This document shows positions 1 to 64,000 of a DNA stretch of 64,000 nucleotides, piece by piece. The notes under the pieces were generated by a model. The model made no database searches and was not told the DNA's origin. It saw nothing but the letters and a program-made list of their open reading frames with translations. The first letter of the stretch is position 1, and every line of letters begins with the position of its first letter. The position numbers were made by a program, and so were the translations under genes. Source of the stretch: an uncultured Nitrososphaerota archaeon (GTDB lineage Archaea > Thermoproteota > Nitrososphaeria > Nitrososphaerales > CADDZS01); the NCBI GenBank assembly GCA_963799845.1, contig CAWCYI010000006.1, forward strand, positions 640,001 to 704,000, read 5' to 3'.

Positions 1-861
<861 letters not shown>

Positions 862-873
862 GGCAAAACTAGT

Positions 874-905
874 GAGGGGAAACCTTTTCCCTCCTATTTT
901 TTTTA
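874..905. terminator. Hairpin plus T-tract between convergent cdc48 and PAC2 genes
   Basis: gaggggaaaaccttttccctc followed by a T9 run. Confidence 0.45.
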
Positions 906-961
906 CATCCCACTTTTTTAGGGCGCGGGAAATTCTTCGAAACTTACCGAAATGATTTTAT

Positions 962-1756
962 CTATCTGTAAATGTCGTCGCCCTTTGGCGACCTTTTGAT
1001 ATCGGATATTTCACCATCCTCGTCTACCTCCAGACCTTCGATCTCGGCTTTCTGGATCGCCTCCGCAAGCTCCTTGGACTGAACTTCCAGATCGGAAGAG
1101 TCTATCTCAAGGTCAATCATTTTTGAAAGGACCGTGATTAAGGCCGATAGGGTCTTTGGATGTGGCGTTGGTTCGCCGTGATCTACCGAGAGCTTGTAAG
1201 CTCTCATGCCATGAATCTTTGCAAGCGGAACGATCAGATTGGCAAAGTAATACGCGGATTCGCTCTTGAGTATCACAACCCCTGCTTCTTTCAGATTATT
1301 CACAGCCGTTTCGTCGGTTCCAAAACCGAGTACTCTTGGCGCTTCGAGAGGAGATAACACTGGTTGCGACCATCGTGCCCCAAATGAAATCAGTTCTTTG
1401 ACCCCGATACTCTTGGCGTAATCTAGCACGACCTCGCCGTACTCGTACTCGCTCTCCACAGGCGAAGAGTGTCCAGCAAAAAGAAGATAGTCCCTGATCT
1501 TTCCGGAGTGAAGATAGAAGTTGTTTGAGAGCATGCCGGCGATTCCGTTCCGGGAGATCCTGATCTCGGGAGACATCGCCGAGGAGTAGAGTGTGGCGAC
1601 CTGCTTAAAGTCGAGTTTCTTCAATAGGTATTTGCCGAGCTCCCGCGCTTGCGAGTAGAGGAGCCTGAACTGGGGATTTGAAGTGGAAACCGAAACTAGA
1701 AGGACGGGATTTCGCAAGTCCTTTAGTTCATGAGTGCTTTCAAGTTTATTCCACAA
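962..1756 (-). CDS. PAC2-family proteasome assembly chaperone-like protein
   Basis: Layout matches the family (L.NPVLLV..., VKELISFG, P.P...LI.VLSK...LEIDSSDLE) and it ends in an HbYX-like DIYR. Confidence 0.75.
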   Translation of the reverse strand: MWNKLESTHELKDLRNPVLLVSVSTSNPQFRLLYSQARELGKYLLKKLDFKQVATLYSSAMSPEIRISRNGIAGMLSNNFYLHSGKIRDYLLFAGHSSPVESEYEYGEVVLDYAKSIGVKELISFGARWSQPVLSPLEAPRVLGFGTDETAVNNLKEAGVVILKSESAYYFANLIVPLAKIHGMRAYKLSVDHGEPTPHPKTLSALITVLSKMIDLEIDSSDLEVQSKELAEAIQKAEIEGLEVDEDGEISDIKRSPKGDDIYR

Positions 1757-1914
1757 TTTGAACAGCTCTCAAGATCTTGCATCTATTTGATAAGCATCCT
1801 AAATGAGTTTTCTCAATGTATGATGCCTAGGTCTTGCTATCTTCAGGAATATCATATGAATATTCTTTTTATGCTCTGAATTCACTTTCTAGACGTAAAT
1901 CTCGGCGACTACCT

Positions 1915-2052
1915 ATGGAATCGGAGTATCACTGCCCTTGCTGTGGAGGATTGATGCATGAAGAGTCTCGCAGAGAGAAATCTGTGACTTTTCGCTGCTC
2001 GGTCTGTTCAGTCAGTGATGTTAAGCTAATATCTTCTGAATTGGGCTCCTAG
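1915..2052 (+). CDS. Small zinc-ribbon protein (45 aa)
   Basis: ATG 1915; CPCCGG...FRCSVC, two CxxC pairs. Confidence 0.6.
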   Translation: MESEYHCPCCGGLMHEESRREKSVTFRCSVCSVSDVKLISSELGS

Positions 2053-2183
2053 AGTCTAATTTCTTCGATTATTTTGCTTTGAAAACGTTCTCCTATTGAG
2101 AACGATCGTTCTAACGTGCCTTATATTGAATAAATAATGTAGTTTGAAATAAACCACCCAGTCCTCTTTACAATCGACTTGAT

Positions 2184-3491
2184 TTGAAGCTGGGATTTGT
2201 AAAGCGTCCATCTGCAAAATTGCTCTTAGTAGTCACTATCATAATTTTGATCGCGGGAGTCGCTGTCGGCCTTGCTGGGATGACTGCAACTCAAACTGGA
2301 AAGAATGCGAACGTTGGCGGGGCTGAGCCAGCCTTCAACGTTGTTAATGGTAGTGGGGCTGGTCAGGCCAACGAAGCTAATGGCGGTTACAATACTCCTG
2401 TGGGAAACGCCCCATTTACAACTGTTGTGCAAGAGGCAGGAACAACAGTGTCTGAAGTCACAGAGGTCGCATCATCTTCGTCTCAAAGTTTACCTTCCAC
2501 CACGCCGATCTCAAGCAGCAGTTCCAGTTCTGGTCAACAATCTCAGCAAAACGCCCCGCCCGCACAAAATTTGAACCGGAGCGGGTTCATCGAATTCTTC
2601 AGCAACGTGACTGTCCAGGTCTCATCTGCCCAGACGGCGCTGAATAAAGCGACCGCGTTAGCTTACACCTACGGAGGTTACCTGGCCTTTTCCTCTTACA
2701 CCAATGTAAGCTCAATTGCAGTCTTGAGAATTCCCGCGTCAAATTACGCTTCGGCCCTTTCGGGAATCGAAGGACTTGGGAATCTAACTGGATTGCAGTC
2801 AAACTCGAACGATGTGTCTATACAATACACGGACCTCAACGCGACACTTCAGTCCTTCCTCACGGAACAGACATCACTTCTCAAATTGGAGAATTCATCA
2901 AACTCTCTCAATGCAACGCTACTGCTCGAAGGACATATCCAAAATGTAGATACTCAGATCAATGAGATACAGAGCCAGATACTCCAGGCGCGTCTCCTAA
3001 TTGATTACTCCACGATAACTGGGAATTTCAATGTCTATGTTTCCACTCCGCCACCGAAACCTCTGTCGATGAAGCTTACCGCGACTCCTACTTCCGGGTT
3101 GAATCCACTGTCGGTCACTTTTAACGCAGTGGTCACGGGCGGAGTAATGCCCTATATTGTGAATTACAATTTTGCAGACGGATCTTCTTATCAGGGTCAG
3201 ACTCTGATTCACACTTTCACGCAATCCGGGACTTTTAACGTGACGGTGACGCTGACGGATGCTTCGGGCAGCGTGCTGGAGAATTACACAATAATTCGAG
3301 TCGCCAATCCCCCAGTCCAAAGTGGATTTACGAGTTTTACCAGCTATGCTCTGGGACTGCTAATCAGTGTCGTAGAAGGTATTATCGAGGTTGCCGTAGT
3401 TCTGCTTCCCGTAGCACTCGTCGTCGGTGCCGTAATACTTCCATTCAGGAACAGAATGAGAACCACCAAAAAGGAAGAGATCAAAGGATAG
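2184..3491 (+). CDS. Membrane-anchored DUF4349 + PKD-domain surface protein
   Basis: N-terminal TM, Ser-rich linker, LRIPA...DVSIQYTDL coiled-coil region, PKD-like YNFADGS...HTFTQSGTFNVTVT, C-terminal TM. Confidence 0.75.
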   Translation: MKLGFVKRPSAKLLLVVTIIILIAGVAVGLAGMTATQTGKNANVGGAEPAFNVVNGSGAGQANEANGGYNTPVGNAPFTTVVQEAGTTVSEVTEVASSSSQSLPSTTPISSSSSSSGQQSQQNAPPAQNLNRSGFIEFFSNVTVQVSSAQTALNKATALAYTYGGYLAFSSYTNVSSIAVLRIPASNYASALSGIEGLGNLTGLQSNSNDVSIQYTDLNATLQSFLTEQTSLLKLENSSNSLNATLLLEGHIQNVDTQINEIQSQILQARLLIDYSTITGNFNVYVSTPPPKPLSMKLTATPTSGLNPLSVTFNAVVTGGVMPYIVNYNFADGSSYQGQTLIHTFTQSGTFNVTVTLTDASGSVLENYTIIRVANPPVQSGFTSFTSYALGLLISVVEGIIEVAVVLLPVALVVGAVILPFRNRMRTTKKEEIKG

Positions 3492-3646
3492 GCATTTGCG
3501 GATTTCTTGGCGCCGCTTGTGAACTATATCGAACTCCGATTGTTCGCAACTTGACTCTGATTACGGTTCACTTTAAATTCCAGCAAATTCAAGTCTGATT
3601 TAATATCTACCTAAGGACAATCGATATTTCACGAGAAGGTATCTCT

Positions 3647-4616
3647 ATGCAAAAATGTCCAAAGTGTGGCAAGAAATTTGATTCTCTCACTGCTCTGAGC
3701 GACCACTTTAGAGCAGTTCATCCTAATCAGAGGTTTGTTGCACCCAAATCCAACACATCGAGAAATTTTGTCGTATATCTTGTCATCGTAATCATCGTAA
3801 TGGGAAGCTTGGTTGGCTTCCTTATTTACACACAACATACGACAAGTACAACTACGACCGAGACTAATGGCCCACTTTTGACGCCCATTTCATATGCCCT
3901 CTATCAGAATCTTACCACCGTGAGCGATGCGACGCTTTCCCAAATTGGGGTCCAGTCAGACGTCGCGGCTCCGACAGTTATTTCTCCCCCTAATCCTATC
4001 ACGTTCAATAACAAACCTGAGATACTGTACATCGGCGCAGAATTCTGTCCCCTCTGCGCGGCGAACAGATGGAGCATGATAGTCGCTCTTTCGAAGTTCG
4101 GAAATTTCTCGAACCTTCAGTACATGATATCTGCGGTGGATGACGGAAACTACTCGACACTTTCGTTCCGAAACGCTAGCTGACGTCAGTCAGTACATCA
4201 GTTTCGTCAGCGTCGAGAACGAGGACAGGGATCATAACATACTTCAGGTGCCGAATCAGACAGAACAAAATCTGTGGAACACTTACAATCCTAATGCCTA
4301 TCCCTTCATCGACATTGGCGGATCCTTTGTTGTAAAAAGCGAAATGTACAATTCTGCAGCTCTGAATGGGTTGAGCTGGATGCAAATCGGGTCTCAGCTA
4401 AATGATCCATCCAGCTCACTTGCCAAATTAATCGACGGGGCTGCCAATTCAATAATAAGCGCCGTCTGCAAGATGGACGGAGGAAATCCCTCCAGCGTGT
4501 GTAGTAAATCGTTTGCCAATCTTTCGTTCACTTTAGGGCAACCTCCTACTTCAGCAAGCTATCTCTCAATACCAACACAGGAATCGTTGCCGCTGCTTGG
4601 AAAACGTTCTTTCTAA
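3647..4616 (+). CDS. DUF929-family thioredoxin-fold membrane protein with N-terminal C2H2 finger; apparent +1 indel at 4182
   Basis: CPKC-x12-H-x4-H, a TM helix, [22 protein letters not shown]. Removing G4182 joins the two ORFs as [17 protein letters not shown]. Confidence 0.8.
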
Positions 4617-5013
4617 AACATTCATCGCAGTCGCAGTAGCTGGAGTCATCGACTCTGTTTACACCGCGTACGAGTACTCAAATGAGAGCTTTGGACGCTG
4701 TTACGTCAACAGCAAAGTGAACTGCCTCGGCGTTTTTCAGAGCGGCCACACTTCTCTGCTCGGAATTCCTTTCTACGTCATGGGACTCGTATGGTTTCCG
4801 TTGCTTCTGATCCTCAGTGTGATTATCACGAAGGGTGGAACACTTCCGCTGCGAGCTGAAATTTTGCTACCACTAGTATTGATCGGAGATATTTTCACAC
4901 TCTACCTTTGGTACCTGGAACTCGGTGTCATCGGAGTTATCTGTCCGCTTTGCGTTTCCCTTTATGTTCTGAACTACATCCTTACGGGATTGCTTATTGC
5001 CGAACTGCTCTGA
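4597..5013 (+). CDS. Vitamin K epoxide reductase (VKOR) family protein
   Basis: Loop cysteines C-x7-C, VFQS serine, LLGIP, active-site CPLC in the last TM. Confidence 0.9.
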   Translation: MENVLSKTFIAVAVAGVIDSVYTAYEYSNESFGRCYVNSKVNCLGVFQSGHTSLLGIPFYVMGLVWFPLLLILSVIITKGGTLPLRAEILLPLVLIGDIFTLYLWYLELGVIGVICPLCVSLYVLNYILTGLLIAELL

Positions 5014-5062
5014 GCAATGTTTATACGATAGCGATATCGAATAACCGATATCGGTAATCAAA

Positions 5063-5491
5063 ATGTTTGGATTTAGACCTTGGAAGGCAGGACGCAGGGG
5101 CTGGCTTCGGCCTTGGGTGCTCTCGATGCTAGCGAAATCTCCGAAGAATGGTGCAGAGATAATGGATGATATTGAGCAGATGAGCTGGGGCGGATGGCGA
5201 CCCTCGCCGGGTTCAATTTACCCTCTGTTGGATGACATGACAAAGGAAGGACTGATTCAAAAGAGAGATGACGGGAAGTACGAAATCACCGAAAAGGGAA
5301 AAGCGGAGTCAGAATGGCCTTTTGGAATGCCATTCGGAAATCATCCCCACGGTGTAGATCAGATGCTTTCTGAGATAAACGGCTATGTCTCATACTTTGA
5401 AGATCTTTCACGGTCAGACAAAACAAAACTCGCCAAGTATCAATCTTCAATTAGAGATATCTCTTCGCGACTTTCAAAACTGAGCGAGTAG
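5063..5491 (+). CDS. PadR-family transcriptional regulator
   Basis: WRPSPGSIYPLL...EGLI...YEITEKG. Confidence 0.92.
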   Translation: MFGFRPWKAGRRGWLRPWVLSMLAKSPKNGAEIMDDIEQMSWGGWRPSPGSIYPLLDDMTKEGLIQKRDDGKYEITEKGKAESEWPFGMPFGNHPHGVDQMLSEINGYVSYFEDLSRSDKTKLAKYQSSIRDISSRLSKLSE

Positions 5492-5501
5492 AGGATCGGA
5501 T

Positions 5502-5687
5502 ATGACGGCCCATCGCGCGCCAATCAAGGAAGGAGATACGGTGTACCTTGTTGAGAAGAAGGTCCGGGGGAAGGTGCTTGGAAGACTGAAGTACCTGGTC
5601 TTGCTTGAAATCGAAGGAACGCACCAGCTCATCAAGGAGCATCGTGGAGACCTGAAGCTGATACACCCGAAATTGAGCAAGTTCTGA
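5502..5687 (+). CDS. Small hypothetical protein (SH3/KOW-like beta barrel?)
   Basis: 61-aa ORF tightly spaced in the operon; IKEGDTVYL...RGKVLG. Confidence 0.5.
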   Translation: MTAHRAPIKEGDTVYLVEKKVRGKVLGRLKYLVLLEIEGTHQLIKEHRGDLKLIHPKLSKF

Positions 5688-5703
5688 GTGGGGATGGAAT
5701 GAA

Positions 5704-6075
5704 ATGAATTTTCTTTCGCCGTTCCGATGGTTCTGGCTTGCAATTGGAATAGTGTTCCTTGCTGTTCTCGTTACAATCGTTGCGTCCACCATTTACTTTG
5801 GTTTGGCTCTGGGTCGCGCGGTATTTTTCACGCCGCATGTCTTTCCTTTCTTCGGGTTCCCATTTTTCGGTCTGGGATTTATCATACTGGGCTTACTGGT
5901 CGTGGGTCTTGCGATGCGACTTGCCTTCCGCCCGTGGAGGAGAGGAACGTACTACTCGGGGCGATGGTTCAACTATGATCCAGCGATGGATTCACTGAGG
6001 CAGCGCTACGCGCGCGGCGAGATCACGCGCGAGCAATTCGATCAGATGGCCAGTGATTTGGAGAAGCACCGATAG
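5704..6075 (+). CDS. SHOCT-domain membrane protein
   Basis: Two TM helices plus LRQRYARGEITREQF. Confidence 0.88.
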   Translation: MNFLSPFRWFWLAIGIVFLAVLVTIVASTIYFGLALGRAVFFTPHVFPFFGFPFFGLGFIILGLLVVGLAMRLAFRPWRRGTYYSGRWFNYDPAMDSLRQRYARGEITREQFDQMASDLEKHR

Positions 6076-6142
6076 GTGTTTCTTTCAATGTGATAATTCT
6101 ACGGGATAAACTAAAATCTGCGCACCGTGAACGATTGGGTTT

Positions 6143-6382
6143 GTGCGAAACTCCCAAATCCTGTTTCTCGTGGCCATTCTAATCCTGGGCTGGTTCGGAG
6201 CGGAAGTCTACACCGCTCAGAATATGTGTGTAACTACTTGTATTGATCTCTCGGGCCTTACATCCTGGGAGCAGGCAATAGCGGTTGCATTTTTGCCGGT
6301 TATTCTAATCTACGGGGGCCTGAGGGTTAGAAAGACCGAGAAACAGGGTTCAACCGCAATTGCGCAGGGCGAACAGAGTTAG
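6143..6382 (+). CDS. Small 2-TM membrane protein
   Basis: Two hydrophobic helices with a CxxxC loop. Confidence 0.5.
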   Translation: MRNSQILFLVAILILGWFGAEVYTAQNMCVTTCIDLSGLTSWEQAIAVAFLPVILIYGGLRVRKTEKQGSTAIAQGEQS

Positions 6383-6587
6383 GCGTTGCCGAAATGGGGT
6401 AGTCGGTCCGCCATTCGACCTCAGTTTATGTAAAAGACGTGGAACGCAAAGCGACTCTCAACCTCATTCAGTCCCATTTTCATGATTGGCGAAAGGCACT
6501 AAGCTGATTTCTGTAAATGATCTGAGAATCTTCCGATCTGTTTTTAGTATTCAGACCGCTCAAGTATTCAAAGAGTGACGGCATATC

Positions 6588-8075
6588 TTGGAAATTGCTC
6601 GATATCAGATGTACATCGATGGTGAGTGGAGAAACTCTAGCAGTGAAGATTGGATCAAAGTCGTCGACCCTTCGACCGAAGAGGTGTTTGCCACAGTTCC
6701 AAAAGCAACGCGAGAGGAAGCAAGGGAGGCCATTGATGCGGCGAAAAGCGCTCAATCCAAATGGGAGGATCTCTCTCCACTTCAAAGAAGCGTTTACCTA
6801 TTCAAGATCGCAGAGTTCATCGAACAAGATCGCGAAAGGCTTGCGAGGATCTTGACCCAAGAGCAGGGAAAGCCGCTCTACGAATCACGGTCTGAAATAG
6901 ATGGCGCAGCTACCAATTTTCGTTACTACGCAGAATTCGCGAGAAGGATAGAGGGCGACATCCTCCCGAGTGACTATCCGAAGCAAACGATAATGATATT
7001 GAAGTTGCCTATCGGCGTGGTTGCTTCAATAACTCCTTGGAACTTCCCTTCTGCGACTGTCGCAAGGAAACTTGCTCCTGCACTGATAACCGGGAATACG
7101 GTCGTCACAAAGCCGTCGAGCAACACTCCTCTAAGTACGATCGAGATCGTGAAGCTGGCAGAGCGCGCTGGGCTGCCAAAAGGCGTGCTAAATGTCATCA
7201 CGGGTCCTGGATCAGAAGTCGGGGAAGAACTGGTCACTAACAATGATGTCGGACTGATTACTATGACTGGCAGTACCGAAGCGGGGAGAAAGATAATGCA
7301 AAGCGCTTCCGGTCATCTCGCCAAAGTACTTCTCGAGCTTGGAGGTAAAGCTCCGCTGATCGTATGGAGGGACGCCGACCTAGAATGGTCTCTACGGTGC
7401 GCGATCTGGGCGAGGTTTTGGAACAACGGCCAGACCTGTATTGCCGCGGAAAGGATGTACGTCGATTCTGCGATAAAGGAGAAATTCGTCCCGGCATTTG
7501 TCAACGCTGCTAGGAGCCTCAAGATTGGGGATCCGATCGATGCTGAGACTGATCTTGGCCCTATGGTCAGCAGCGAGGAAAGAGAGACCAGCGAGAGTTT
7601 CATTCGAAAAGCCGTTGAAGAGAACGACAAGATCATCATCGGCGGAATTCCGCCGTCAGACCGAAAAAAGGGCTATTTTCTGGAGCCGACGGTTATCGAA
7701 GTGAGCGATCAGCGATCTCAGTTGATTCAGGAAGAGATCTTCGGCCCGATTGTTCCGATAATGGAAGTAGATGATTTCGACAGGGCGATTGAACTTGCGA
7801 ATGATTCAATTTACGGATTGTCATCGTACGTATTTACGAAAGACTCGAACCGCATGATGAAGGCGATGTTCAAAATAAAATTCGGTGAATGCTACGTAAA
7901 CCAAGTCGGTCCGGAGCAATTCCAAGGAGCTCATACTGGATTCAGGCAAACAGGAATTGGGGCCGAAGGATCGAAGTACGGGCTCGAGTGCTATACCCAG
8001 CTGAAAACTTGCTACATCGATTGGGATGATAAGCCGAATCTCCCGTATCTATTTCCGTACGGTCCAAAACGGTAG
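6588..8075 (+). CDS. NAD(P)-dependent aldehyde dehydrogenase, resembling Thermoplasmatales D-glyceraldehyde dehydrogenase
   Basis: TPWNFP, KPSS, TGSTEAG, LELGGK, catalytic GQTC, EEIFGP; C-terminal GPE..QG.HTGFR.TG...EGSKYG. Confidence 0.92.
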   Translation: MEIARYQMYIDGEWRNSSSEDWIKVVDPSTEEVFATVPKATREEAREAIDAAKSAQSKWEDLSPLQRSVYLFKIAEFIEQDRERLARILTQEQGKPLYESRSEIDGAATNFRYYAEFARRIEGDILPSDYPKQTIMILKLPIGVVASITPWNFPSATVARKLAPALITGNTVVTKPSSNTPLSTIEIVKLAERAGLPKGVLNVITGPGSEVGEELVTNNDVGLITMTGSTEAGRKIMQSASGHLAKVLLELGGKAPLIVWRDADLEWSLRCAIWARFWNNGQTCIAAERMYVDSAIKEKFVPAFVNAARSLKIGDPIDAETDLGPMVSSEERETSESFIRKAVEENDKIIIGGIPPSDRKKGYFLEPTVIEVSDQRSQLIQEEIFGPIVPIMEVDDFDRAIELANDSIYGLSSYVFTKDSNRMMKAMFKIKFGECYVNQVGPEQFQGAHTGFRQTGIGAEGSKYGLECYTQLKTCYIDWDDKPNLPYLFPYGPKR

Positions 8076-8136
8076 GGTCAAAACACACGCTTTAATATCG
8101 TATTCAGTCTTCTGAACGATAAGAGATGTTTTAGAA

Positions 8137-8523
8137 ATGGTAGCCGAAAAAGTCATGCACTTTCAGGGGAAGAACAAAGACTTGTCCAGTCTGGCACAAC
8201 AAATTGAGCAGCAGCTCAAAACCGACGGTTACAAAACCCAGTCTGCGACGAAGCCCATTGGTATAGTTGTACAGGCGCAGAAAGCAGGAATTCTTCGCGA
8301 CATTATCACGGCAGATCGGGCATTCACTATCCTCGTCGCTGGTGACCCGAACGATTTTACGATTCACATCGGAATTGGAAAGTGGGTCCAAAATATTGCG
8401 GTAGCCGCAGCTGAATTTCTATTCTTGTCTGTTCTGTTTCTTGCCGTCGATGTCCCCGAAATGCTCTGGACTGTGCATGTCGAAAACGGAATTGCAAAAG
8501 AGATACAGCAAATTGTGGGCTAG
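8137..8523 (+). CDS. Hypothetical protein with a C-terminal hydrophobic segment
   Basis: 128-aa ORF, ATG start, TTTAATA ~40 nt upstream. Confidence 0.65.
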   Translation: MVAEKVMHFQGKNKDLSSLAQQIEQQLKTDGYKTQSATKPIGIVVQAQKAGILRDIITADRAFTILVAGDPNDFTIHIGIGKWVQNIAVAAAEFLFLSVLFLAVDVPEMLWTVHVENGIAKEIQQIVG

Positions 8524-8706
8524 AACATTATTCAAAGGGAGTAATCAAGCTTCGCTGAAGCAGGTCACCGTTTAGTTCTACTTCAAGGTAAGTGGGACCC
8601 GATTGAGGCTGGGTCCTTCCTACTTTTGCATTTGGAGGACGATTTCTCTTATCTCTGGCTCAACTTTTAGTAGAAACTAATAAGACTGACAACCCTCAGC
8701 CCGAGA

Positions 8707-9156
8707 TTGGTTCATTGTTCGATGTCGACTAATCTGGTCTCTAATCGCGAATCTACAGGTGGTCGGGAGGAGGAAGCAAGTGTTCGCCACCACAGGTTTT
8801 CTGACTTGGATGAGGAATGGATGAATGAAAAACTGTCGCGCAAACTCGTCGTAGGAAAGAACGAAATGCTCGGTTACGTTTTCTTGAAGAAAGGCTGTCT
8901 TGTACCTTCTCACAAACACGTGAGTGAGCAGATTACAATCATACTAAAAGGAGCATTGGAATTTACAACGCAAGGGAAGAAGATAGTTGTCAATGAAGGC
9001 GAGACTCTCTTGATACCTCCGAACGTGGAACATGCAGCTGTTGCACTTGAAGATACGATAGACTTGGATTGCTTCAGCCCTCTGAGGGAGGATTGGCTCA
9101 ATGGAACGGATCAATACCTTCGCTCAGGTGGTCCTGCTCCTAAGAGCGAAAAGTAA
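8707..9156 (+). CDS. Cupin-domain protein (true start probably downstream)
   Basis: HKHVSEQ...IPPNVEH...DCFSP.REDW. Confidence 0.88.
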   Translation: MVHCSMSTNLVSNRESTGGREEEASVRHHRFSDLDEEWMNEKLSRKLVVGKNEMLGYVFLKKGCLVPSHKHVSEQITIILKGALEFTTQGKKIVVNEGETLLIPPNVEHAAVALEDTIDLDCFSPLREDWLNGTDQYLRSGGPAPKSEK

Positions 9157-9225
9157 AACTTCCTGCTTGCAAATGTTGTTAATGAAAATGGGAAATATAG
9201 AAAGTCGAGAAAGGGAAAATTAAAT

Positions 9226-10419
9226 TTGCATACCTCCAAGAGAGCTTCCAAAATATCCGAAGAACCGTTCTTTATCGCGCTGAATCTGCCGCCAGGCGTA
9301 CTGCGACTTACAGGGGGAGAACCCGATTTCCCGTCAGCGCCATTCGTTCTCGAAGCCGCTTCGAGGGCAATGTTCGACGGCCAAACCCACTACACGCCTC
9401 CAGCTGGAATAATTCCGCTTCGTCTGGGCGTCGCCCGCAAACTGAAGGAGGAGAACAATCTCTCTTACGATGAGAATGAGATAGTCATGACGCCGGGAAG
9501 CTCTGGAGCAGTGGGGCTGGCGCTGCTGACGATGATCGATCCGGGAGAAGAAGTACTCCTGCCTGACCCGGCTTGGTTCCACTACGCAACGCTTGTCGAG
9601 CTTGCAGGTGGAATACCAAAGCGAGTAACTCTCAATGCAAAGGATGGCTTCACGATACACGGGTCGAAGATAGAGGAGGCGGCTTCGGAGAGATCAAAAG
9701 CGTTGATCCTGAATAGCCCATCCAACCCTATGGGCAGGGTTTTTTCACGAAACGAGTTGGAGGAAGTTGCAGGGGCTGCGGAACGTCTTTCGCTCACAGT
9801 TCTCTCGGATGAAATCTACGAGAAGATCGTGTATCCACCATACTCCCACGTGAGCATAGGATCCCTTTCCGGAATGCGTGAACGCACAATAGTCGTCAAT
9901 GGGTTTTCCAAAGGATATGCGCTCATGGGATGGAGGGTCGGCTATGCTGCAGCTCCAATCGAGATTGCGAGAAAGTTGGAATCTTTGCTCGGTTATACGC
10001 TCGTATGCGCCGGAAGCGTCTCGCAGTATGCGGCTCTTGAGGCAATACAAAATCCTAGGTCGAAGGAATACACGAAGAAGATGCTCGAAGCGTGGACCAG
10101 ACGAAGAGATATTGTCATGCGGTATGTGAATGAAAACTCCCCCGTTGTTTCAGCAATGCCGCCAGAGGGAACGTTCTATGCCTGGGTCGATGTATCAGGC
10201 TCGGGTTTGGATGGAAAGCAAGCCGCCCGTCTTGCCCTAGAAAAAGCCAAAGTCGGCGTTATGCCAGGAAACTTGTTTGGCGAGGTTGGTGGACGAAATC
10301 ATGTTAGAATCTCATTCGCGACTTCCGATGATGTTGTAGAAGAAGGAATGAAGAGGTTATGTAATGTGCTTGCGTCTGCAAATAGAGGGAATCGAATCAT
10401 AGAACCCCCAATCGCTTGA
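9226..10419 (+). CDS. PLP-dependent aminotransferase class I/II
   Basis: GEPDF, NSPSNPMG, SDEIY, GFSKGY..MGWRVG, VRISFA. Confidence 0.93.
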   Translation: MHTSKRASKISEEPFFIALNLPPGVLRLTGGEPDFPSAPFVLEAASRAMFDGQTHYTPPAGIIPLRLGVARKLKEENNLSYDENEIVMTPGSSGAVGLALLTMIDPGEEVLLPDPAWFHYATLVELAGGIPKRVTLNAKDGFTIHGSKIEEAASERSKALILNSPSNPMGRVFSRNELEEVAGAAERLSLTVLSDEIYEKIVYPPYSHVSIGSLSGMRERTIVVNGFSKGYALMGWRVGYAAAPIEIARKLESLLGYTLVCAGSVSQYAALEAIQNPRSKEYTKKMLEAWTRRRDIVMRYVNENSPVVSAMPPEGTFYAWVDVSGSGLDGKQAARLALEKAKVGVMPGNLFGEVGGRNHVRISFATSDDVVEEGMKRLCNVLASANRGNRIIEPPIA

Positions 10420-11578
10420 AAGTTTTGATCTCTTTTTGCCCGTAACCAATTGATTTCAGGATCTCTTCGTTGTCTTGACCAAACTTCGGAACTGAGAAGG
10501 TGGGTTCCAATTTCTTTCGGTTTCTACTCCGACGGCTAATAGGAGACCTTGCCACACGAACTTTTTTCTTGTCGCTCTCAAACAGATTGACCGCGTCTTC
10601 CAAAACCCCGAAATCCTGAAGTTCTCTGTCGTCGTAAACTTCGTCGATGGATCTGACTTTGGCACTTGGAACTGTCGTACCCAATCTTTCGAGCAATTCA
10701 TCAGAGTCTAATTCCGAAACAGCTGTTTGAATCGCCTGTTCGATTTCAGTCCTGTGGCCGATGCGGTATTTCATTTCGTCATAGTTCTTGTCGAGTCTGA
10801 TTTTCAATAATGATGATAATTTCTTCCATTGCACATCGCTAAGTGTCGCGATCAATACCCAATTGTTGTCCCTAGTTCTGAAAACTCTATGGGGAGAATA
10901 GCCGGGATGACCAGAGCCCAGCCGTTGCGGAATGATGCTGGTCATGCCAAAATAAGTCGACCAGTAGCCATTCCAGTAAACAGACATATCGAGCAGAGAT
11001 ATCTCTATGAATTTCCCCTTCTTGGATTTCCGACGTTCGAGCATAGCACCGAGCACTTCTATCGTTCCATAAGCAGCAGCTCCCAAATCTATTGACGGAT
11101 TTCCTACCCTAACTGGTTCGCCGTTTGGCTCGCCTGTGAGTGACATCGTCCCACTCATAGCTTGTGCCACCGCATCAAAAGCTGGTCTTTCAAAGTACTT
11201 GCTACTTGAGGAAAACCCTTTGATTGAACAGTAGATCAAATTGGGGTTGAGTTTGCGAAGAATATCATAGGAGAAACCCAATTGATTTGATACGTGTGGA
11301 CCCAAATTTTCTATGAAAATGTCTACTTTTTTCCTGGCGATTAGGCGGTGAAGAATCTCTTGCCCAACGTCGGATTTCAAGTTAAGGGACAGACTTTTCT
11401 TTCCAAGGTTATAGTTCATGAACCCCCAAGGACTAACGGTCCTAGAAGGGTCGCCGGTAATGGGTTGTTCTATTTTTATGACATCAGCGCCGAGGTCGTG
11501 TAATAATGAGCCCATGGCAGGCCCCGCAACCAAGGAAGATACTTCAACCACGATCAAACCTTTAAGCGGCAAAACCAA
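10397..11578 (-). CDS. Family III CoA-transferase (CaiB/BaiF)
   Basis: AGP...LGADVIKIE..GDPSR, GKKSL, AFD...QAMSG. Confidence 0.92.
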   Translation of the reverse strand: MVLPLKGLIVVEVSSLVAGPAMGSLLHDLGADVIKIEQPITGDPSRTVSPWGFMNYNLGKKSLSLNLKSDVGQEILHRLIARKKVDIFIENLGPHVSNQLGFSYDILRKLNPNLIYCSIKGFSSSSKYFERPAFDAVAQAMSGTMSLTGEPNGEPVRVGNPSIDLGAAAYGTIEVLGAMLERRKSKKGKFIEISLLDMSVYWNGYWSTYFGMTSIIPQRLGSGHPGYSPHRVFRTRDNNWVLIATLSDVQWKKLSSLLKIRLDKNYDEMKYRIGHRTEIEQAIQTAVSELDSDELLERLGTTVPSAKVRSIDEVYDDRELQDFGVLEDAVNLFESDKKKVRVARSPISRRSRNRKKLEPTFSVPKFGQDNEEILKSIGYGQKEIKTFKRLGVL

Positions 11579-11681
11579 TTTTCAAGGGACATCCTTTTCG
11601 CAAGAACACTTATTTCAAAGTCGAAATCAATTTATCATTTTATCAGTCTGAGAAACAAAAAAACGAAACACTTGATTTGAA

Positions 11682-12869
11682 TTGAATTTTGAGATAACTG
11701 AAGAGCAAGAACTCATCAGAAAGAACGTGAGAAGTTTCTGCGATACAAGGTATCCGAATAGCTACTGGAGAGAGCTTGACAAAAAGAAGGCATACCCCGA
11801 AGAATTTGTCAAAGATCTGACAAGCGAAGGATTCTTGTCGTGTCTAATTCCTCAGGAATATGGTGGGTCGGGACTGGGGATTCTGGAAGCAAGCATCATA
11901 CTCGAAGAAATAAACGCTTCAGGCGGAAATAGCGCAGCCTGTCATGCGCAAATGTACACTATGGGCACTCTCTTAAGGCACGGGACTGAAGAGCAGAAGA
12001 GGAAATACCTAACAAAGATAGCGACAGGTGAGCTTAGACTCCAGACGTTCGCAATAACCGAGCCTGAAGCTGGAATCGACACAACCAGAATCCAAACGAC
12101 AGCAGTTCGAAAAAAGAGCGAAAATATCTATGTGATAAATGGTCACAAGATATTCACGTCGAGACTGCGGCATTCTGATCTCATGCTGTTGCTGGTTAGA
12201 ACAACGCCTTACGAACAAGTCGGTAAGAAGACTGACGGGATCAGCATTTTCTTGATAGATCTGCGAAACTTGGTTGCTGGCTCAAATGGCGTCGCTGGCA
12301 TCAGGTTCAATCAGATCGACACGATGATCAATCATGAAACCAGCGAACTCTTCTTAGAAAATTTGGAAGTTCCCCAAGAAAATATGATCGGTAAGGAAGG
12401 AGAAGGTTTCAAGTACATCTTGGACAGCATTAATGCCGAAAGAATTCTAATCGCATCAGAATGCATAGGGGATGCAATGTTTTGCTTAGAGAAAGCAGTC
12501 GAGTATGCAAATTCTAGGATTGTCTTCAATCGTCCGATAGGTCAAAATCAGGGCGTGCAATTCCCCTTGGCCTCTGCGTATGCAAAGATTCAGGCCGCGA
12601 GCCTTATGCGTTACAAAGCGGCCAGTCTGTTCGACCAGGGCAAACCATGCGGAAATGAGGCCAACTTGGCGAAGCTTCTTTCTTCGGAAGCTTCGATTGA
12701 AGCGGCAAATGTGGCAATGACGACACTCGGGGGATACGGCATGACAAAGGACGCTGATGTTGAAAGGAAGTTCAGAGAATCAAGACTATTCATAGTAGCA
12801 CCCATTCCAAACTACATGATATTGAGCTACATCGCTGAACACATTTTGTCTCTCCCAAAATCCTATTGA
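11682..12869 (+). CDS. Acyl-CoA dehydrogenase
   Basis: FAITEPEAG.D, NGHKIFTS, R..FNRPIGQNQGVQF, GGYG. Confidence 0.95.
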   Translation: MNFEITEEQELIRKNVRSFCDTRYPNSYWRELDKKKAYPEEFVKDLTSEGFLSCLIPQEYGGSGLGILEASIILEEINASGGNSAACHAQMYTMGTLLRHGTEEQKRKYLTKIATGELRLQTFAITEPEAGIDTTRIQTTAVRKKSENIYVINGHKIFTSRLRHSDLMLLLVRTTPYEQVGKKTDGISIFLIDLRNLVAGSNGVAGIRFNQIDTMINHETSELFLENLEVPQENMIGKEGEGFKYILDSINAERILIASECIGDAMFCLEKAVEYANSRIVFNRPIGQNQGVQFPLASAYAKIQAASLMRYKAASLFDQGKPCGNEANLAKLLSSEASIEAANVAMTTLGGYGMTKDADVERKFRESRLFIVAPIPNYMILSYIAEHILSLPKSY

Positions 12870-13026
12870 GAAGCACCTGCTCCAAGAATCATTCTATTGC
12901 TGCAATTATCCTGCTTCGAATCGTAGACATAAGGTCTAATGGGGCACCTTTCCGGTTAGAGAATTGCCTAAGAATTCAGCTTCATTCAGAGAACAGAAGA
13001 GATATTTCTGCAAAAAAATGCCGGAC

Positions 13027-14886
13027 TCATACAACTTTCGAAGGAGCCGGCCCAGTAAATTTCTCCAGCTGAAGATCCAAAAGCACTGGATTTCCCTTTC
13101 TCACCAGTCTGATAGCATTAGGGAGCTCCCTTTCAAATTCTTCTACAGTTTCTATTCTTCTTGAGAACACGCCAAAACCTTTTGCGATCGAACAGAAATC
13201 AATGTTCGGTTTATCCAAATCCAGAAATTCGAAATCTCCCGAATCCCTTGCCCAATGCTGAGAGGAATCCTCGATCGGATGCCACTCCGCTGCCCAGCAG
13301 GAATTGTTCAAAATCACGTAAAGGACGCCAATTCCGTAGTGGGCACACGTCCAAAGAGCAGAATCAATATTGCCGAAAATTGCATCTCCATCGCCGGTGG
13401 TGCAAATCACTATCTTTTCAGAATCCGCGATCCTCCCGACTTTGTAAGACCCCATATCCTGTACGTCAATGTATTTTCGGTTAGCCAGCGAGACACCGTA
13501 CGCCATCCCAAGCGTGACGCCCAGATGACCGCTCGGATTTCCAAAGTACGCGCCCGGTCTCGTAAACGTAACTGTCCTGAGGAGAGTTTCCCACGATGAG
13601 GCCGCTCCATTAACCCAAATCGAATCATCCGTAATTTGTTTATTCAGGACGTACCCGACAGACCAATCATCCAGCTTGTTAGATTCGTAACTGAGTAGTG
13701 CTTTCTGTCTCCACGTCGTGAATATGCGGTCGTGTTCGATCTTGTACCTGGCCACCCTTTCTTCGATCATCTTTTTTTCCGGGCTGAGCAACTTTGAGCT
13801 TGCTACGCGGATGATTTTTTGAAGTGTCTCATTCGAATCACAGACCGCTCTAATTTTAGCCGGCACAAGCGAAGCCCCGTAATCGCCGCCAGCGTAGACA
13901 TCCTGTCTGTGGAACGGATCGCTAGTCATGTCAATAACATCGACTTCGTGATTTTTGAAAGTCTGATGCGGTAAGAGTCCAAGTTCAAGTGCAACGACAA
14001 GATCGGTCCGAGTAGGAATCTCGGGTTGCAAATAGCGGCTCACAAATCCCAGGTGTAGTTGATCCGAAACGGGATAGTTCATGAAGAATCGACGTTCCAT
14101 CACACCAACCCCGAACAGATTAGCAAAATCAATCAGGTGACTCACGGCTTCAGGATGCCGTCCTAGCTGAGAAGTGAGAAGCACGGGGTTATCATGAGTA
14201 AGTAAAGAGTCGATTATGCTTTCGATCGTTCCATCATCGGGAACCCTTGGAGAGGTGACGGGTTCTCCTCTAGTGATACCTGTCCAGCCTTTCTGCACAG
14301 TTTGTGCCATCAGATCTTGCCGCAGAGTGACGTAAACTGGTGCCCGATGTTCAGAGAGCGTTGCGTAAAATGCCTTTTCGATGTCGTCCGGCATCGTGTC
14401 AAGTGAATTTACCTGCGCCAACCATTTCACCCAGGGTAGAACCATCATCTGCTGGTAAATACTGTAGTGAAGCTCGGGTGCTCCGGTTTGTATCGGAACG
14501 CCCGGTAAGTTCGCAGAAGCAAAGATCAACGTCGGCGAGGAGTTCATAAAGGCGCCGAAAATTGCGCCTATTGCATTCTGAGTCCCGACTATTCTATCAA
14601 TCAATGCGACACCCTCCCGTCCAGAAGCAAGGGCGTAGCCCATTGCGGCGCTAACGGTTGTAAACTCGTGGAGTCCTTGAATCCACTTTGGAGGTTTCTC
14701 AACCACCATTGCGTCTTGTATGTCGGGCATCCCCGCACCGGTTGTTCCAAATACGTAATCGACTCCCTTGATTTGTAGGAGTTTGATGAACCACTGGCCG
14801 CCGGTTTTCACGTCAATCACGTTATTTTCTAAGCGATCTTGAGAAGTATAGGTTGCGTGGTTGTTATCCTCATCTCTGGGCATCAT
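13027..14886 (-). CDS. Thiamine diphosphate-dependent enzyme (acetolactate synthase/benzoylformate decarboxylase-like)
   Basis: GVDYVFG, LHE..AAMGYA, TPP motif GDGD...LNN; ATG at 14886 preferred. Confidence 0.85.
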   Translation of the reverse strand: MMPRDEDNNHATYTSQDRLENNVIDVKTGGQWFIKLLQIKGVDYVFGTTGAGMPDIQDAMVVEKPPKWIQGLHEFTTVSAAMGYALASGREGVALIDRIVGTQNAIGAIFGAFMNSSPTLIFASANLPGVPIQTGAPELHYSIYQQMMVLPWVKWLAQVNSLDTMPDDIEKAFYATLSEHRAPVYVTLRQDLMAQTVQKGWTGITRGEPVTSPRVPDDGTIESIIDSLLTHDNPVLLTSQLGRHPEAVSHLIDFANLFGVGVMERRFFMNYPVSDQLHLGFVSRYLQPEIPTRTDLVVALELGLLPHQTFKNHEVDVIDMTSDPFHRQDVYAGGDYGASLVPAKIRAVCDSNETLQKIIRVASSKLLSPEKKMIEERVARYKIEHDRIFTTWRQKALLSYESNKLDDWSVGYVLNKQITDDSIWVNGAASSWETLLRTVTFTRPGAYFGNPSGHLGVTLGMAYGVSLANRKYIDVQDMGSYKVGRIADSEKIVICTTGDGDAIFGNIDSALWTCAHYGIGVLYVILNNSCWAAEWHPIEDSSQHWARDSGDFEFLDLDKPNIDFCSIAKGFGVFSRRIETVEEFERELPNAIRLVRKGNPVLLDLQLEKFTGPAPSKVV

Positions 14887-14922
14887 TGCTAAACCTACTT
14901 TCTGCGCGACAAATACGAACAC

Positions 14923-15435
14923 TCATTTCCATTTCTGGTTGGATTTCCTGACCATGAATGAGCGCTCAAACTCCATTATCGGGGTGTCATTTTGTTTGAA
15001 TCCAGTTGTCCTTACCGTTACGATTCCCATGGAAGGATGGGAATTTGATTCTCGTTTTGCTGTAATTTCGGATTTGGCACTGATGGTGTCTCCAGCGAAA
15101 GTCGGCTTCGAAACCTTCCAGTTAGTCATCCCGAGCATGATTCCATTCTTGCTAGTGTCGCCGACACTGAGACCAAGAACTATGGAGAGGACAAGCAGGG
15201 AATTTACTACGAGTCTTCCGTCAAAAGGAGGGTCAGAGAAATTCTTTTCGACGTATTCCTTATTGTAATGTATCTGATTTGAATTGCATGTTATAAGCGT
15301 GAACCAAATGTTATCAGTGTCCGTTATTGTTCGGCCGCCAGAATGACTCAGTACTTCTCCGACTTTGAAATCCTCGTAAAATGGACCCTCTTCCTTTCCT
15401 CTTTCTTCATCTCGACTCTTGCTTGAAGTTGACAT
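14923..15435 (-). CDS. MaoC-family (R)-hydratase/dehydratase
   Basis: YEDFKVG, RTITDTDN..F...N.NQIH, PTFAGDT. Confidence 0.92.
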   Translation of the reverse strand: MSTSSKSRDEERGKEEGPFYEDFKVGEVLSHSGGRTITDTDNIWFTLITCNSNQIHYNKEYVEKNFSDPPFDGRLVVNSLLVLSIVLGLSVGDTSKNGIMLGMTNWKVSKPTFAGDTISAKSEITAKRESNSHPSMGIVTVRTTGFKQNDTPIMEFERSFMVRKSNQKWK

Positions 15436-15679
15436 TGTTCACTCGTACTGTTGGCGAATGTGCAAAACGATGATTTCGGCCGTTATTAAAATGGATTGAG
15501 AGATTCCGTTCTCTCAAATCGCCGATGAACTTGCCATATATTAGGTCGGCCAGTTCAGCAGATAATCAAATCATCGATCTCAAAAACTATGCGAAATATT
15601 CAGAACTTCGCAGACGTGACGATCATAGTCCACGATCCGTAACGATTTAAGGAAAAGCGGAAATGGCGAAAACGGAGAA

Positions 15680-15785
15680 CGCCTCGGGTGAGATTTGAAC
15701 TCACGATCGGTGTAAACCGAAACGGATGTGTGCGCGATTTCTTCGCTTAGCAATCCGTCGCCCTACCAGGCTAGGCGACCGAGGC
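15680..15785 (-). tRNA. tRNA-Ser(GCU) with a 20-nt intron at 37/38 (15728-15747)
   Basis: Acceptor GCCTCGG/CCGAGGC, anticodon stem ACGGA/TCCGT, long variable arm, TTCAAAT loop; intron has a GCGA/TCGC outer helix forming a BHB. Confidence 0.95.
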
Positions 15786-15864
15786 CCAGATGACCACACA
15801 ATCTGGAATTAGCTATTTCAGCTGTTGGGTAGGCTAACTTTGGCTTTACTTTGGTTCGAAGAAT

Positions 15865-16491
15865 TTGATGATCCCGATTCCTAATCATGCCGCTCAAATC
15901 AAAGTAGATGCCGCCATAATGCAAGAGAGAGAAGGTCTAATAAATCGCGGACTGGCAGCTCGCAGCGACGTCCAGAAGGCGGTCTTGTCCATAACCGAAT
16001 ACAGGTTTACAACAGTAGACGGCCAACTGATAGTTGTTGCAGCCGATGACAAATTCAAAGTCATACTGGGAAGCTATCCAAGTTACAGCCCAAGATCAGG
16101 TCTCATTTTCAAAGTTGATTCTGGAAGGGAGACCGATGAGAGTCTGGTTGTGGACGTTATTTCGAGAGAGTTAAGGACGATCTTGGGTAGGGCAACAGCC
16201 ATCAGAGGAAAAAAAGTTGTAGAGTACTGTGGACAAACCTCCCTTGACTCGGACCAGATGATGACGACTATCACTGTGGCTCTGAAGCAAGAGGCGGGAA
16301 TAACTCGCGAAGAGGTAAAGAAAGTATCACGGATGCGAAGGTTCATGTCAAGACTTGGATTCAAGAGTACGCCCTCTTCCGAAGCTTCCAGAATCACTGA
16401 TTACAATTCGGCTGCAAAAACTGGAACAAGCATCGGTGATTTGACTCTTCAGGAAACATATCATCGGCAATTAGATGCATTATTACCCTAG
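15865..16491 (+). CDS. Hypothetical protein
   Basis: 208-aa ORF with no recognised motif. Confidence 0.5.
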   Translation: MMIPIPNHAAQIKVDAAIMQEREGLINRGLAARSDVQKAVLSITEYRFTTVDGQLIVVAADDKFKVILGSYPSYSPRSGLIFKVDSGRETDESLVVDVISRELRTILGRATAIRGKKVVEYCGQTSLDSDQMMTTITVALKQEAGITREEVKKVSRMRRFMSRLGFKSTPSSEASRITDYNSAAKTGTSIGDLTLQETYHRQLDALLP

Positions 16492-16607
16492 TTTGTATAG
16501 GGCGACTTTCTAGTCAGAACCACGAATACCTAAGACAGAAGATTCATGCCAAGAAGGTCGGAGTCGAAAATTGGATTGTGGACTGAATCCTTAGCTAGCC
16601 CCAATTT

Positions 16608-18302
16608 CTAACATCCAAAGTAGTCAGTCTGAGTTGTCGATGAGTCAGTCGCTGTTGAAGTGGTTGTTGAAGCGCAGCTATTTGTAAAAGTTGTAGCTGT
16701 CACGGTAGTTGCAGTTACAGTTGTTTCGTAAGTAGTTGTGGTTCCCCCATCAACTGTCTGATAAGTGGTAACTGATCCGCCATTAATTGTAGAAGTAGTA
16801 GTTGTACTATCAGTTTCAGTCGAGGTAGTTGTTGTGGTGGTTGTCTGAGTGTAAGTTGTAGTAACAGTTGTAGAATCTGTTTCCGTTGACGTTGAACTTG
16901 TAGTCGTCGCAAATGTCTGGGTAGTAGTCGAGGTCACAGCAGTTTGATCCGTTTCTGTCGATGTTGTAGTAGCAGGAACTGTCGATGTTGAAGTTGTGGT
17001 TATGGTGGTTGGATCCGTTTCCGTAGAAGTTGTGGTCGTAGGAATCGTAGTTGTAGATATGGTCGTATCTGTTGTTGTGGTGTTGTGTATATGAGTCGAC
17101 GTGGTGGTTGTAACGGTCGGAACTGTTATCGTTGTCGTCACACTTGTAAAGACATAATCAGTACCTGTCGATATAGTTGTAGTTGGAATGGTTTGGGTAG
17201 AGGTCGAAGTTATCGTGGCCTGATCCGTCTCTGTGTTTGTTATCGTAGTTTGATCTGTTTCTGTAGATGTCGTTGTAGTGGGAAATGTAGAAGTTGAAGT
17301 GATAGTCTTTGGAACGATTATCGTTGTTGTGCTAGTCGTAGAAGCCGTAGCGGTTGAAGTCGATGTCGTAATTGCTGGAATCGTCTGAGTAGAAGTCGAA
17401 GATACGGTGGTCTGAATTGTGTCCGTGGAAGTTGTCGTAGCAGGGATAGTCGTTGTAGAAGTTGTTGTAACGGGAATAGTGGTCGTAGAAGTTGTAGGAA
17501 TGGTCACGGTTGACGTTATCGTAGCAGGAATTGTCGTTGTAGATGTTGTTGAAGCGGAAATCGTCGCTGTAGACGTTGTGGTTGCAGGAATAGTATCTGT
17601 AGAGGTAGTAGTTGCCGCAACGGTTTGAGTGGATGTTGTAGACACCGGGATAGTAGTCGTTGAAGTTGTGGTTGCCGGAACGGTTGATGTTGATGTTTTG
17701 GTCGTAGGAATTGTGACTGTAGAGGTTACCGTTACTGGTATTGTTGTGGTCGAAGTCGTTGGCACTACTGAAGTCGAAGTAACTGTTGTGGTTGTCGAAG
17801 TTGGAATCGTAGTAGTCGAAGTAACTGGAATTGTTGTCGTGTACGTTGTGGCTGTTGCTACAGTTGAAGTTTCCGGATCCATGGAAGTTGAAGTAACTGT
17901 TTGAGTTGCAGTGGTTGAATCGGTCACAAGAGTCGAATCAGTCACTGTTGTCGTATCTGTGTCTGTAACGTGAGAGGTAGAGGTTACAGTCGTTGGATCG
18001 GTCAGAGTAGTATCGAAGGTTGATGTACTAGTCGTTCCGGTCATACTGGTCACGGTACTCGAGAAGGTCAGCGTAGTACTCGATATGAAACAACATGCAG
18101 TCGAGGTCGAAGTCGTAGTTTCAGTTTTACAGCAAGTCGTCTTCGTCGATGTTACCGTTTTGGTTGTTGTCTTAGTGGTCGTTTTTGCGGCTGTTGTTGC
18201 CGCTGGAGCTTGGCTCTGCGAAAAGGCCGAGGAAGAAACGGCCGTGAAAGCTACAAGGATAACCAAAAAGACCAGAGCCATTAAAGCGAATTTTCGAATC
18301 AA
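16608..18302 (-). CDS. Secreted Thr-rich repeat protein
   Basis: Signal peptide; about half Thr; (A/V)TTTSTxTIP repeats; CC pairs near the N-terminus and a C-terminal Cys. Confidence 0.85.
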   Translation of the reverse strand: MIRKFALMALVFLVILVAFTAVSSSAFSQSQAPAATTAAKTTTKTTTKTVTSTKTTCCKTETTTSTSTACCFISSTTLTFSSTVTSMTGTTSTSTFDTTLTDPTTVTSTSHVTDTDTTTVTDSTLVTDSTTATQTVTSTSMDPETSTVATATTYTTTIPVTSTTTIPTSTTTTVTSTSVVPTTSTTTIPVTVTSTVTIPTTKTSTSTVPATTTSTTTIPVSTTSTQTVAATTTSTDTIPATTTSTATISASTTSTTTIPATITSTVTIPTTSTTTIPVTTTSTTTIPATTTSTDTIQTTVSSTSTQTIPAITTSTSTATASTTSTTTIIVPKTITSTSTFPTTTTSTETDQTTITNTETDQATITSTSTQTIPTTTISTGTDYVFTSVTTTITVPTVTTTTSTHIHNTTTTDTTISTTTIPTTTTSTETDPTTITTTSTSTVPATTTSTETDQTAVTSTTTQTFATTTSSTSTETDSTTVTTTYTQTTTTTTTSTETDSTTTTSTINGGSVTTYQTVDGGTTTTYETTVTATTVTATTFTNSCASTTTSTATDSSTTQTDYFGC

Positions 18303-18427
18303 TTTTCCTATGTCACCCTATCTTTTACTACCGAATTTTGGATCTTCTTGGATAACGAAAAATTTTGGAGAAGGAAGCTTGCCGGATGAAAAGCGCACCA
18401 AAACGCTGGGTGAATAAAATAGGAAGC

Positions 18428-19177
18428 TTATGGGCAATTCACCTGAGTTTGTGTCGTCGTCGCACCGGTGATATCGCTTTCCGTACATGTTAGCGTGATC
18501 GTGGCGCCTGTCGTGATTCCGGTGACTGTAATTGTCTTTGTCACTTTTGTCGCTGTCGAAACCGTGGCAGTTGTTCTTTCGGTCTGCGTCGTAAGCGCAG
18601 TTTGTGTCGTGGACGCGGTTAAGGTACGAGTTGTGCGATCCGTTTGGGTTGTCTGAATAGTATCTGTGAGAGTCGTCGGAAAAGTGCTCGTTATCGTCTC
18701 GATTGTGGTCTCTGTGATCAGAACCGTGCCGGAAGTTAGTACAGTAGTTGTCTGCTCTTCAGTTTGATAAATTATTTCACTCATAACCGAGGTCGTAAAT
18801 GATGTCAGGGTCTGGGTCGCCGAACCGTTAGTCACGGTCGTGTAGATAGGAATCGTGAGCGTCGAATTCACGTTTGAAGTCGTTACCGTATAAGAAGTGA
18901 CTAGAGCTGTGCTGGTCCCGTTGATGAGCGTCGTTGTGAAATGATTGGTCTGCGTCACTGTTTCTGGTATCGTGGTCGTGGTGTTGACGTAGTTCGTAAT
19001 GTTTGTTTCGTCGGCATTTGTCGTCTGATTACCGGGTTGCGTCGTCACAGTGTAGGCTAGTGATGAAAAAGAGGACGAATTGAACGGGAATAAGGTCCTC
19101 TGGACTCCTATCACCCCAATTGAGATGGTCAAGATGATGGCTATGGAAATCACTGTGAGTATTGCTGATCTTTGCAT
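18428..19177 (-). CDS. Secreted or N-anchored Thr-rich protein
   Basis: N-terminal hydrophobic helix, several NxT/S sequons, Thr-rich body, two Cys near the C-terminus. Confidence 0.8.
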   Translation of the reverse strand: MQRSAILTVISIAIILTISIGVIGVQRTLFPFNSSSFSSLAYTVTTQPGNQTTNADETNITNYVNTTTTIPETVTQTNHFTTTLINGTSTALVTSYTVTTSNVNSTLTIPIYTTVTNGSATQTLTSFTTSVMSEIIYQTEEQTTTVLTSGTVLITETTIETITSTFPTTLTDTIQTTQTDRTTRTLTASTTQTALTTQTERTTATVSTATKVTKTITVTGITTGATITLTCTESDITGATTTQTQVNCP

Positions 19178-19402
19178 GATCTACGCGCTTTTTTTATTTC
19201 GACGCAGGATTATGCTGGTTACCAGTTTTGTAAGTTGTATTTTTCTGGATCGGGACTAGTACCATTTTTCCAAGGTCCGTCTCATCTCAACCAGTGGGGT
19301 AGATTTTTCATCGTGTCAAAATTCGTTTGCCACGTAGTCTAAGATTGAAAACAATAACCATAAAGGCCTCCAATCGACTAGCAACGGCCGGAAGACCCCC
19401 TC

Positions 19403-20749
19403 ATGACGTTAGCGAAAGAGTTTAGCATTTACGGCGAAGATTACGGTACCTCGGAATTCAAGTTTGGCGTTGCTACGCTCGGGAATACGCCCGATGCCAT
19501 TGACTCCCGTGGATATTTCCCTGATATGAGAAGCGCTCTGCTGAACTTGAGTTCTCGTTCAGCAAAGACCATGTCGTCAGGGAGAAACAATCAGATGTTG
19601 GTTGTTGGACCCACCGTAGCACAACACCTGGAGGCTCGGCGTGACATCGCGGAGCGGATGGTTTACCCCATGCGGAACGGCGAAATCGAGTCAGACGATG
19701 AGAGAGCTTGGTTAGTGGTCAAAGAAATTACGCGTTATGGTCTGCTGAGGCACGCACCAGAGAAGGCGGTCGCGCCCGAGTTCAACGGCTTCAAATGCGT
19801 CGGTGCACTGTCTGCGACTGCTCCACGCTACATGTACGACAGGCTCATAGGGATTCATCGGGAGATCAACAATGAAGAAAACAGAACGCTCACAAGGGTC
19901 CTGTCCATCATACCTCAGCCTCTTGCAGTAGCTATCTCTCAGAAACGACTAGCGTGCACGGTTCTGGAGGGAGGACACGGTAACACTCAGGTCGCTCCCA
20001 TAAGCAGCGGAGTGATTTTCAGTGCGTTAACGACGCTCAATAGAGGGGGCAGCGACTGCGACCTGATCGCGGCCGAGATATTGAAGGATGCAGGCTATTC
20101 TGATCTCGCCCGCGAACCCAAACTCGTCAAGGTATTCAAGGAATCCACGGGTCTTATCCCGAAGAACTTGGACAAGGTGATGCAAGAAAAGCAGACCACC
20201 TTGTTTGAGACAACGTTCAAGATTCCGTCGACAAAGATCTCCATAAGTTTGGGCAAGAACAGCTGGCAGCGTTTTTTGATGGGAGAGTATTTCTTCAATC
20301 CGAACCATGAGATCTTTGCCTCTTATTACAGGAGAGGATTCCCGAGGCCGGCGGATACGTACAGCGAGGGAAGAGCTGTTCTTGGAACCACCGATCTGGC
20401 TGATGTCATCATCCAGTCCGTCCAAAAATGCAGTTTTGAAATTCAACCCGCACTCTATCAGAACATAATTCTGTCTGGCGGTAATTTTGCATGGCAGGTG
20501 CCTCCGAACCTGACGAATTACGCTGTCAACTCGCCCGCCAAGCTCAAGAAGATGCTCGAAGAAAAGGGAATCGCCGGAAGCACGGTCGAGCTCACGAAAA
20601 ATCCGGTCTACAATGTGTGGCAGGGATGCATTGCTTACGGGCTCTACACTCCTGAAAATTATGAATGGGACTGGGATTCGCGGGAAGGGTGGCTACAGCT
20701 CGTTGCGAGTGCGGAGCTGGGCGAACAGAGCATCAGTGCCGAAATTTAG
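19403..20749 (+). CDS. Crenactin (archaeal actin homologue)
   Basis: GEDYGTS.FKFG, YPMRNG...DDERAW, ALSATAP.YMY, IIPQPLAVAI, LEGGHGNTQVAPIS, NRGG, ILKD.GYSD.ARE, ILSGG.F.W.VP, C-terminal W..D.REGW; collinear with Thermoproteales crenactin as recalled. Confidence 0.93.
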   Translation: MTLAKEFSIYGEDYGTSEFKFGVATLGNTPDAIDSRGYFPDMRSALLNLSSRSAKTMSSGRNNQMLVVGPTVAQHLEARRDIAERMVYPMRNGEIESDDERAWLVVKEITRYGLLRHAPEKAVAPEFNGFKCVGALSATAPRYMYDRLIGIHREINNEENRTLTRVLSIIPQPLAVAISQKRLACTVLEGGHGNTQVAPISSGVIFSALTTLNRGGSDCDLIAAEILKDAGYSDLAREPKLVKVFKESTGLIPKNLDKVMQEKQTTLFETTFKIPSTKISISLGKNSWQRFLMGEYFFNPNHEIFASYYRRGFPRPADTYSEGRAVLGTTDLADVIIQSVQKCSFEIQPALYQNIILSGGNFAWQVPPNLTNYAVNSPAKLKKMLEEKGIAGSTVELTKNPVYNVWQGCIAYGLYTPENYEWDWDSREGWLQLVASAELGEQSISAEI

Positions 20750-20793
20750 CGAATAAAAAAATAGAGATATCCTTGCGCTAAAGATTCTGCGGG

Positions 20794-22059
20794 ATGTAAC
20801 CGGAAACGTCATCTGATGACGAGAACGCTCCCGAAGATGGAGCAACTATCCCAAGAGGAAGCGATGACGCTCCCATTCCTGCCGAGCGAACTATCGCTTC
20901 AGAGAGGAGATGGAGTAACCTCTCCTTTCCTCTGACGATAGTATTTGGCGTCTCGTTCATCTTTTTCCTGTATACGGCGAGTTATTCATGGTATGTGGGA
21001 GGGGGGGCTATGACTCAGAGCGTGCCCTGGCTGTATTCATCGGTTGCGATCTCGGGAGCAAGCCTCTTCGCGCTGAGCAATCTCTACATTTCCAGAAAAC
21101 TCCCGAAAATTACGTCTCTTCAAAGGTTTTTGCTATCATTCTTCGACCTAGGGGCATACTTTTGCCTTGTAGCGCTGGTCGTGTGGGGTTTGCTCTTTCC
21201 GATCCTGCGTCCGATCACCGATCCGAATTTTCAACTTTACTTACTTGGGCAAAAAAGTCTCGCGATGGATCTGTACACGGGGTTGGTCCTTTGCTCGATC
21301 GTGATCGTTTTCCGCATTGCGCTTCAGCTGCTAATTGCTCGTTCCAGCACAATCATGATTGTATCCCCTTCAAAGCCGCAATTCGGAAACACAATTCCGG
21401 TTAGAGATTCCTCGACGGATGGCGGTTCTCTTGAAAGCAAGATCTCATCAATCCACATGGAGATAACAAGGTTGAGAGAGGAAATCGCGTCGCTAAGTGC
21501 TCCGGGTACTGCTCTGAGGCTTACCAATCTGATGGGGGCGGTTGAATCGCCCGCGAATAACCGAGAATCGCCGGTTTCACTGGTAGACGAGATGGAAACG
21601 CTACCGTCAAGTCTAGCAGAAACCTTCGTGCAAAACCTTCCAACCAGAGATTCGGTTTCTCAAGAAACTGGAATGGAAGAAATGACAAACGGTGAGGTCA
21701 TCCAATCCGAGGCAAACTTTTCTCCAGAGTATTTTGCAAGTGCTGGAGGTCCACAGATTCCCGATTCTGCCAGGGATAATCCCTGGGCCTCGGTGCTTTC
21801 TAGAAGACAGCCGACGGCCCAGTCGAAGCCCATTCAGAAAAGAAGGGCAATCAAAAAGTCAAAGAAAAGGGTGCAAAAAGAAAAGCCTGGAGAAGATTCT
21901 CCGCCCATTCCTGTAGGAGTCGTGAAACTGGAACCGGGATCATCATCCCCGGTATCCGACGACGCACGCGACAGCCTGTCCTACTTCGCAATAATTTCTT
22001 CTGACAAAGATACTAGAGCCTTAGTCCGTCGCGTCGTGTTAGTTATCTGTAATACTTGA
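20794..22059 (+). CDS. Four-TM membrane protein with coiled coil and arcadin-2-like helix; ATG 20794 is followed by an in-frame TAA (possible error), computed ORF starts at 20995
   Basis: Frame is open 20800-22056 and adds a TM (NLSFPLTIVFGVSFIFFLY); coiled coil LESKISSIHMEITRLREEIASL; IPDSARDNPWASVLSRR. Confidence 0.7.
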
Positions 22060-22223
22060 ATCATGCAAGCAACTTCGGCGACAGCGCGGCGGCTCGTGCG
22101 GTCTCCCACGTTGGAAACGTTTGATGCGATGATTAGTTGAAACTTGTTTCGTTCGAGCTACTCTGCGCGGTTTAGAACTCAGAAAGTTTAGAAACGGACG
22201 ACCAGCAAGTCCTCCCAATTAGA

Positions 22224-23555
22224 ATGCAAATTGGCCGTCGGTCAGATTTTGACAGACTTCTTTCCACAATAGATTCTATGAAAGACGAGATTGTCCAGCT
22301 CGCCTCTGACTTGGTCAAAATTCAGAGCGTCAACCCGAAGTACCCGGATGCCGATGCGGAAAAGTTCCTCGGCGGGGAGAAGGAGTGCAATCAATTTCTG
22401 GCTCGCCAACTTACCGATTTTGGCTGCGAGATAGATCTCTTTGAAAAGTTGAGAGACCGGACGAATCTAGTTGGAAAGCTCAAGGGACAGGGGAGTGGCA
22501 GGTCAATTATCCTTAATGGGCACATAGACACCGTTCCCTTTGGAAAAGTGGACGAGTGGATCGGAAAAGATCCTCTTAGCGGAAAGGTGATCGACGGAAA
22601 ACTGTACGGCCGAGGAGCTTGCGACATGAAATCGGGAATCGCAGCGATGTGCAAGGCGGTGGAGGCTATTTCCAGATCTGGAATGTCTCTGAAGGGAGAC
22701 GTTACAATTGAAAGCGTCGTCGGAGAGGAAACGATGGACCATCTTCTCGGAACTACGGCGACGGTGGAGAGAGGCTATCGGTCGAACGCAGCGATAGTTT
22801 GCGAGCCAACGTCACTGTGCCTCGATCCGGTTACAACTGGAGTACTGCTGTTAACCATCAGTGTGGAAGGCAAGGCAGCCCACACAACTTCGCGAGACCA
22901 GATGATTAGGCCTGGCGGGGGCGGTGATGAAATCGGTGTCAACGCGATCGAAAAAGGTGTGAAGGTGATCGAAGCCCTTCAAGAATTAGAGCGCCAGTGG
23001 GGCATTACGAAAAAGCACCCCTTGTTCAATCCTGGTCATTTTGTGATCCATCCTGGCGTGATCGACGGCGCACCAACCGGCCACAGGTATGTTGCCGTGG
23101 TTCCGGACTATTGCAAAATCGATTACGCGATACTTTACAATCCCTCGGAAACTATCGAACAGGTCAAGGAAGAAATAGAAGAATACGTGTTGAATGCATC
23201 CAAGCTGGACACCTGGCTATCAAGGCATTCCCCAAAGTTCAACTGGTGGGGAAGCTGGCCCTCGGGCGAAATCAGTCCCAGCCACCCGATATGCGAGTCG
23301 GTCAAATTAGGGCATGCAATCGTCGAGAGCGAGCCGGTATCTGGTATCGTGATCAAGGGGATGCCCGCACCGGTTGATGTGCCGTTTCTTGATGCGGCCG
23401 GAATCCCAACCGTAGCCTTTGGGCCTGGAGATTTGCCTCAAGCTCACGTAGAGAATGAATATGTTCGGGTCGATCAACTCGTGGCAGCAACCAAGGTGCT
23501 GGCGGTGGCCGTGGCGGACTGGTGTGGATATAGTTCTCAAAACAACGGAAAGTGA
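22224..23555 (+). CDS. M20 ArgE/DapE-family deacylase
   Basis: LNGHIDTVP, GRGACDMKSG, VGEE, CEPT, AHVENEY. Confidence 0.93.
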   Translation: MQIGRRSDFDRLLSTIDSMKDEIVQLASDLVKIQSVNPKYPDADAEKFLGGEKECNQFLARQLTDFGCEIDLFEKLRDRTNLVGKLKGQGSGRSIILNGHIDTVPFGKVDEWIGKDPLSGKVIDGKLYGRGACDMKSGIAAMCKAVEAISRSGMSLKGDVTIESVVGEETMDHLLGTTATVERGYRSNAAIVCEPTSLCLDPVTTGVLLLTISVEGKAAHTTSRDQMIRPGGGGDEIGVNAIEKGVKVIEALQELERQWGITKKHPLFNPGHFVIHPGVIDGAPTGHRYVAVVPDYCKIDYAILYNPSETIEQVKEEIEEYVLNASKLDTWLSRHSPKFNWWGSWPSGEISPSHPICESVKLGHAIVESEPVSGIVIKGMPAPVDVPFLDAAGIPTVAFGPGDLPQAHVENEYVRVDQLVAATKVLAVAVADWCGYSSQNNGK

Positions 23556-23601
23556 CCAAGGTAACATTGCTTAAATAACAGCCCGTAGTTACCCAGACTT
23601 T

Positions 23602-25110
23602 ATGCATATGAATTTTCCAAAAAATGGCAACAGGTCAATTTCGACTGTTGTGGCTGTAGTCATCGTTATAGTCATCCTGATAATCGCAGGTGCAGGCGCT
23701 TACCTTGCCCTGGGCTCCAAGAGCTCCACCACGACGACAACGAGTTCTTCGTCGACTTCTTCCACTTCTAGCTCATCCACCACCTCTTCGTCGAGTTCCA
23801 GCTCGGCGCCAGCGGTTAACTCTACAATTCAGATTGTTTTCGGCGCTAGTCTTTCGCTTACCGGAGGGGCGCAACCTTTTGGGTTGGAAGATAACTGGAC
23901 GCTAAACCAAGCCGTCAATTACGTCAACAGTCTTGGCGGGATTCCTCTGCAGAACGGTACGCACGCGATGATTAAGCTAGTCGTGTTAGACGACCAGTCT
24001 AGCGACACGACATCAATCAACAACTACAACACCTTGGTCACGACGGATCATGCCGTAGTCTTGATGGGACAGCTCGGCACAATAGATGATTTGATCGCCG
24101 GGAATTTTGCACAGCAGCACCAGATTCCTCTGATCGGACCTTACTACCTGTCAGCTGCAAAGCAGTGCACGCCCGAACCAACCTGCGTTAACTCATGGGT
24201 CTTTGGAACTTTCCACAACGAAACTAACGAGGCTCATGTTTTCTTCAACTGGTTCAAGACCGTCGATCCTTCAACAAGCACTCACAACGTCACTATAGCC
24301 TTCTTTGAAGAGACTGACGACTCTGCTCAGGCAAACTATGCCGCGGGCAAGGCTTACGCTGAACAGCTGGGCTACACTGTTTGCACTTGTTCTGACACAA
24401 CCTTCCAGGCTGGCAGCTCCTCAGAGATGCAGAGCTTCCTCACAGCTGCAAAAACTGCGGGAGCCGAAGCAGTCTTCGGTCTGCCTTCGCCGGGAGACGC
24501 TGCACTAATGATTAACACTGCAAAGCAGATCGGATACCAGCCATTAGCGTGGCTCCTGACAAGGGGAACGGCAGTTGCCCCGTTTGCTGTTCCGCAGATC
24601 GGCGGAATCGGTACGCTTGCAAGTGGTGTAATGTCTGCGTTCCCGTGGGCGCCGGGACTTCCCTACTCTGCGGACATCCTCGGTCACAATCTCAGCAACC
24701 CCACAATAGTCAACGAGTACATGGCCGCTAACGGCGGACAACTACCTACTCTTGAGGGCGTCTATTATTCCGGATTTGCCGTAGCTGTCGACGCGATCTC
24801 GCAGGCGAGCAATCTCTCGAATGTTGCAATCAGAGAGGCGCTGAGGACCCACACATACCAGACTTTCATGGGACCCATGAGTTTCAGTCCCGGCGGGCAG
24901 TGGGTGCAATCTGACCAGTACATGTTGCTTCAGCAGTGGCAGCTGGTTTCAGTCAACGGGGCGATGACTCCGGAGCTAAAGATACTGGAGCCGACAAATG
25001 TGAACACCACGAGCTTCATCATCTATCCGTTCACCTTCGCAAATCAGACTGAAATGCTGTGGCCTCCGAGCGGTGAATCCACCATGATCACTGCCACAAG
25101 CAGCGGCTAG
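23602..25110 (+). CDS. ABC transporter substrate-binding protein (LivJ/HAAT type), N-terminally anchored
   Basis: N-terminal class-III-like signal/TM, Ser/Thr linker, FGASLSLTG, LVVLDDQS. Confidence 0.88.
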   Translation: MHMNFPKNGNRSISTVVAVVIVIVILIIAGAGAYLALGSKSSTTTTTSSSSTSSTSSSSTTSSSSSSSAPAVNSTIQIVFGASLSLTGGAQPFGLEDNWTLNQAVNYVNSLGGIPLQNGTHAMIKLVVLDDQSSDTTSINNYNTLVTTDHAVVLMGQLGTIDDLIAGNFAQQHQIPLIGPYYLSAAKQCTPEPTCVNSWVFGTFHNETNEAHVFFNWFKTVDPSTSTHNVTIAFFEETDDSAQANYAAGKAYAEQLGYTVCTCSDTTFQAGSSSEMQSFLTAAKTAGAEAVFGLPSPGDAALMINTAKQIGYQPLAWLLTRGTAVAPFAVPQIGGIGTLASGVMSAFPWAPGLPYSADILGHNLSNPTIVNEYMAANGGQLPTLEGVYYSGFAVAVDAISQASNLSNVAIREALRTHTYQTFMGPMSFSPGGQWVQSDQYMLLQQWQLVSVNGAMTPELKILEPTNVNTTSFIIYPFTFANQTEMLWPPSGESTMITATSSG

Positions 25111-25169
25111 CACGAAAACTTGGATGTGCCACCGGAAGCAAGCTGGTGCATCCTTCTTCCTATTTTTCC

Positions 25170-26592
25170 CTAGTCTGAATAAGAAGGCTTTCTCAAGTGA
25201 TGATCTGTTGTTCGCTGGAATGCATCTCCGACATTGAAGACAACGTTCTCCCGCCAGTGGGATCCTATAATCTGCATTCCAACCGGCATTCCGTCGCTGA
25301 ATCCCGCCGGGATCGAGAGAGCTGGCAGTCCGAGAAGATTGAACGGATATGTGTTCTCCGTGAGCACCTGGAACGCTGGATACTTTTTTCCGCCGATTCG
25401 AATTGTGTCCTGATCGATTCCAGGGGCGACCGAAGGATTTGTGGGAACGAGTAGGGCGTCTACTTCGCTCAATTTCTTCGCTACTTTTTGCATGATGATC
25501 GTCCTCGCGCGTTGAGCCTTCAGATACTGGGTGGCGAGGACTGTATGCCCTAATTGCACGTACCCGAGCAGGACTTTGCCGTACATCTCCTTTTTTGTGC
25601 GAAGCCAATCCTCGTGATATGCGGCCACCTCGGGCAGCGCTATTGCAAAGATTGTGGGCGTCACGAGTCCTACATCGGGCAGCGTGACATCCACGAGCTT
25701 GCCCGAGCTCTGAAAAAACGTTCACACTTTCTCGAAACCTCACGGTTACTCCTTCATCTGAGTCGCGAATCGGGTTGACAAAGATTCCGATTTTGAGGCC
25801 CTCAAGACTAGGTTCATCGGTGAATACGTATTTTTTTGGATGCGGTGAGCCGAGTGTCGATGAATCTCGATCGTCGAGACCCTGAGAAACTTCGAGGAGC
25901 AACGCCGCATCCCGTACAGTTCTCGTCATGAAGCCGACATGGTCTAGAGACCAGCACATCGAAATTACCCCGGACCTTCCCACGCGTCCGTAAGTGGGTT
26001 TCAGTCCAGTTAGATTGCAAAACGAAGCCGGGATTCTGACAGATCCTCCCGTGTCACTCCCCGTCGAAGCACAGGCTTCTCCGGCAGCGACCGCAGCGGC
26101 CGAACCGCCGCTCGATCCGCCCGGAATCCTCGTTAGGTCCCAGGGGTTGAGTGTCCTACCATAATGAGGATTGTTTGTGGCGATTCCGAAAGCGGCGAGC
26201 TCGTCCAGATTTGTTTTCCCAATAAAGGCCGCGCCCTCTTCTCTCATCTTTGAGATAAAGCCGGCATCTTTCTCCGAGACGTTGTCCTGAAGGATTTTCG
26301 AGCCTCCGGTACACGGCAAACGGACGACGTCGGTATTATCCTTCACGGCAAGGAAGGTGCCGGTTAGCGATCGCGCAGACCCATTCTTGATTTGGCTCGT
26401 GGAAATTCTTGCGACGTCTCGCAGACTCTTTTCATCGACCAGATGAATGTACGCATGGATTTTTTCCTCCTTTTGCCTGATGTTGTCGAGTATCGAATCC
26501 AAGAGGTCTTCCGGTTCGTAGTCTCCGGCACGAAACCCGCGGCGCAGTGACGAGATCGATTCGAATGCAAGGTCTGATTTCGTGACTACCAA
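25170..26592 (-). CDS. Amidase-signature family enzyme; apparent -1 indel at ~25702
   Basis: LAVKDN, GKTNLDE, PGGSSGGSAAAVA, GSDTGGSVRIPA; C-terminal ORF carries PFNLLGLPALSIPAG..MPVGMQ. Confidence 0.9.
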
Positions 26593-26604
26593 CTACCCAC
26601 GGAG

Positions 26605-26799
26605 CTACTCGGTCCTTAATTTTGCGTTGCGAAGGAACCAAGGTTCAGTTTCTCTCGGGATGGGCAACTTATCAGATTCTAACAGACCCCGTGATATCAG
26701 GTCGAGAATTTCCCGATTTTCCTCTATCACTCCGGGGTCAATTTGGATTTTCTCGACCTCTAGGATGATTTTTCTTGCGGCGTCTTGGTCAACTGGCAT
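26605..26799 (-). CDS. Small AtzG/GatC-like amidase partner protein (putative)
   Basis: 64 aa, 12 nt upstream of the amidase, helical, C-terminal LPIPRETEPWF. Confidence 0.55.
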   Translation of the reverse strand: MPVDQDAARKIILEVEKIQIDPGVIEENREILDLISRGLLESDKLPIPRETEPWFLRNAKLRTE

Positions 26800-26902
26800 T
26801 ACTAAAAAACGAGAACCATATTCGTGTCATAAACGTATCACTTTTTCTCTAGCAGTCTGAGGAAGGTTTATGGGAAAAGGTCCCTTACGAGATCGCATAG
26901 CA

Positions 26903-27860
26903 TTGACGTCCGACGGAGAGTTAGCAAGGCACGGAGCTGAGACCATTCTCAGCTTTTGCGCCGGTGTGAAGCTCGGCGAGAAAATCCTCGTAGCTTATGA
27001 TCAATCCGACGATTCACGGTCTAGGATGCTTTCCGAAGGAGCAAGCAAGCTGGGCGCGGTACCTTCAATGGTCGAAATATCAGGACCGGTTACTCGTGAA
27101 CCGCCGCCGCATATTGCAAAATCGATGCTGGAAAACTCGGCCTCGATTTTCTGCGTCAATGAACAGAGAACTCTTCTCTGGGGCCATGCGGACGCTAAGG
27201 TGAATGCGCTCAAAAATGGTGGACGAGGTACTTTTCCTGACGCAGACGCTCGAATCAACTCCTGATCCACCGTCTCTCGAAAAAATTCGCGATCGATCAG
27301 ATCGTATGGCAAACATTCTAGAAAGGGCTTCGAAAGTAAAACTAGTAACTGGCAAGAAGCCGTCCATGCTTGAACTCAGGCTCGCCGGGCGAAGAGCGCT
27401 CCGCCTTTCGAGCATCCTGGACAAGCCCGGGAGCTGGGGTGCGATTCCGGACTATGCAGAGGCTGCCGTTGCACCGCTTGAGAATGAAACTCAAGGCGAG
27501 CTTGATGTGGATGGAATTATCGTCGGCCTGGGAAAAGTCAATTCTCCGATCAGCCTTCACTTTGACTCTGGAAGACTGACGAGGATTTCAGGCGGGGAAA
27601 TGGGGAGCGCGTTTGACAGAATGTTGGGAGAAGAGCCCTCCGCGAGAGTCCTCTGCGAGCTCGGGTTCGGTACAAATCACCTGCGAAAGGAAATCAGGGG
27701 GGAGTTTGACGACAAGAAAGCCCTCGGATCGGTTCACGTCGCGATGGGTGACAATCACACTTTCGGCGGTGAAAACCGTTCCAGCCTGCACATTGATTGC
27801 CTCGTTGTGCGACCGGAGATCTGGATAGACGACAAACTCTTCGACGTCTCAAATGTCTAG
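26903..27860 (+). CDS. Aminopeptidase T (M29)-like metallohydrolase; apparent +1 indel at ~27227
   Basis: PDYAEAAVAP, LCELGFGTN, GSVHVAMGDN..FGG...S.LHIDC; removing one G joins the ORFs as NGGRVLFL. Confidence 0.8.
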
Positions 27861-28888
27861 ACGGATTTATTCTGTTTAGCCGTCCTCCTCATTGAAGAGA
27901 CGAACCTCTTAATCGAAGGCGCAAAACCCTTCGGAAGGAGGACTGCAACAGCCATTATCACTATCGAAAATATCAGGACCTCGATGTCGCTCGAGGGAAA
28001 GTAGGTGTTGACCTCATAGGTTATGCCACTAAACAACAGAGCTCCTATGATGGGCCCCTCAAAGGTTCCGATTCCACCAATGATTACCATAAAAATCGGA
28101 TAAAGCGAGAAGGTCAAGTTCAGGAAGATCGAAGTATTCACAGCAAGTATGTAGCCAAGGTAATACGAGCCCGCAATCGCCGTGATAATGCCGCTGCCAA
28201 CTAGGGCAATTGTCTTGAACAGGAAAACATTCACACCCAGCGTTGAGGAGGCGTACTCGTCGTCGCCCACCCCTCGGAGGGCCATCCCGATCCTGGATCT
28301 CATCATGAAATAAATGCCGAAAATAGTCGCGGCGGTCAAGATCACTCCGGTTTCGTAAAAAACAACGCCGTTTATCACAAATCCTGACGGCCACTGGAAG
28401 TTAGAATGCTTTGCCTCATATTCCACTATTGGTTTCAGGACTATCGGAATCACAAGAGTTGCTATCGCAAAATAGTCGGTGCGCAGTCGGAACGTCGGCG
28501 TAAGAATTAGGGCAAATATCGCGCCGGCAATGGCGGAGGCAAAAATCGCCACCGCCAGACCGTAACCCGCGGAGAGCACGATGCTCGTTACAACGCTGCC
28601 TAGTCCGAAAAACGACACGAGTCCGAGATTGATCAACCCAGCGTACCCCCCGACGAGGTTCCAGCTTTCCGCAAGGATGATCCAGATGAAGTAGATCACC
28701 AGAATTCCTAGCACTCCTTCCTCCGACGGCCCGAGAAAAAGTGGATAGATCAGAGCCGCGAAGAGCCCGATAGCAACGACAATGGGCGAAATCGTTGAGC
28801 CCGACGATGACGAGCTGAAAATTCCGATGCGCTTTGCAAAGCTTCTTGACTTGCTCTCCGCTTCTGCTCCTTTTGTCGTTGAGCTCAT
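27857..28888 (-). CDS. HAAT ABC permease (LivM-like)
   Basis: SWNLVGGYAG.INLG, RLRTDYFAI, GGIGTFEGP. Confidence 0.9.
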   Translation of the reverse strand: MSSTTKGAEAESKSRSFAKRIGIFSSSSSGSTISPIVVAIGLFAALIYPLFLGPSEEGVLGILVIYFIWIILAESWNLVGGYAGLINLGLVSFFGLGSVVTSIVLSAGYGLAVAIFASAIAGAIFALILTPTFRLRTDYFAIATLVIPIVLKPIVEYEAKHSNFQWPSGFVINGVVFYETGVILTAATIFGIYFMMRSRIGMALRGVGDDEYASSTLGVNVFLFKTIALVGSGIITAIAGSYYLGYILAVNTSIFLNLTFSLYPIFMVIIGGIGTFEGPIIGALLFSGITYEVNTYFPSSDIEVLIFSIVIMAVAVLLPKGFAPSIKRFVSSMRRTAKQNKSV

Positions 28889-28903
28889 CCTTCTTCTCCC
28901 CGC

Positions 28904-29881
28904 TTACTTGCCAAACCTGCCAAACAGTCCGGTCGGCTTGACCATCAGGACCGCGAGAAAGATCAGGTATGTCAGAAGCAATCCAAAGTCTGATGGGAAG
29001 CTGTATTTCGTCAATACTTCTAGGGCGACAAAATCTGAGATGCTGATAATTAGTCCCACGATCAACCCGCCGAAGAGAGTGCCCAAGATGCTCCCGACAC
29101 CCCCGAGTATTATGATTGCAAGAACTATTGGAAGCAGAGAAACGTCAGCCGCGTTTGCAGTTATAGAATTTGTAAATGCGTACATCCCGCCGCCCAGCCC
29201 GGCGAGTCCCGCCCCGATCGAAAACGAGAGAATTCTGGATCTCCTGATGTCGACGCCTGAAAACTCGGCGGCCTCCCAGTCCTGAGCGGTTGCACGAATT
29301 GAGTTTCCGTAGTATGTCCTCGAAAGGAAAAAATGAAGCATCGGAATCACGATGATTGCGATAATAAACGCTATGAGTTGAGGCTCCTGAACGTAAAGTG
29401 CTCCGAGATGAATCGAACTTCCGCTGTAGGCTTGGTTCTCCGCCTCGGCACCGTTGCCATGAGACGGATCAATTGACGGGATCAGTGTCAGAGCCCCGGA
29501 AGGGAGTGGAAGCACGAGACCACTGGAGATGACGTACTCTAGAAAGACTGACAATCCGAAGGTTGCTAGAAGAGGACCCTCGAACCCCTTGTTCTCGGTC
29601 TTGTAAATTAGGGCAAAGTACGCCACTACTCCGACGAGCGCCATTATGACAAAATCAAGGGGGAGGGATAGGAGCGGGTTCAGGTGCAGTCTCGGGGTCA
29701 GGACTATGGAGAACTGGATAGTTATGAACGCCGCGAGGACCATCAGAGCTCCGTGGCCGATGTTCAAGATCTTCTGAACACCGTAGATCAGAGAAAGTCC
29801 AATCGCAGCCAGGGCGAAGAACCCTCCCTGAAGCACGCCATTCAAAATTGCCTGTACGACGTCTACTAAGCCGACGGCCAC
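28904..29881 (-). CDS. HAAT ABC permease (LivH-like)
   Basis: ALAAIGLSLIYGV..ILNIGHG, IRATAQD, ILGGVGS. Confidence 0.9.
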   Translation of the reverse strand: MAVGLVDVVQAILNGVLQGGFFALAAIGLSLIYGVQKILNIGHGALMVLAAFITIQFSIVLTPRLHLNPLLSLPLDFVIMALVGVVAYFALIYKTENKGFEGPLLATFGLSVFLEYVISSGLVLPLPSGALTLIPSIDPSHGNGAEAENQAYSGSSIHLGALYVQEPQLIAFIIAIIVIPMLHFFLSRTYYGNSIRATAQDWEAAEFSGVDIRRSRILSFSIGAGLAGLGGGMYAFTNSITANAADVSLLPIVLAIIILGGVGSILGTLFGGLIVGLIISISDFVALEVLTKYSFPSDFGLLLTYLIFLAVLMVKPTGLFGRFGK

Positions 29882-30589
29882 TTACTCCACGACCCCCAAG
29901 TACGCCTCGCGGATCTTGGGATTATCGATCAGCTCGGAACTGATCCCGTCAAGCTCGATCCTGCCGTTCTCCATGACGTAAGAGCGATCAGAAGATTCAA
30001 GCGCCCTCTCCGAATTTTGCTCGGCCATCAAGATTGAGACACCAGATTCTCTGATAGACTCAATCGCCGCGAGAACCCTTTCAAACATAATTGGTGACAG
30101 ACCAAATGAAAGTTCATCTAAGAGCAATAGCTTCGGGGATGACATCAAGGCGCGCCCGATCGCAACCATCTGTTGCTCGCCGCCGGAAAGCGTACCTGCT
30201 GCCTGCTTCTTCCGGTCTTTCAGTGCGGGAAAGAGCGAGTACACTCTCTCGAATCGTTGGTCAAGATCCGCGGATACCCTCGGGGCTCCCATGCGCAGAT
30301 TTTCGGCTGTGTTCATGGTGGAGAAAAGCCTCCGGCCCTCGGGGACGTACGAGATGCCCGCTTTCACCATGCTATGGGGCCGCTTTCCAACGATGTTCTC
30401 CGACCGAAAGCGAATCTCGCCAGCCTGCGGCTTCAGCACTCCTATCACAGACTTCAAAAGAGTGGATTTTCCGGCCCCGTTGGCTCCAATCAGAGAAACG
30501 ATCTCTTTGTCCTCAACTCTAAGAGAAACTCCCCAAAGGACCTGGATTCTGCCGTAGGCGGCGGACAGGTTGTTGATCTCTAGAATCAT
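29882..30589 (-). CDS. HAAT ABC ATPase (LivF-like)
   Basis: GANGAGKST, YVPEGRRLF, LSGGEQQM, LLLDE; ATG 30589. Confidence 0.92.
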   Translation of the reverse strand: MILEINNLSAAYGRIQVLWGVSLRVEDKEIVSLIGANGAGKSTLLKSVIGVLKPQAGEIRFRSENIVGKRPHSMVKAGISYVPEGRRLFSTMNTAENLRMGAPRVSADLDQRFERVYSLFPALKDRKKQAAGTLSGGEQQMVAIGRALMSSPKLLLLDELSFGLSPIMFERVLAAIESIRESGVSILMAEQNSERALESSDRSYVMENGRIELDGISSELIDNPKIREAYLGVVE

Positions 30590-30596
30590 TCTGATT

Positions 30597-31391
30597 TCAA
30601 TTTGATTTGGAAGAAGGTTGGTTCGAGCTTTCCTCACTTTCGACTTTCTTTTTCCCCATATAGGCACTGATTACCTGTTCGTTTCTCACTATTTCAGAGG
30701 GGCTCCCTTCTGCAATGAGCGAGCCGTGGTCGATGACTATTATCCGCGAGCAGAGTTTCATCACCGCGCGCATCACATGCTCTATGACAAGCAGCGTGAT
30801 CTTCATTTCGGTGTTGAGTTTGAAAAGAAGTTCCAGAGTGTCGGAGATTTCCGTAAGATTTAGTCCCGCCATGACCTCGTCGAGCATCAGCAGGCGAGGC
30901 TGCGTCGCGAGCGACCTCGCCAGTTCCAATCGTCTCTGTTCCGCGAGAGTCAGATTTGAAGCCAATACATTGGCCTTCTCCTCAAGGTCGGTATAGCTAA
31001 GGACTTTGCGGGCTCTCTCGGTTGCCGCTCGAATCGAGAGCGTGTGTCCTCTTCCGAAAAGTGAACCCATCATCGTATTTTCGATGACGGTCATTCGTGG
31101 AAGCGGTCTGACAGTCTGAAAGGTCCGCGAGACGCCGAGTTGAGCGATTACGTGCGGCTTTTTGCCCGCTATGTTGATTCCTGAGAAAGTGATGCTGCCG
31201 GAATCCGGTTTGTAGACTCCCGTCACAGTGTTGAAGATGGTCGTCTTCCCGGCTCCGTTGGGTCCGATCAACCCGACAATCTCCCCCTCCCCGACGTCGA
31301 AACTTAGATCATTCACCGCCGTGAGACCTCCGAACTGTTTTGTCACTTCCCGAAGCTGGAGCAAGGGAGCCCGAGAAACTGCCGAATCCAA
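30597..31391 (-). CDS. HAAT ABC ATPase (LivG-like)
   Basis: GPNGAGKTT, RTFQ, LMLDE, IEH. Confidence 0.92.
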   Translation of the reverse strand: MDSAVSRAPLLQLREVTKQFGGLTAVNDLSFDVGEGEIVGLIGPNGAGKTTIFNTVTGVYKPDSGSITFSGINIAGKKPHVIAQLGVSRTFQTVRPLPRMTVIENTMMGSLFGRGHTLSIRAATERARKVLSYTDLEEKANVLASNLTLAEQRRLELARSLATQPRLLMLDEVMAGLNLTEISDTLELLFKLNTEMKITLLVIEHVMRAVMKLCSRIIVIDHGSLIAEGSPSEIVRNEQVISAYMGKKKVESEESSNQPSSKSN

Positions 31392-31525
31392 TTTGAGTTC
31401 TCATCCTGTCTAATGAGTTATTTTAGACCTTTCATCCGAGCGCATTTAGGCCCGTTGAGTATTGGAAGCATCTCAAAATCATGAAATAGCGAAAACGCTA
31501 GGTCTTGCTTTGAAAGAGTGAAAGA

Positions 31526-32347
31526 ATGCCGAGAATTTCGGCGGGCGATATTAAGATCTATTACGAGACTCAGGGAAGCGGTTCACCCTTGGTCTTGTTT
31601 GGTGGAGGCCTTTTGGGAAGACACAACTTCCCCCGAGTTGTTCTGGAAGAATTATCAAAACACTTCACAGTATTAAGTTATGATCAAAGAGGCTACGGAA
31701 AAAGCGATCGCCCTCTCCAGCGGTATACGATGGACCTCTGGGTGGACGATCTGGCATCATTGATGGACGCCCTGAAAATCTCCCGTGCAAATCTGGTTGG
31801 AACTTCGGTGGGAGGCGTTCTTGCCCTAAAATTTGCCGCCAAATATCCTGAGCGAACGATAGCGTGTGTTGCCGATGTTCCAATCGCGAGACCGGATGCA
31901 ATGAGGAAGGTAATGTTTGCAAACTGGCGTAAGATCGCCCAGTTTAACGGCATCGGCGAGCTTTTCGCCGACACGATAATCACCTACAACGTCGGCGCAA
32001 GCTTTCTTGAAAAATCCGGTATCGAAAAGATTAGGGAGACCATGCTAAATCTGATGTCCGGAATCTCTGTCGAGACTGCAGTTCAGGTCTGTCAAGAAAT
32101 GGAAAAGCTGGACATCACTTCTGACCTTCCAAAGATCAAAAGCCCAACCCTGATTATGGGTACGGAGGGGGACGTCGTAAGTCCACTAGACATGGAGGAG
32201 TCTGGAATAGGTGGCAGGAAGGTTTCGGAGATGATTCCAAATGCGAAGCTCAAGATCTGGGAAGGAATCGGGCACGCGGATATGATTGAGATTCCTGAAA
32301 AGTCCGTCACATTCATCATTGAATTTCTGAAATCGAACGACCACTGA
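31526..32347 (+). CDS. Alpha/beta hydrolase (enol-lactonase-like)
   Basis: YDQRGYGKS, nucleophile elbow GTSVGG, GH near the C-terminus. Confidence 0.88.
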   Translation: MPRISAGDIKIYYETQGSGSPLVLFGGGLLGRHNFPRVVLEELSKHFTVLSYDQRGYGKSDRPLQRYTMDLWVDDLASLMDALKISRANLVGTSVGGVLALKFAAKYPERTIACVADVPIARPDAMRKVMFANWRKIAQFNGIGELFADTIITYNVGASFLEKSGIEKIRETMLNLMSGISVETAVQVCQEMEKLDITSDLPKIKSPTLIMGTEGDVVSPLDMEESGIGGRKVSEMIPNAKLKIWEGIGHADMIEIPEKSVTFIIEFLKSNDH

Positions 32348-32361
32348 ATTGTCATGCAAGT

Positions 32362-33930
32362 TCAAGTGATGTAGTGAAGTTTCGTGTGCATCGACAGCTG
32401 GATGTCCGTGGGAAACCGCCTGCCGCAATTATGCACAATGGCATTGGAAATAAGGTAGGTGTTGTCCGATGTAGCCAAATTGTGGACAGCACCTGAATAA
32501 TTTTCCCGAGTAATTTGGCGTATTGGAGACAAGATCTTCTCCTGAAAAAATTGTACCCTTTGGCGCTTGAGGTTAGGCTCAAGGGGATATGTTATAGAAT
32601 ACTTTGCTCGAAAAGAGCAACTCCGTCCCATATTAAATCCCTCACGGACTTGATGACGAATGCCAACGCTGGCCCAAACGCCTAACCTAGAATAAGCCAA
32701 TTGTAGCTGTTGAGCGAGGATTTTCGAGACCGTAGAGCTGCTTCTGTAGCCCTTGCTTCTATTGGATCGTTTTGTTTGCGTATAACTATCCCCCGCTTCG
32801 TAACCTCGCAGGAATCCCTCAAGAATACTGGTATCATAATGGCACAGAATGAAATCAGGTATCCTTTTGTTAGGAGCCGTATGTCCGCACCAATTATCAA
32901 AAGCCCGAGCTAATACTCTTGAAGGGATACTGAGAAGCATTGAATTTGCTACCACAGAATGATTAACATATATCGAATATCCAAGCTCTTCAGCAATTTT
33001 GGTGACCTTGACCCTGATTTCTTCCTCATCGCTGCTGAGGGAGAAACGTGCTTCTTTCTTGGTTGCTGAGCCCTCAGCAGTATATAGCCCAAGCAGCCAA
33101 GCAGTCTCTACCGTAAGAGGAAAATCCGTTCGGTATCCTTTGTGTTGTGGTTTGTGTTTAATTATGAATGGAGAAAGACTAGCTTGGTAGCTTTCGAATG
33201 TTCCTTTTATGATAGGCATTACTACATAGTTACCATCAGTCTCGTATGTTTTCGCTACAAGATCCTTTGCCTGAACCCATAACTCCGGCGAGAGCTGAAT
33301 CTGATATCGATACTGTCCAGCTCGATGCAGATTGATTGTCCGGCTATTTGATATTAGGATTGGGTGCTCCGGAGTTGTTGTTATCGGCAACATGCCATTA
33401 GCTTTTATCGTTATGACTTCTCCTTTGTAAGGTCGTGAGAATGTACCCAACACCAAGGTGAGCCCAGTTTGGCCCATGACGGTGTTCCCTTCAGTGTATT
33501 CAGCTATCGGTTTGTTGTCTCCCAAAATTAGCGTGTCAGGTAAAACGCAGTGAGGACATTCGAAGACTCCCTCGGGGACTCTGGGAGTTTCTTCGATCTG
33601 AGCCATCCACTTCGGGAGCTTCGTTCCCGGAATCCGCTCGATCTCGTATTTTGCCTTTGACCTTCTTCTTAGCCTGAAAGCCGATGTGATGTTCAGATTT
33701 TCGAAAATTATCGACATGCCGTTTTCAAAGTCCCTGATCAGCTCGTGGGCATTTCGCGGCTCAAGATCGTCGTCCATAACGACGATTTCATGCATCTTTA
33801 CAAAAGCCGGCACGTCCCATCGGTTCTGGATCTCGAAGGCGATCTGCGCGAGCTGTTTTTCTGAAATATGGTCGGTTCGCAGAATGATCAGTGATAAAAA
33901 TCTCCCGGACTCGATCACTGAATTGGACAC
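32362..33930 (-). CDS. C2H2 zinc-finger protein (148 aa after splicing) interrupted by an intein
   Basis: N-extein (127 aa) ends FECPH; C-extein is CGRRFPTDIQLSMHTKLHYIT; together they form C-x2-C-x12-H-x3-H. Confidence 0.88.
   Translation of the reverse strand: MSNSVIESGRFLSLIILRTDHISEKQLAQIAFEIQNRWDVPAFVKMHEIVVMDDDLEPRNAHELIRDFENGMSIIFENLNITSAFRLRRRSKAKYEIERIPGTKLPKWMAQIEETPRVPEGVFECPHCVLPDTLILGDNKPIAEYTEGNTVMGQTGLTLVLGTFSRPYKGEVITIKANGMLPITTTPEHPILISNSRTINLHRAGQYRYQIQLSPELWVQAKDLVAKTYETDGNYVVMPIIKGTFESYQASLSPFIIKHKPQHKGYRTDFPLTVETAWLLGLYTAEGSATKKEARFSLSSDEEEIRVKVTKIAEELGYSIYVNHSVVANSMLLSIPSRVLARAFDNWCGHTAPNKRIPDFILCHYDTSILEGFLRGYEAGDSYTQTKRSNRSKGYRSSSTVSKILAQQLQLAYSRLGVWASVGIRHQVREGFNMGRSCSFRAKYSITYPLEPNLKRQRVQFFQEKILSPIRQITRENYSGAVHNLATSDNTYLISNAIVHNCGRRFPTDIQLSMHTKLHYIT
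32428..33549 (-). mobile_element. Intein (374 aa) with LAGLIDADG homing endonuclease
   Basis: Block A CVLPDTLI, block B TTPEHPIL, block C WLLGLYTAEG, block E FLRGYEAGD, blocks F/G VHNL...IVHN, +1 Cys; visibly more AT-rich than the host gene. Confidence 0.93.
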
Positions 33931-34019
33931 GGGTTACTTTACTATTTTCCTCGAAATTTGAGGCTGCGGACAACATGCTTAAATTAGAAGATCAGACCTT
34001 TTTGCGCTACTTTCCGTTT

Positions 34020-34114
34020 GCCGAGGTAGCTCAGCCTGGGAGAGCACCCGAAAGAACTTCTTGGTGAAGCTGAAGACCGGGCTGTCGTGTGTTCAAGTCA
34101 CACCCTCGGCACCA
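34020..34114 (+). tRNA. tRNA-Phe(GAA) with an 18-nt non-canonical intron at 30/31 (34051-34068); CCA encoded
   Basis: GCCGAGG/CCTCGGC acceptor, GCTC/GAGC D-stem; the CCCGG/CCGGG anticodon stem forms only after removing the insert; loop CTGAAGA. Confidence 0.93.
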
Positions 34115-34145
34115 GTTGCCTATTTTCAATTACTCGTAAGAACTG

Positions 34146-35630
34146 TCAATCGCCCGGATCATCATTTCCGCTGTAATTCAATGCCTGAGACAGTGATTCA
34201 TTTATCCCGACGTTCGGATTGAATACAGTCAGATTTTGCGAGCCGAAAGTAATCGGTGAAAAAGTGCAGGCGGTCGGACAGGAGCTTAGAGGATAGGTAA
34301 CACCCGTACTTGACAAGAGAAGAGGAGGGAGAGGCGTCTGAGCGAAGTTTAACATGTAAAACAGGTTCGGTTCGTTGCCGTCCCGATCGGTCAAGTTCGC
34401 TAACCCCCAGTTATACTCTATTGTGCTGAGAAACGCCGAAAAATCCTCCTGGTTTATGCTCTTGAATTTCGTGCCGTAGTTGTAAGAAGGAGCCTCCACG
34501 AGTGCTCCCGATCTGGAGTATGGTGATATTGCGATGAGCGGCACCCTGAAGCCCTCGCCCGCAGTGTCGAATTGAAGCGGGACAATACCATCATAGTAAC
34601 CTCCCCAATCGTCCTCGGTGAAAAATATCACAGTGGACGACCACTCGGGACTCTTCTCGATCAAATTGATTATAGACGAAACGTACTTCTGCCCGTTGGC
34701 CCAAGTCGATTGGCCGGCGTGATCACTGACCTGCGGTTCAGGGATGACCCATGAAACGGCAGGAAGAGTATTCGAGGAGATGGCGGTCTCGAGATCTTTC
34801 ATGCTGAGCAGGCTCTTACATTCGGTAGGTTGCATCTGAACTTGGGTAAAGTCAGTCAGGCCTGACCAGAACGAATCGTAACCGTGAACATTGGCTCCAA
34901 TAAATTTGGGTGTGTATGGAGTGCTGGGACAGTCAATGGCATCGTTCCAGTTGTACTGGTAGTACCCCCAAGAAATCTCATTCTGGGTAAGTAACTGCCC
35001 TATTTGAGGGAAGGTCAGATTGTACTGCGTCACGCAAGGATCGCAGGTGCCCAGAGGGCCGGCGCTGGCAGCGACGGTAAACAGGTGATTCGGCAGGCTC
35101 GAGTCCATCGAACTAGACATGAAATTATAGTTCAGCGTATAATACTCGGCATAGTCCCAGTAGTAGGGAAGCGTCTTTCCCGTATAGTACGCCATGGAGT
35201 AATTTTTTACGCTGGATGAAAGAGTTTCTACAAAGCCGTTCATCGCGCCATTGTTGTAGTCAGTTAAGGCAGATTTTCGGGTATGTGGAATGTCCATTCC
35301 CTGAACGGTCGTTTGCTTGGTATCTGCGTCCCAAGGCTTGATGCACGGTGTCGTCGCCGGGGGCTTGTCGGGGATGCACGTGTTCAGATTCAGCCCGAAT
35401 CCGCTCGGTAGCCCGGGGTAAACTCCGAACATGTTATCGAAGGCGTGATTTTCCTGAACGATGAACACTATGTGTTGTATTGGAGTTTTAGGCGCCGGAG
35501 CCAGAGCGAAAGACGATGCATCGAACCGATTGTAGCTCGACGAAGAAAAAATTACGAGAATGACGACAAGTGAAGTAACCACGAAAAACTTCAAGCCGTT
35601 CTTGACACCAGCGTTGTCGAAATTCAACAA
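34146..35630 (-). CDS. Secreted phosphoesterase / phospholipase C-acid phosphatase family
   Basis: PIQHIVFIVQENHAFDNMFG, SLPNH, DDWGGYYD, GFRVP. Confidence 0.9.
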   Translation of the reverse strand: MLNFDNAGVKNGLKFFVVTSLVVILVIFSSSSYNRFDASSFALAPAPKTPIQHIVFIVQENHAFDNMFGVYPGLPSGFGLNLNTCIPDKPPATTPCIKPWDADTKQTTVQGMDIPHTRKSALTDYNNGAMNGFVETLSSSVKNYSMAYYTGKTLPYYWDYAEYYTLNYNFMSSSMDSSLPNHLFTVAASAGPLGTCDPCVTQYNLTFPQIGQLLTQNEISWGYYQYNWNDAIDCPSTPYTPKFIGANVHGYDSFWSGLTDFTQVQMQPTECKSLLSMKDLETAISSNTLPAVSWVIPEPQVSDHAGQSTWANGQKYVSSIINLIEKSPEWSSTVIFFTEDDWGGYYDGIVPLQFDTAGEGFRVPLIAISPYSRSGALVEAPSYNYGTKFKSINQEDFSAFLSTIEYNWGLANLTDRDGNEPNLFYMLNFAQTPLPPLLLSSTGVTYPLSSCPTACTFSPITFGSQNLTVFNPNVGINESLSQALNYSGNDDPGD

Positions 35631-35770
35631 AGGAGTACTATTAATGCCTGTTGGCCTCAGAGACCTTCCCGAAAAAATGCTTTAAGACTGAGTAAAATGC
35701 TGTGAGATCTGAGGATTCCTAAGGATACTGGTCAGCCCTCATGACCCACGTCGCGCAAAAATAAAGAAGA

Positions 35771-35979
35771 GAAGGCCTAGCGGCCCTCGCATCAGTTTTG
35801 AATTTAGCTTTCCTACTTGTTACTCAGCCCTTCAACCGAGAGTTATCGTCATCGTGAAGTTCATATCGTCACTGCTTGTAGTCGTTACCATTGGTCCTCG
35901 GCCTGTAGTTCCCTTCAGCCCACCGGACGTGGGGAATACTGATTTCATTAGCCTTCATTTTGGCGCCCGATCGGCCTTC
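35771..35979 (-). ncRNA. Candidate structured ncRNA (~200 nt), family unrecognised
   Basis: Nested long-range helices, CUGA and (A/G)UGACGA motifs, downstream T-rich tract; no ORF >30 aa found on this strand. Confidence 0.4.
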
Positions 35980-36024
35980 AGATTCACCTCTTTATCCCCA
36001 AGGCAAATCTGATTCGTCGTCAAT

Positions 36025-36390
36025 CTAGAATATCCAGAAACCCTTGAATTTGGTCTCCTGGATCGCCCTTGTTAGGGCATCGACTATCCTTCCTTCTTCC
36101 GCTCCCTCGTATTCAAGAACGAGTAGGCCGGTGCTCGTCGCTGGAAACATTATTGGGAGTTTTTCCACTATTAGCTGACTCTGCTTTCGGATATTCTCCC
36201 GGAATCTATCTTTCTTGACAAGCTCCCGCGGTGTTGTTGTCAAGGTCACTCTGTATCCGCTCAAAGTGTTTGCAGAGAAATCGACAGTGCCGGCGCCCAC
36301 AAGAGATTTGCCAACTTTTTCTCTCTGGACTCGCTCGACATCGAAAGAGACAGGCTTGCCATCTTTCGACAAAACTACTTGTTTTGTCAT
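36025..36390 (-). CDS. Hypothetical protein
   Basis: 121-aa ORF with ATG start. Confidence 0.6.
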   Translation of the reverse strand: MTKQVVLSKDGKPVSFDVERVQREKVGKSLVGAGTVDFSANTLSGYRVTLTTTPRELVKKDRFRENIRKQSQLIVEKLPIMFPATSTGLLVLEYEGAEEGRIVDALTRAIQETKFKGFWIF

Positions 36391-36700
36391 CCTGAAGAGA
36401 TTGTGACTACATCCTTATTTGGATTCGCCATGTCCGTCGCAATTTTACCGTAATCTTGTGCTAATCATGGGATAGATCCCAGCAATCTAACGAATTTTAA
36501 TACCCCAAAATCTTTCTGAAAAAACCCAACGAGTTCCGACAGCGCGAACCAATATATTTCATGTAATCTCTGCGGGCAGACTCTATTTGTACAGGTTTAG
36601 GAGCGAATTGGGCCAGCGCCACTAGGCCAATGAATTAGCAATTGTTCGGACTCTTTCCTTATGCTTAAATCCACGAACATAATTCATCCAGCTATTCAAA

Positions 36701-37489
36701 TTGTTCTGTCCCAAATGCGGCCAAGAAAACGCTAATGATGCAACTTTTTGCCAGAAATGTGGAGCTGACTTGAAGATGAGTAATGCCACGACCGGAGGTC
36801 CTGCAACGGGAGGTGGAACGCCCAGTTCTACCCCGCCGCCAACATACTCTGGCGCGAACCCCATGCCGAGCTCATTCAACATAATGGCGACCTTCAAGCA
36901 TGCGATTGATCTTGTGAAAAGCCCTGCTTCCGTCATGACGGCCTACAAGGATACGGACACGCCGTTAAACTCGCTCATGATTCATTACGTAGCTATCTTG
37001 GCTATTATCCCATTAGTAGGTACTTTGATCGGCGATCTTTGGTACTATGGCATTTTCGGCTATCTTGGATTTGCCGGCGCCGCTGGTTACGGTTATGCAT
37101 TCTTCTCGGCAATTCTCGGCTATATCCTTGACATCATTGCAGTTTTTGTTGTCGGATTTGTTGCCTGGAAATTGGCACCTAATTTTGGAACCACGACGAC
37201 TCAGGTTCGAGCAACCAGATTGGCTGCGTACGCCTTCACTCCGTACTTTCTGCTTTCAATTCTAAACATTATTCCATTCATTGGGTTTTTGTCTATCCTC
37301 GGATTGTTGTATGGATTGTACGTCCTTTACATAGGCTTGCCGATATTGCTAGGCACGCCTCAAGACAAGGCTCTCATTTACACCATAGTGGTCGTCATAG
37401 CCGTCGTTATCGTCTACGCTGTGATAGGTGCAATCATAGCCGCAGTCGCCTTCGCAATTTTCGCTCATTCATTGGGATTCGTTTTCTAG
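36701..37489 (+). CDS. Zinc-ribbon + Yip1-domain membrane protein
   Basis: FCPKCG.EN...A.FCQKCG; 5 TM with AAYAFTP and LYGLYVLYIGLP. Confidence 0.88.
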   Translation: MFCPKCGQENANDATFCQKCGADLKMSNATTGGPATGGGTPSSTPPPTYSGANPMPSSFNIMATFKHAIDLVKSPASVMTAYKDTDTPLNSLMIHYVAILAIIPLVGTLIGDLWYYGIFGYLGFAGAAGYGYAFFSAILGYILDIIAVFVVGFVAWKLAPNFGTTTTQVRATRLAAYAFTPYFLLSILNIIPFIGFLSILGLLYGLYVLYIGLPILLGTPQDKALIYTIVVVIAVVIVYAVIGAIIAAVAFAIFAHSLGFVF

Positions 37490-37573
37490 ATTTCCGATAG
37501 GCTACTCGCTCGCGAACTAAGAACGAGAAGCGAGCATAAATAAGACCTCGTAGTATCTTAGTGTGGACTCTGC

Positions 37574-37927
37574 ATGAAACTCGCTTATGGAGAAGGAGTA
37601 CTAGTTGCCATTCTCGCGCCGTTCGTGGTTCTTCTGTTTGGAAAAATCAATCTGTTTGAAACATTCTTTTTGATTTTTGCCCTGCTAGGTGTTTGGACAC
37701 TAGTTTCTGCGTTTACACTAGCGATCGCGCATGACAGGTTCTTCTATGTCGCCTGGGGGCTAATCCTCGCCAGCTTTTCAAGCGCTTTCATAACTCGGAT
37801 TCAGTACGCGGTGGCTCTGATCATTCTTGCCATAATCGCTTCAATATTGATCAACGTCGCGACCAGAAAAAATCAGCCCAAGAAAAGTCAAGTCAAGGTA
37901 GACCAGAACAAACCTAGCCCAGCCTGA
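37574..37927 (+). CDS. Small 4-TM membrane protein
   Basis: Hydrophobic helices and a basic tail. Confidence 0.65.
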   Translation: MKLAYGEGVLVAILAPFVVLLFGKINLFETFFLIFALLGVWTLVSAFTLAIAHDRFFYVAWGLILASFSSAFITRIQYAVALIILAIIASILINVATRKNQPKKSQVKVDQNKPSPA

Positions 37928-38252
37928 ATCGCCTAAACTCGTACTTCTCGAGATTTATCTTTCCGTTTCGGATTGCAATTCCCTCCTTTCTGAGAAGCCG
38001 TGCCTTAGTGACGGTTCCCTCCTCTCCATAGCCGCCGATTGTTCCGTCCGATTTTATTACTCGGTGGCAGGGAATTTTTTCGTTTGGATAGCGGCACTGC
38101 CTCATAGCCCAACCGACAGCCCTCGAACCTCTCGGATTGCCGAGAAATCTTGCGACCGCAGAATAAGAGGTAACTTTACCGCGCGGAACTTGGGCGACTA
38201 CCTTGTAGACGAGCTCGAAAAAATTCTCCGGCAACGATGCTTGTAAGATCAA
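37914..38252 (-). CDS. O6-alkylguanine-DNA alkyltransferase (MGMT family, single domain)
   Basis: VP.GKVTSY, RAVG, active site IPCHRV. Confidence 0.9.
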   Translation of the reverse strand: MILQASLPENFFELVYKVVAQVPRGKVTSYSAVARFLGNPRGSRAVGWAMRQCRYPNEKIPCHRVIKSDGTIGGYGEEGTVTKARLLRKEGIAIRNGKINLEKYEFRRFRLG

Positions 38253-38394
38253 GTGCGTATTCTATTTTTTCCTATTCGCCCGTTTTCCCTTGAACTTCTT
38301 GGCTCAACGGATCGACTCCGATTCAAGACCTTTCATAAGACTAGGAGTGAAAGTGCGGCTTTATCCATCCTATACTTTCATGGCGTAACCATGA

Positions 38395-38733
38395 TCACTG
38401 TACTTCAATATTCGAGGCAGAGTAACCCAGCTTTATGAGGACTTGCTTTGCCTCTTCTCTCTTGTCGCCCTGCAATATGACCTGACCGTCCTTCGCTGAC
38501 CCGCCGGTTGCAAGGCTTTTCTTCAGTTCGTGGGCGACTTTCTGCAACTCTCCTCTTTCGGTAGGCAGCCCAATTATCAAAGTGGTAGGCTTTCTGAACC
38601 TTCGCGTTTCCTCCCTGATGATTATTCTGACCTGATCGCGATCGAGTTCCCGAAGATAATCGCCGAACGCAACGTCCTCGATTTCTTTGTCTGAGTCCGA
38701 TGATGATGATACCAACGGATTATTCCTTGACAT
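38395..38733 (-). CDS. sui1: Translation initiation factor aIF1 (SUI1)
   Basis: RRFRKPTTLIIG...LKKSLATGGSAKDG..ILQGD. Confidence 0.93.
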   Translation of the reverse strand: MSRNNPLVSSSSDSDKEIEDVAFGDYLRELDRDQVRIIIREETRRFRKPTTLIIGLPTERGELQKVAHELKKSLATGGSAKDGQVILQGDKREEAKQVLIKLGYSASNIEVQ

Positions 38734-38830
38734 AAAGCTACATTAAACGATGTCGCTTCTAATATAGTAGGCAGTTGTTAGAATCGAAGTTAGTAAAGTC
38801 GTTCTTACTTCTAGAAGCAAAGCCCCCGAC

Positions 38831-40630
38831 TTAGATTATGGCAACTACTACTGTGACGAGTACTGCCAATAAGCCCAGGGCCTGCGCACCTTGTTTCGCA
38901 TGCATGCTCGTTTCGTCCAATAGTCCAGAGAAATTGTTGAGAATCTCGCCTCCGATTGTCCTTATCATTCCGTCCGAAACCGAAGTCGAATAGATGCCGT
39001 GGCCAAGTCTTGATCGTGCCCTTTGAAATAACAGTTCAAGGGTCGAAGCGAACTCCTCAGGAGTACTGACCTCACCTAGCGCGAGATAGCCCTTCGCGTT
39101 GCTCGCTTTCGCCGCGGTTACGTGCGTGTCGGATGTGCAGATCTCCAAGATTCTTACGGAGGAATTTGTCTCGAATTTTTCAATAACTTCGGCCCGGAAT
39201 CCAATTCTTGCATTATTGGCATCGACAACCACAAGACAAAATCTCGAATCTTTGATCTCGAACAATAAAAAGCCGATTCCCGCCGGGCCGACGTCTCCTC
39301 TATTTTCAGTACCTAACTCGGAACTGTGAGCAAATCCGAACTTGAAATCAGACTGATTTTCGATGGAGACTTGGTGGAGGACTTCCTTGGCAGCTTTGAT
39401 CAAGTCATTAGTGTCGACTTCGTTTGGTTTTTCGCCGAGTGAATTGTGAGAATCAATAATAAGAGATGGCTCGAACCCGAGTCTCTTTGATTCGTTGTAA
39501 ATTTCCTCCCGTATTCTTCCTGGAAGATCCTCCATCCCATCAGGGGCAAGAGTGAGAGTTACTAACAGGGTTTTTCCCAGTGCAAAGCCGGATGCTGTGG
39601 CTTTGTTGTTCTTTATAGTGACGGGGAGACTCATCGTCTTACCCGAATCGATTGTTATCTTATCTTGGAGGCTCGCAATGTATTTGCGCACTTCCTGCTT
39701 CGAAGGAAGGTTTAGGTCGTGGTCTGAGATTGAGTGAAATGTCAGTGGGATTGTATCGTCAGTTCTCAAGGATTCGTAAATATCCCCCGGCAGGTTACTT
39801 GATCCAACCGGAGAAAAAGGCCCAGGATGGATTCCTGGAACTACCAAGAGAGCAACCGGATTTTTCGCACCATTGTTCAGCGACTCCAAACGGATGAAAG
39901 TAGTGCTAACATTTCGTTCTTCGCTGGAAATCTGAAAATAGTGCTCAAGATCCTCGGGATCGTCAGCAGTCCAGGCATTCAAAAAGGCCTGTAAAAGCTG
40001 GAGCGCCCTAAATCCATCCAAGGGCTTGTTGATTATAGAAAGGTAGACCTCAATTCCAGCGATTAATACGAACCCGCCAACTATTGCTACAATAGTGTAC
40101 GTGGAATAGAGCGAGACAGCCTTAAGCGACAATGCTACTGGAAATAGAAGAATAATAGGCTGGGCTATTGCTAGCGGCAACCCATTGAGCGGTTTTGGGT
40201 AAAAGACTGCGCCGAACACCAGCGCTCGAAATGAGATCGCAAAAAAAGCTCCTAGAAGTACTAGAGAGAAAAATCTGCCCTCACTCTTTGGCGCGGCGTA
40301 AATAATCACGCCGACAATTGAACTTATGAACCACAGCATGTTGCTGATTATCGATATTGTCGAGAGTCGGCGGAAACTTGCGATCTTGTTGCTTTTCAGC
40401 ACAAGATTATCGATTTCTATTCCAAAAATGAGTGCAGCTTCAGTTGCAATCGCGTAAATTATTGTGCGCTCGATTCCCGCTCCAAGGACCCACCTAGTGA
40501 CAAGTTCGATTGCGATGGTCGGTAAACTGGCGAAAAATATGGATAGACTAGTCGAAGGAAGGCGGAAGAGGTAGGCATACCGCCTTTGCAAGTTTCCAGT
40601 AGAGTTCTTCTCCAGCTCGACGGTTGACAA
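38831..40630 (-). CDS. DUF2070-family membrane protein
   Basis: N-terminal TM bundle; VPGIHPGPF..VGSSNLP, IDSHNS, VDANN, TSDTH. Confidence 0.85.
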   Translation of the reverse strand: MSTVELEKNSTGNLQRRYAYLFRLPSTSLSIFFASLPTIAIELVTRWVLGAGIERTIIYAIATEAALIFGIEIDNLVLKSNKIASFRRLSTISIISNMLWFISSIVGVIIYAAPKSEGRFFSLVLLGAFFAISFRALVFGAVFYPKPLNGLPLAIAQPIILLFPVALSLKAVSLYSTYTIVAIVGGFVLIAGIEVYLSIINKPLDGFRALQLLQAFLNAWTADDPEDLEHYFQISSEERNVSTTFIRLESLNNGAKNPVALLVVPGIHPGPFSPVGSSNLPGDIYESLRTDDTIPLTFHSISDHDLNLPSKQEVRKYIASLQDKITIDSGKTMSLPVTIKNNKATASGFALGKTLLVTLTLAPDGMEDLPGRIREEIYNESKRLGFEPSLIIDSHNSLGEKPNEVDTNDLIKAAKEVLHQVSIENQSDFKFGFAHSSELGTENRGDVGPAGIGFLLFEIKDSRFCLVVVDANNARIGFRAEVIEKFETNSSVRILEICTSDTHVTAAKASNAKGYLALGEVSTPEEFASTLELLFQRARSRLGHGIYSTSVSDGMIRTIGGEILNNFSGLLDETSMHAKQGAQALGLLAVLVTVVVAII

Positions 40631-40751
40631 TTCTCGTTGTGTCCGGCTTTCCTAATCAATGCAATTGGAGGGGATAAAACAAAAGCGTTCGCTGCTCTGT
40701 TGCAGCACTCGGAAGCGTAAGTAAGAGAATGAAATCTTGGCCGACAGGAAC

Positions 40752-40922
40752 TTAGGATCGGGCGACCGGCAAAATTATTGTGATAATAATCAGCGCCGCG
40801 GCAAAGATGATGACGTATTCGGGTCTGATCTTAATCCCCTGAGTCTCATCCTCAAAGAACCTGAGAAGACCCGCGCTTGAAGCTGGCATCGGTGCCTTGT
40901 TCTTATCTTTCTTTGCACTCAT
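40752..40922 (-). CDS. secG: Preprotein translocase subunit Sec61beta (56 aa, absent from the ORF track)
   Basis: MSAKKDKNKAPMPASSAGLLRFFEDETQGIKIRPEYVIIFAAALIIITIILPVARS. Confidence 0.93.
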   Translation of the reverse strand: MSAKKDKNKAPMPASSAGLLRFFEDETQGIKIRPEYVIIFAAALIIITIILPVARS

Positions 40923-40972
40923 GACTAAGTTCAGCTGAAGTACGTGTTATTCGATTTGACGAAGATAAATGC

Positions 40973-41743
40973 TTACTGGTCTTTACGAAGCTGCTTCGCT
41001 CTCGCTCTTCCGACGACTTTTTGCGAGACTCCTTCTCCCGCATACTCCATGGCAAGCGACTGCTGGCTCTGAAGACCCTTTGAGAGTAGGTAAATCACGA
41101 AATCCCCGTCCTCTCGTCGTAAAATCCCGTAATGGATTCCGACTCCCTTGACAAGCCGATCCACAAACATTCTCGTGAAAATGACTCTGTGAACTATGCT
41201 ATCGACATACCTTCTCAGGGTAACGATGGTCGTCTTGGATGCTCGGGAGAGTTCGACAAGGGCATTCGTCACCTCGATCGTGTTTGAGAGTGATTCCAGC
41301 CCCTTGGAACACACGCACCTCACAAAGGCGTTTTCCTTGAATGGTAGCGATGTAATCGACGCTACAATGATTTCGCCCGAGAACCCTTCGGCCTTCCTGG
41401 TCGTTAGAGCAATGAGAGACTTGCTGATTGCGACAGATTCTAGGTTATGAACGATCAGGGAAGATTCCAGTTTGTCCGCTCCCGCATCGAGGATCAGACC
41501 TGACTCCTCATAGAGGAAATATCTCAGGACGTCTTCAAGGCTCGCAAAAGCTGGCATTGACGAAACTGCGAGATTTGGACCCGCGGCCTTTCTTGCCTGC
41601 CTCGCTTGTTCCTCAGCCTGCTCCCTCAACCAGTCTTCATAGGTGTAGTTCTTCTTGTAACTATCGGATCTTGAGCTTCCACCGGAACCGCTCTCGGATG
41701 AATTCTCCTTTCCAACCGTAGGATCAACTTCTTGACTCGTCAA
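40973..41743 (-). CDS. Divergent class I SAM-methyltransferase-like protein
   Basis: ILDAGA, ASITSLPFKENAF..CVC...LE, LVELSRAS. Confidence 0.55.
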   Translation of the reverse strand: MTSQEVDPTVGKENSSESGSGGSSRSDSYKKNYTYEDWLREQAEEQARQARKAAGPNLAVSSMPAFASLEDVLRYFLYEESGLILDAGADKLESSLIVHNLESVAISKSLIALTTRKAEGFSGEIIVASITSLPFKENAFVRCVCSKGLESLSNTIEVTNALVELSRASKTTIVTLRRYVDSIVHRVIFTRMFVDRLVKGVGIHYGILRREDGDFVIYLLSKGLQSQQSLAMEYAGEGVSQKVVGRARAKQLRKDQ

Positions 41744-41987
41744 TTCAGATAACCTTCAAAGATTCAACTAATTTCATATACTGTGGCAAAAACGTGCACG
41801 TAGAACGATGAAAGAGCAATTGGTAAGCCTTTCCTATAAAGGCTTTTTCCACAATAGAAGAATTTCTCGTGAGAAATTGCCTAAACCGATCTTTACATGA
41901 CTTCGGTAGAACAGTTAAATGGAATTTGCAAGATCGTTTTGATGCCCGCGTGATGCGTTTACGTCGCCGTTATTCTTCCTGCTTTTC

Positions 41988-42806
41988 ATGTTCCTGACAT
42001 CCGTGGCCGCGGGGGCGATCGGCTCGATTGTCGGCATCGGCGGCGGCCTACTGGTTACGCCGGTTCTCACCCTCATCTTCGGGGTAGATATCCACCTTGC
42101 GATCGGCGCAAGCATAATCGCAATTATTGCCACTTCAAGCGGCGGAGCCGTGGCGTACATCAGAGACAGAATAACAAACATCAGGATCGGCATGTTCCTT
42201 GAGATCGGAACAACCCTTGGCGCGATTACTGGAGCTGCTATCGCCGCCTACGTGAATTCCGCACTCTTGTTCGCCTTTTTTGGAGTGATCCTGTTGTTTT
42301 CTGCCATTCCCCTCTTGAGAAACAGGAACGAGGAACTCCCCCACGATGTCAGTAACGACTCTGTCGCAAACAGATTGCATCTGAACTCGAGCTATCCCGA
42401 ACAAAGGACGAGCCAGGAAATCTACTACAACGTTCAGGGAAGCTTCATTGCTCTGGGAATAATGTATGTCGCTGGACTCCTTTCAGGACTGCTTGGGATA
42501 GGAAGCGGTGCATTCAAGGTGCTCGGCATGGAGAATGCCATGCGGTTGCCGATGAAAGTCTCAACTACCACCAGCAACTTCATGATTGGTGTCACGGCGG
42601 CGGCGAGCGCCGGGATTTATTTCGTTAGGGGAGACGTAAACCCGTTCATAGTCGCACCGGTGGTCCTTGGAGTATTGGGCGGGGCCTTCGTTGGGACAAA
42701 GATCCTCGTCCGGGCAAGGAATACGACGGTGAGGACCGTGTTCATCATTGTACTTTTCGGCATCGCAATTGAAATGATTGGCAAGGCAGTCGGCGTATTG
42801 CCCTAA
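41988..42806 (+). CDS. TauE/SafE (TSUP) family transporter
   Basis: GSIVGIGGG..VTP, SGLLGIGSG.FKV, STTTSNFMIGVT. Confidence 0.9.
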   Translation: MFLTSVAAGAIGSIVGIGGGLLVTPVLTLIFGVDIHLAIGASIIAIIATSSGGAVAYIRDRITNIRIGMFLEIGTTLGAITGAAIAAYVNSALLFAFFGVILLFSAIPLLRNRNEELPHDVSNDSVANRLHLNSSYPEQRTSQEIYYNVQGSFIALGIMYVAGLLSGLLGIGSGAFKVLGMENAMRLPMKVSTTTSNFMIGVTAAASAGIYFVRGDVNPFIVAPVVLGVLGGAFVGTKILVRARNTTVRTVFIIVLFGIAIEMIGKAVGVLP

Positions 42807-42820
42807 TCAGGTGACAGTCA

Positions 42821-43285
42821 ATGAAAAATGATCCCGACGAGGACAAGTCGTTTGACAAGAAAAAGTACGCCCTCATGCAGAGCGTACTCGCAAAGACGCT
42901 ACTGTACGGCGTAGTGTTGAGCACGACTATCATTTTAGTCGGTCTCGTGTATATGGCTGCGACCTCCACGACGGGCTACAACTGCGATTTTTCCGGTTCC
43001 TCTCTAAGTTGCATCTTGAATTACAATCCAGCAACAATCCCTCACGGCGAATATCCCAACACACTATTTACAATGGCCACAGGACTGGCTCAGCTAAAGC
43101 CGTTCGCGATTATACAACTCGGAGTACTGGTCCTACTTGCAACCCCGGTCCTTCGGGTATTTGCTTCACTTGTTTTGTTCGGGATAGAGAGGGATCGGGC
43201 GTTTGTCTTGATCACGCTCTTCGTATTTCTCATACTCTTGTTCAGCTTCTTCGTGGTTCCGGAAATCCCAATTTTCAAAGCCTAG
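42821..43285 (+). CDS. DUF1634-family membrane protein
   Basis: IIQLGVLVLLATPVLRV...ERD..FV; the usual partner of this TSUP subfamily. Confidence 0.85.
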   Translation: MKNDPDEDKSFDKKKYALMQSVLAKTLLYGVVLSTTIILVGLVYMAATSTTGYNCDFSGSSLSCILNYNPATIPHGEYPNTLFTMATGLAQLKPFAIIQLGVLVLLATPVLRVFASLVLFGIERDRAFVLITLFVFLILLFSFFVVPEIPIFKA

Positions 43286-43355
43286 TCGCCTTTTGGGGAC
43301 GGAATTTTCCTTGAATAACTTTTAATCGTCACGATAAAGCATTTTTTCGAAAAAG

Positions 43356-43502
43356 GCCGGGGTTGAGCAATCTGGTCGCTCACCGCGCTCGAGATCCTCT
43401 TCGACAGTAAGAACTGATCGCGAGAGAAGAAAATTGGGCTTCGGTAAAACAAGACACGCGGCGCCCCTATGGGGTATGTGGGTTCAAATCCCACCTCCGG
43501 CG
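43356..43502 (+). tRNA. tRNA-Ser(CGA) with a 62-nt intron at 37/38 (43394-43455)
   Basis: GCCGGGG/CTCCGGC acceptor, CCGCG/CGCGG anticodon stem, long variable arm, GTGGG TTCAAAT CCCAC. Confidence 0.92.
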
Positions 43503-43612
43503 TCTTAATCTCCGTTTTAATGACCGTTAAGTACTACCTAAAGAGTTGGAATGATTTGATGCCAATTTGGGACAACAAAAGTCAAGTACGACCACGAGCA
43601 TAATCGAGTAAT

Positions 43613-43891
43613 TTGGCTTTCGACGATCCGATCGATTTCATCGCATTAGCGTGCATTCTACTCGTTCTCTATCTTGGATTTGTGAGGAGATCCAAAGAGG
43701 GAAACACTCGTGCGAATGGTGTTAGATCTACGGGATATATCCTTTTGGCTCTTGGACTTTTTTCATTTGTATTCTTGTCTTTGTTTACTCTGATGTTTAT
43801 CATCGTCGGGTTGCTCCTAATATTCTTGAGCCGGGGTGCAAAAAGAAGCCAGTTCTTGAGGAATCCGGATCATTCCCTCGATTCAGGATAA
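43613..43891 (+). CDS. Small membrane protein
   Basis: Three hydrophobic segments. Confidence 0.55.
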   Translation: MAFDDPIDFIALACILLVLYLGFVRRSKEGNTRANGVRSTGYILLALGLFSFVFLSLFTLMFIIVGLLLIFLSRGAKRSQFLRNPDHSLDSG

Positions 43892-43907
43892 CTCCCTTTG
43901 TTCAAAA

Positions 43908-45632
43908 CTACCTGAACAGATTTGTTTTCGCAAGATCTACAATTTCGTCCCCCTTTCCGTTCAGAACCGCACGGATCATGTAGAGAGTGAAGCCTTTCAC
44001 GACTTCATAGTTGATATTTGGCGGAATCAACAGCTCCTGACGGTTTACGACTACATCTACAAGCGCAGGTCCATCAGAAGCAAGAGCTTGAGTCAACGCG
44101 GGTCTTACCTGTTCGGGCTTCTCCGCGCGAAAGCCTGCAACTCCAACGGCTTCTGCCATCTTGGAAAAATCCGGGTTCTCTAGTTCCGTCCCATAATCGA
44201 CTATGCCTGCAGCTTTCATCTCCAGTTCGACAAAGTCAAGCGCTCCGTTGTTGAATACCACAACCTTCACAGGCAACTTCAGCTGCACGAGTGAAAGAAA
44301 GTCGCCCAGCATCATGGAAAAACCACCGTCGCCGGACATCGAAATCACCTGTCTTTCGGGAAAGACCTGCTGGGCGCCGATAGCTTGGGGCAACGCGTTA
44401 GCCATTGATCCGTGCGAGAACGATCCCACCAGCCTTCTCTTGCCGTTCATTTGCAAATAGCGCGCCGCCCAGATGGTCGGTGTGCCGACATCGCAGGTGA
44501 ATATCGCGTTGTCGGAAGCGACCTCGTTCAACATCTTCGCGACGTATTGGGGATGAATAGGAGTGCGGTCAACCTCGCCAACTGCAAGCGAGTCGAGATC
44601 TTTCCTTGTCTTCTGATAATGCGCCAACGAAGCGTTTAGATGTTGACTTTCTTTTTTCGGAGTCAACAAGGGCTTCAGTGCTGCGAGAGTTTCGCCCACA
44701 TCTCCTACCAATCCAATGTCAACTTTAGTTCTTCTGCCGATTTGTTCGCCACGAATGTCCACCTGAGCTATGAGAGCATCTTCAGGATAAAATTGCTGGT
44801 AGGGAAAATCGGTTCCGAGCATCAATAGGACTTCGGAATCCATCATCGCGTAGTATCCGGATGAGAATCCAAGCAGTCCCGTCATACCGACATCAAACGG
44901 ATTGTCATATTCTACATGTTCCTTCCCCCTCATCGCATGAACAATCGGAGCTTGGAGAATACTGGCCATCTCGATAAGCTGCGAGTGTGAACCCGCGCAC
45001 CCCGCACCTGCGAGTATTGTCACCTTCTTGCAAGAATTTAGGGCGTCCGCAAGTTTAGTGATGCCCCCTTTCACGGGGGACACCCTCGGATTTTCTGCCG
45101 CGAAAATCGGTATTGGCCTCTTCGACGTCGCCTCCTCAAGCGCAATATCGCCTGGGATTACAAGAACGCTCACATCACTCTTTGATATGGCAGTTCTGAT
45201 CGCAATTTCCAGCAATCGAGGGATCTGCTCAGACTGGGACACCAGCTCACAGTAGCTACTGCATTCTCTGAACACCAGCTCCGGATGTGTTTCCTGAAAG
45301 TAGTTGCTACCGATTTCGCGGATGGGTATGTGTGCGGCGATAGCGATAACCGGTACCCGGCTGCGGTGGCAATCATAGAGACCGTTGATCAGGTGAAGGT
45401 TCCCGGGGCCGCAACTTCCAGCGCACGCCGCCAATTTGCCGGTCAGATGGGCTTCCGCTCCCGCGGCGAATGCAGCAGCTTCCTCGTGGCGCATGTGGAC
45501 CCACGAAATGTCCTTGATGTGATTTCGAATAGAATCCGTTATTCCGTTCAACGAATCTCCGCTGATGCCGTAGATTCTTGATACTCCCGCAGAGATCAGC
45601 GTTTCCACGACGACGTCAGCCACTTTTGGCAT
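43908..45632 (-). CDS. poxB: Pyruvate:quinone oxidoreductase (pyruvate oxidase)
   Basis: GDSLN, RHEE.AAFAAGAEA, GSCGPGNLHLINGLYDCHRS, YFQETHP, MTGLLG, GSMANA.PQA, GDGG; ATG 45632. Confidence 0.93.
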   Translation of the reverse strand: MPKVADVVVETLISAGVSRIYGISGDSLNGITDSIRNHIKDISWVHMRHEEAAAFAAGAEAHLTGKLAACAGSCGPGNLHLINGLYDCHRSRVPVIAIAAHIPIREIGSNYFQETHPELVFRECSSYCELVSQSEQIPRLLEIAIRTAISKSDVSVLVIPGDIALEEATSKRPIPIFAAENPRVSPVKGGITKLADALNSCKKVTILAGAGCAGSHSQLIEMASILQAPIVHAMRGKEHVEYDNPFDVGMTGLLGFSSGYYAMMDSEVLLMLGTDFPYQQFYPEDALIAQVDIRGEQIGRRTKVDIGLVGDVGETLAALKPLLTPKKESQHLNASLAHYQKTRKDLDSLAVGEVDRTPIHPQYVAKMLNEVASDNAIFTCDVGTPTIWAARYLQMNGKRRLVGSFSHGSMANALPQAIGAQQVFPERQVISMSGDGGFSMMLGDFLSLVQLKLPVKVVVFNNGALDFVELEMKAAGIVDYGTELENPDFSKMAEAVGVAGFRAEKPEQVRPALTQALASDGPALVDVVVNRQELLIPPNINYEVVKGFTLYMIRAVLNGKGDEIVDLAKTNLFR

Positions 45633-45949
45633 GACGAAAATAATGGTTCGGAGACAATTAACAGTTATCGCTCCACATTTACATGGTCGCTTATTTCCAT
45701 CTTCCGAGCACGATGGAGAAAGAACGGAGAAGCTGTGGAGAAGCTCAGTCATATCAAATTATTAGGGCATGTTAATTCAAGTTTGAGGACTCAAACAAAT
45801 TGGTTTAGTTTGCTCTGGGCTCGATCTTAACCATGCCTAACGTTATATGGTTCACCAATCTATGAGGTAGCAAGTGAATAAAATTGGTATTCATAATCGA
45901 TGAAGGGAGCACATTCAAAGCGTCGATAGATAAAGTCTAGAAGCTCAAT

Positions 45950-46297
45950 ATGTCGGAGGGGAACCACTCTCATCCCAGCCTGAAAAATACAAGCTCGGAG
46001 ATGGAGGGCGAGTACCCTATTCTGAGTTACGAAACCCAGATGCCAGACGGAAGCTGGGTCAAGAACCGAGTGAAGACGACGCTTCTTCCGCCGGGGGGTA
46101 TTGGATTCGAGACGCTCGGAGGACCGATGCGGGATCCACTTCTTTCCAGTTTTACACGCCGAAAGGAAGCGAGACGGCGATCACTGTTGTCGGAAATTGG
46201 ACCGCAAAAGGAGTACCTGACGAAGCCATCCGCCAGGCCGTCCTTGGATTCCTTGACACCGTTTTCAATGAAAATCAAGCAAACCTTTCGAAAATGA
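45950..46297 (+). CDS. Hypothetical protein
   Basis: 115-aa ORF, ATG with GATAAA upstream; no motif. Confidence 0.4.
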   Translation: MSEGNHSHPSLKNTSSEMEGEYPILSYETQMPDGSWVKNRVKTTLLPPGGIGFETLGGPMRDPLLSSFTRRKEARRRSLLSEIGPQKEYLTKPSARPSLDSLTPFSMKIKQTFRK

Positions 46298-46444
46298 TAT
46301 AATCAATCAGAATACTGCGAGTGCAGAACTTTTTCTAGTTCTGCTATTCTCTTTTTTTATCCTCCTCGCTTGATTTGCAACCCAATCGGGAAATCTTGGG
46401 AATTAATTATAAGCTGCAAGCTTGATATCCGATCGCGCTGTATC

Positions 46445-47347
46445 TTGACGTCTGTCACTCTGGTCGGAAAGCAATTCAATTATGTTATTGTGGGAAGTGG
46501 GGAACCAGTTGTCCATATTCACGGACTAGAACCTTCAATGGAGGGTACAGGATCAAATGCCCGGAAGACCGGCATTCCTCGGATTTCGCAATACCTCAAG
46601 AACAAATTTCAGATTATAATTTACAACAATTACCGCATAGGTGAAATGGAGTACGCAACAAAGGCGGAGGCAAGCAACGACGTAGACAGTATTGCCAATG
46701 AATGCTTTGTGCTGCTTCAGCATCTGAACATCTCCAAAGCGCACTTCTTTGCCCATCGGCAGGTAGGTTATCCTGCGATCAAACTCGCCCTAGAGCATCC
46801 CGACCTTGTTAACTCAGTTGGGCTACTGGATTTTGCGATTGTCGAACCTTTTTTGTTGAAGCCGAAGGTGCAGGCCGCAATGGCTAGATCGATGCAGAGA
46901 GCGGCGATGAATCCCCAGTACCAGCAAAGAATGGAGATGCTTCGTCAGATGGCAGAGGCCGCAAAGTCAGGCACAATGCCAAACGGTGAAGCGGTCGATC
47001 CAGAAGTTGCCGCCCAGATCAACACCATTCCAAAAGCATTCTTGGAACAGTTCGTGCCCGGAACGGATCAAAGCGATACTCTTTCCGTGCAAGTTAGAAC
47101 GTGGACCACAAAGATGCTTTCCACTTCATACGAAGAGGTCGCGCCGAGGGTGAAGCAACCAATCTTTTCTGCCGTCTGGGGCGATGGAGAGGACTGGGCG
47201 AGACAGTCTTCCGACCTGTTGAAGAATTGGCTGCCGCAAACGGAAATCTTCACTGTGCCTAAGAAATCTCACTGGTACTCCGGCCAAAACGATGAGGGAC
47301 TGGCTTCGGGGCTCGCCGATTTCTATTCACGGCATCCCTTAACATGA
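46445..47347 (+). CDS. Alpha/beta-hydrolase-fold protein lacking the nucleophile Ser
   Basis: GSGEPVVHIHG; AHRQVG in place of GHSxGG; Met/Gln-rich cap; start uncertain. Confidence 0.75.
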   Translation: MTSVTLVGKQFNYVIVGSGEPVVHIHGLEPSMEGTGSNARKTGIPRISQYLKNKFQIIIYNNYRIGEMEYATKAEASNDVDSIANECFVLLQHLNISKAHFFAHRQVGYPAIKLALEHPDLVNSVGLLDFAIVEPFLLKPKVQAAMARSMQRAAMNPQYQQRMEMLRQMAEAAKSGTMPNGEAVDPEVAAQINTIPKAFLEQFVPGTDQSDTLSVQVRTWTTKMLSTSYEEVAPRVKQPIFSAVWGDGEDWARQSSDLLKNWLPQTEIFTVPKKSHWYSGQNDEGLASGLADFYSRHPLT

Positions 47348-47368
47348 TGAAGATTCCAATTTTCATCT

Positions 47369-48401
47369 TCAGTAAAGTTTCTTCGTATCTAGAACGTTCA
47401 AAAGAGGTCTTCCTTCGACGAATCTATTGAGGTTCTCGCAAAATAGCTTCGTAATCCTTTGGTTTTCATTCACGCCGTTGCTCGCAGAGTGAGGGCTGAT
47501 TATCACCCGCGGCATGGACCAAAGCGGACTGTCAGGAGGCAACGGCTCAATCGAGAATACATCCAGCGAAGCTCCGCGCAGATGACCCGACTGAAGGGCG
47601 TGGATGAGCGCCTCTTCATCTACTACAGCTCCGCGTGAAATGTTGATCAAAACGGCGTTCTTGGGAAGCAGAGCTCAGCTCCTTCTCACTGATCAGGTTT
47701 GTGGTTTCGTCAGTGTGAGGTGTGGTCAGGCATAGAAAGTTCGACTGCTTTAGGACAAGCGGTAATTCTGACGGTGGATAGACCTCGTCCACATTGGCAA
47801 GCGTCCCTGTCGGATTGCGTCTAGTTCCAACTACCCGCATGTCGAATGTTTTTGCAATCCTCGCAATTTCACGCCCAATCTTCCCCAGCCCGACGATCCC
47901 CAAGGTGTATTCTGAAAGCTCGTTTGCGGTAAATTGTTTCCAGACCCGGGCCTCTTGCTGTTGCTGAACTAAGAAGAAATCCTTCACGAACATCAGCATC
48001 GACATTATGACGAATTCAGCAAGCGGTCGGATGTGAACTCCACTTGCGGTTGTGAAAATCCAGTCCGTTTTTTCCGCGTATCCTTTCGATCGGACGAATT
48101 GTCCGATGCCGGCGCTGGTGCACTGAATCCACTTCAGATTCTTGGCGATATCCGGCAGATCATCCAAATGAGAGCGGTCAAAGTCAAACAACACATCGGC
48201 GCTTTGCAACAACTCCTTCCACTCACTCTCCTGTTTTGGCGTTCGAGAGGGAAGAGAGGTGTGGTCCGTCGCATGTTTCGGTTTATAGAGAAGGTCAGGT
48301 CGGAATATTACATCCACTTCAGGCACTTTATTTCTAATTTCCCCAACGAGGCTAGGATCGAGATATGATGCAATAAGGACGCGGAGGCTTTCTTCTACCA
48401 G
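47369..48401 (-). CDS. D-2-hydroxyacid dehydrogenase; apparent +1 indel at ~47675; probable CTG start
   Basis: GIVGLGKIG, PHTDET, INISRG.VVDE, LDVF..EPLP, SPH. Confidence 0.88.
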
Positions 48402-48478
48402 CCATTCTGATCGAATCCGAATTTTGGTCTAGTTTGATACAGAGTGGAGTTGCAAAAATATCGATGTGTTTTAGGAGA

Positions 48479-49480
48479 CTATTTCCTAAAGTGCGGAATG
48501 ATTTTCTGGCCTATGATATTGATTGAATTCTTGGGATCCGGACCGAGTGGAGATCCAATGAGAACTTGATTAACTCCTGCTCGGTCAAGTTCTTCGACGC
48601 GAGAGATGCAATCGTCGGACGACCCGTAGATCGCAAGCCTTAGCATCTTGTCAGTGACTAGCTTCGAGGCTTCGCGCATTCCTTCTTTCTTGAATGTTTC
48701 ATGGACTCCCGAAAATTCCTCGTGCGTCAGTCCCACGGCAGCCAGTCCCTTCGTCCCTAAAAGCGGACCAAAGTAAGCAATCAATTCCTTGAGAGGCGTG
48801 GTGATTGACTCATCCCTAGTCTTTGCAATAGACATCCAGACACAACCCGCGATGTCAACTTGCTTTGGATCCTTTCCGGCTTTTATCGCGCCCTCTGAAA
48901 TTTTTTTCACTGCGTATTCGGCGAAATCCGGCGGGTAAAGTAGAGGAAGAGCTCCGTCTCCTTCTGCCCCTGAATACTCGAGCATCTTATCACCCTGTCC
49001 CCCGATGTAGATCGGTATCTTTGAACGGAAAGGCTTGAAACGCATGTAGGCCTGCTCCGACCAAGTAAATTCCTTCCCCTCATATTTCGCAACTTTTCCC
49101 GATAGAAGCAGTCGAATCAAATCAACGGCTTCCTTTGTTCGCGTGAGAGGACGCTTTGCAGGAACCTGTAGCCAATCCATGTATTCAAGGGCCCCGGCAC
49201 TTATGCCACAAACTACGCGGCCGCTGGTGAGCTCGTCCAGCGAAGCGAGGTACATCGCAAGCTCGGCGGGGTTTGTTGTATAGGGATTTAGTATCGTATT
49301 CCCGAGAATCATTTTCCGGGTGTGCTCGGCGATTGATGTCAGCGTTACAAACGAACTTCTCATGAATATGTCGTGGGAAACCCAACAATAATCGAAACCA
49401 TTTTTCTCCGCAAGAACGGCGAGTTCGACCATATTCTGGGTCGTTCCGAACCAATCTGCTAGCCTCAATCCAAATTTCAT
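48479..49480 (-). CDS. LLM-class (Mer-like, probably F420-dependent) oxidoreductase
   Basis: AEKNGFDYCWVSH, NPYT.NP, LDELTSGR, IPIYIGGQG.KML, IGSPLGPD. Confidence 0.88.
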   Translation of the reverse strand: MKFGLRLADWFGTTQNMVELAVLAEKNGFDYCWVSHDIFMRSSFVTLTSIAEHTRKMILGNTILNPYTTNPAELAMYLASLDELTSGRVVCGISAGALEYMDWLQVPAKRPLTRTKEAVDLIRLLLSGKVAKYEGKEFTWSEQAYMRFKPFRSKIPIYIGGQGDKMLEYSGAEGDGALPLLYPPDFAEYAVKKISEGAIKAGKDPKQVDIAGCVWMSIAKTRDESITTPLKELIAYFGPLLGTKGLAAVGLTHEEFSGVHETFKKEGMREASKLVTDKMLRLAIYGSSDDCISRVEELDRAGVNQVLIGSPLGPDPKNSINIIGQKIIPHFRK

Positions 49481-49581
49481 AGATCTCCACGAGTTTCTGA
49501 AGGATTGTAAATCTTTCAGTTCAGAGTTTTCAATGGATTCTCACCCGACAGGTCTGGTCGTTCCTCAGAGAAAACGATCAT

Positions 49582-51091
49582 ATGCCCTCGAAAACGATGG
49601 AGACCCAATTCTTCGCCATGAACGTTCAAGATCTGATTTCCAAGCGGCGGACTAAGATAGTGTGCACGATCGGCCCCGCGAGCAGTTCCGACACGATGCT
49701 TCGCCGCTTAATCAGAACCGGCATGGATTGCGCGAGACTCAATTTCTCTCACGGGTCGCACACGGAGCATCTAGAAGTGATTAGAAATATCCGGAGGATC
49801 TCCGAAGAAATCGGTAAGCAGGTAGCCCTGATTCAGGATCTTCCCGGTCCAAAATTTCGTGTTGGTAAACTCAAGAGCGATCCAGTCCGTCTGCGGAAAG
49901 GGGCGACGATCGCTCTGGCAACTGACAAAGATGATTCGAACGAAGAACTGAAGATACCACTTCGGCAGCAAGACTTGCCAAAGTACGTAATGAAAGGATC
50001 TACCATATTCCTCTCGGACGGAACTATCCGTCTCCGCGTAATCAAGACTACCGAGAACGAAATTGAATGTAAAGTCCTGGTGGGCGGCGATCTCTACTCA
50101 GGGAAGGGCGTCAACATTCCATCGCTGGGCGAAGACTTTGAGACATTTACAGATGCAGATAGAGGGCATGTACTGTTCGGGCTGGAACACAAAGTTGACT
50201 TTATCGCCGTCTCCTTTGTTCGAAACAAGGCTGACATCAGGGCAGCGAAGGAGTTCATCGCAAAACACTCAGTCAATATTGAAAATACACCGTGGGTGAT
50301 CGCGAAGATCGAAAAGAGGAAGGCTCTTCAAAATCTTTCAGAAATAATCGATGCTTCTGATGCCGTGATGGTCGCGAGGGGAGATCTAGGAGTCGAAAAC
50401 CCGATAGAAGAGGTACCCATTATTCAGAAGAGAATTATTGCGCTTTGTAATTCGAGATCTGTTCCAGTAATAACGGCGACCCAAATGCTGGAGTCGATGG
50501 TCGAAAATGCAAGCCCCACGAGAGCCGAAGTGACGGATGTTGCGAACGCAATCCTTGACGGGACTGATGCGGTTATGCTTTCTGAGGAGACTGCCGTCGG
50601 GAAGTATCCTCAGGAATGCGTCCGAGTCTTGCACAGGGTTGCCCTAAACGCCGAATCAAGAATTTTGCGAAAAGAATGGACCCCAAGCTTCGAATTCGTG
50701 GGGAAAAGCGTCGACGATGTCTCGAGCTCGGGAGCGATCAGGCTTTCACAAGATGTCGGAGCGCGGTTATTCATTGCACCCACGGAAAATGGCCTGGTTG
50801 CCTCAAGACTCGCTCGATTCAAGCCGATGGCTCCGATCCTCGCGATAACCTCCCACGAGACGACTGAGAGGAAGCTCAAACTCGTCTGGGGAGTCAACTC
50901 GCTTCTTGCGAAATCTAAAGATGGAAAGGGAGCTCACAGAGCTCGATCAACTTTTGAAAACGTCGATTCACGATCTCGTAAAGAACAAGATCGTCAGCGA
51001 GGGAGACAAACTCGTAGTTTTTTGCGACAGCATAGAGTTTTTTGGACATGAAGGGAAGTTAACTTTCGTGACAGAGGCGGGGTTGGATTAG
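49582..51091 (+). CDS. pyk: Pyruvate kinase; apparent +1 indel at ~50929
   Basis: RTKIVCTIGP, RLNFSHG, AKIE, MVARGDLG, ATQML, PTRAE..D; last domain (GDKLVV) is in the next frame. Confidence 0.95.
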
Positions 51092-51125
51092 GAGTTCGAA
51101 GCTGCGAGTTACTTCGAAAGGATCG

Positions 51126-52364
51126 CTGCACGTACTCGACGGGCTGAGAGTCTTAGACGTTTCACGGGTCATGTCTGGTCCTTACGCGTCGATGCTGCTT
51201 GGTGACTATGGTGCGAAAATTATCAAGGTTGAAGACACTGGATTCGGGGATGAGACGAGACAGTGGTACCCGCCCACGATTGATGGCGAGAGCGCCTACT
51301 ACCTTTCAGCCAACAGAAACAAGAAGGATATTGCTCTAAATCTGAAAACTCCTGAAGGTCGGAAGGTCTTTTACAAACTCGCCAAAAGATCAGATGTCCT
51401 GATAGAAAATTTCAGGCCAGGTGTTACTGCAAAACTGGGAATAGATTATGGGTCAATTTCCAAGATAAACTCAAAGATAATCTACTGTTCGATCTCCGGG
51501 TTCGGACAGACAGGCCCATACGCCAATTTACCGGGTTACGATCTGATCGTATTTGCAATGGGCGGGATCATGAGCTTTACCGGCGAAGCCGGCAGACCGC
51601 CCGTCAGAGTCAGCGTCCCGATCGCTGACATGTGCGCTGGGCTATATTCTGTAACCGCGATTCTCGCAGCTTTGAGATATCTGGATAGGACCGGAAAAGG
51701 TCAGAGCATTGACATTTCGATGTATGACGTTCAGGTTTCGCTTTTAACGCATCAGGCAATGGCGTACCTCGCGACCGGCAGGAACCCGGACAAATTGGGG
51801 TCATCTCATGCAAATCTGGCACCATATCAAGCATTCATCGGCGGTGATTGTGGATACTTCGTCCTGGCTGTCGGAAATGACAAGCTGTGGGGCGATCTTT
51901 GTGTCGCCCTCGGAAAACCAGAGATTGCCGAAGACCCTAGATTCAAAACAAATCCAAATAGGATGAAAAACAAGCAAGAGCTTGTAACAATTCTTGCTGA
52001 GATTTTCTCTCAGAAGCCTGCGAACTACTGGATAGAGCTTTCGCAAAAAGCGGGCGTCCCGGCCGCTCCAATTTCCGAAGTTTCCCACGTGCTTTCAGAT
52101 CAGCACACCCTTGCGAGAGAGATGGTTGTAGAAATCGATAATCCGCGTACGGGGAAGAAGTTGAAACAGCTTGGTACCGCCGCGAAATTTTCGGTAGCAA
52201 AAACTTCGATCAGACTTCCCCCGCCGGCTCAGGGACAACATACAATTGAAATCCTGAGAGAATTAGGCTATACAAAGAGGCAGATACGAGATTTGATCCT
52301 CGCTAACGCAGTAAAAATTCACACTGGAAAGGAACCAGGAAATGAATCTAGTTTCAATCGCTAA
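51126..52364 (+). CDS. Family III CoA-transferase (CaiB/BaiF); start upstream of the computed ORF, probably CTG
   Basis: LDGLRVLDVSRVMSGP, GDETR, NRNKK, ENFRPG, SGFGQTGP, PGYD. Confidence 0.92.
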   Translation: MHVLDGLRVLDVSRVMSGPYASMLLGDYGAKIIKVEDTGFGDETRQWYPPTIDGESAYYLSANRNKKDIALNLKTPEGRKVFYKLAKRSDVLIENFRPGVTAKLGIDYGSISKINSKIIYCSISGFGQTGPYANLPGYDLIVFAMGGIMSFTGEAGRPPVRVSVPIADMCAGLYSVTAILAALRYLDRTGKGQSIDISMYDVQVSLLTHQAMAYLATGRNPDKLGSSHANLAPYQAFIGGDCGYFVLAVGNDKLWGDLCVALGKPEIAEDPRFKTNPNRMKNKQELVTILAEIFSQKPANYWIELSQKAGVPAAPISEVSHVLSDQHTLAREMVVEIDNPRTGKKLKQLGTAAKFSVAKTSIRLPPPAQGQHTIEILRELGYTKRQIRDLILANAVKIHTGKEPGNESSFNR

Positions 52365-52537
52365 CTAATATTTGATTCTCTAATAGAATCAAATTTTGAC
52401 TGTTGAGTACGCATGCTTTCAGGAAATATTAAATCGATATCACCGGTGTAAGGAAATTTGCGAAACGTGAGGACGCGACTTACTTTTCCAAGATCAAATA
52501 CGGGAGTGAACAAGAGATCTCTTACGAAGTTGCTAGT

Positions 52538-54862
52538 GTGAGCGGTCAGCAGAAGAAAAAAGCCGCCGAACTAACTTCGTACATGCCAATTCCTGTTTCG
52601 CGATCTACAGAATTTTGGACGAAATGGAAAATAAGCCACATCCGAGCTCTTGCCCAGACAGGTCAGGCTACAGAGGAACTTTTCGTCCCGGCAGCCGAGA
52701 GAACAGGTAGAGTTCTCGACAAACTGTATCTCAAGGGTGACGGAAAGAAAGACCAGAAGAGCTCGGTTCGACCTACTAGTACGGTTGTGCCTTTTTCAAA
52801 CGAGTCGGACCTGGAATTATCATCGCCGCTGTATCTCGGTGACATGTCGTTCGGAGCGCTTTCGGGAATCCCCAATATTGCTATAGCAAAAGCTGCTGAT
52901 GCCACCAATATTCTAGCCGGAACTGGCGAGGGTGGACTTCAAAAAGAAGTCGCGGATTGTTCGAGAATTACCGTTCAATGGGCTTCGGCGAGATTCGGGG
53001 TCGACATCGACACATTAGTCGCCGGGCAGGCCGTAGTGATAAAAATCGGTCAGGGGGCGAAGCCAGGAATAGGTGGTCACCTTCCGGGCGTCAAGGTTAC
53101 TCTGCCGATATCAGAGACGAGAAGAATACCGATCGGAAGGGACGCAATCTCGCCCGCGCCTCATCATGATATTTACTCAATTGAAGATTTAGGGCAGCGG
53201 ATTCTCGCTCTCAAAGAAGCCGTGAAAAAACCAATTTTTGTCAAGGTTGGTGCTACAAACTACATCCCCTACATCGCTTCCGGAATTGCCAGGATGGGAG
53301 CATCGGGAATTATCATTGATGGGGCAGGCGCAGGTACAGGAGCGGCCCCGTCCGTTATCAAGAACAATGTCGGAATCCCCATCGAATTTGCTGTTGCGTC
53401 GGTTGACTCGATCCTTAGGCGTGAAGGCTTGAGGGACAAATTCACCGTTATTGCGGCTGGACGTGTGAGCACCCCTGAAGATTCACTGAAATTGATCGCG
53501 CTGGGTGCTAACATTACAAGTCTTGGCACGGCTGCCTTGCTCGCCTTGGGGTGTTTGATGGTTCACAAGTGTCATCTCGGATACTGCCCAGCAGTTCTGA
53601 CAAACAAGATCAGCGAAAACCAAGCAAAGGTGCTGTCACTGAACCAATCAATTATTTGGTTGACGAACCTCGTCAAAGGATGGACTCAAGAAATGAAGTT
53701 GCTCATGGAACTGGTAGGAGTCTCGGAAATCAAAGATGCTGTAGGATTGAGAGATTTGTTGACCCATGATGGGTTAAGTCCTGAAACATTGGGAATACTC
53801 AATGTCAATTCTCCTAGGACTTCGAATTACGAGACTTCCCGTTTGAATGAACCAAGAACGGGTCTCCCCAAGTTATCACATAAGCCGTGGTCGACTAATC
53901 GTTTGAACATGCTTCGTGAAATGGCGGGGACAACCGGCAAATCCCCGGCAGAGGCGGAGATTTCTAGCATGGGATCAACTTCTGGGCCCTCAATAGAAGA
54001 ACCTTCAAGATTAGCTGACTGGCTCGTCTCGGATGGTGCGCAAGTTACAAGACCCAGCATAGACCCCTATAGAGAAGATATCGAGATCTTCTCTCGCTTG
54101 AGTGTGGGAGATGATACACTGAGGCTGGCAGCGCCATTTTTCTTTACTCATCTTCCCGAGGATCTACCTCTTGTGGTGAAGAAGGTATTCGCCAGGGTTG
54201 CTCAATCTTTGGGGTTGCTCTTCGATGTTGGTCAGTTTTCAACTAGAGCATTTTCACCCTACACAGAACGCCTAATTTCCAATGTCGCAGAGAATGAGCG
54301 CGATGGGCTGATGGTCACCAAAATCGGATCGGCTCAAAACAGTAAATTGTTTTGGCGAATTCCTGCTTCTAAAGCTGCTCTGGGGGAAATCGAGGCGAGA
54401 CTGGATCCCAGCTCGACATCGGGATTCATAATAGATGAGGACGATCCAAGATCGGATTTACCTCTGGAGATCGCAGTTTCCAAGCTTGACGAGTCACTCA
54501 AGAAGCGCGGGATTCGCTACCAAGTCGCTCTGTTGGCTGAGTCAAACATGATACGAGGAGCTGATGATATTTTCAAGATGCTTGCGCTGGGTGCAGACAG
54601 TACTGGTCTAGGAAGAGCCGGACTATTTGCGGTAGGATTTGAAGAGGGCGACAGTGAGATCGTGTTTGATGCGAAGCAGTCAATTGTCCATCTGGAGAAT
54701 TTCGTCGTCGCGCTCGAAAAGGAAATCAAGCTCCTCGCTGGCGCTGCAGGTGTGAGCAGCCTTTCATCTTCTTTGGTGGGAAACAGAGAGCTCCTGCGGT
54801 CAATCGATTTGGTTGAGGATGTCAGAAAAGAACTAGGGATAAAGCCGTCGGGCGGAGCGTAA
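52538..54862 (+). CDS. Glutamate synthase FMN-binding subunit (GltB2-like) with a degenerate duplicated C-terminal domain
   Basis: MSFGALS, GTGEGG, QWASARFG, KIGQGAKPGIGG.LP, SPAPHHDIYSIEDL, 3Fe-4S motif C-x5-C-x4-C. Confidence 0.9.
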   Translation: MSGQQKKKAAELTSYMPIPVSRSTEFWTKWKISHIRALAQTGQATEELFVPAAERTGRVLDKLYLKGDGKKDQKSSVRPTSTVVPFSNESDLELSSPLYLGDMSFGALSGIPNIAIAKAADATNILAGTGEGGLQKEVADCSRITVQWASARFGVDIDTLVAGQAVVIKIGQGAKPGIGGHLPGVKVTLPISETRRIPIGRDAISPAPHHDIYSIEDLGQRILALKEAVKKPIFVKVGATNYIPYIASGIARMGASGIIIDGAGAGTGAAPSVIKNNVGIPIEFAVASVDSILRREGLRDKFTVIAAGRVSTPEDSLKLIALGANITSLGTAALLALGCLMVHKCHLGYCPAVLTNKISENQAKVLSLNQSIIWLTNLVKGWTQEMKLLMELVGVSEIKDAVGLRDLLTHDGLSPETLGILNVNSPRTSNYETSRLNEPRTGLPKLSHKPWSTNRLNMLREMAGTTGKSPAEAEISSMGSTSGPSIEEPSRLADWLVSDGAQVTRPSIDPYREDIEIFSRLSVGDDTLRLAAPFFFTHLPEDLPLVVKKVFARVAQSLGLLFDVGQFSTRAFSPYTERLISNVAENERDGLMVTKIGSAQNSKLFWRIPASKAALGEIEARLDPSSTSGFIIDEDDPRSDLPLEIAVSKLDESLKKRGIRYQVALLAESNMIRGADDIFKMLALGADSTGLGRAGLFAVGFEEGDSEIVFDAKQSIVHLENFVVALEKEIKLLAGAAGVSSLSSSLVGNRELLRSIDLVEDVRKELGIKPSGGA

Positions 54863-54867
54863 TTTTC

Positions 54868-57009
54868 TTGATCGAACCGAATGATGAATGGCGATTTGAT
54901 ACTTCGTACGGCCAACCGATCGTTAAAGACGGTTGCGGCGTTTTAGGAATAATAAAGAAACCCGGCGCCCCCCAGATCTCGAGCAAGAATGTGGTAGTCG
55001 GGCTTTCTTGCATCAAATATCGGGGGAGTAACTTGGGAGCTGGTTTTGCTTGCTTTGATTCGACTCGCCTTGACAAAATCAAGATCAAAGCATTCGTAAA
55101 GGACGAGTCTGTCGGAAATTACATCGAATCGGAGCTTTCGAATCTTCTGGGCGCTCCTGCCTTTTCCCACATGGAAAGCGTCGGTGATACTTCGCTTGGT
55201 AGAAAAATTCTGGATTTGGAATTTGAATACTCTTCTGCCGGAGTATCCAATTTAGATCGCAAGGTCGATCAGATTAATTCAACATTCCTTTCGGATAGAA
55301 GAATCGATGGGAGAATCTTCTCTTTTGGAAGATCTGTGAGCGTCTTCAAAGAAGTGGGCTATCCACTGGATGTTGCGAAAATGTTTGGACTGGATGGTGA
55401 GAGCGAAAAGTTTGGTGACTTGTGGCTCGCTCACACCAGACAACCGACAAACTCCCCTGGTTCTTCACCGATCTGGTCGCATCCATTTTCATCGTTTGAC
55501 TGCGCTATCGTCCACAACGGCGACATTAGCTCGTTCGGGGCGAATCTGGAGCTCCTAAATTCTCTGGGATACAGAAGTCACGTGGGTACGGATAGCGAGG
55601 TCATTGCAAATCTGTTGAATTATCTTATACGGATCGAAGGGCTATCGGTCATCGATGCCGCAACCGTGCTGACGAATCCATTTGAGGAAAAACTGCAGCC
55701 AGCAACTCTTGAACTTCTGTCCAAATACAAAGGAGCGAAGCTCGACGGCCCTTTTGCGGTTGTGGCTGGATATTCCGACGAAAACGATTCTTACCTAATC
55801 GCTCTGACGGATAGATCCAAATTCCGTCCTATTGTGTTTGGAGAAGATGAAAATTGTTTCTATGTCGCCAGCGAAGAAAACCAGATTCGAATCCTGTCGG
55901 CTCGCGCAAGGATATGGACTCCAGAACCTGGTTCATTTTTCGTTGCCTCTGCGAAAAAGGGATTGATCGAATCGGGCACGACGCGAGTTACCTCGAATTC
56001 TTTCTGGCCGGGAGTCGGAGATTTGGATCAAAATGGTGAAACCATCGATGCTACTGGAATGTCATATAGCGAAGTTAACGAGAAAATCCGAAGATCTTAC
56101 GAAATTGGCTCCAGAGAAATACGATTCAGTAATCTGAGCGGACAGCGATATGTTGGCATCGGCTTTTCAAACAAGAAAAAGGATCCTTCATTCAAGATAA
56201 GGTTGAGCGGCTTTCCGGGTAATTGCCTTGCCAACCTGAACGACGGAGCAATTTTCGAGATCTTCGGGAATGTCGGGGACGATCTTGGTGACACGATGCA
56301 CTCCGGCCGAGTATTGATTCACGGAAGCGCCAGAGACGTAGTCGGTCAGGCTCTGCAGGGCGGCGAAATTTTCATCCGAGGATCGGTTGGAAACAGGGCC
56401 GCGATACAGATGCGCGAGTATAAGAATTACAGACCTTATTTGATAGTTGGCGAAACGTCAGACGACTACCTCTGCGAGTACATGGCAGGGGGCGTTGTAG
56501 TTATTCTGAATCTCTCTGATGAAAAAAGTCCCGTGGGAAATTACGTCGGAACGGGAATGGTAGGAGGCACCATTTACATCAGAGGAAAGGTGAAAGAACA
56601 ATGTATCGGCCTCCCACCGAAGAAAACGGACATCCTGAACTATCTTGCTGTGGAAAAAATTGATGGTGGAATCTCAACCGAGACATTCGAAATCATTTCT
56701 GGACTGGAATACCCGAGCGAAAAATCTCTTTCCGAGTTTTTGCCGGAGAGGGTTTACAAGCGTATCAGGAGTCTATTTTTCAGAGGCAAATACTCAAAAC
56801 CTGTGTCAGTTGAGTACCGCAGGCTGGATAAACGGCTAGATGATTTAGAGACCTTGGTCAAAAATATGGAAAGATTTTTCGGTGCATTCGGAATTACGCA
56901 AAATCAACAGGATACTGTTCTAAACTCTGAATTCACTGTCATTCAAAGTAAAGAGGGCGAAGAAAAAGAGGCGCCAATTCCTCCACAAGAAGTGCCCGTC
57001 GAGGAGTAA
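54868..57009 (+). CDS. Glutamate synthase amidotransferase + GXGXG domain fusion (GltB1/GltB3-like)
   Basis: DGCGVLG (Ntn Cys), AHTRQPTN, VHNGD, TDSEV, EYMAGG..V, GTGMVGG. Confidence 0.9.
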   Translation: MIEPNDEWRFDTSYGQPIVKDGCGVLGIIKKPGAPQISSKNVVVGLSCIKYRGSNLGAGFACFDSTRLDKIKIKAFVKDESVGNYIESELSNLLGAPAFSHMESVGDTSLGRKILDLEFEYSSAGVSNLDRKVDQINSTFLSDRRIDGRIFSFGRSVSVFKEVGYPLDVAKMFGLDGESEKFGDLWLAHTRQPTNSPGSSPIWSHPFSSFDCAIVHNGDISSFGANLELLNSLGYRSHVGTDSEVIANLLNYLIRIEGLSVIDAATVLTNPFEEKLQPATLELLSKYKGAKLDGPFAVVAGYSDENDSYLIALTDRSKFRPIVFGEDENCFYVASEENQIRILSARARIWTPEPGSFFVASAKKGLIESGTTRVTSNSFWPGVGDLDQNGETIDATGMSYSEVNEKIRRSYEIGSREIRFSNLSGQRYVGIGFSNKKKDPSFKIRLSGFPGNCLANLNDGAIFEIFGNVGDDLGDTMHSGRVLIHGSARDVVGQALQGGEIFIRGSVGNRAAIQMREYKNYRPYLIVGETSDDYLCEYMAGGVVVILNLSDEKSPVGNYVGTGMVGGTIYIRGKVKEQCIGLPPKKTDILNYLAVEKIDGGISTETFEIISGLEYPSEKSLSEFLPERVYKRIRSLFFRGKYSKPVSVEYRRLDKRLDDLETLVKNMERFFGAFGITQNQQDTVLNSEFTVIQSKEGEEKEAPIPPQEVPVEE

Positions 57010-57015
57010 TCGCAC

Positions 57016-57910
57016 TTGCCGGAAAAGACCGGGGATCTCTGGTGGCTATTCACCAGACAGACCCTCTGTGTTACTCAAAATGAGAGCATCCTGAACGCAG
57101 CTCTACTCATGCAAAAAAGGAATTTTCGGCACTTGCCGGTGATTACTGAATCAGGCAAGAGGCTCGCAGGAGTACTCTCTGCTCAGGACGTAATTGATTC
57201 CGTTTTTCTTGCGCTTGGACCCAGAACTAATTCGGAAGATGTCATCAGGTCTCTTGACATACCTCTTTACAGAATAATGTCCCTTCATCCGATAGTCGTT
57301 GAAAAAGGAGATGGTCTTGCTCAGGTGGTCAAGAAATTTGTGGCACATAATATTGGGGCTCTTCCCGTCGTAGACGAGACCGGACAAATACAAGGAATTA
57401 TTACACTGAGAGATCTTGTTGGTCTGCTGGGGACTGGATCTGAGCCACTTGGCGTCAAGGTGTCCGAGTTGATGACGAAACAAGTTACGGCGATTGATTC
57501 CAGGTCGTCCGTGGCTGACGCGGTTCATTTAATGTCTGAAAACAGAGTTAGGCGTCTTCCAATCGTTTCCGACGGTACTGAAAGCTCCGATCGGCATGCT
57601 CACGAACAAGGATATCTTGAGGCTCCTAAGTAGGATTGCTTCGACTGAGGAAAGCCCGGGCTTTAGGACGAAAATCTCTGAGATGATGACGCGCGACGTC
57701 ATTTCTGTGGAAGCTGATGACGATATCAGGGTCGCCGCGTCAAGGATGATGATATTCGGCATTGGCGGGCTTGCAGTCGAGGAAGATTCTGGACCCATAC
57801 TTGGCCTTATTACGGAGAGGGATTTAGTGAAAAGGCTGACCGAAATCCGCTCTGTAAGTTTTCTCGTGCAATCTATGAAGTTCGAGCTTGAAGTCATGAA
57901 ACATAATTAG
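57016..57910 (+). CDS. Four-CBS-domain protein; apparent +1 indel at ~57582
   Basis: RHLPV, GALPVV, RRLPIV, GLITERD repeats. Confidence 0.88.
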
Positions 57911-57923
57911 ATGGTTTTCATCG

Positions 57924-58211
57924 TTGGCAAAAGTTGTGACCCGAAGCGAGTTGAGAAAAGTCCGCTCGATCGCCACGATAATCGGCCAGGAACACTTGCA
58001 GTCACTGTTGAACTCCGAATACAAAGTAGTGAATAAAATGTACGTGTACTCGACGAAAAACGATGACAAGGAGTTAGTAATCAGCATATGGAGCGAGCCG
58101 AAGGAGAACAAGTCTTCACGCTGCCTGTTCTCAGATAGAATTGGAGTGGATGCGTATATGGCTGCCCTCGATTACTGGCGGCCGAGCTTTAGACCGTCCG
58201 GGAGCGAGTGA
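57924..58211 (+). CDS. Hypothetical protein
   Basis: Operonic spacing; GTGA overlap with the next gene. Confidence 0.55.
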   Translation: MAKVVTRSELRKVRSIATIIGQEHLQSLLNSEYKVVNKMYVYSTKNDDKELVISIWSEPKENKSSRCLFSDRIGVDAYMAALDYWRPSFRPSGSE

Positions 58212-58471
58212 ACGTGGATTTAGGAGAGAAGGAGCAGCAGCTGCTAAGTGAACTGGGGCTTGTCACCCTTGACTCCGATGAGATTGAGCAGAAAGTCGGG
58301 AACCTGAATATGCGTCAGCTTGATCGGCTAAAATTGATGTTTGAGAGGATAAGCAAGAAAGAAGATGTTTTTTCCGAAAAAACAAAGCAAGGTATCAAGA
58401 ATAACGACCTAAAGGCCTTTGCCGAAGCTGTGATTAGTCTCGAACGCGCACAAATGAAAAAGCATAATTAA
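58208..58471 (+). CDS. Hypothetical helical protein
   Basis: 4-nt overlap with the upstream ORF. Confidence 0.55.
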   Translation: MNVDLGEKEQQLLSELGLVTLDSDEIEQKVGNLNMRQLDRLKLMFERISKKEDVFSEKTKQGIKNNDLKAFAEAVISLERAQMKKHN

Positions 58472-58520
58472 TCTCTCGCCGCAAAGCGTCAAGGTCTTTC
58501 CCTTCAGGGGTTTCCGTTTC

Positions 58521-58751
58521 ATGCCTAGAGCAATCGTATTGGTAAATGCAGATGTGGGCAAGGAATCGGAGGTATATGCGTCGATCAAGTCAATTCCTGA
58601 AGTTATCGAAGTGCACACGAGCTACGGGACCTACGACATTATCGCTATCGTGAACGCCGAGACAAACGAGAGATTAAAGGGTATCATCACAACCCGGATA
58701 AGATCGATTCCATCGATTCGCTCCACTCTAAGCATGCCGGTCGTAGACTAA
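58521..58751 (+). CDS. Stand-alone Lrp/AsnC ligand-binding (RAM) domain
   Basis: AIVLVN...IPEV.EV...YGTYDII...IRSI..IRST. Confidence 0.88.
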   Translation: MPRAIVLVNADVGKESEVYASIKSIPEVIEVHTSYGTYDIIAIVNAETNERLKGIITTRIRSIPSIRSTLSMPVVD

Positions 58752-59071
58752 TGGATTCCGTAGTCCTTTCGGACGAAACCTTCTTCCCCGCAATTAAATC
58801 GCAACCACTTATGGTCACGGACTTTTGGGCGTCGTGGTGTGGCCCCTGTAGGATGATGGCACCAATTCTCGGGGAACTCGCAGAAAAGTATGATGGCAAA
58901 ATAGTTTTTGCGAAGATCAACGTCGATGAAAACCCGCGGACTTCCCAGCAATTCGGAATAATGAGCATTCCGACATTTCTAGTTACGAACAAAGGAAAGG
59001 TACTGGATGTACTCATCGGGGCTATGCAGAAGGAACAATTCGAAAAAGAGATCATAAAGTATTTGGCTTGA
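58751..59071 (+). CDS. trxA: Thioredoxin
   Basis: DFWASWCGPC, KINVDEN, IMSIPT. Confidence 0.95.
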   Translation: MDSVVLSDETFFPAIKSQPLMVTDFWASWCGPCRMMAPILGELAEKYDGKIVFAKINVDENPRTSQQFGIMSIPTFLVTNKGKVLDVLIGAMQKEQFEKEIIKYLA

Positions 59072-59082
59072 ATCTCAAGAGA

Positions 59083-59895
59083 CTAGAGTTTCGAGAGAAT
59101 TCTTTCACGGTTGAACAGCCTGACCCCGAGACGAAGAATAAAATAGTCAACGACGACCATTACTGCAAGAATGACGATGAGAGTGTCCATTCCCAGAAGT
59201 ATCGCTCCCGTCGTTTGTCCAAAGAGAAGTATTACAATCGGAATCACAAGCAGACCGCTAATCTGTTGCGCTTCTCTCGTTCCACTTACCCGCGTAGATA
59301 TTATCACCGTAAGACCTGTGGCGGCGATCGCGAAAGCGGGAGCGAGTCCCAGGAGAATCAGCACCCACAACGAATTCGGCAAGATCGCGTAGCCGAACAT
59401 CGGATAGTCTAGGTAGTCGGTTATGCCGGCATAAATCGAAAACGAAAGGAATGTCACAATCATCGCAGGGACGAACGAGACGAGCGTTTTTCCAAACAGC
59501 AGCTCCATGTCTGATAACGGAGTAGCGAGTAGAGCTTCGACAGTTTTCCTCTCCTTTTCGCCAGCAAAACTGTCGGAGGAAATTATCGAGGAGACTATCA
59601 AAGGTGCAAGCATTGTAAACGGGGCGAAGAATACAGTCGACATCGAATACACAAAAGCTTGTTTTGCTGTCATGCCGGCCGTCAGCCCGGCGATCTCGAA
59701 CGGGAGTGAAAACGTCGATGCGAAGCTGCCCGCGCCATTACCAGAAAGTGCGAGGACCGGTATTTGGACCGCGACCACCGGCAAGAAGACGACCATCACG
59801 ATCGGAAGGACGAATATCGGAATCAGCAGCTGCTTACTCTGCCTTATCTCGAGCCAGTCCTTTCGGAATACGAGCATCGCGTTGTGAATGTTCAT
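59083..59895 (-). CDS. ABC-2 type permease
   Basis: DSFAGEKERKTVEALLATP...LFGK. Confidence 0.9.
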   Translation of the reverse strand: MNIHNAMLVFRKDWLEIRQSKQLLIPIFVLPIVMVVFLPVVAVQIPVLALSGNGAGSFASTFSLPFEIAGLTAGMTAKQAFVYSMSTVFFAPFTMLAPLIVSSIISSDSFAGEKERKTVEALLATPLSDMELLFGKTLVSFVPAMIVTFLSFSIYAGITDYLDYPMFGYAILPNSLWVLILLGLAPAFAIAATGLTVIISTRVSGTREAQQISGLLVIPIVILLFGQTTGAILLGMDTLIVILAVMVVVDYFILRLGVRLFNRERILSKL

Positions 59896-60454
59896 TTTTC
59901 TCTATTCTCATCTCGGGAAACGATCTCGAGGTACAGCTCTTCGAGAGAAGGTTTTATCTGTACTACACCTGTAATGTTCGCGCCAGCTTTAACGAGAGAG
60001 TCCACGGCCTTGGCGGTCAGTACGTCAATCTCGTTCACAGAGTACTTGGAGTCAAACGATAGCCCTATCGTCTTTCCGTCACTCCTTTTCGAGACATCTT
60101 TTACTCCTTCGACCAGTCTTAGCAGAGATTCCTCAGAGAAGTATTGTGTGTTGATCAGAGTAATTTGAACTGAATCTGACTTTGGGTTGGAGCTGTAGTT
60201 TTTCATATTTGTTGAAATCTCTTCTTCGGTTCCGGTGGCCAGAATTTTGCCGTGGCTCAGGATGGCAACTCGATCGCAAAGTCTAGAAGCGTCGTCCAGG
60301 TTGTGCGTAGAAAGAAGAACCGTGTGTCCACCAGTCCTTGCTGTGTCCGATATTTGGGACCTTATTTCCTTGGCTGACTCGGCGTCCAGCGATGCAGTTG
60401 GTTCATCCAACAAAAGTATTGACGGGCGATGCACCAACACCCTTGAAACAGCTA

Positions 60455-61627
60455 GTGCCGCGGCCAGATAGCTTGTTCTAGATTTTTACGCGAAGATTTA
60501 AGGCCATGTCATGTTCGTCTTCGAACATGGTAGTCCATGTTCGCAGCATAACGAATGAGGAGGGGAACAAGCTCAGACAGATAGTACGTTACGGCAAGGA
60601 TCCAATAGAGATGAGAAGAGCTCAGGTCGTACTTTCTAGCGCTCAGGGATTCACTCCTCCAAAGATAGGAGAGATTGTGATGATGAGTCAGGATTATGTT
60701 AGGTCGTTGATCAAATCTTTCAATGAGGAAGGGCTGGCGATGCTGAAGCCTCACTGGAAGCCTGGAGGAAACAGGAAATTCACTCCCGAACAGAAGGCAA
60801 AGCTCGTCTCTCTTGCAACGAGTCAGCCCAAGAATCTCGGACTGCCATTCCAGCAGTGGAGCTTGCGTCGTCTAAAGACCGAGGCTGAGAAGAGGGGGCT
60901 AGTGGATTCGATCAGCAAGGAATGGCTCCGAATAATACTGGATGAGTCAGACATCAGCTTCCAGAGCGTGAAGACGTGGAAGGAATCACAAGATCCTGAA
61001 TTTGAGAAAAAGAAAGCTCGCATAGAGCGATTGACGCGAAAGAAATCGAATCCTCCCGTGGTACTTAGCCTCGATGAGATGGGTCCGTTCAATCTCGTTC
61101 CTCATGGAGGAAGAGGATGGTTTGAGCAATCCGCCCCAGAAAGGATTCCAGCAAACTACAACAAGTTTGGAGGTGCGAGATACGAATACGTTTGCCTGAA
61201 CGTCTACCACCAGCGCTTGAGCATAGATCAGTATGCTCACAAGGGAGGAAAACCGTGGCTAGAGTTCTTGAAAGGCGAGAGATCAAAATATCCTCTTGAT
61301 GAAAGGGTGTACATGATACAGGACGGTTTTAGAGCTCACTGGACTCCTGACATTCGAAGATGGGCTCATTCCACCAATACAGCACTCGTTCCAACAGCGA
61401 CGAATGCGAGCTGGATGAATCCTGTCGAGTGCCACACGGGCGACATACAGAAGCTTGCCTTGAGCGGAACCAATTACAAGAGCTGGGATGAGGTTGGAAG
61501 AGCTTTCCAAAAAGCAGTGAGCTATCGTAACATCGAAAGGAGGGCAAGAGGCAAAAGGTTCAGAGATACGCAAGCAAGAAGAAAGGGTGGGAGGAGGAAA
61601 CTCAGACGACCTTTATGGACACGGCAC
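60455..61627 (+). mobile_element. IS630-family insertion sequence (1173 bp), TA duplication at 60453-54 and 61628-29
   Basis: Imperfect TIRs GTGCCGCGGCCAGA and (rc) GTGCCGTGTCCATA, flanking TA on both sides. Confidence 0.93.
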
Positions 61628-61630
61628 TAG
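60506..61630 (+). CDS. IS630 transposase, single intact ORF
   Basis: N-terminal HTH (RRAQVVL, WSLRRL); DDE triad LDEMG / IQDG / WMNPVE; stop TAG uses the duplicated TA. Confidence 0.93.
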   Translation: MSCSSSNMVVHVRSITNEEGNKLRQIVRYGKDPIEMRRAQVVLSSAQGFTPPKIGEIVMMSQDYVRSLIKSFNEEGLAMLKPHWKPGGNRKFTPEQKAKLVSLATSQPKNLGLPFQQWSLRRLKTEAEKRGLVDSISKEWLRIILDESDISFQSVKTWKESQDPEFEKKKARIERLTRKKSNPPVVLSLDEMGPFNLVPHGGRGWFEQSAPERIPANYNKFGGARYEYVCLNVYHQRLSIDQYAHKGGKPWLEFLKGERSKYPLDERVYMIQDGFRAHWTPDIRRWAHSTNTALVPTATNASWMNPVECHTGDIQKLALSGTNYKSWDEVGRAFQKAVSYRNIERRARGKRFRDTQARRKGGRRKLRRPLWTRH

Positions 61631-62085
61631 CTTTTGTTTCATTCACTTTGAGAAAGTACCGACTCTCTCCATTCTCCTTGAATCGAGACCGAACTCCTGC
61701 AGGACTTCACTCACTCGTTTGCCGATCTCTTGTTCTGGCACTCCGTAGGATCTTGCAAAGAATACAAGATTTTGCTCCGCTGTCAATCGTTCGTAGATAT
61801 TGGGGCTCTCCGTCAGGAGGCCAATCTCCCGGCTGATTTTTACCCTATTCTCGGGATCTTTGACGCTCTTTTCATTAACGAGAACGTCGCCTTCGGTCGG
61901 CGTCAGGAGGCATGAGATTATTCTCATCGTCGTAGTCTTTCCCGCCCCGTTCGGCCCCAGAAGCCCAAAGACTTCTCCACGCTTCACTTCCAGATTGACA
62001 TTGTCGATCGCTCTAAAAGATGAAAAGGATTTTCCAAGGTTCTTGAGCTCGAGTGACGGCGGGCCTGATTGCAAAAAGTTCCCTT

Positions 62086-62884
62086 CTAACTCTTGATTAG
62101 CTCCGGAACTTTGCGCAGACTTTCAATCTCGCGAACTATCCGTTTTTCCGGTATTTTGAAATCTCTGGGAATGTGCTCGCCAGGATTCATGTATTGGGCA
62201 TATTTGTGCCAAAGCCCGGTGTATAGCGCCGAGTGCATTCCGACGGAGACTGCACCAACCACGTCTGCCTTGAACAGGTCGCCGACGTGCAGTGTCTCGT
62301 GAGGCTCGACCGAGAGCTCGTTCATTGCAGCGTGAAAGATCTCCCTGGCCGGCTTTAGGTAACCGACCTCGCAGGAAATGGTGAGAGCGTCAAAGTACTC
62401 TCCAATTCCATAGGAATTCAACATCCTTCGGTATGTTCTCGAGGATCTCGCCGCGTTGGAAATGAGCCCGATCTTGATTCCCTCCTGCTTCAATTTTTTC
62501 AGGACTGGCTTTGCCTCTGTGTTGACATGAGGGTATTTTCCATAATAGCCGGAGTCAGACATTATTCTTCCGGCCTGCTTCTCGAGACTCGATGTTTCAT
62601 TTCTGGGAAACTTGATTCCTAGAAGCTCGAACAAGATCCGGCCTCGATCTTCCGGGGATACATCCCTGCCGCTATCATAGATCTTGTTCACATTGACGCT
62701 CAGTTGCTCCATGGCGAGACGAATAGAATTGAAATCGATCCGCTTGTCAGCTCCTTCCTTTCGAGCTGACTCGGTTAACAAACTTGTGAAAGTTCAGGAG
62801 TCGGCGGAGCCTCCTATACTCTTCCAACTCCTTAGAGTCCCAGATTAGAGTGAGCCATAAATCAAAAGTTACGGCACGAATCAG
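62086..62884 (-). CDS. HAD-superfamily hydrolase; apparent +1 indel at ~62767; probable CTG start
   Basis: Upstream frame IRAVTFDLWLTL (motif I), ISNA, KP..EIF, HVGD...DVVGA. Confidence 0.88.
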
Positions 62885-62983
62885 ACTGCGGCCACTTCCG
62901 CGTCGCAGTTTGATCTCTAACGATATGAACTTCTCTCTTTGAAATTAAAGAGAGGGGAATCGCTCCCCGCTCCTTTTCACTAG

Positions 62984-63631
62984 CTAAATGGTCGAGTTCG
63001 AGTCCGTATTGTTCAGGGCCGCGTCGGGAATATCTGGAAGAGACGAAGCCATCTTGGTCTCGGCGACGACCGATGCCTCAGCCAGGATCTTTTCTGCTTC
63101 CTCGCCATTTGACTCGAAGCTCATCGACATGCCCGGGACTGATCCGACGTCGAGCATCAATCCCTGAAGGCCGGTAGAGATCTCCGAGAGCGTGTCGTTT
63201 GCTGATGGCATCACCTTCTGGAGGCTTGTCCTGACAGTTCTAACGACCTGCCCCACTGGAGCGATCACGTTTGCGAGGTCGCCAAAGTCAGTGATTGTCT
63301 TCAATCGCATCTGGACTTGTTCCAGACAGAGTCGAGCACTCTGGACGAGCTTCATTGCCTTGCGATGCTCCGACAGCTCGTTGGCATATGCCTGAGCCAT
63401 CGTCGTGTCGTGTTTTTGGAACGCGACGCTTGTCTTGTTGAATAAGACCTTCTCCTTCTCGGTCATCTTCGTTATCGTTTTGTCAAGTTTCGAAATCTGA
63501 GAGGTCAGGGATCTGTCAGTGTCAACTAGTTTCTTCCTGAGATCGCCCGGCGGATTCATTGCATCCTTGAGCTTGCTCTGAACGTTTTCCTTGTCCCTGT
63601 TCATCTGCCATCTGTCGGTGAATTCTGTCAA
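62984..63631 (-). CDS. cdvB: CdvB/ESCRT-III (Snf7) family protein, without C-terminal winged helix
   Basis: A.AYANELSE.RK, LEQVQMRLKTITDFGD, EEAEKILAEA...LPDIP. Confidence 0.9.
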   Translation of the reverse strand: MTEFTDRWQMNRDKENVQSKLKDAMNPPGDLRKKLVDTDRSLTSQISKLDKTITKMTEKEKVLFNKTSVAFQKHDTTMAQAYANELSEHRKAMKLVQSARLCLEQVQMRLKTITDFGDLANVIAPVGQVVRTVRTSLQKVMPSANDTLSEISTGLQGLMLDVGSVPGMSMSFESNGEEAEKILAEASVVAETKMASSLPDIPDAALNNTDSNSTI

Positions 63632-63808
63632 TTTCTTATTCTCTCTCTTTGTTAGATAGCACTAAAATCCGGATTACGATGATGCTAGTTTACTCCAATT
63701 CCATTATACTCCGGAGAGTTACGGACAATAGATCTTTAGATTAATTCAAGTTGACAACCTACGTTAGGACGATTGAGAGAATGTCAACTAACCTACGACA
63801 TGAAATTG

Positions 63809-64000
63809 TCAACTTGTACGCTGCGGCGTTTTCGTGTCGACGCTTGATTTTCGAGTCAATCTCGACATTTTCAGCACCTTGCTTCCAAACAAGGTCGGAA
63901 CTATGGCAGTCGTGTTGATCGCCCCCAGCCAGATGTATGTTGACTTTAGACTCTCGACGAAAAGCTCTCTGTTGGCGGATGAAATCGTCGTCACGTTAGA
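63809..64000 (-). CDS. C-terminus of a membrane protein (possibly MFS), truncated by the window
   Basis: LFVESLK..YIWLGAINTTAIVPTLF then a basic tail. Confidence 0.45.
   Translation of the reverse strand, partial: SNVTTISSANRELFVESLKSTYIWLGAINTTAIVPTLFGSKVLKMSRLTRKSSVDTKTPQRTS

What the first reader, a model, noticed from the sequence alone, without database searches (positions are those of the whole stretch)
19403..22059. Crenactin paired with a membrane protein carrying an internal arcadin-2-like helix: candidate membrane-tethered actin module
Seen: a full crenactin is followed 44 nt later by an ORF with 4 TM helices, a coiled coil, a long acidic disordered linker, IPDSARDNPWASVLSRR (21757-21807) and a Lys-rich patch. 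Known: in Pyrobaculum, soluble arcadin-2 binds crenactin's hydrophobic cleft through its C-terminal helix and blocks polymerisation. I recall that helix as roughly ENEWVKILRSKR (from memory, to be verified); it aligns with DNPWASVLSRR. No other arcade genes are recognisable next to crenactin here. Inference: the actin-binding helix sits on an oligomerising integral membrane protein, which could anchor, cap or nucleate filaments at the membrane, like clustered WH2 motifs.
Basis: partly seen in the sequence, partly recalled or inferred. Interest (0 to 1): 0.88.

Follow-up and report, generated by a model that had tools for sequence, protein, structure and literature searches.

The report
Membrane protein carrying arcadin-2's crenactin-binding motif
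In this soil archaeon, the gene next to an archaeal actin encodes a four-helix membrane protein whose cytoplasmic tail carries the short helix that the known regulator arcadin-2 uses to grip that actin, so it probably ties the actin to the membrane.

Summary
The core observation holds; the stated ORF ends do not. 19403-20749 encodes a divergent crenactin. The next gene encodes four TM helices, one helix, an acidic disordered linker, IPDSARDNPWASVLSRR (21757-21807) and a basic patch.

The position where relatives start is an ATC at 20893. The 3' end at 22059 comes from a 1-nt insertion in the assembly; the real stop is 21992-21994.

The motif matches the C-terminus of arcadin-2 next to crenactin across the phylum. 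A profile built from classical tails alone finds this ORF as the only hit in the 4.6-Mb genome. Only the motif is shared with arcadin-2.

Membrane-anchored versions sit beside crenactin in other Nitrososphaerota MAGs and in Methanomethylicus. Sister genera carry the motif on a KaiC-like ATPase. All of these fall in one crenactin clade. A complex model puts the Trp in the hydrophobic groove (0.86; best control 0.00), possibly from memory of 5LY3.

Verdict: a new variant of a known kind. Binding is well supported by inference; anchoring versus sequestering is open.

The parts
19403..20749 (+). Crenactin-type actin, 448 aa
   Evidence: NF053560 at E 1.8e-142, 475 bits (cut-off 630), over profile positions 5-421 of 422. 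PDB crenactin 4cj7/5ly3 at E 8.8e-85. Nucleotide-binding blocks are invariant in the 6-row alignment A2. It lies inside the crenactin tree.
20794..20799 (+).
   Evidence: Sequence and translation.
20893..20895 (+). ATC codon at the position where close relatives have their ATG start (window IASERRWSNLSFPL against MTSGKRWNNLIFPL in P0002); candidate non-canonical start
   Evidence: Read-derived contigs are identical here. Use of this codon as a start is not shown.
20908..21360 (+). Four predicted TM helices (20908-20994, 21019-21099, 21115-21207, 21271-21360). A conserved D in TM3, FPxL, and RxxLQ after TM4.
   Evidence: AlphaFold2 helices 2-30, 39-65, 71-101 and 123-152, block pLDDT about 83-93 apart from loop dips. 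Invariant columns of A3. Charged residues sit before TM1, between TM2 and TM3 and after TM4, which fits N-in/C-in (read).
20995..20997 (+). First canonical start (GTG) in the frame; using it would drop TM1
21421..21498 (+). Amphipathic helix after TM4 (possible coiled coil)
   Evidence: Helix 173-198, block pLDDT 64-85. Aligned helical block with one invariant R in A3. Oligomerisation not tested.
21505..21750 (+). Acidic disordered linker
   Evidence: pLDDT under 50 for residues 201-282. 13 D+E against 3 K+R in 87 residues. Not conserved in A3.
21757..21807 (+). Arcadin-2-type crenactin-binding motif IPDSARDNPWASVLSRR
   Evidence: Gapless alignment with 33 other tails; N and W invariant; two P and one L at 90% or more. 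Sole genome-wide hit of a profile built from classical tails only (E 7.9e-4). hhalign against classical arcadin-2: E 6.3e-8 over 23 columns. Predicted groove contacts.
21808..21897 (+). Basic (Lys/Arg-rich) patch after the motif
   Evidence: 11 K+R in 30 residues. Kept in close relatives P0002-P0005 and P0010. In more distant relatives it lies further towards the C-end.
21975..21976 (+). 1-nt insertion in the assembled window (CC where read-derived contigs have C). It shifts the frame and extends the ORF falsely to 22059.
   Evidence: 'Left out 1' at 21975 in 2 of 2 covering contigs, runs X1 and X4.
21992..21994 (+). Inferred true stop (TAA), giving the C-terminus ...DDARDSCPTSQ
   Evidence: Same ending in P0021...PTSQ also in P0002 and P0019.

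Best explanation
The window holds a two-gene module: a crenactin-type actin and, directly downstream, an integral membrane protein. Its cytoplasmic tail ends in the same short amphipathic helix that soluble arcadin-2 uses to bind crenactin.

Proposed mechanism. Four TM helices fix the protein in the membrane with both ends in the cytoplasm. A short helix and an acidic disordered linker of about 90 residues let the motif reach into the cytoplasm. The motif's Trp and following hydrophobic residues insert into the hydrophobic groove between crenactin subdomains IA and IIA. The D-loop of the next subunit occupies that same site in a filament. The protein should therefore hold crenactin monomers, or the one filament end whose groove is free, at the inner face of the membrane. 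It would be a membrane-anchored counterpart of arcadin-2.

Shown: gene order, anatomy, motif homology, conservation, and phylogenetic clustering of the architecture. Inferred: binding itself (from homology to the solved complex 5LY3 and from a model), topology, and the outcome (anchoring or end-capture rather than plain sequestration).
For: 1. Motif homology. In 34 aligned tails, N and W are invariant and two P and one L are at 90% or more, with no gaps in the core. A profile built only from the 22 classical arcadin-2 tails was searched against all 28,344 six-frame ORFs of at least 60 aa in the genome. It finds this ORF alone (E 7.9e-4, 20 bits; the next best is E 1.3). hhalign of the membrane family against 19 classical arcadin-2 proteins gives probability 94.7%, E 6.3e-8, over the motif.

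2. The comparison set really is arcadin-2. The gene after crenactin in L024 scores 315.9 bits on NF053561 (cut-off 290). Izore 2016 (PMC5173319; passages read) shows that the last 17 residues bind the groove (Kd 31 nM for the full protein), with a Trp as the key residue, and that they depolymerise filaments.

3. Synteny and conservation. Of the 44 loci, 37 have a motif-bearing neighbour: 12 multi-TM, 2 KaiC-like and 23 classical. The membrane family profile finds 22 proteins in 5.8 billion clusters, none of them named. Each of the 20 I read carries the motif.

4. One clade. In a tree of 94 crenactins, all 9 true TM-type rows and both KaiC-type rows fall in one 12-row clade (SH-aLRT 99). L060 was a false TM call.

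5. An independent second scaffold. In sister genera a KaiC-domain ATPase (Pfam KaiC 4.1e-45) upstream of crenactin carries the motif. Of 11 relatives of its N-domain, 10 keep it.

6. Complex model. ipSAE was 0.86, 0.85 and 0.87 in three runs; the best of 3 controls was 0.00. The mark was reached by 58 of 80 solved complexes and 2 of 110 mismatched pairs. Runs agree in at least 67% of contacts, and partner pLDDT is at least 59. Trp32 and Leu36 of the tail touch crenactin residues 177-183 and 411-417.

7. Anatomy from AlphaFold2.
Against: - No experiment was done. The complex model may score high from memory, because the like complex 5LY3 is solved and my own alignments were used.
- The aromatic residue of the classical LPSF/LPSY block is Ser/Ala here (PDSA). 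This could weaken binding.
- In the window and its nearest kin the motif is internal, about 60 residues from the corrected end, not C-terminal as in arcadin-2. Only 5 of the best 150 motif proteins have it more than 40 residues from the C-end.
- There is no ATG/GTG/TTG before TM1 in this genome. The gene may start at a rare codon, may make a 3-TM form, or may be decaying.
- Only the motif is shared with arcadin-2. It is also the only part shared with the Methanomethylicus membrane type.
- Within the GTDB family, only 4 of 13 genomes show the membrane gene and 6 of 13 show crenactin. The MAGs are 58-96% complete.
- Conserved polar residues in the TM domain hint at a role beyond anchoring.
Confidence: 0.75

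Rival explanations
1. Same binding, different outcome. The membrane protein acts as arcadin-2 does in vitro, as a sequesterer or depolymeriser. It removes monomers or keeps filaments from forming near the membrane, rather than anchoring or seeding them.
For: The only measured activity of the motif is depolymerisation by competition with the D-loop (PMC5173319, passages read). The modelled contact site is that same groove.
Against: A stoichiometric sequesterer would have to be about as abundant as the actin, which is unusual for a polytopic membrane protein (inference). Fusing the motif to a membrane domain, a KaiC ATPase or tandem repeats fits recruitment to a place or machine better than bulk buffering.
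Confidence: 0.3
2. The gene is inactive or decaying in this particular genome. It has lost its canonical start, and the module is a remnant.
For: No ATG/GTG/TTG precedes TM1, and the read-derived contigs agree. A related genome (G011) has a truncated crenactin beside a degenerate tail ...TSATDGNPGQE. The family's genomes show patchy presence.
Against: The frame is open over the whole length once the assembly insertion is removed. TM1 and all family-invariant residues are intact. ATC stands exactly at the homologous start position and is an allowed table-11 start. The crenactin beside it is intact.
Confidence: 0.12
3. The motif match is coincidental or binds another partner, and the membrane protein has nothing to do with crenactin.
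For: The motif is short. The score of the classical-tail profile is modest (20 bits). No family model names the protein.
Against: It is the sole hit in 28,344 ORFs and it lies next to crenactin. The motif is conserved while the flanks diverge. The same motif beside crenactin appears on three other scaffolds. The clustering in the crenactin tree was matched by 0 of 500 shuffles.
Confidence: 0.04

Closest known systems
Arcadin-2 (Rkd2, NCBIfam NF053561) of Pyrobaculum calidifontis; complex with crenactin, PDB 5LY3
   Same: The gene lies directly after crenactin. The layout is an N-terminal domain, a helical segment, an unconserved linker and a short conserved helix with an invariant Asn and Trp followed by basic residues. 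The predicted contact is in the hydrophobic groove.
   Different: There is no detectable homology outside the motif and no NF053561 match. The soluble alpha/beta N-domain is replaced by four TM helices. The motif is internal and lacks the aromatic residue of LPSF. The arcade partners arcadin-3 and arcadin-4 are not found. No family model for arcadin-1 was on hand, so its absence was not tested.
ParR-ParM (plasmid R1): the adaptor's C-terminal helix binds the groove of the actin-like ParM
   Same: A short helix on an adaptor that is itself fixed to a cargo binds the same groove. Izore 2016 draws this parallel (passage read). It is a model for end-capture with continued growth.
   Different: The proteins are unrelated, and the cargo is DNA rather than membrane. 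That ParR permits insertional growth is recalled knowledge and was not tested here.
WH2/thymosin-beta4-type actin-binding motifs of eukaryotes
   Same: These are portable short helices that bind the groove between subdomains 1 and 3, occur on many scaffolds and occur in tandem. Here the archaeal motif is found on at least four scaffolds and in 2-3 tandem copies.
   Different: There is no sequence relationship. Izore 2016 notes that the thymosin helix runs in the reverse orientation. Nucleation by tandem copies is unproven for crenactin.
RodZ-MreB (bacteria), recalled from memory and not tested here
   Same: An integral membrane protein whose cytoplasmic part binds an actin homologue and couples it to the envelope.
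   Different: RodZ is bitopic and binds MreB through a helix-turn-helix domain on another surface. There is no homology.

Membership tests
Crenactin (NCBIfam NF053560) | Full-length match to the family profile | tested here: met
   E 1.8e-142, profile positions 5-421 of 422. Best PDB relative is crenactin at E 8.8e-85, against about 1e-8 for eukaryotic actins.
Crenactin (NCBIfam NF053560) | Score over the curated equivalog cut-off (630 bits) | tested here: not met
   475 bits. This is the lowest full-length score in the 401-genome phylum search, where 40 genomes pass the cut-off and 139 match. It is a divergent subfamily member.
Crenactin (NCBIfam NF053560) | Placement within the crenactin tree | tested here: met
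   It lies inside a 12-row clade (SH-aLRT 99) nested among crenactins that have classical arcadin-2 neighbours.
Arcadin-2 (NCBIfam NF053561) | Match to the family profile | tested here: not met
   No NCBIfam match at E up to 1. No match in G000 or in 4 related genomes at E up to 0.01. L024's gene scores 315.9 bits as a positive control.
Arcadin-2 (NCBIfam NF053561) | Conserved crenactin-binding helix with the key Trp | tested here: met
   It is internal here rather than terminal.
Arcadin-2 (NCBIfam NF053561) | Soluble N-terminal core domain | tested here: not met
   Four TM helices stand in its place. hhalign aligns only the motif.
Arcadin-2 (NCBIfam NF053561) | Gene adjacent to crenactin | tested here: met
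   Directly downstream on the same strand.
Arcadin-2 (NCBIfam NF053561) | Binds the hydrophobic groove and competes with polymerisation | not testable with these tools
   Only a model: ipSAE 0.86, best of 3 controls 0.00, mark reached by 58 of 80 solved complexes and 2 of 110 mismatched pairs. A like complex is solved, so the pass may be from memory.
Arcade cluster (crenactin with arcadin-1 to arcadin-4) | Presence of arcadin-3 and arcadin-4 beside crenactin | tested here: not met
   NF053562: no match, though this search rang nowhere, including in the controls. NF053563: only sub-cut-off Rad50/SMC-like matches elsewhere in the genome, and the control rings in 12 of 14 genomes.

The most novel reading that the evidence does not exclude
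The arcadin-2 helix is an archaeal counterpart of WH2-type motifs: a portable peptide that binds the crenactin groove and that evolution has moved between scaffolds. The scaffolds seen are the soluble arcadin-2 core, two unrelated polytopic membrane domains, a KaiC/RAD55-like ATPase, and zinc-ribbon/winged-helix proteins with 2-3 tandem copies. In this soil thaumarchaeon the membrane form, paired through its helix after TM4, would hold the groove-exposing filament end at the membrane while subunits are added, as ParR does for ParM. That would give a non-Asgard archaeon actin-driven force on its membrane. The tandem forms would be filament nucleators.
Probability: 0.25. Interest if true: 0.85.

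Novelty: new variant of a known kind. Interest (0 to 1): 0.72.

Why it matters
Crenactin is the closest actin relative outside Asgard archaea and eukaryotes, and arcadin-2 is its only characterised regulator. How crenactin filaments connect to the membrane or to other machines is unknown.

These results suggest that the binding helix, not the arcadin-2 protein, is the conserved unit. In one crenactin clade, which includes mesophilic soil Nitrososphaerota and Methanomethylicus, the helix is attached to membrane proteins or to a KaiC-type ATPase.

This gives a concrete, testable actin-to-membrane link in archaea. It also explains why an arCOG survey reported no arcadins in crenactin-bearing Methanomethylicia (PMC9723716, passage read). 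Finally, it yields a simple motif profile that finds 413 candidate crenactin partners in public data.

Tried and rejected
- Fold search: the ORF B model against PDB gave 0 matches at E up to 0.001.
- ESM Atlas search of residues 1-200 gave no usable hit.
- Pfam and NCBIfam on ORF B gave nothing.
- BLASTP and hhalign between the Nitrososphaerota-type and Methanomethylicus-type membrane proteins align only the tail. A common origin of the two TM domains is therefore neither shown nor excluded.
- tblastn of the KaiC-type and vWA proteins of G008 and G010 against G000 found only paralogous KaiC domains at 23-30% identity and no vWA match. The window's genome therefore lacks those partners, with these queries.
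- A possible frameshift between a frame-2 ATG (20816) and TM1 was considered and rejected. Frame 1 aligns gaplessly with relatives from 20893 on, and the read-derived contigs are identical there.
- My crude hydropathy filter called L060 'TM'. Inspection shows a classical arcadin-2, so it was recounted as classical.
- In one search my listing missed arcadin-2 in some loci because it dropped ORFs overlapping the actin frame. The counts supersede it.
- Expression: no RNA holder was listed among the 4 runs (one study, soil metagenome).
- Literature: 'arcadin' + 'transmembrane' + 'crenactin' gave 9 papers (6 listed). I read passages of three of them (PMC9723716, PMC10936438, PMC7617429) and found no membrane-bound arcadin-2. 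'crenactin' + 'KaiC' gave 0 papers. 'crenactin' + 'Nitrososphaer' gave 6 papers (4 listed), seen only as a listing.
- Not seen because supplements are closed: the arcadin-2 alignment of Izore 2016 (Figure 3-figure supplement 1) and Supplementary File 2 of the Culexarchaeia paper. Either could show that DNPW variants or odd architectures were already noticed.
Full report
What is in the window. ORF A (19403-20749, + strand, 448 aa) matches the NCBIfam crenactin model end to end (E 1.8e-142). Its 475 bits are below the 630-bit equivalog cut-off. It also matches Pfam Actin. The closest solved structure is P. calidifontis crenactin (4cj7, 5ly3, 5mw1; E 8.8e-85); eukaryotic actins follow at about 1e-8. 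In a search of 401 genomes of the phylum, 139 hold a crenactin match and 40 pass the cut-off. The window's copy is the lowest-scoring full-length one. The window is part of a 4.6-Mb, 9-contig genome, 86.7% complete. Its nearest named relatives are MAGs titled Nitrososphaerales or Thaumarchaeota archaeon. Near-identical contigs occur in soil-metagenome runs of one study.

The second gene and its true limits. That ATG (20794) is followed at once by TAA. The frame is open from 20800, and the first ATG/GTG/TTG is GTG 20995, which lies after the first hydrophobic helix. Close relatives found by profile search begin MTSGKRWNNLIFPL, MAGKRWSVLNFPL and MPVERRSNLLFPL. Aligned without gaps to the window's IASERRWSNLSFPL, their Met falls on an ATC at 20893, which is an allowed table-11 start. 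Contigs built from public reads are identical to the window over 20700-21359, so the lack of a canonical start is real. At the 3' end, both contigs that cover position 21975 lack one letter there (2 of 2). Removing it gives ...DDARDSCPTSQ and a stop at 21992-21994. This is the ending of P0021, and P0002 and P0019 also end in PTSQ. The last 22 codons up to 22059 are therefore an assembly artefact.

Anatomy. AlphaFold2 on an 8-row family alignment gives four long helices: residues 2-30, 39-65, 71-101 and 123-152, counted from 20905, with block pLDDT about 83-93 apart from loop dips. It then gives a helix at 173-198, a disordered stretch at 201-282 and a short helix at 293-301 on the motif. Basic residues lie before TM1, between TM2 and TM3 and after TM4 (read). 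By the positive-inside rule this puts both ends in the cytoplasm; this is an inference. The linker is acidic (13 D+E, 3 K+R in 87 residues), and the 30 residues after the motif hold 11 K+R.

Is the motif arcadin-2's helix? Izore et al. 2016 (PMC5173319; passages read) showed three things. The last 17 residues of arcadin-2 (R187-R203) bind crenactin's hydrophobic groove between subdomains IA and IIA. A Trp makes key contacts. [quoted passage not shown] The paper prints no peptide sequence in the text I could read, so I took arcadin-2 sequences from genomes.

In the 30 best-scoring crenactin loci, the gene after crenactin is about 200-250 aa and ends, for example...VLDNEWVRILRSRGR or ...ELPDFLSNNPWIEVLRRRGGS. 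The L024 copy passes the NCBIfam arcadin-2 cut-off (315.9 against 290 bits). I then sampled one locus per genus and family from the phylum search (40 loci). Of these, 39 had an actin by my pattern, and 34 of the 39 had a same-strand neighbour with the motif, mostly LPSF..DNPW..ILS.RG within 4-13 residues of the C-end.

In an alignment of 34 tails, Asn and Trp are invariant, two Pro and one Leu are at 90% or more, and the core has no gaps. The window reads IP-DSAR-DNPW-ASVL-SRR against a typical LP-SFLK-DNPW-LEIL-SRR.

Two tests avoid circularity. First, a profile built from the 22 classical tails only was searched with all filters off against all 28,344 six-frame ORFs of at least 60 aa in the genome. 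It finds ORF B alone (E 7.9e-4, 20.0 bits; next best E 1.3). Second, a plain regex finds 2 ORFs in the genome, one of them this one. Profile-profile comparison of the membrane family with 19 classical arcadin-2 proteins aligns 23 columns, the motif only (probability 94.7%, E 6.3e-8). ORF B itself has no NCBIfam arcadin-2 match. So ORF B shares the binding module with arcadin-2 but is not a member of that family.

Conservation and synteny. Same-genus genomes G004 and G002 have the same gene directly after crenactin, with LPDSARDNPWASILS and LPDSAKDNPWSFVLS, while the linker diverges. Of the 44 named loci, 37 have a motif-bearing neighbour. The seven without one include some short contigs.
- 12 neighbours are multi-TM proteins after crenactin. 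They come from Nitrososphaerota/Thaumarchaeota MAGs and from Candidatus Methanomethylicus oleisabuli and M. mesodigestus. Some loci repeat ones already seen under other ids.
- 2 neighbours are KaiC-like.
- 23 neighbours are classical.

The eight Nitrososphaerota-type membrane proteins align along their whole length, with an invariant Asp in TM3, FPxL, and R..Q after TM4. The family is small: 22 proteins in 5.8 billion clusters, none named and none with a Pfam domain. In most members the motif lies 7-19 residues from the end. Only the window's subgroup has a long extension after it. The Methanomethylicus-type membrane protein shares only the tail with the window's family.

A second scaffold in the same GTDB family. 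In G008 and G010 (actin 57-58% identical to the window's), the gene upstream of crenactin is an ATPase of about 610-620 aa with a KaiC domain (Pfam 4.1e-45) and a distinct N-domain. Its tail reads LPNAVKDNPWTKIISERNE or AAANENPWASIISSREV. Of 11 database relatives of that N-domain, 10 keep the motif; the eleventh is labelled partial. The window's genome has no orthologue of it. In G011 a truncated crenactin sits beside a degenerate remnant of this tail.

Within the 13 genomes of the family, crenactin was found in 6. The membrane gene was found in 4, one of them at a contig edge. These MAGs are 58-96% complete.

Phylogeny. I built a quick maximum-likelihood tree of 94 distinct crenactins. I left out duplicates of the same locus, the two intein-bearing copies and partial copies. 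Labels were: classical 64, TM 10, KaiC 2, none 18. L060's 'TM' label was an error of my hydropathy filter. After that correction, all 9 TM rows and both KaiC rows lie in one 12-row clade with SH-aLRT 99, together with one row on a short contig. The non-classical partners therefore go with one crenactin lineage.

Predicted binding. The job folded the crenactin alignment (6 rows) with the 48-residue tail alignment (34 rows). It scored ipSAE 0.86, 0.85 and 0.87, and the best of 3 controls was 0.00. The mark was reached by 58 of 80 solved complexes and 2 of 110 mismatched pairs. The runs agree in at least 67% of contacts, and partner pLDDT is at least 59. The lowest-error pairs join Trp32 and Leu36 of the tail to crenactin residues 177, 178, 181, 183, 411, 412, 415 and 416. 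Residues 177-183 align with actin 142-148, which I recall as part of the hydrophobic cleft. Because 5LY3 is a solved like complex, and because my own alignments were used, this pass shows likeness and supports binding but does not demonstrate it.

The motif as a portable module. The 34-tail profile was searched against 1.84 billion representative proteins and finds 413 at E up to 0.001. Among the best 150:
- all 150 carry the motif by regex;
- 143 carry it once and 7 carry it two or three times;
- 9 have two or more predicted TM segments by my crude filter, which gave a false TM call elsewhere (L060);
- 2 have a P-loop;
- only 5 have it more than 40 residues from the C-end.

The tandem forms include proteins with a zinc ribbon, a coiled coil and a winged-helix-like segment followed by 2-3 copies, and one classical arcadin-2 with two copies. 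I could not see their genomic context.

Other context. No arcadin-3 was found, and only generic Rad50/SMC-like matches to arcadin-4, in the window's genome and four relatives. A vWA-domain gene is a conserved neighbour of crenactin in the related TM-type and KaiC-type loci, but not in the window's genus. The window's flanks hold Thr-rich secreted proteins, an M20 peptidase and a solute-binding protein. None of these recurs beside crenactin elsewhere.

Interpretation. The best-supported reading is a membrane-anchored crenactin-binding protein that uses the arcadin-2 helix. Homology, synteny, clade restriction, anatomy and a groove-directed model are shown. Real binding, cytoplasmic orientation and the consequence are inferred. 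In a filament the groove is free only on the terminal subunit, so a tethered helix can hold monomers or that end. I favour recruitment or end-capture at the membrane over bulk sequestration, because the motif has repeatedly been fused to things that have a location or an activity. This is a judgement, not a result.

Novelty. I found no description of membrane-bound or KaiC-linked arcadin-2-type motifs in the searches.

Noticed in passing
L118:6001-6720 and L119:3799-6762 (related Thaumarchaeota-type MAGs): The crenactin gene is interrupted by an intein. L119's 988-aa open frame matches Intein_splicing (3.4e-17) and LAGLIDADG_3 (1.4e-09) between its actin parts. The tblastn matches cover only residues 186-433 (L119) and 194-433 (L118).
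   Followed up: partly
P0034, P0035, P0038, P0039, P0036, P0042: These proteins carry 2-3 tandem copies of the arcadin-2 motif. Four have a zinc ribbon, a coiled coil and a winged-helix-like segment; one is a classical arcadin-2 with two copies. They are possible crenactin nucleators. Their genomic context was not available.
   Followed up: partly
L004/L056 (G008) and L005/L074 (G010), upstream of crenactin: A KaiC/RAD55-like ATPase with a distinct N-domain (with a C..C pair) carries the motif in its tail. Of 11 database relatives, 10 keep it.
   Followed up: yes
L004:2816-4036, L005:2799-3908, L083:5040-5936, L086:4776-5837, L081:2178-3224: A vWA-domain protein, often with a C-terminal coiled coil, is a conserved neighbour of crenactin in the TM-type and KaiC-type loci. 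It is missing from the window's genus, and tblastn with two queries does not find it in G000.
   Followed up: partly
L006 (G011): The crenactin is truncated (262-aa frame, matching residues 37-256). Beside it lie fragments of the KaiC-type gene, whose tail has decayed to ...TSATDGNPGQE. Both partners look broken together.
   Followed up: no
window 24976-26592 (-) and 25170-25694 (-): An amidase-like gene appears split over two overlapping frames (538-aa and 174-aa ORFs; the longer one turns into Arg-rich nonsense). This may be another 1-nt assembly error like the one at 21975. If so, the 86.7% completeness figure may be depressed by indels.
   Followed up: no
window 16608-18302 (-) and 18428-19177 (-): Two Thr/Ser-rich low-complexity proteins (564 and 249 aa) with N-terminal hydrophobic anchors lie directly upstream of crenactin on the other strand. 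The region shows a strong GC-skew excursion (0.32 in 16001-18000). Pfam was run on the 249-aa one only, without a match.
   Followed up: no
L011, L012, L014, L015, L016, L062, L063 (high-scoring crenactin loci): Some crenactin loci of Thermoproteales-like genomes show no motif-bearing gene within 600 nt on the same strand. They form their own small clades in the tree.
   Followed up: no
P0124, P0127, P0139: Here the motif sits at the N-terminus, followed by an unrelated region with a CPKCGRYG zinc-ribbon-like block. They may be mis-called starts that run from the end of one gene into the next, or a further scaffold.
   Followed up: no
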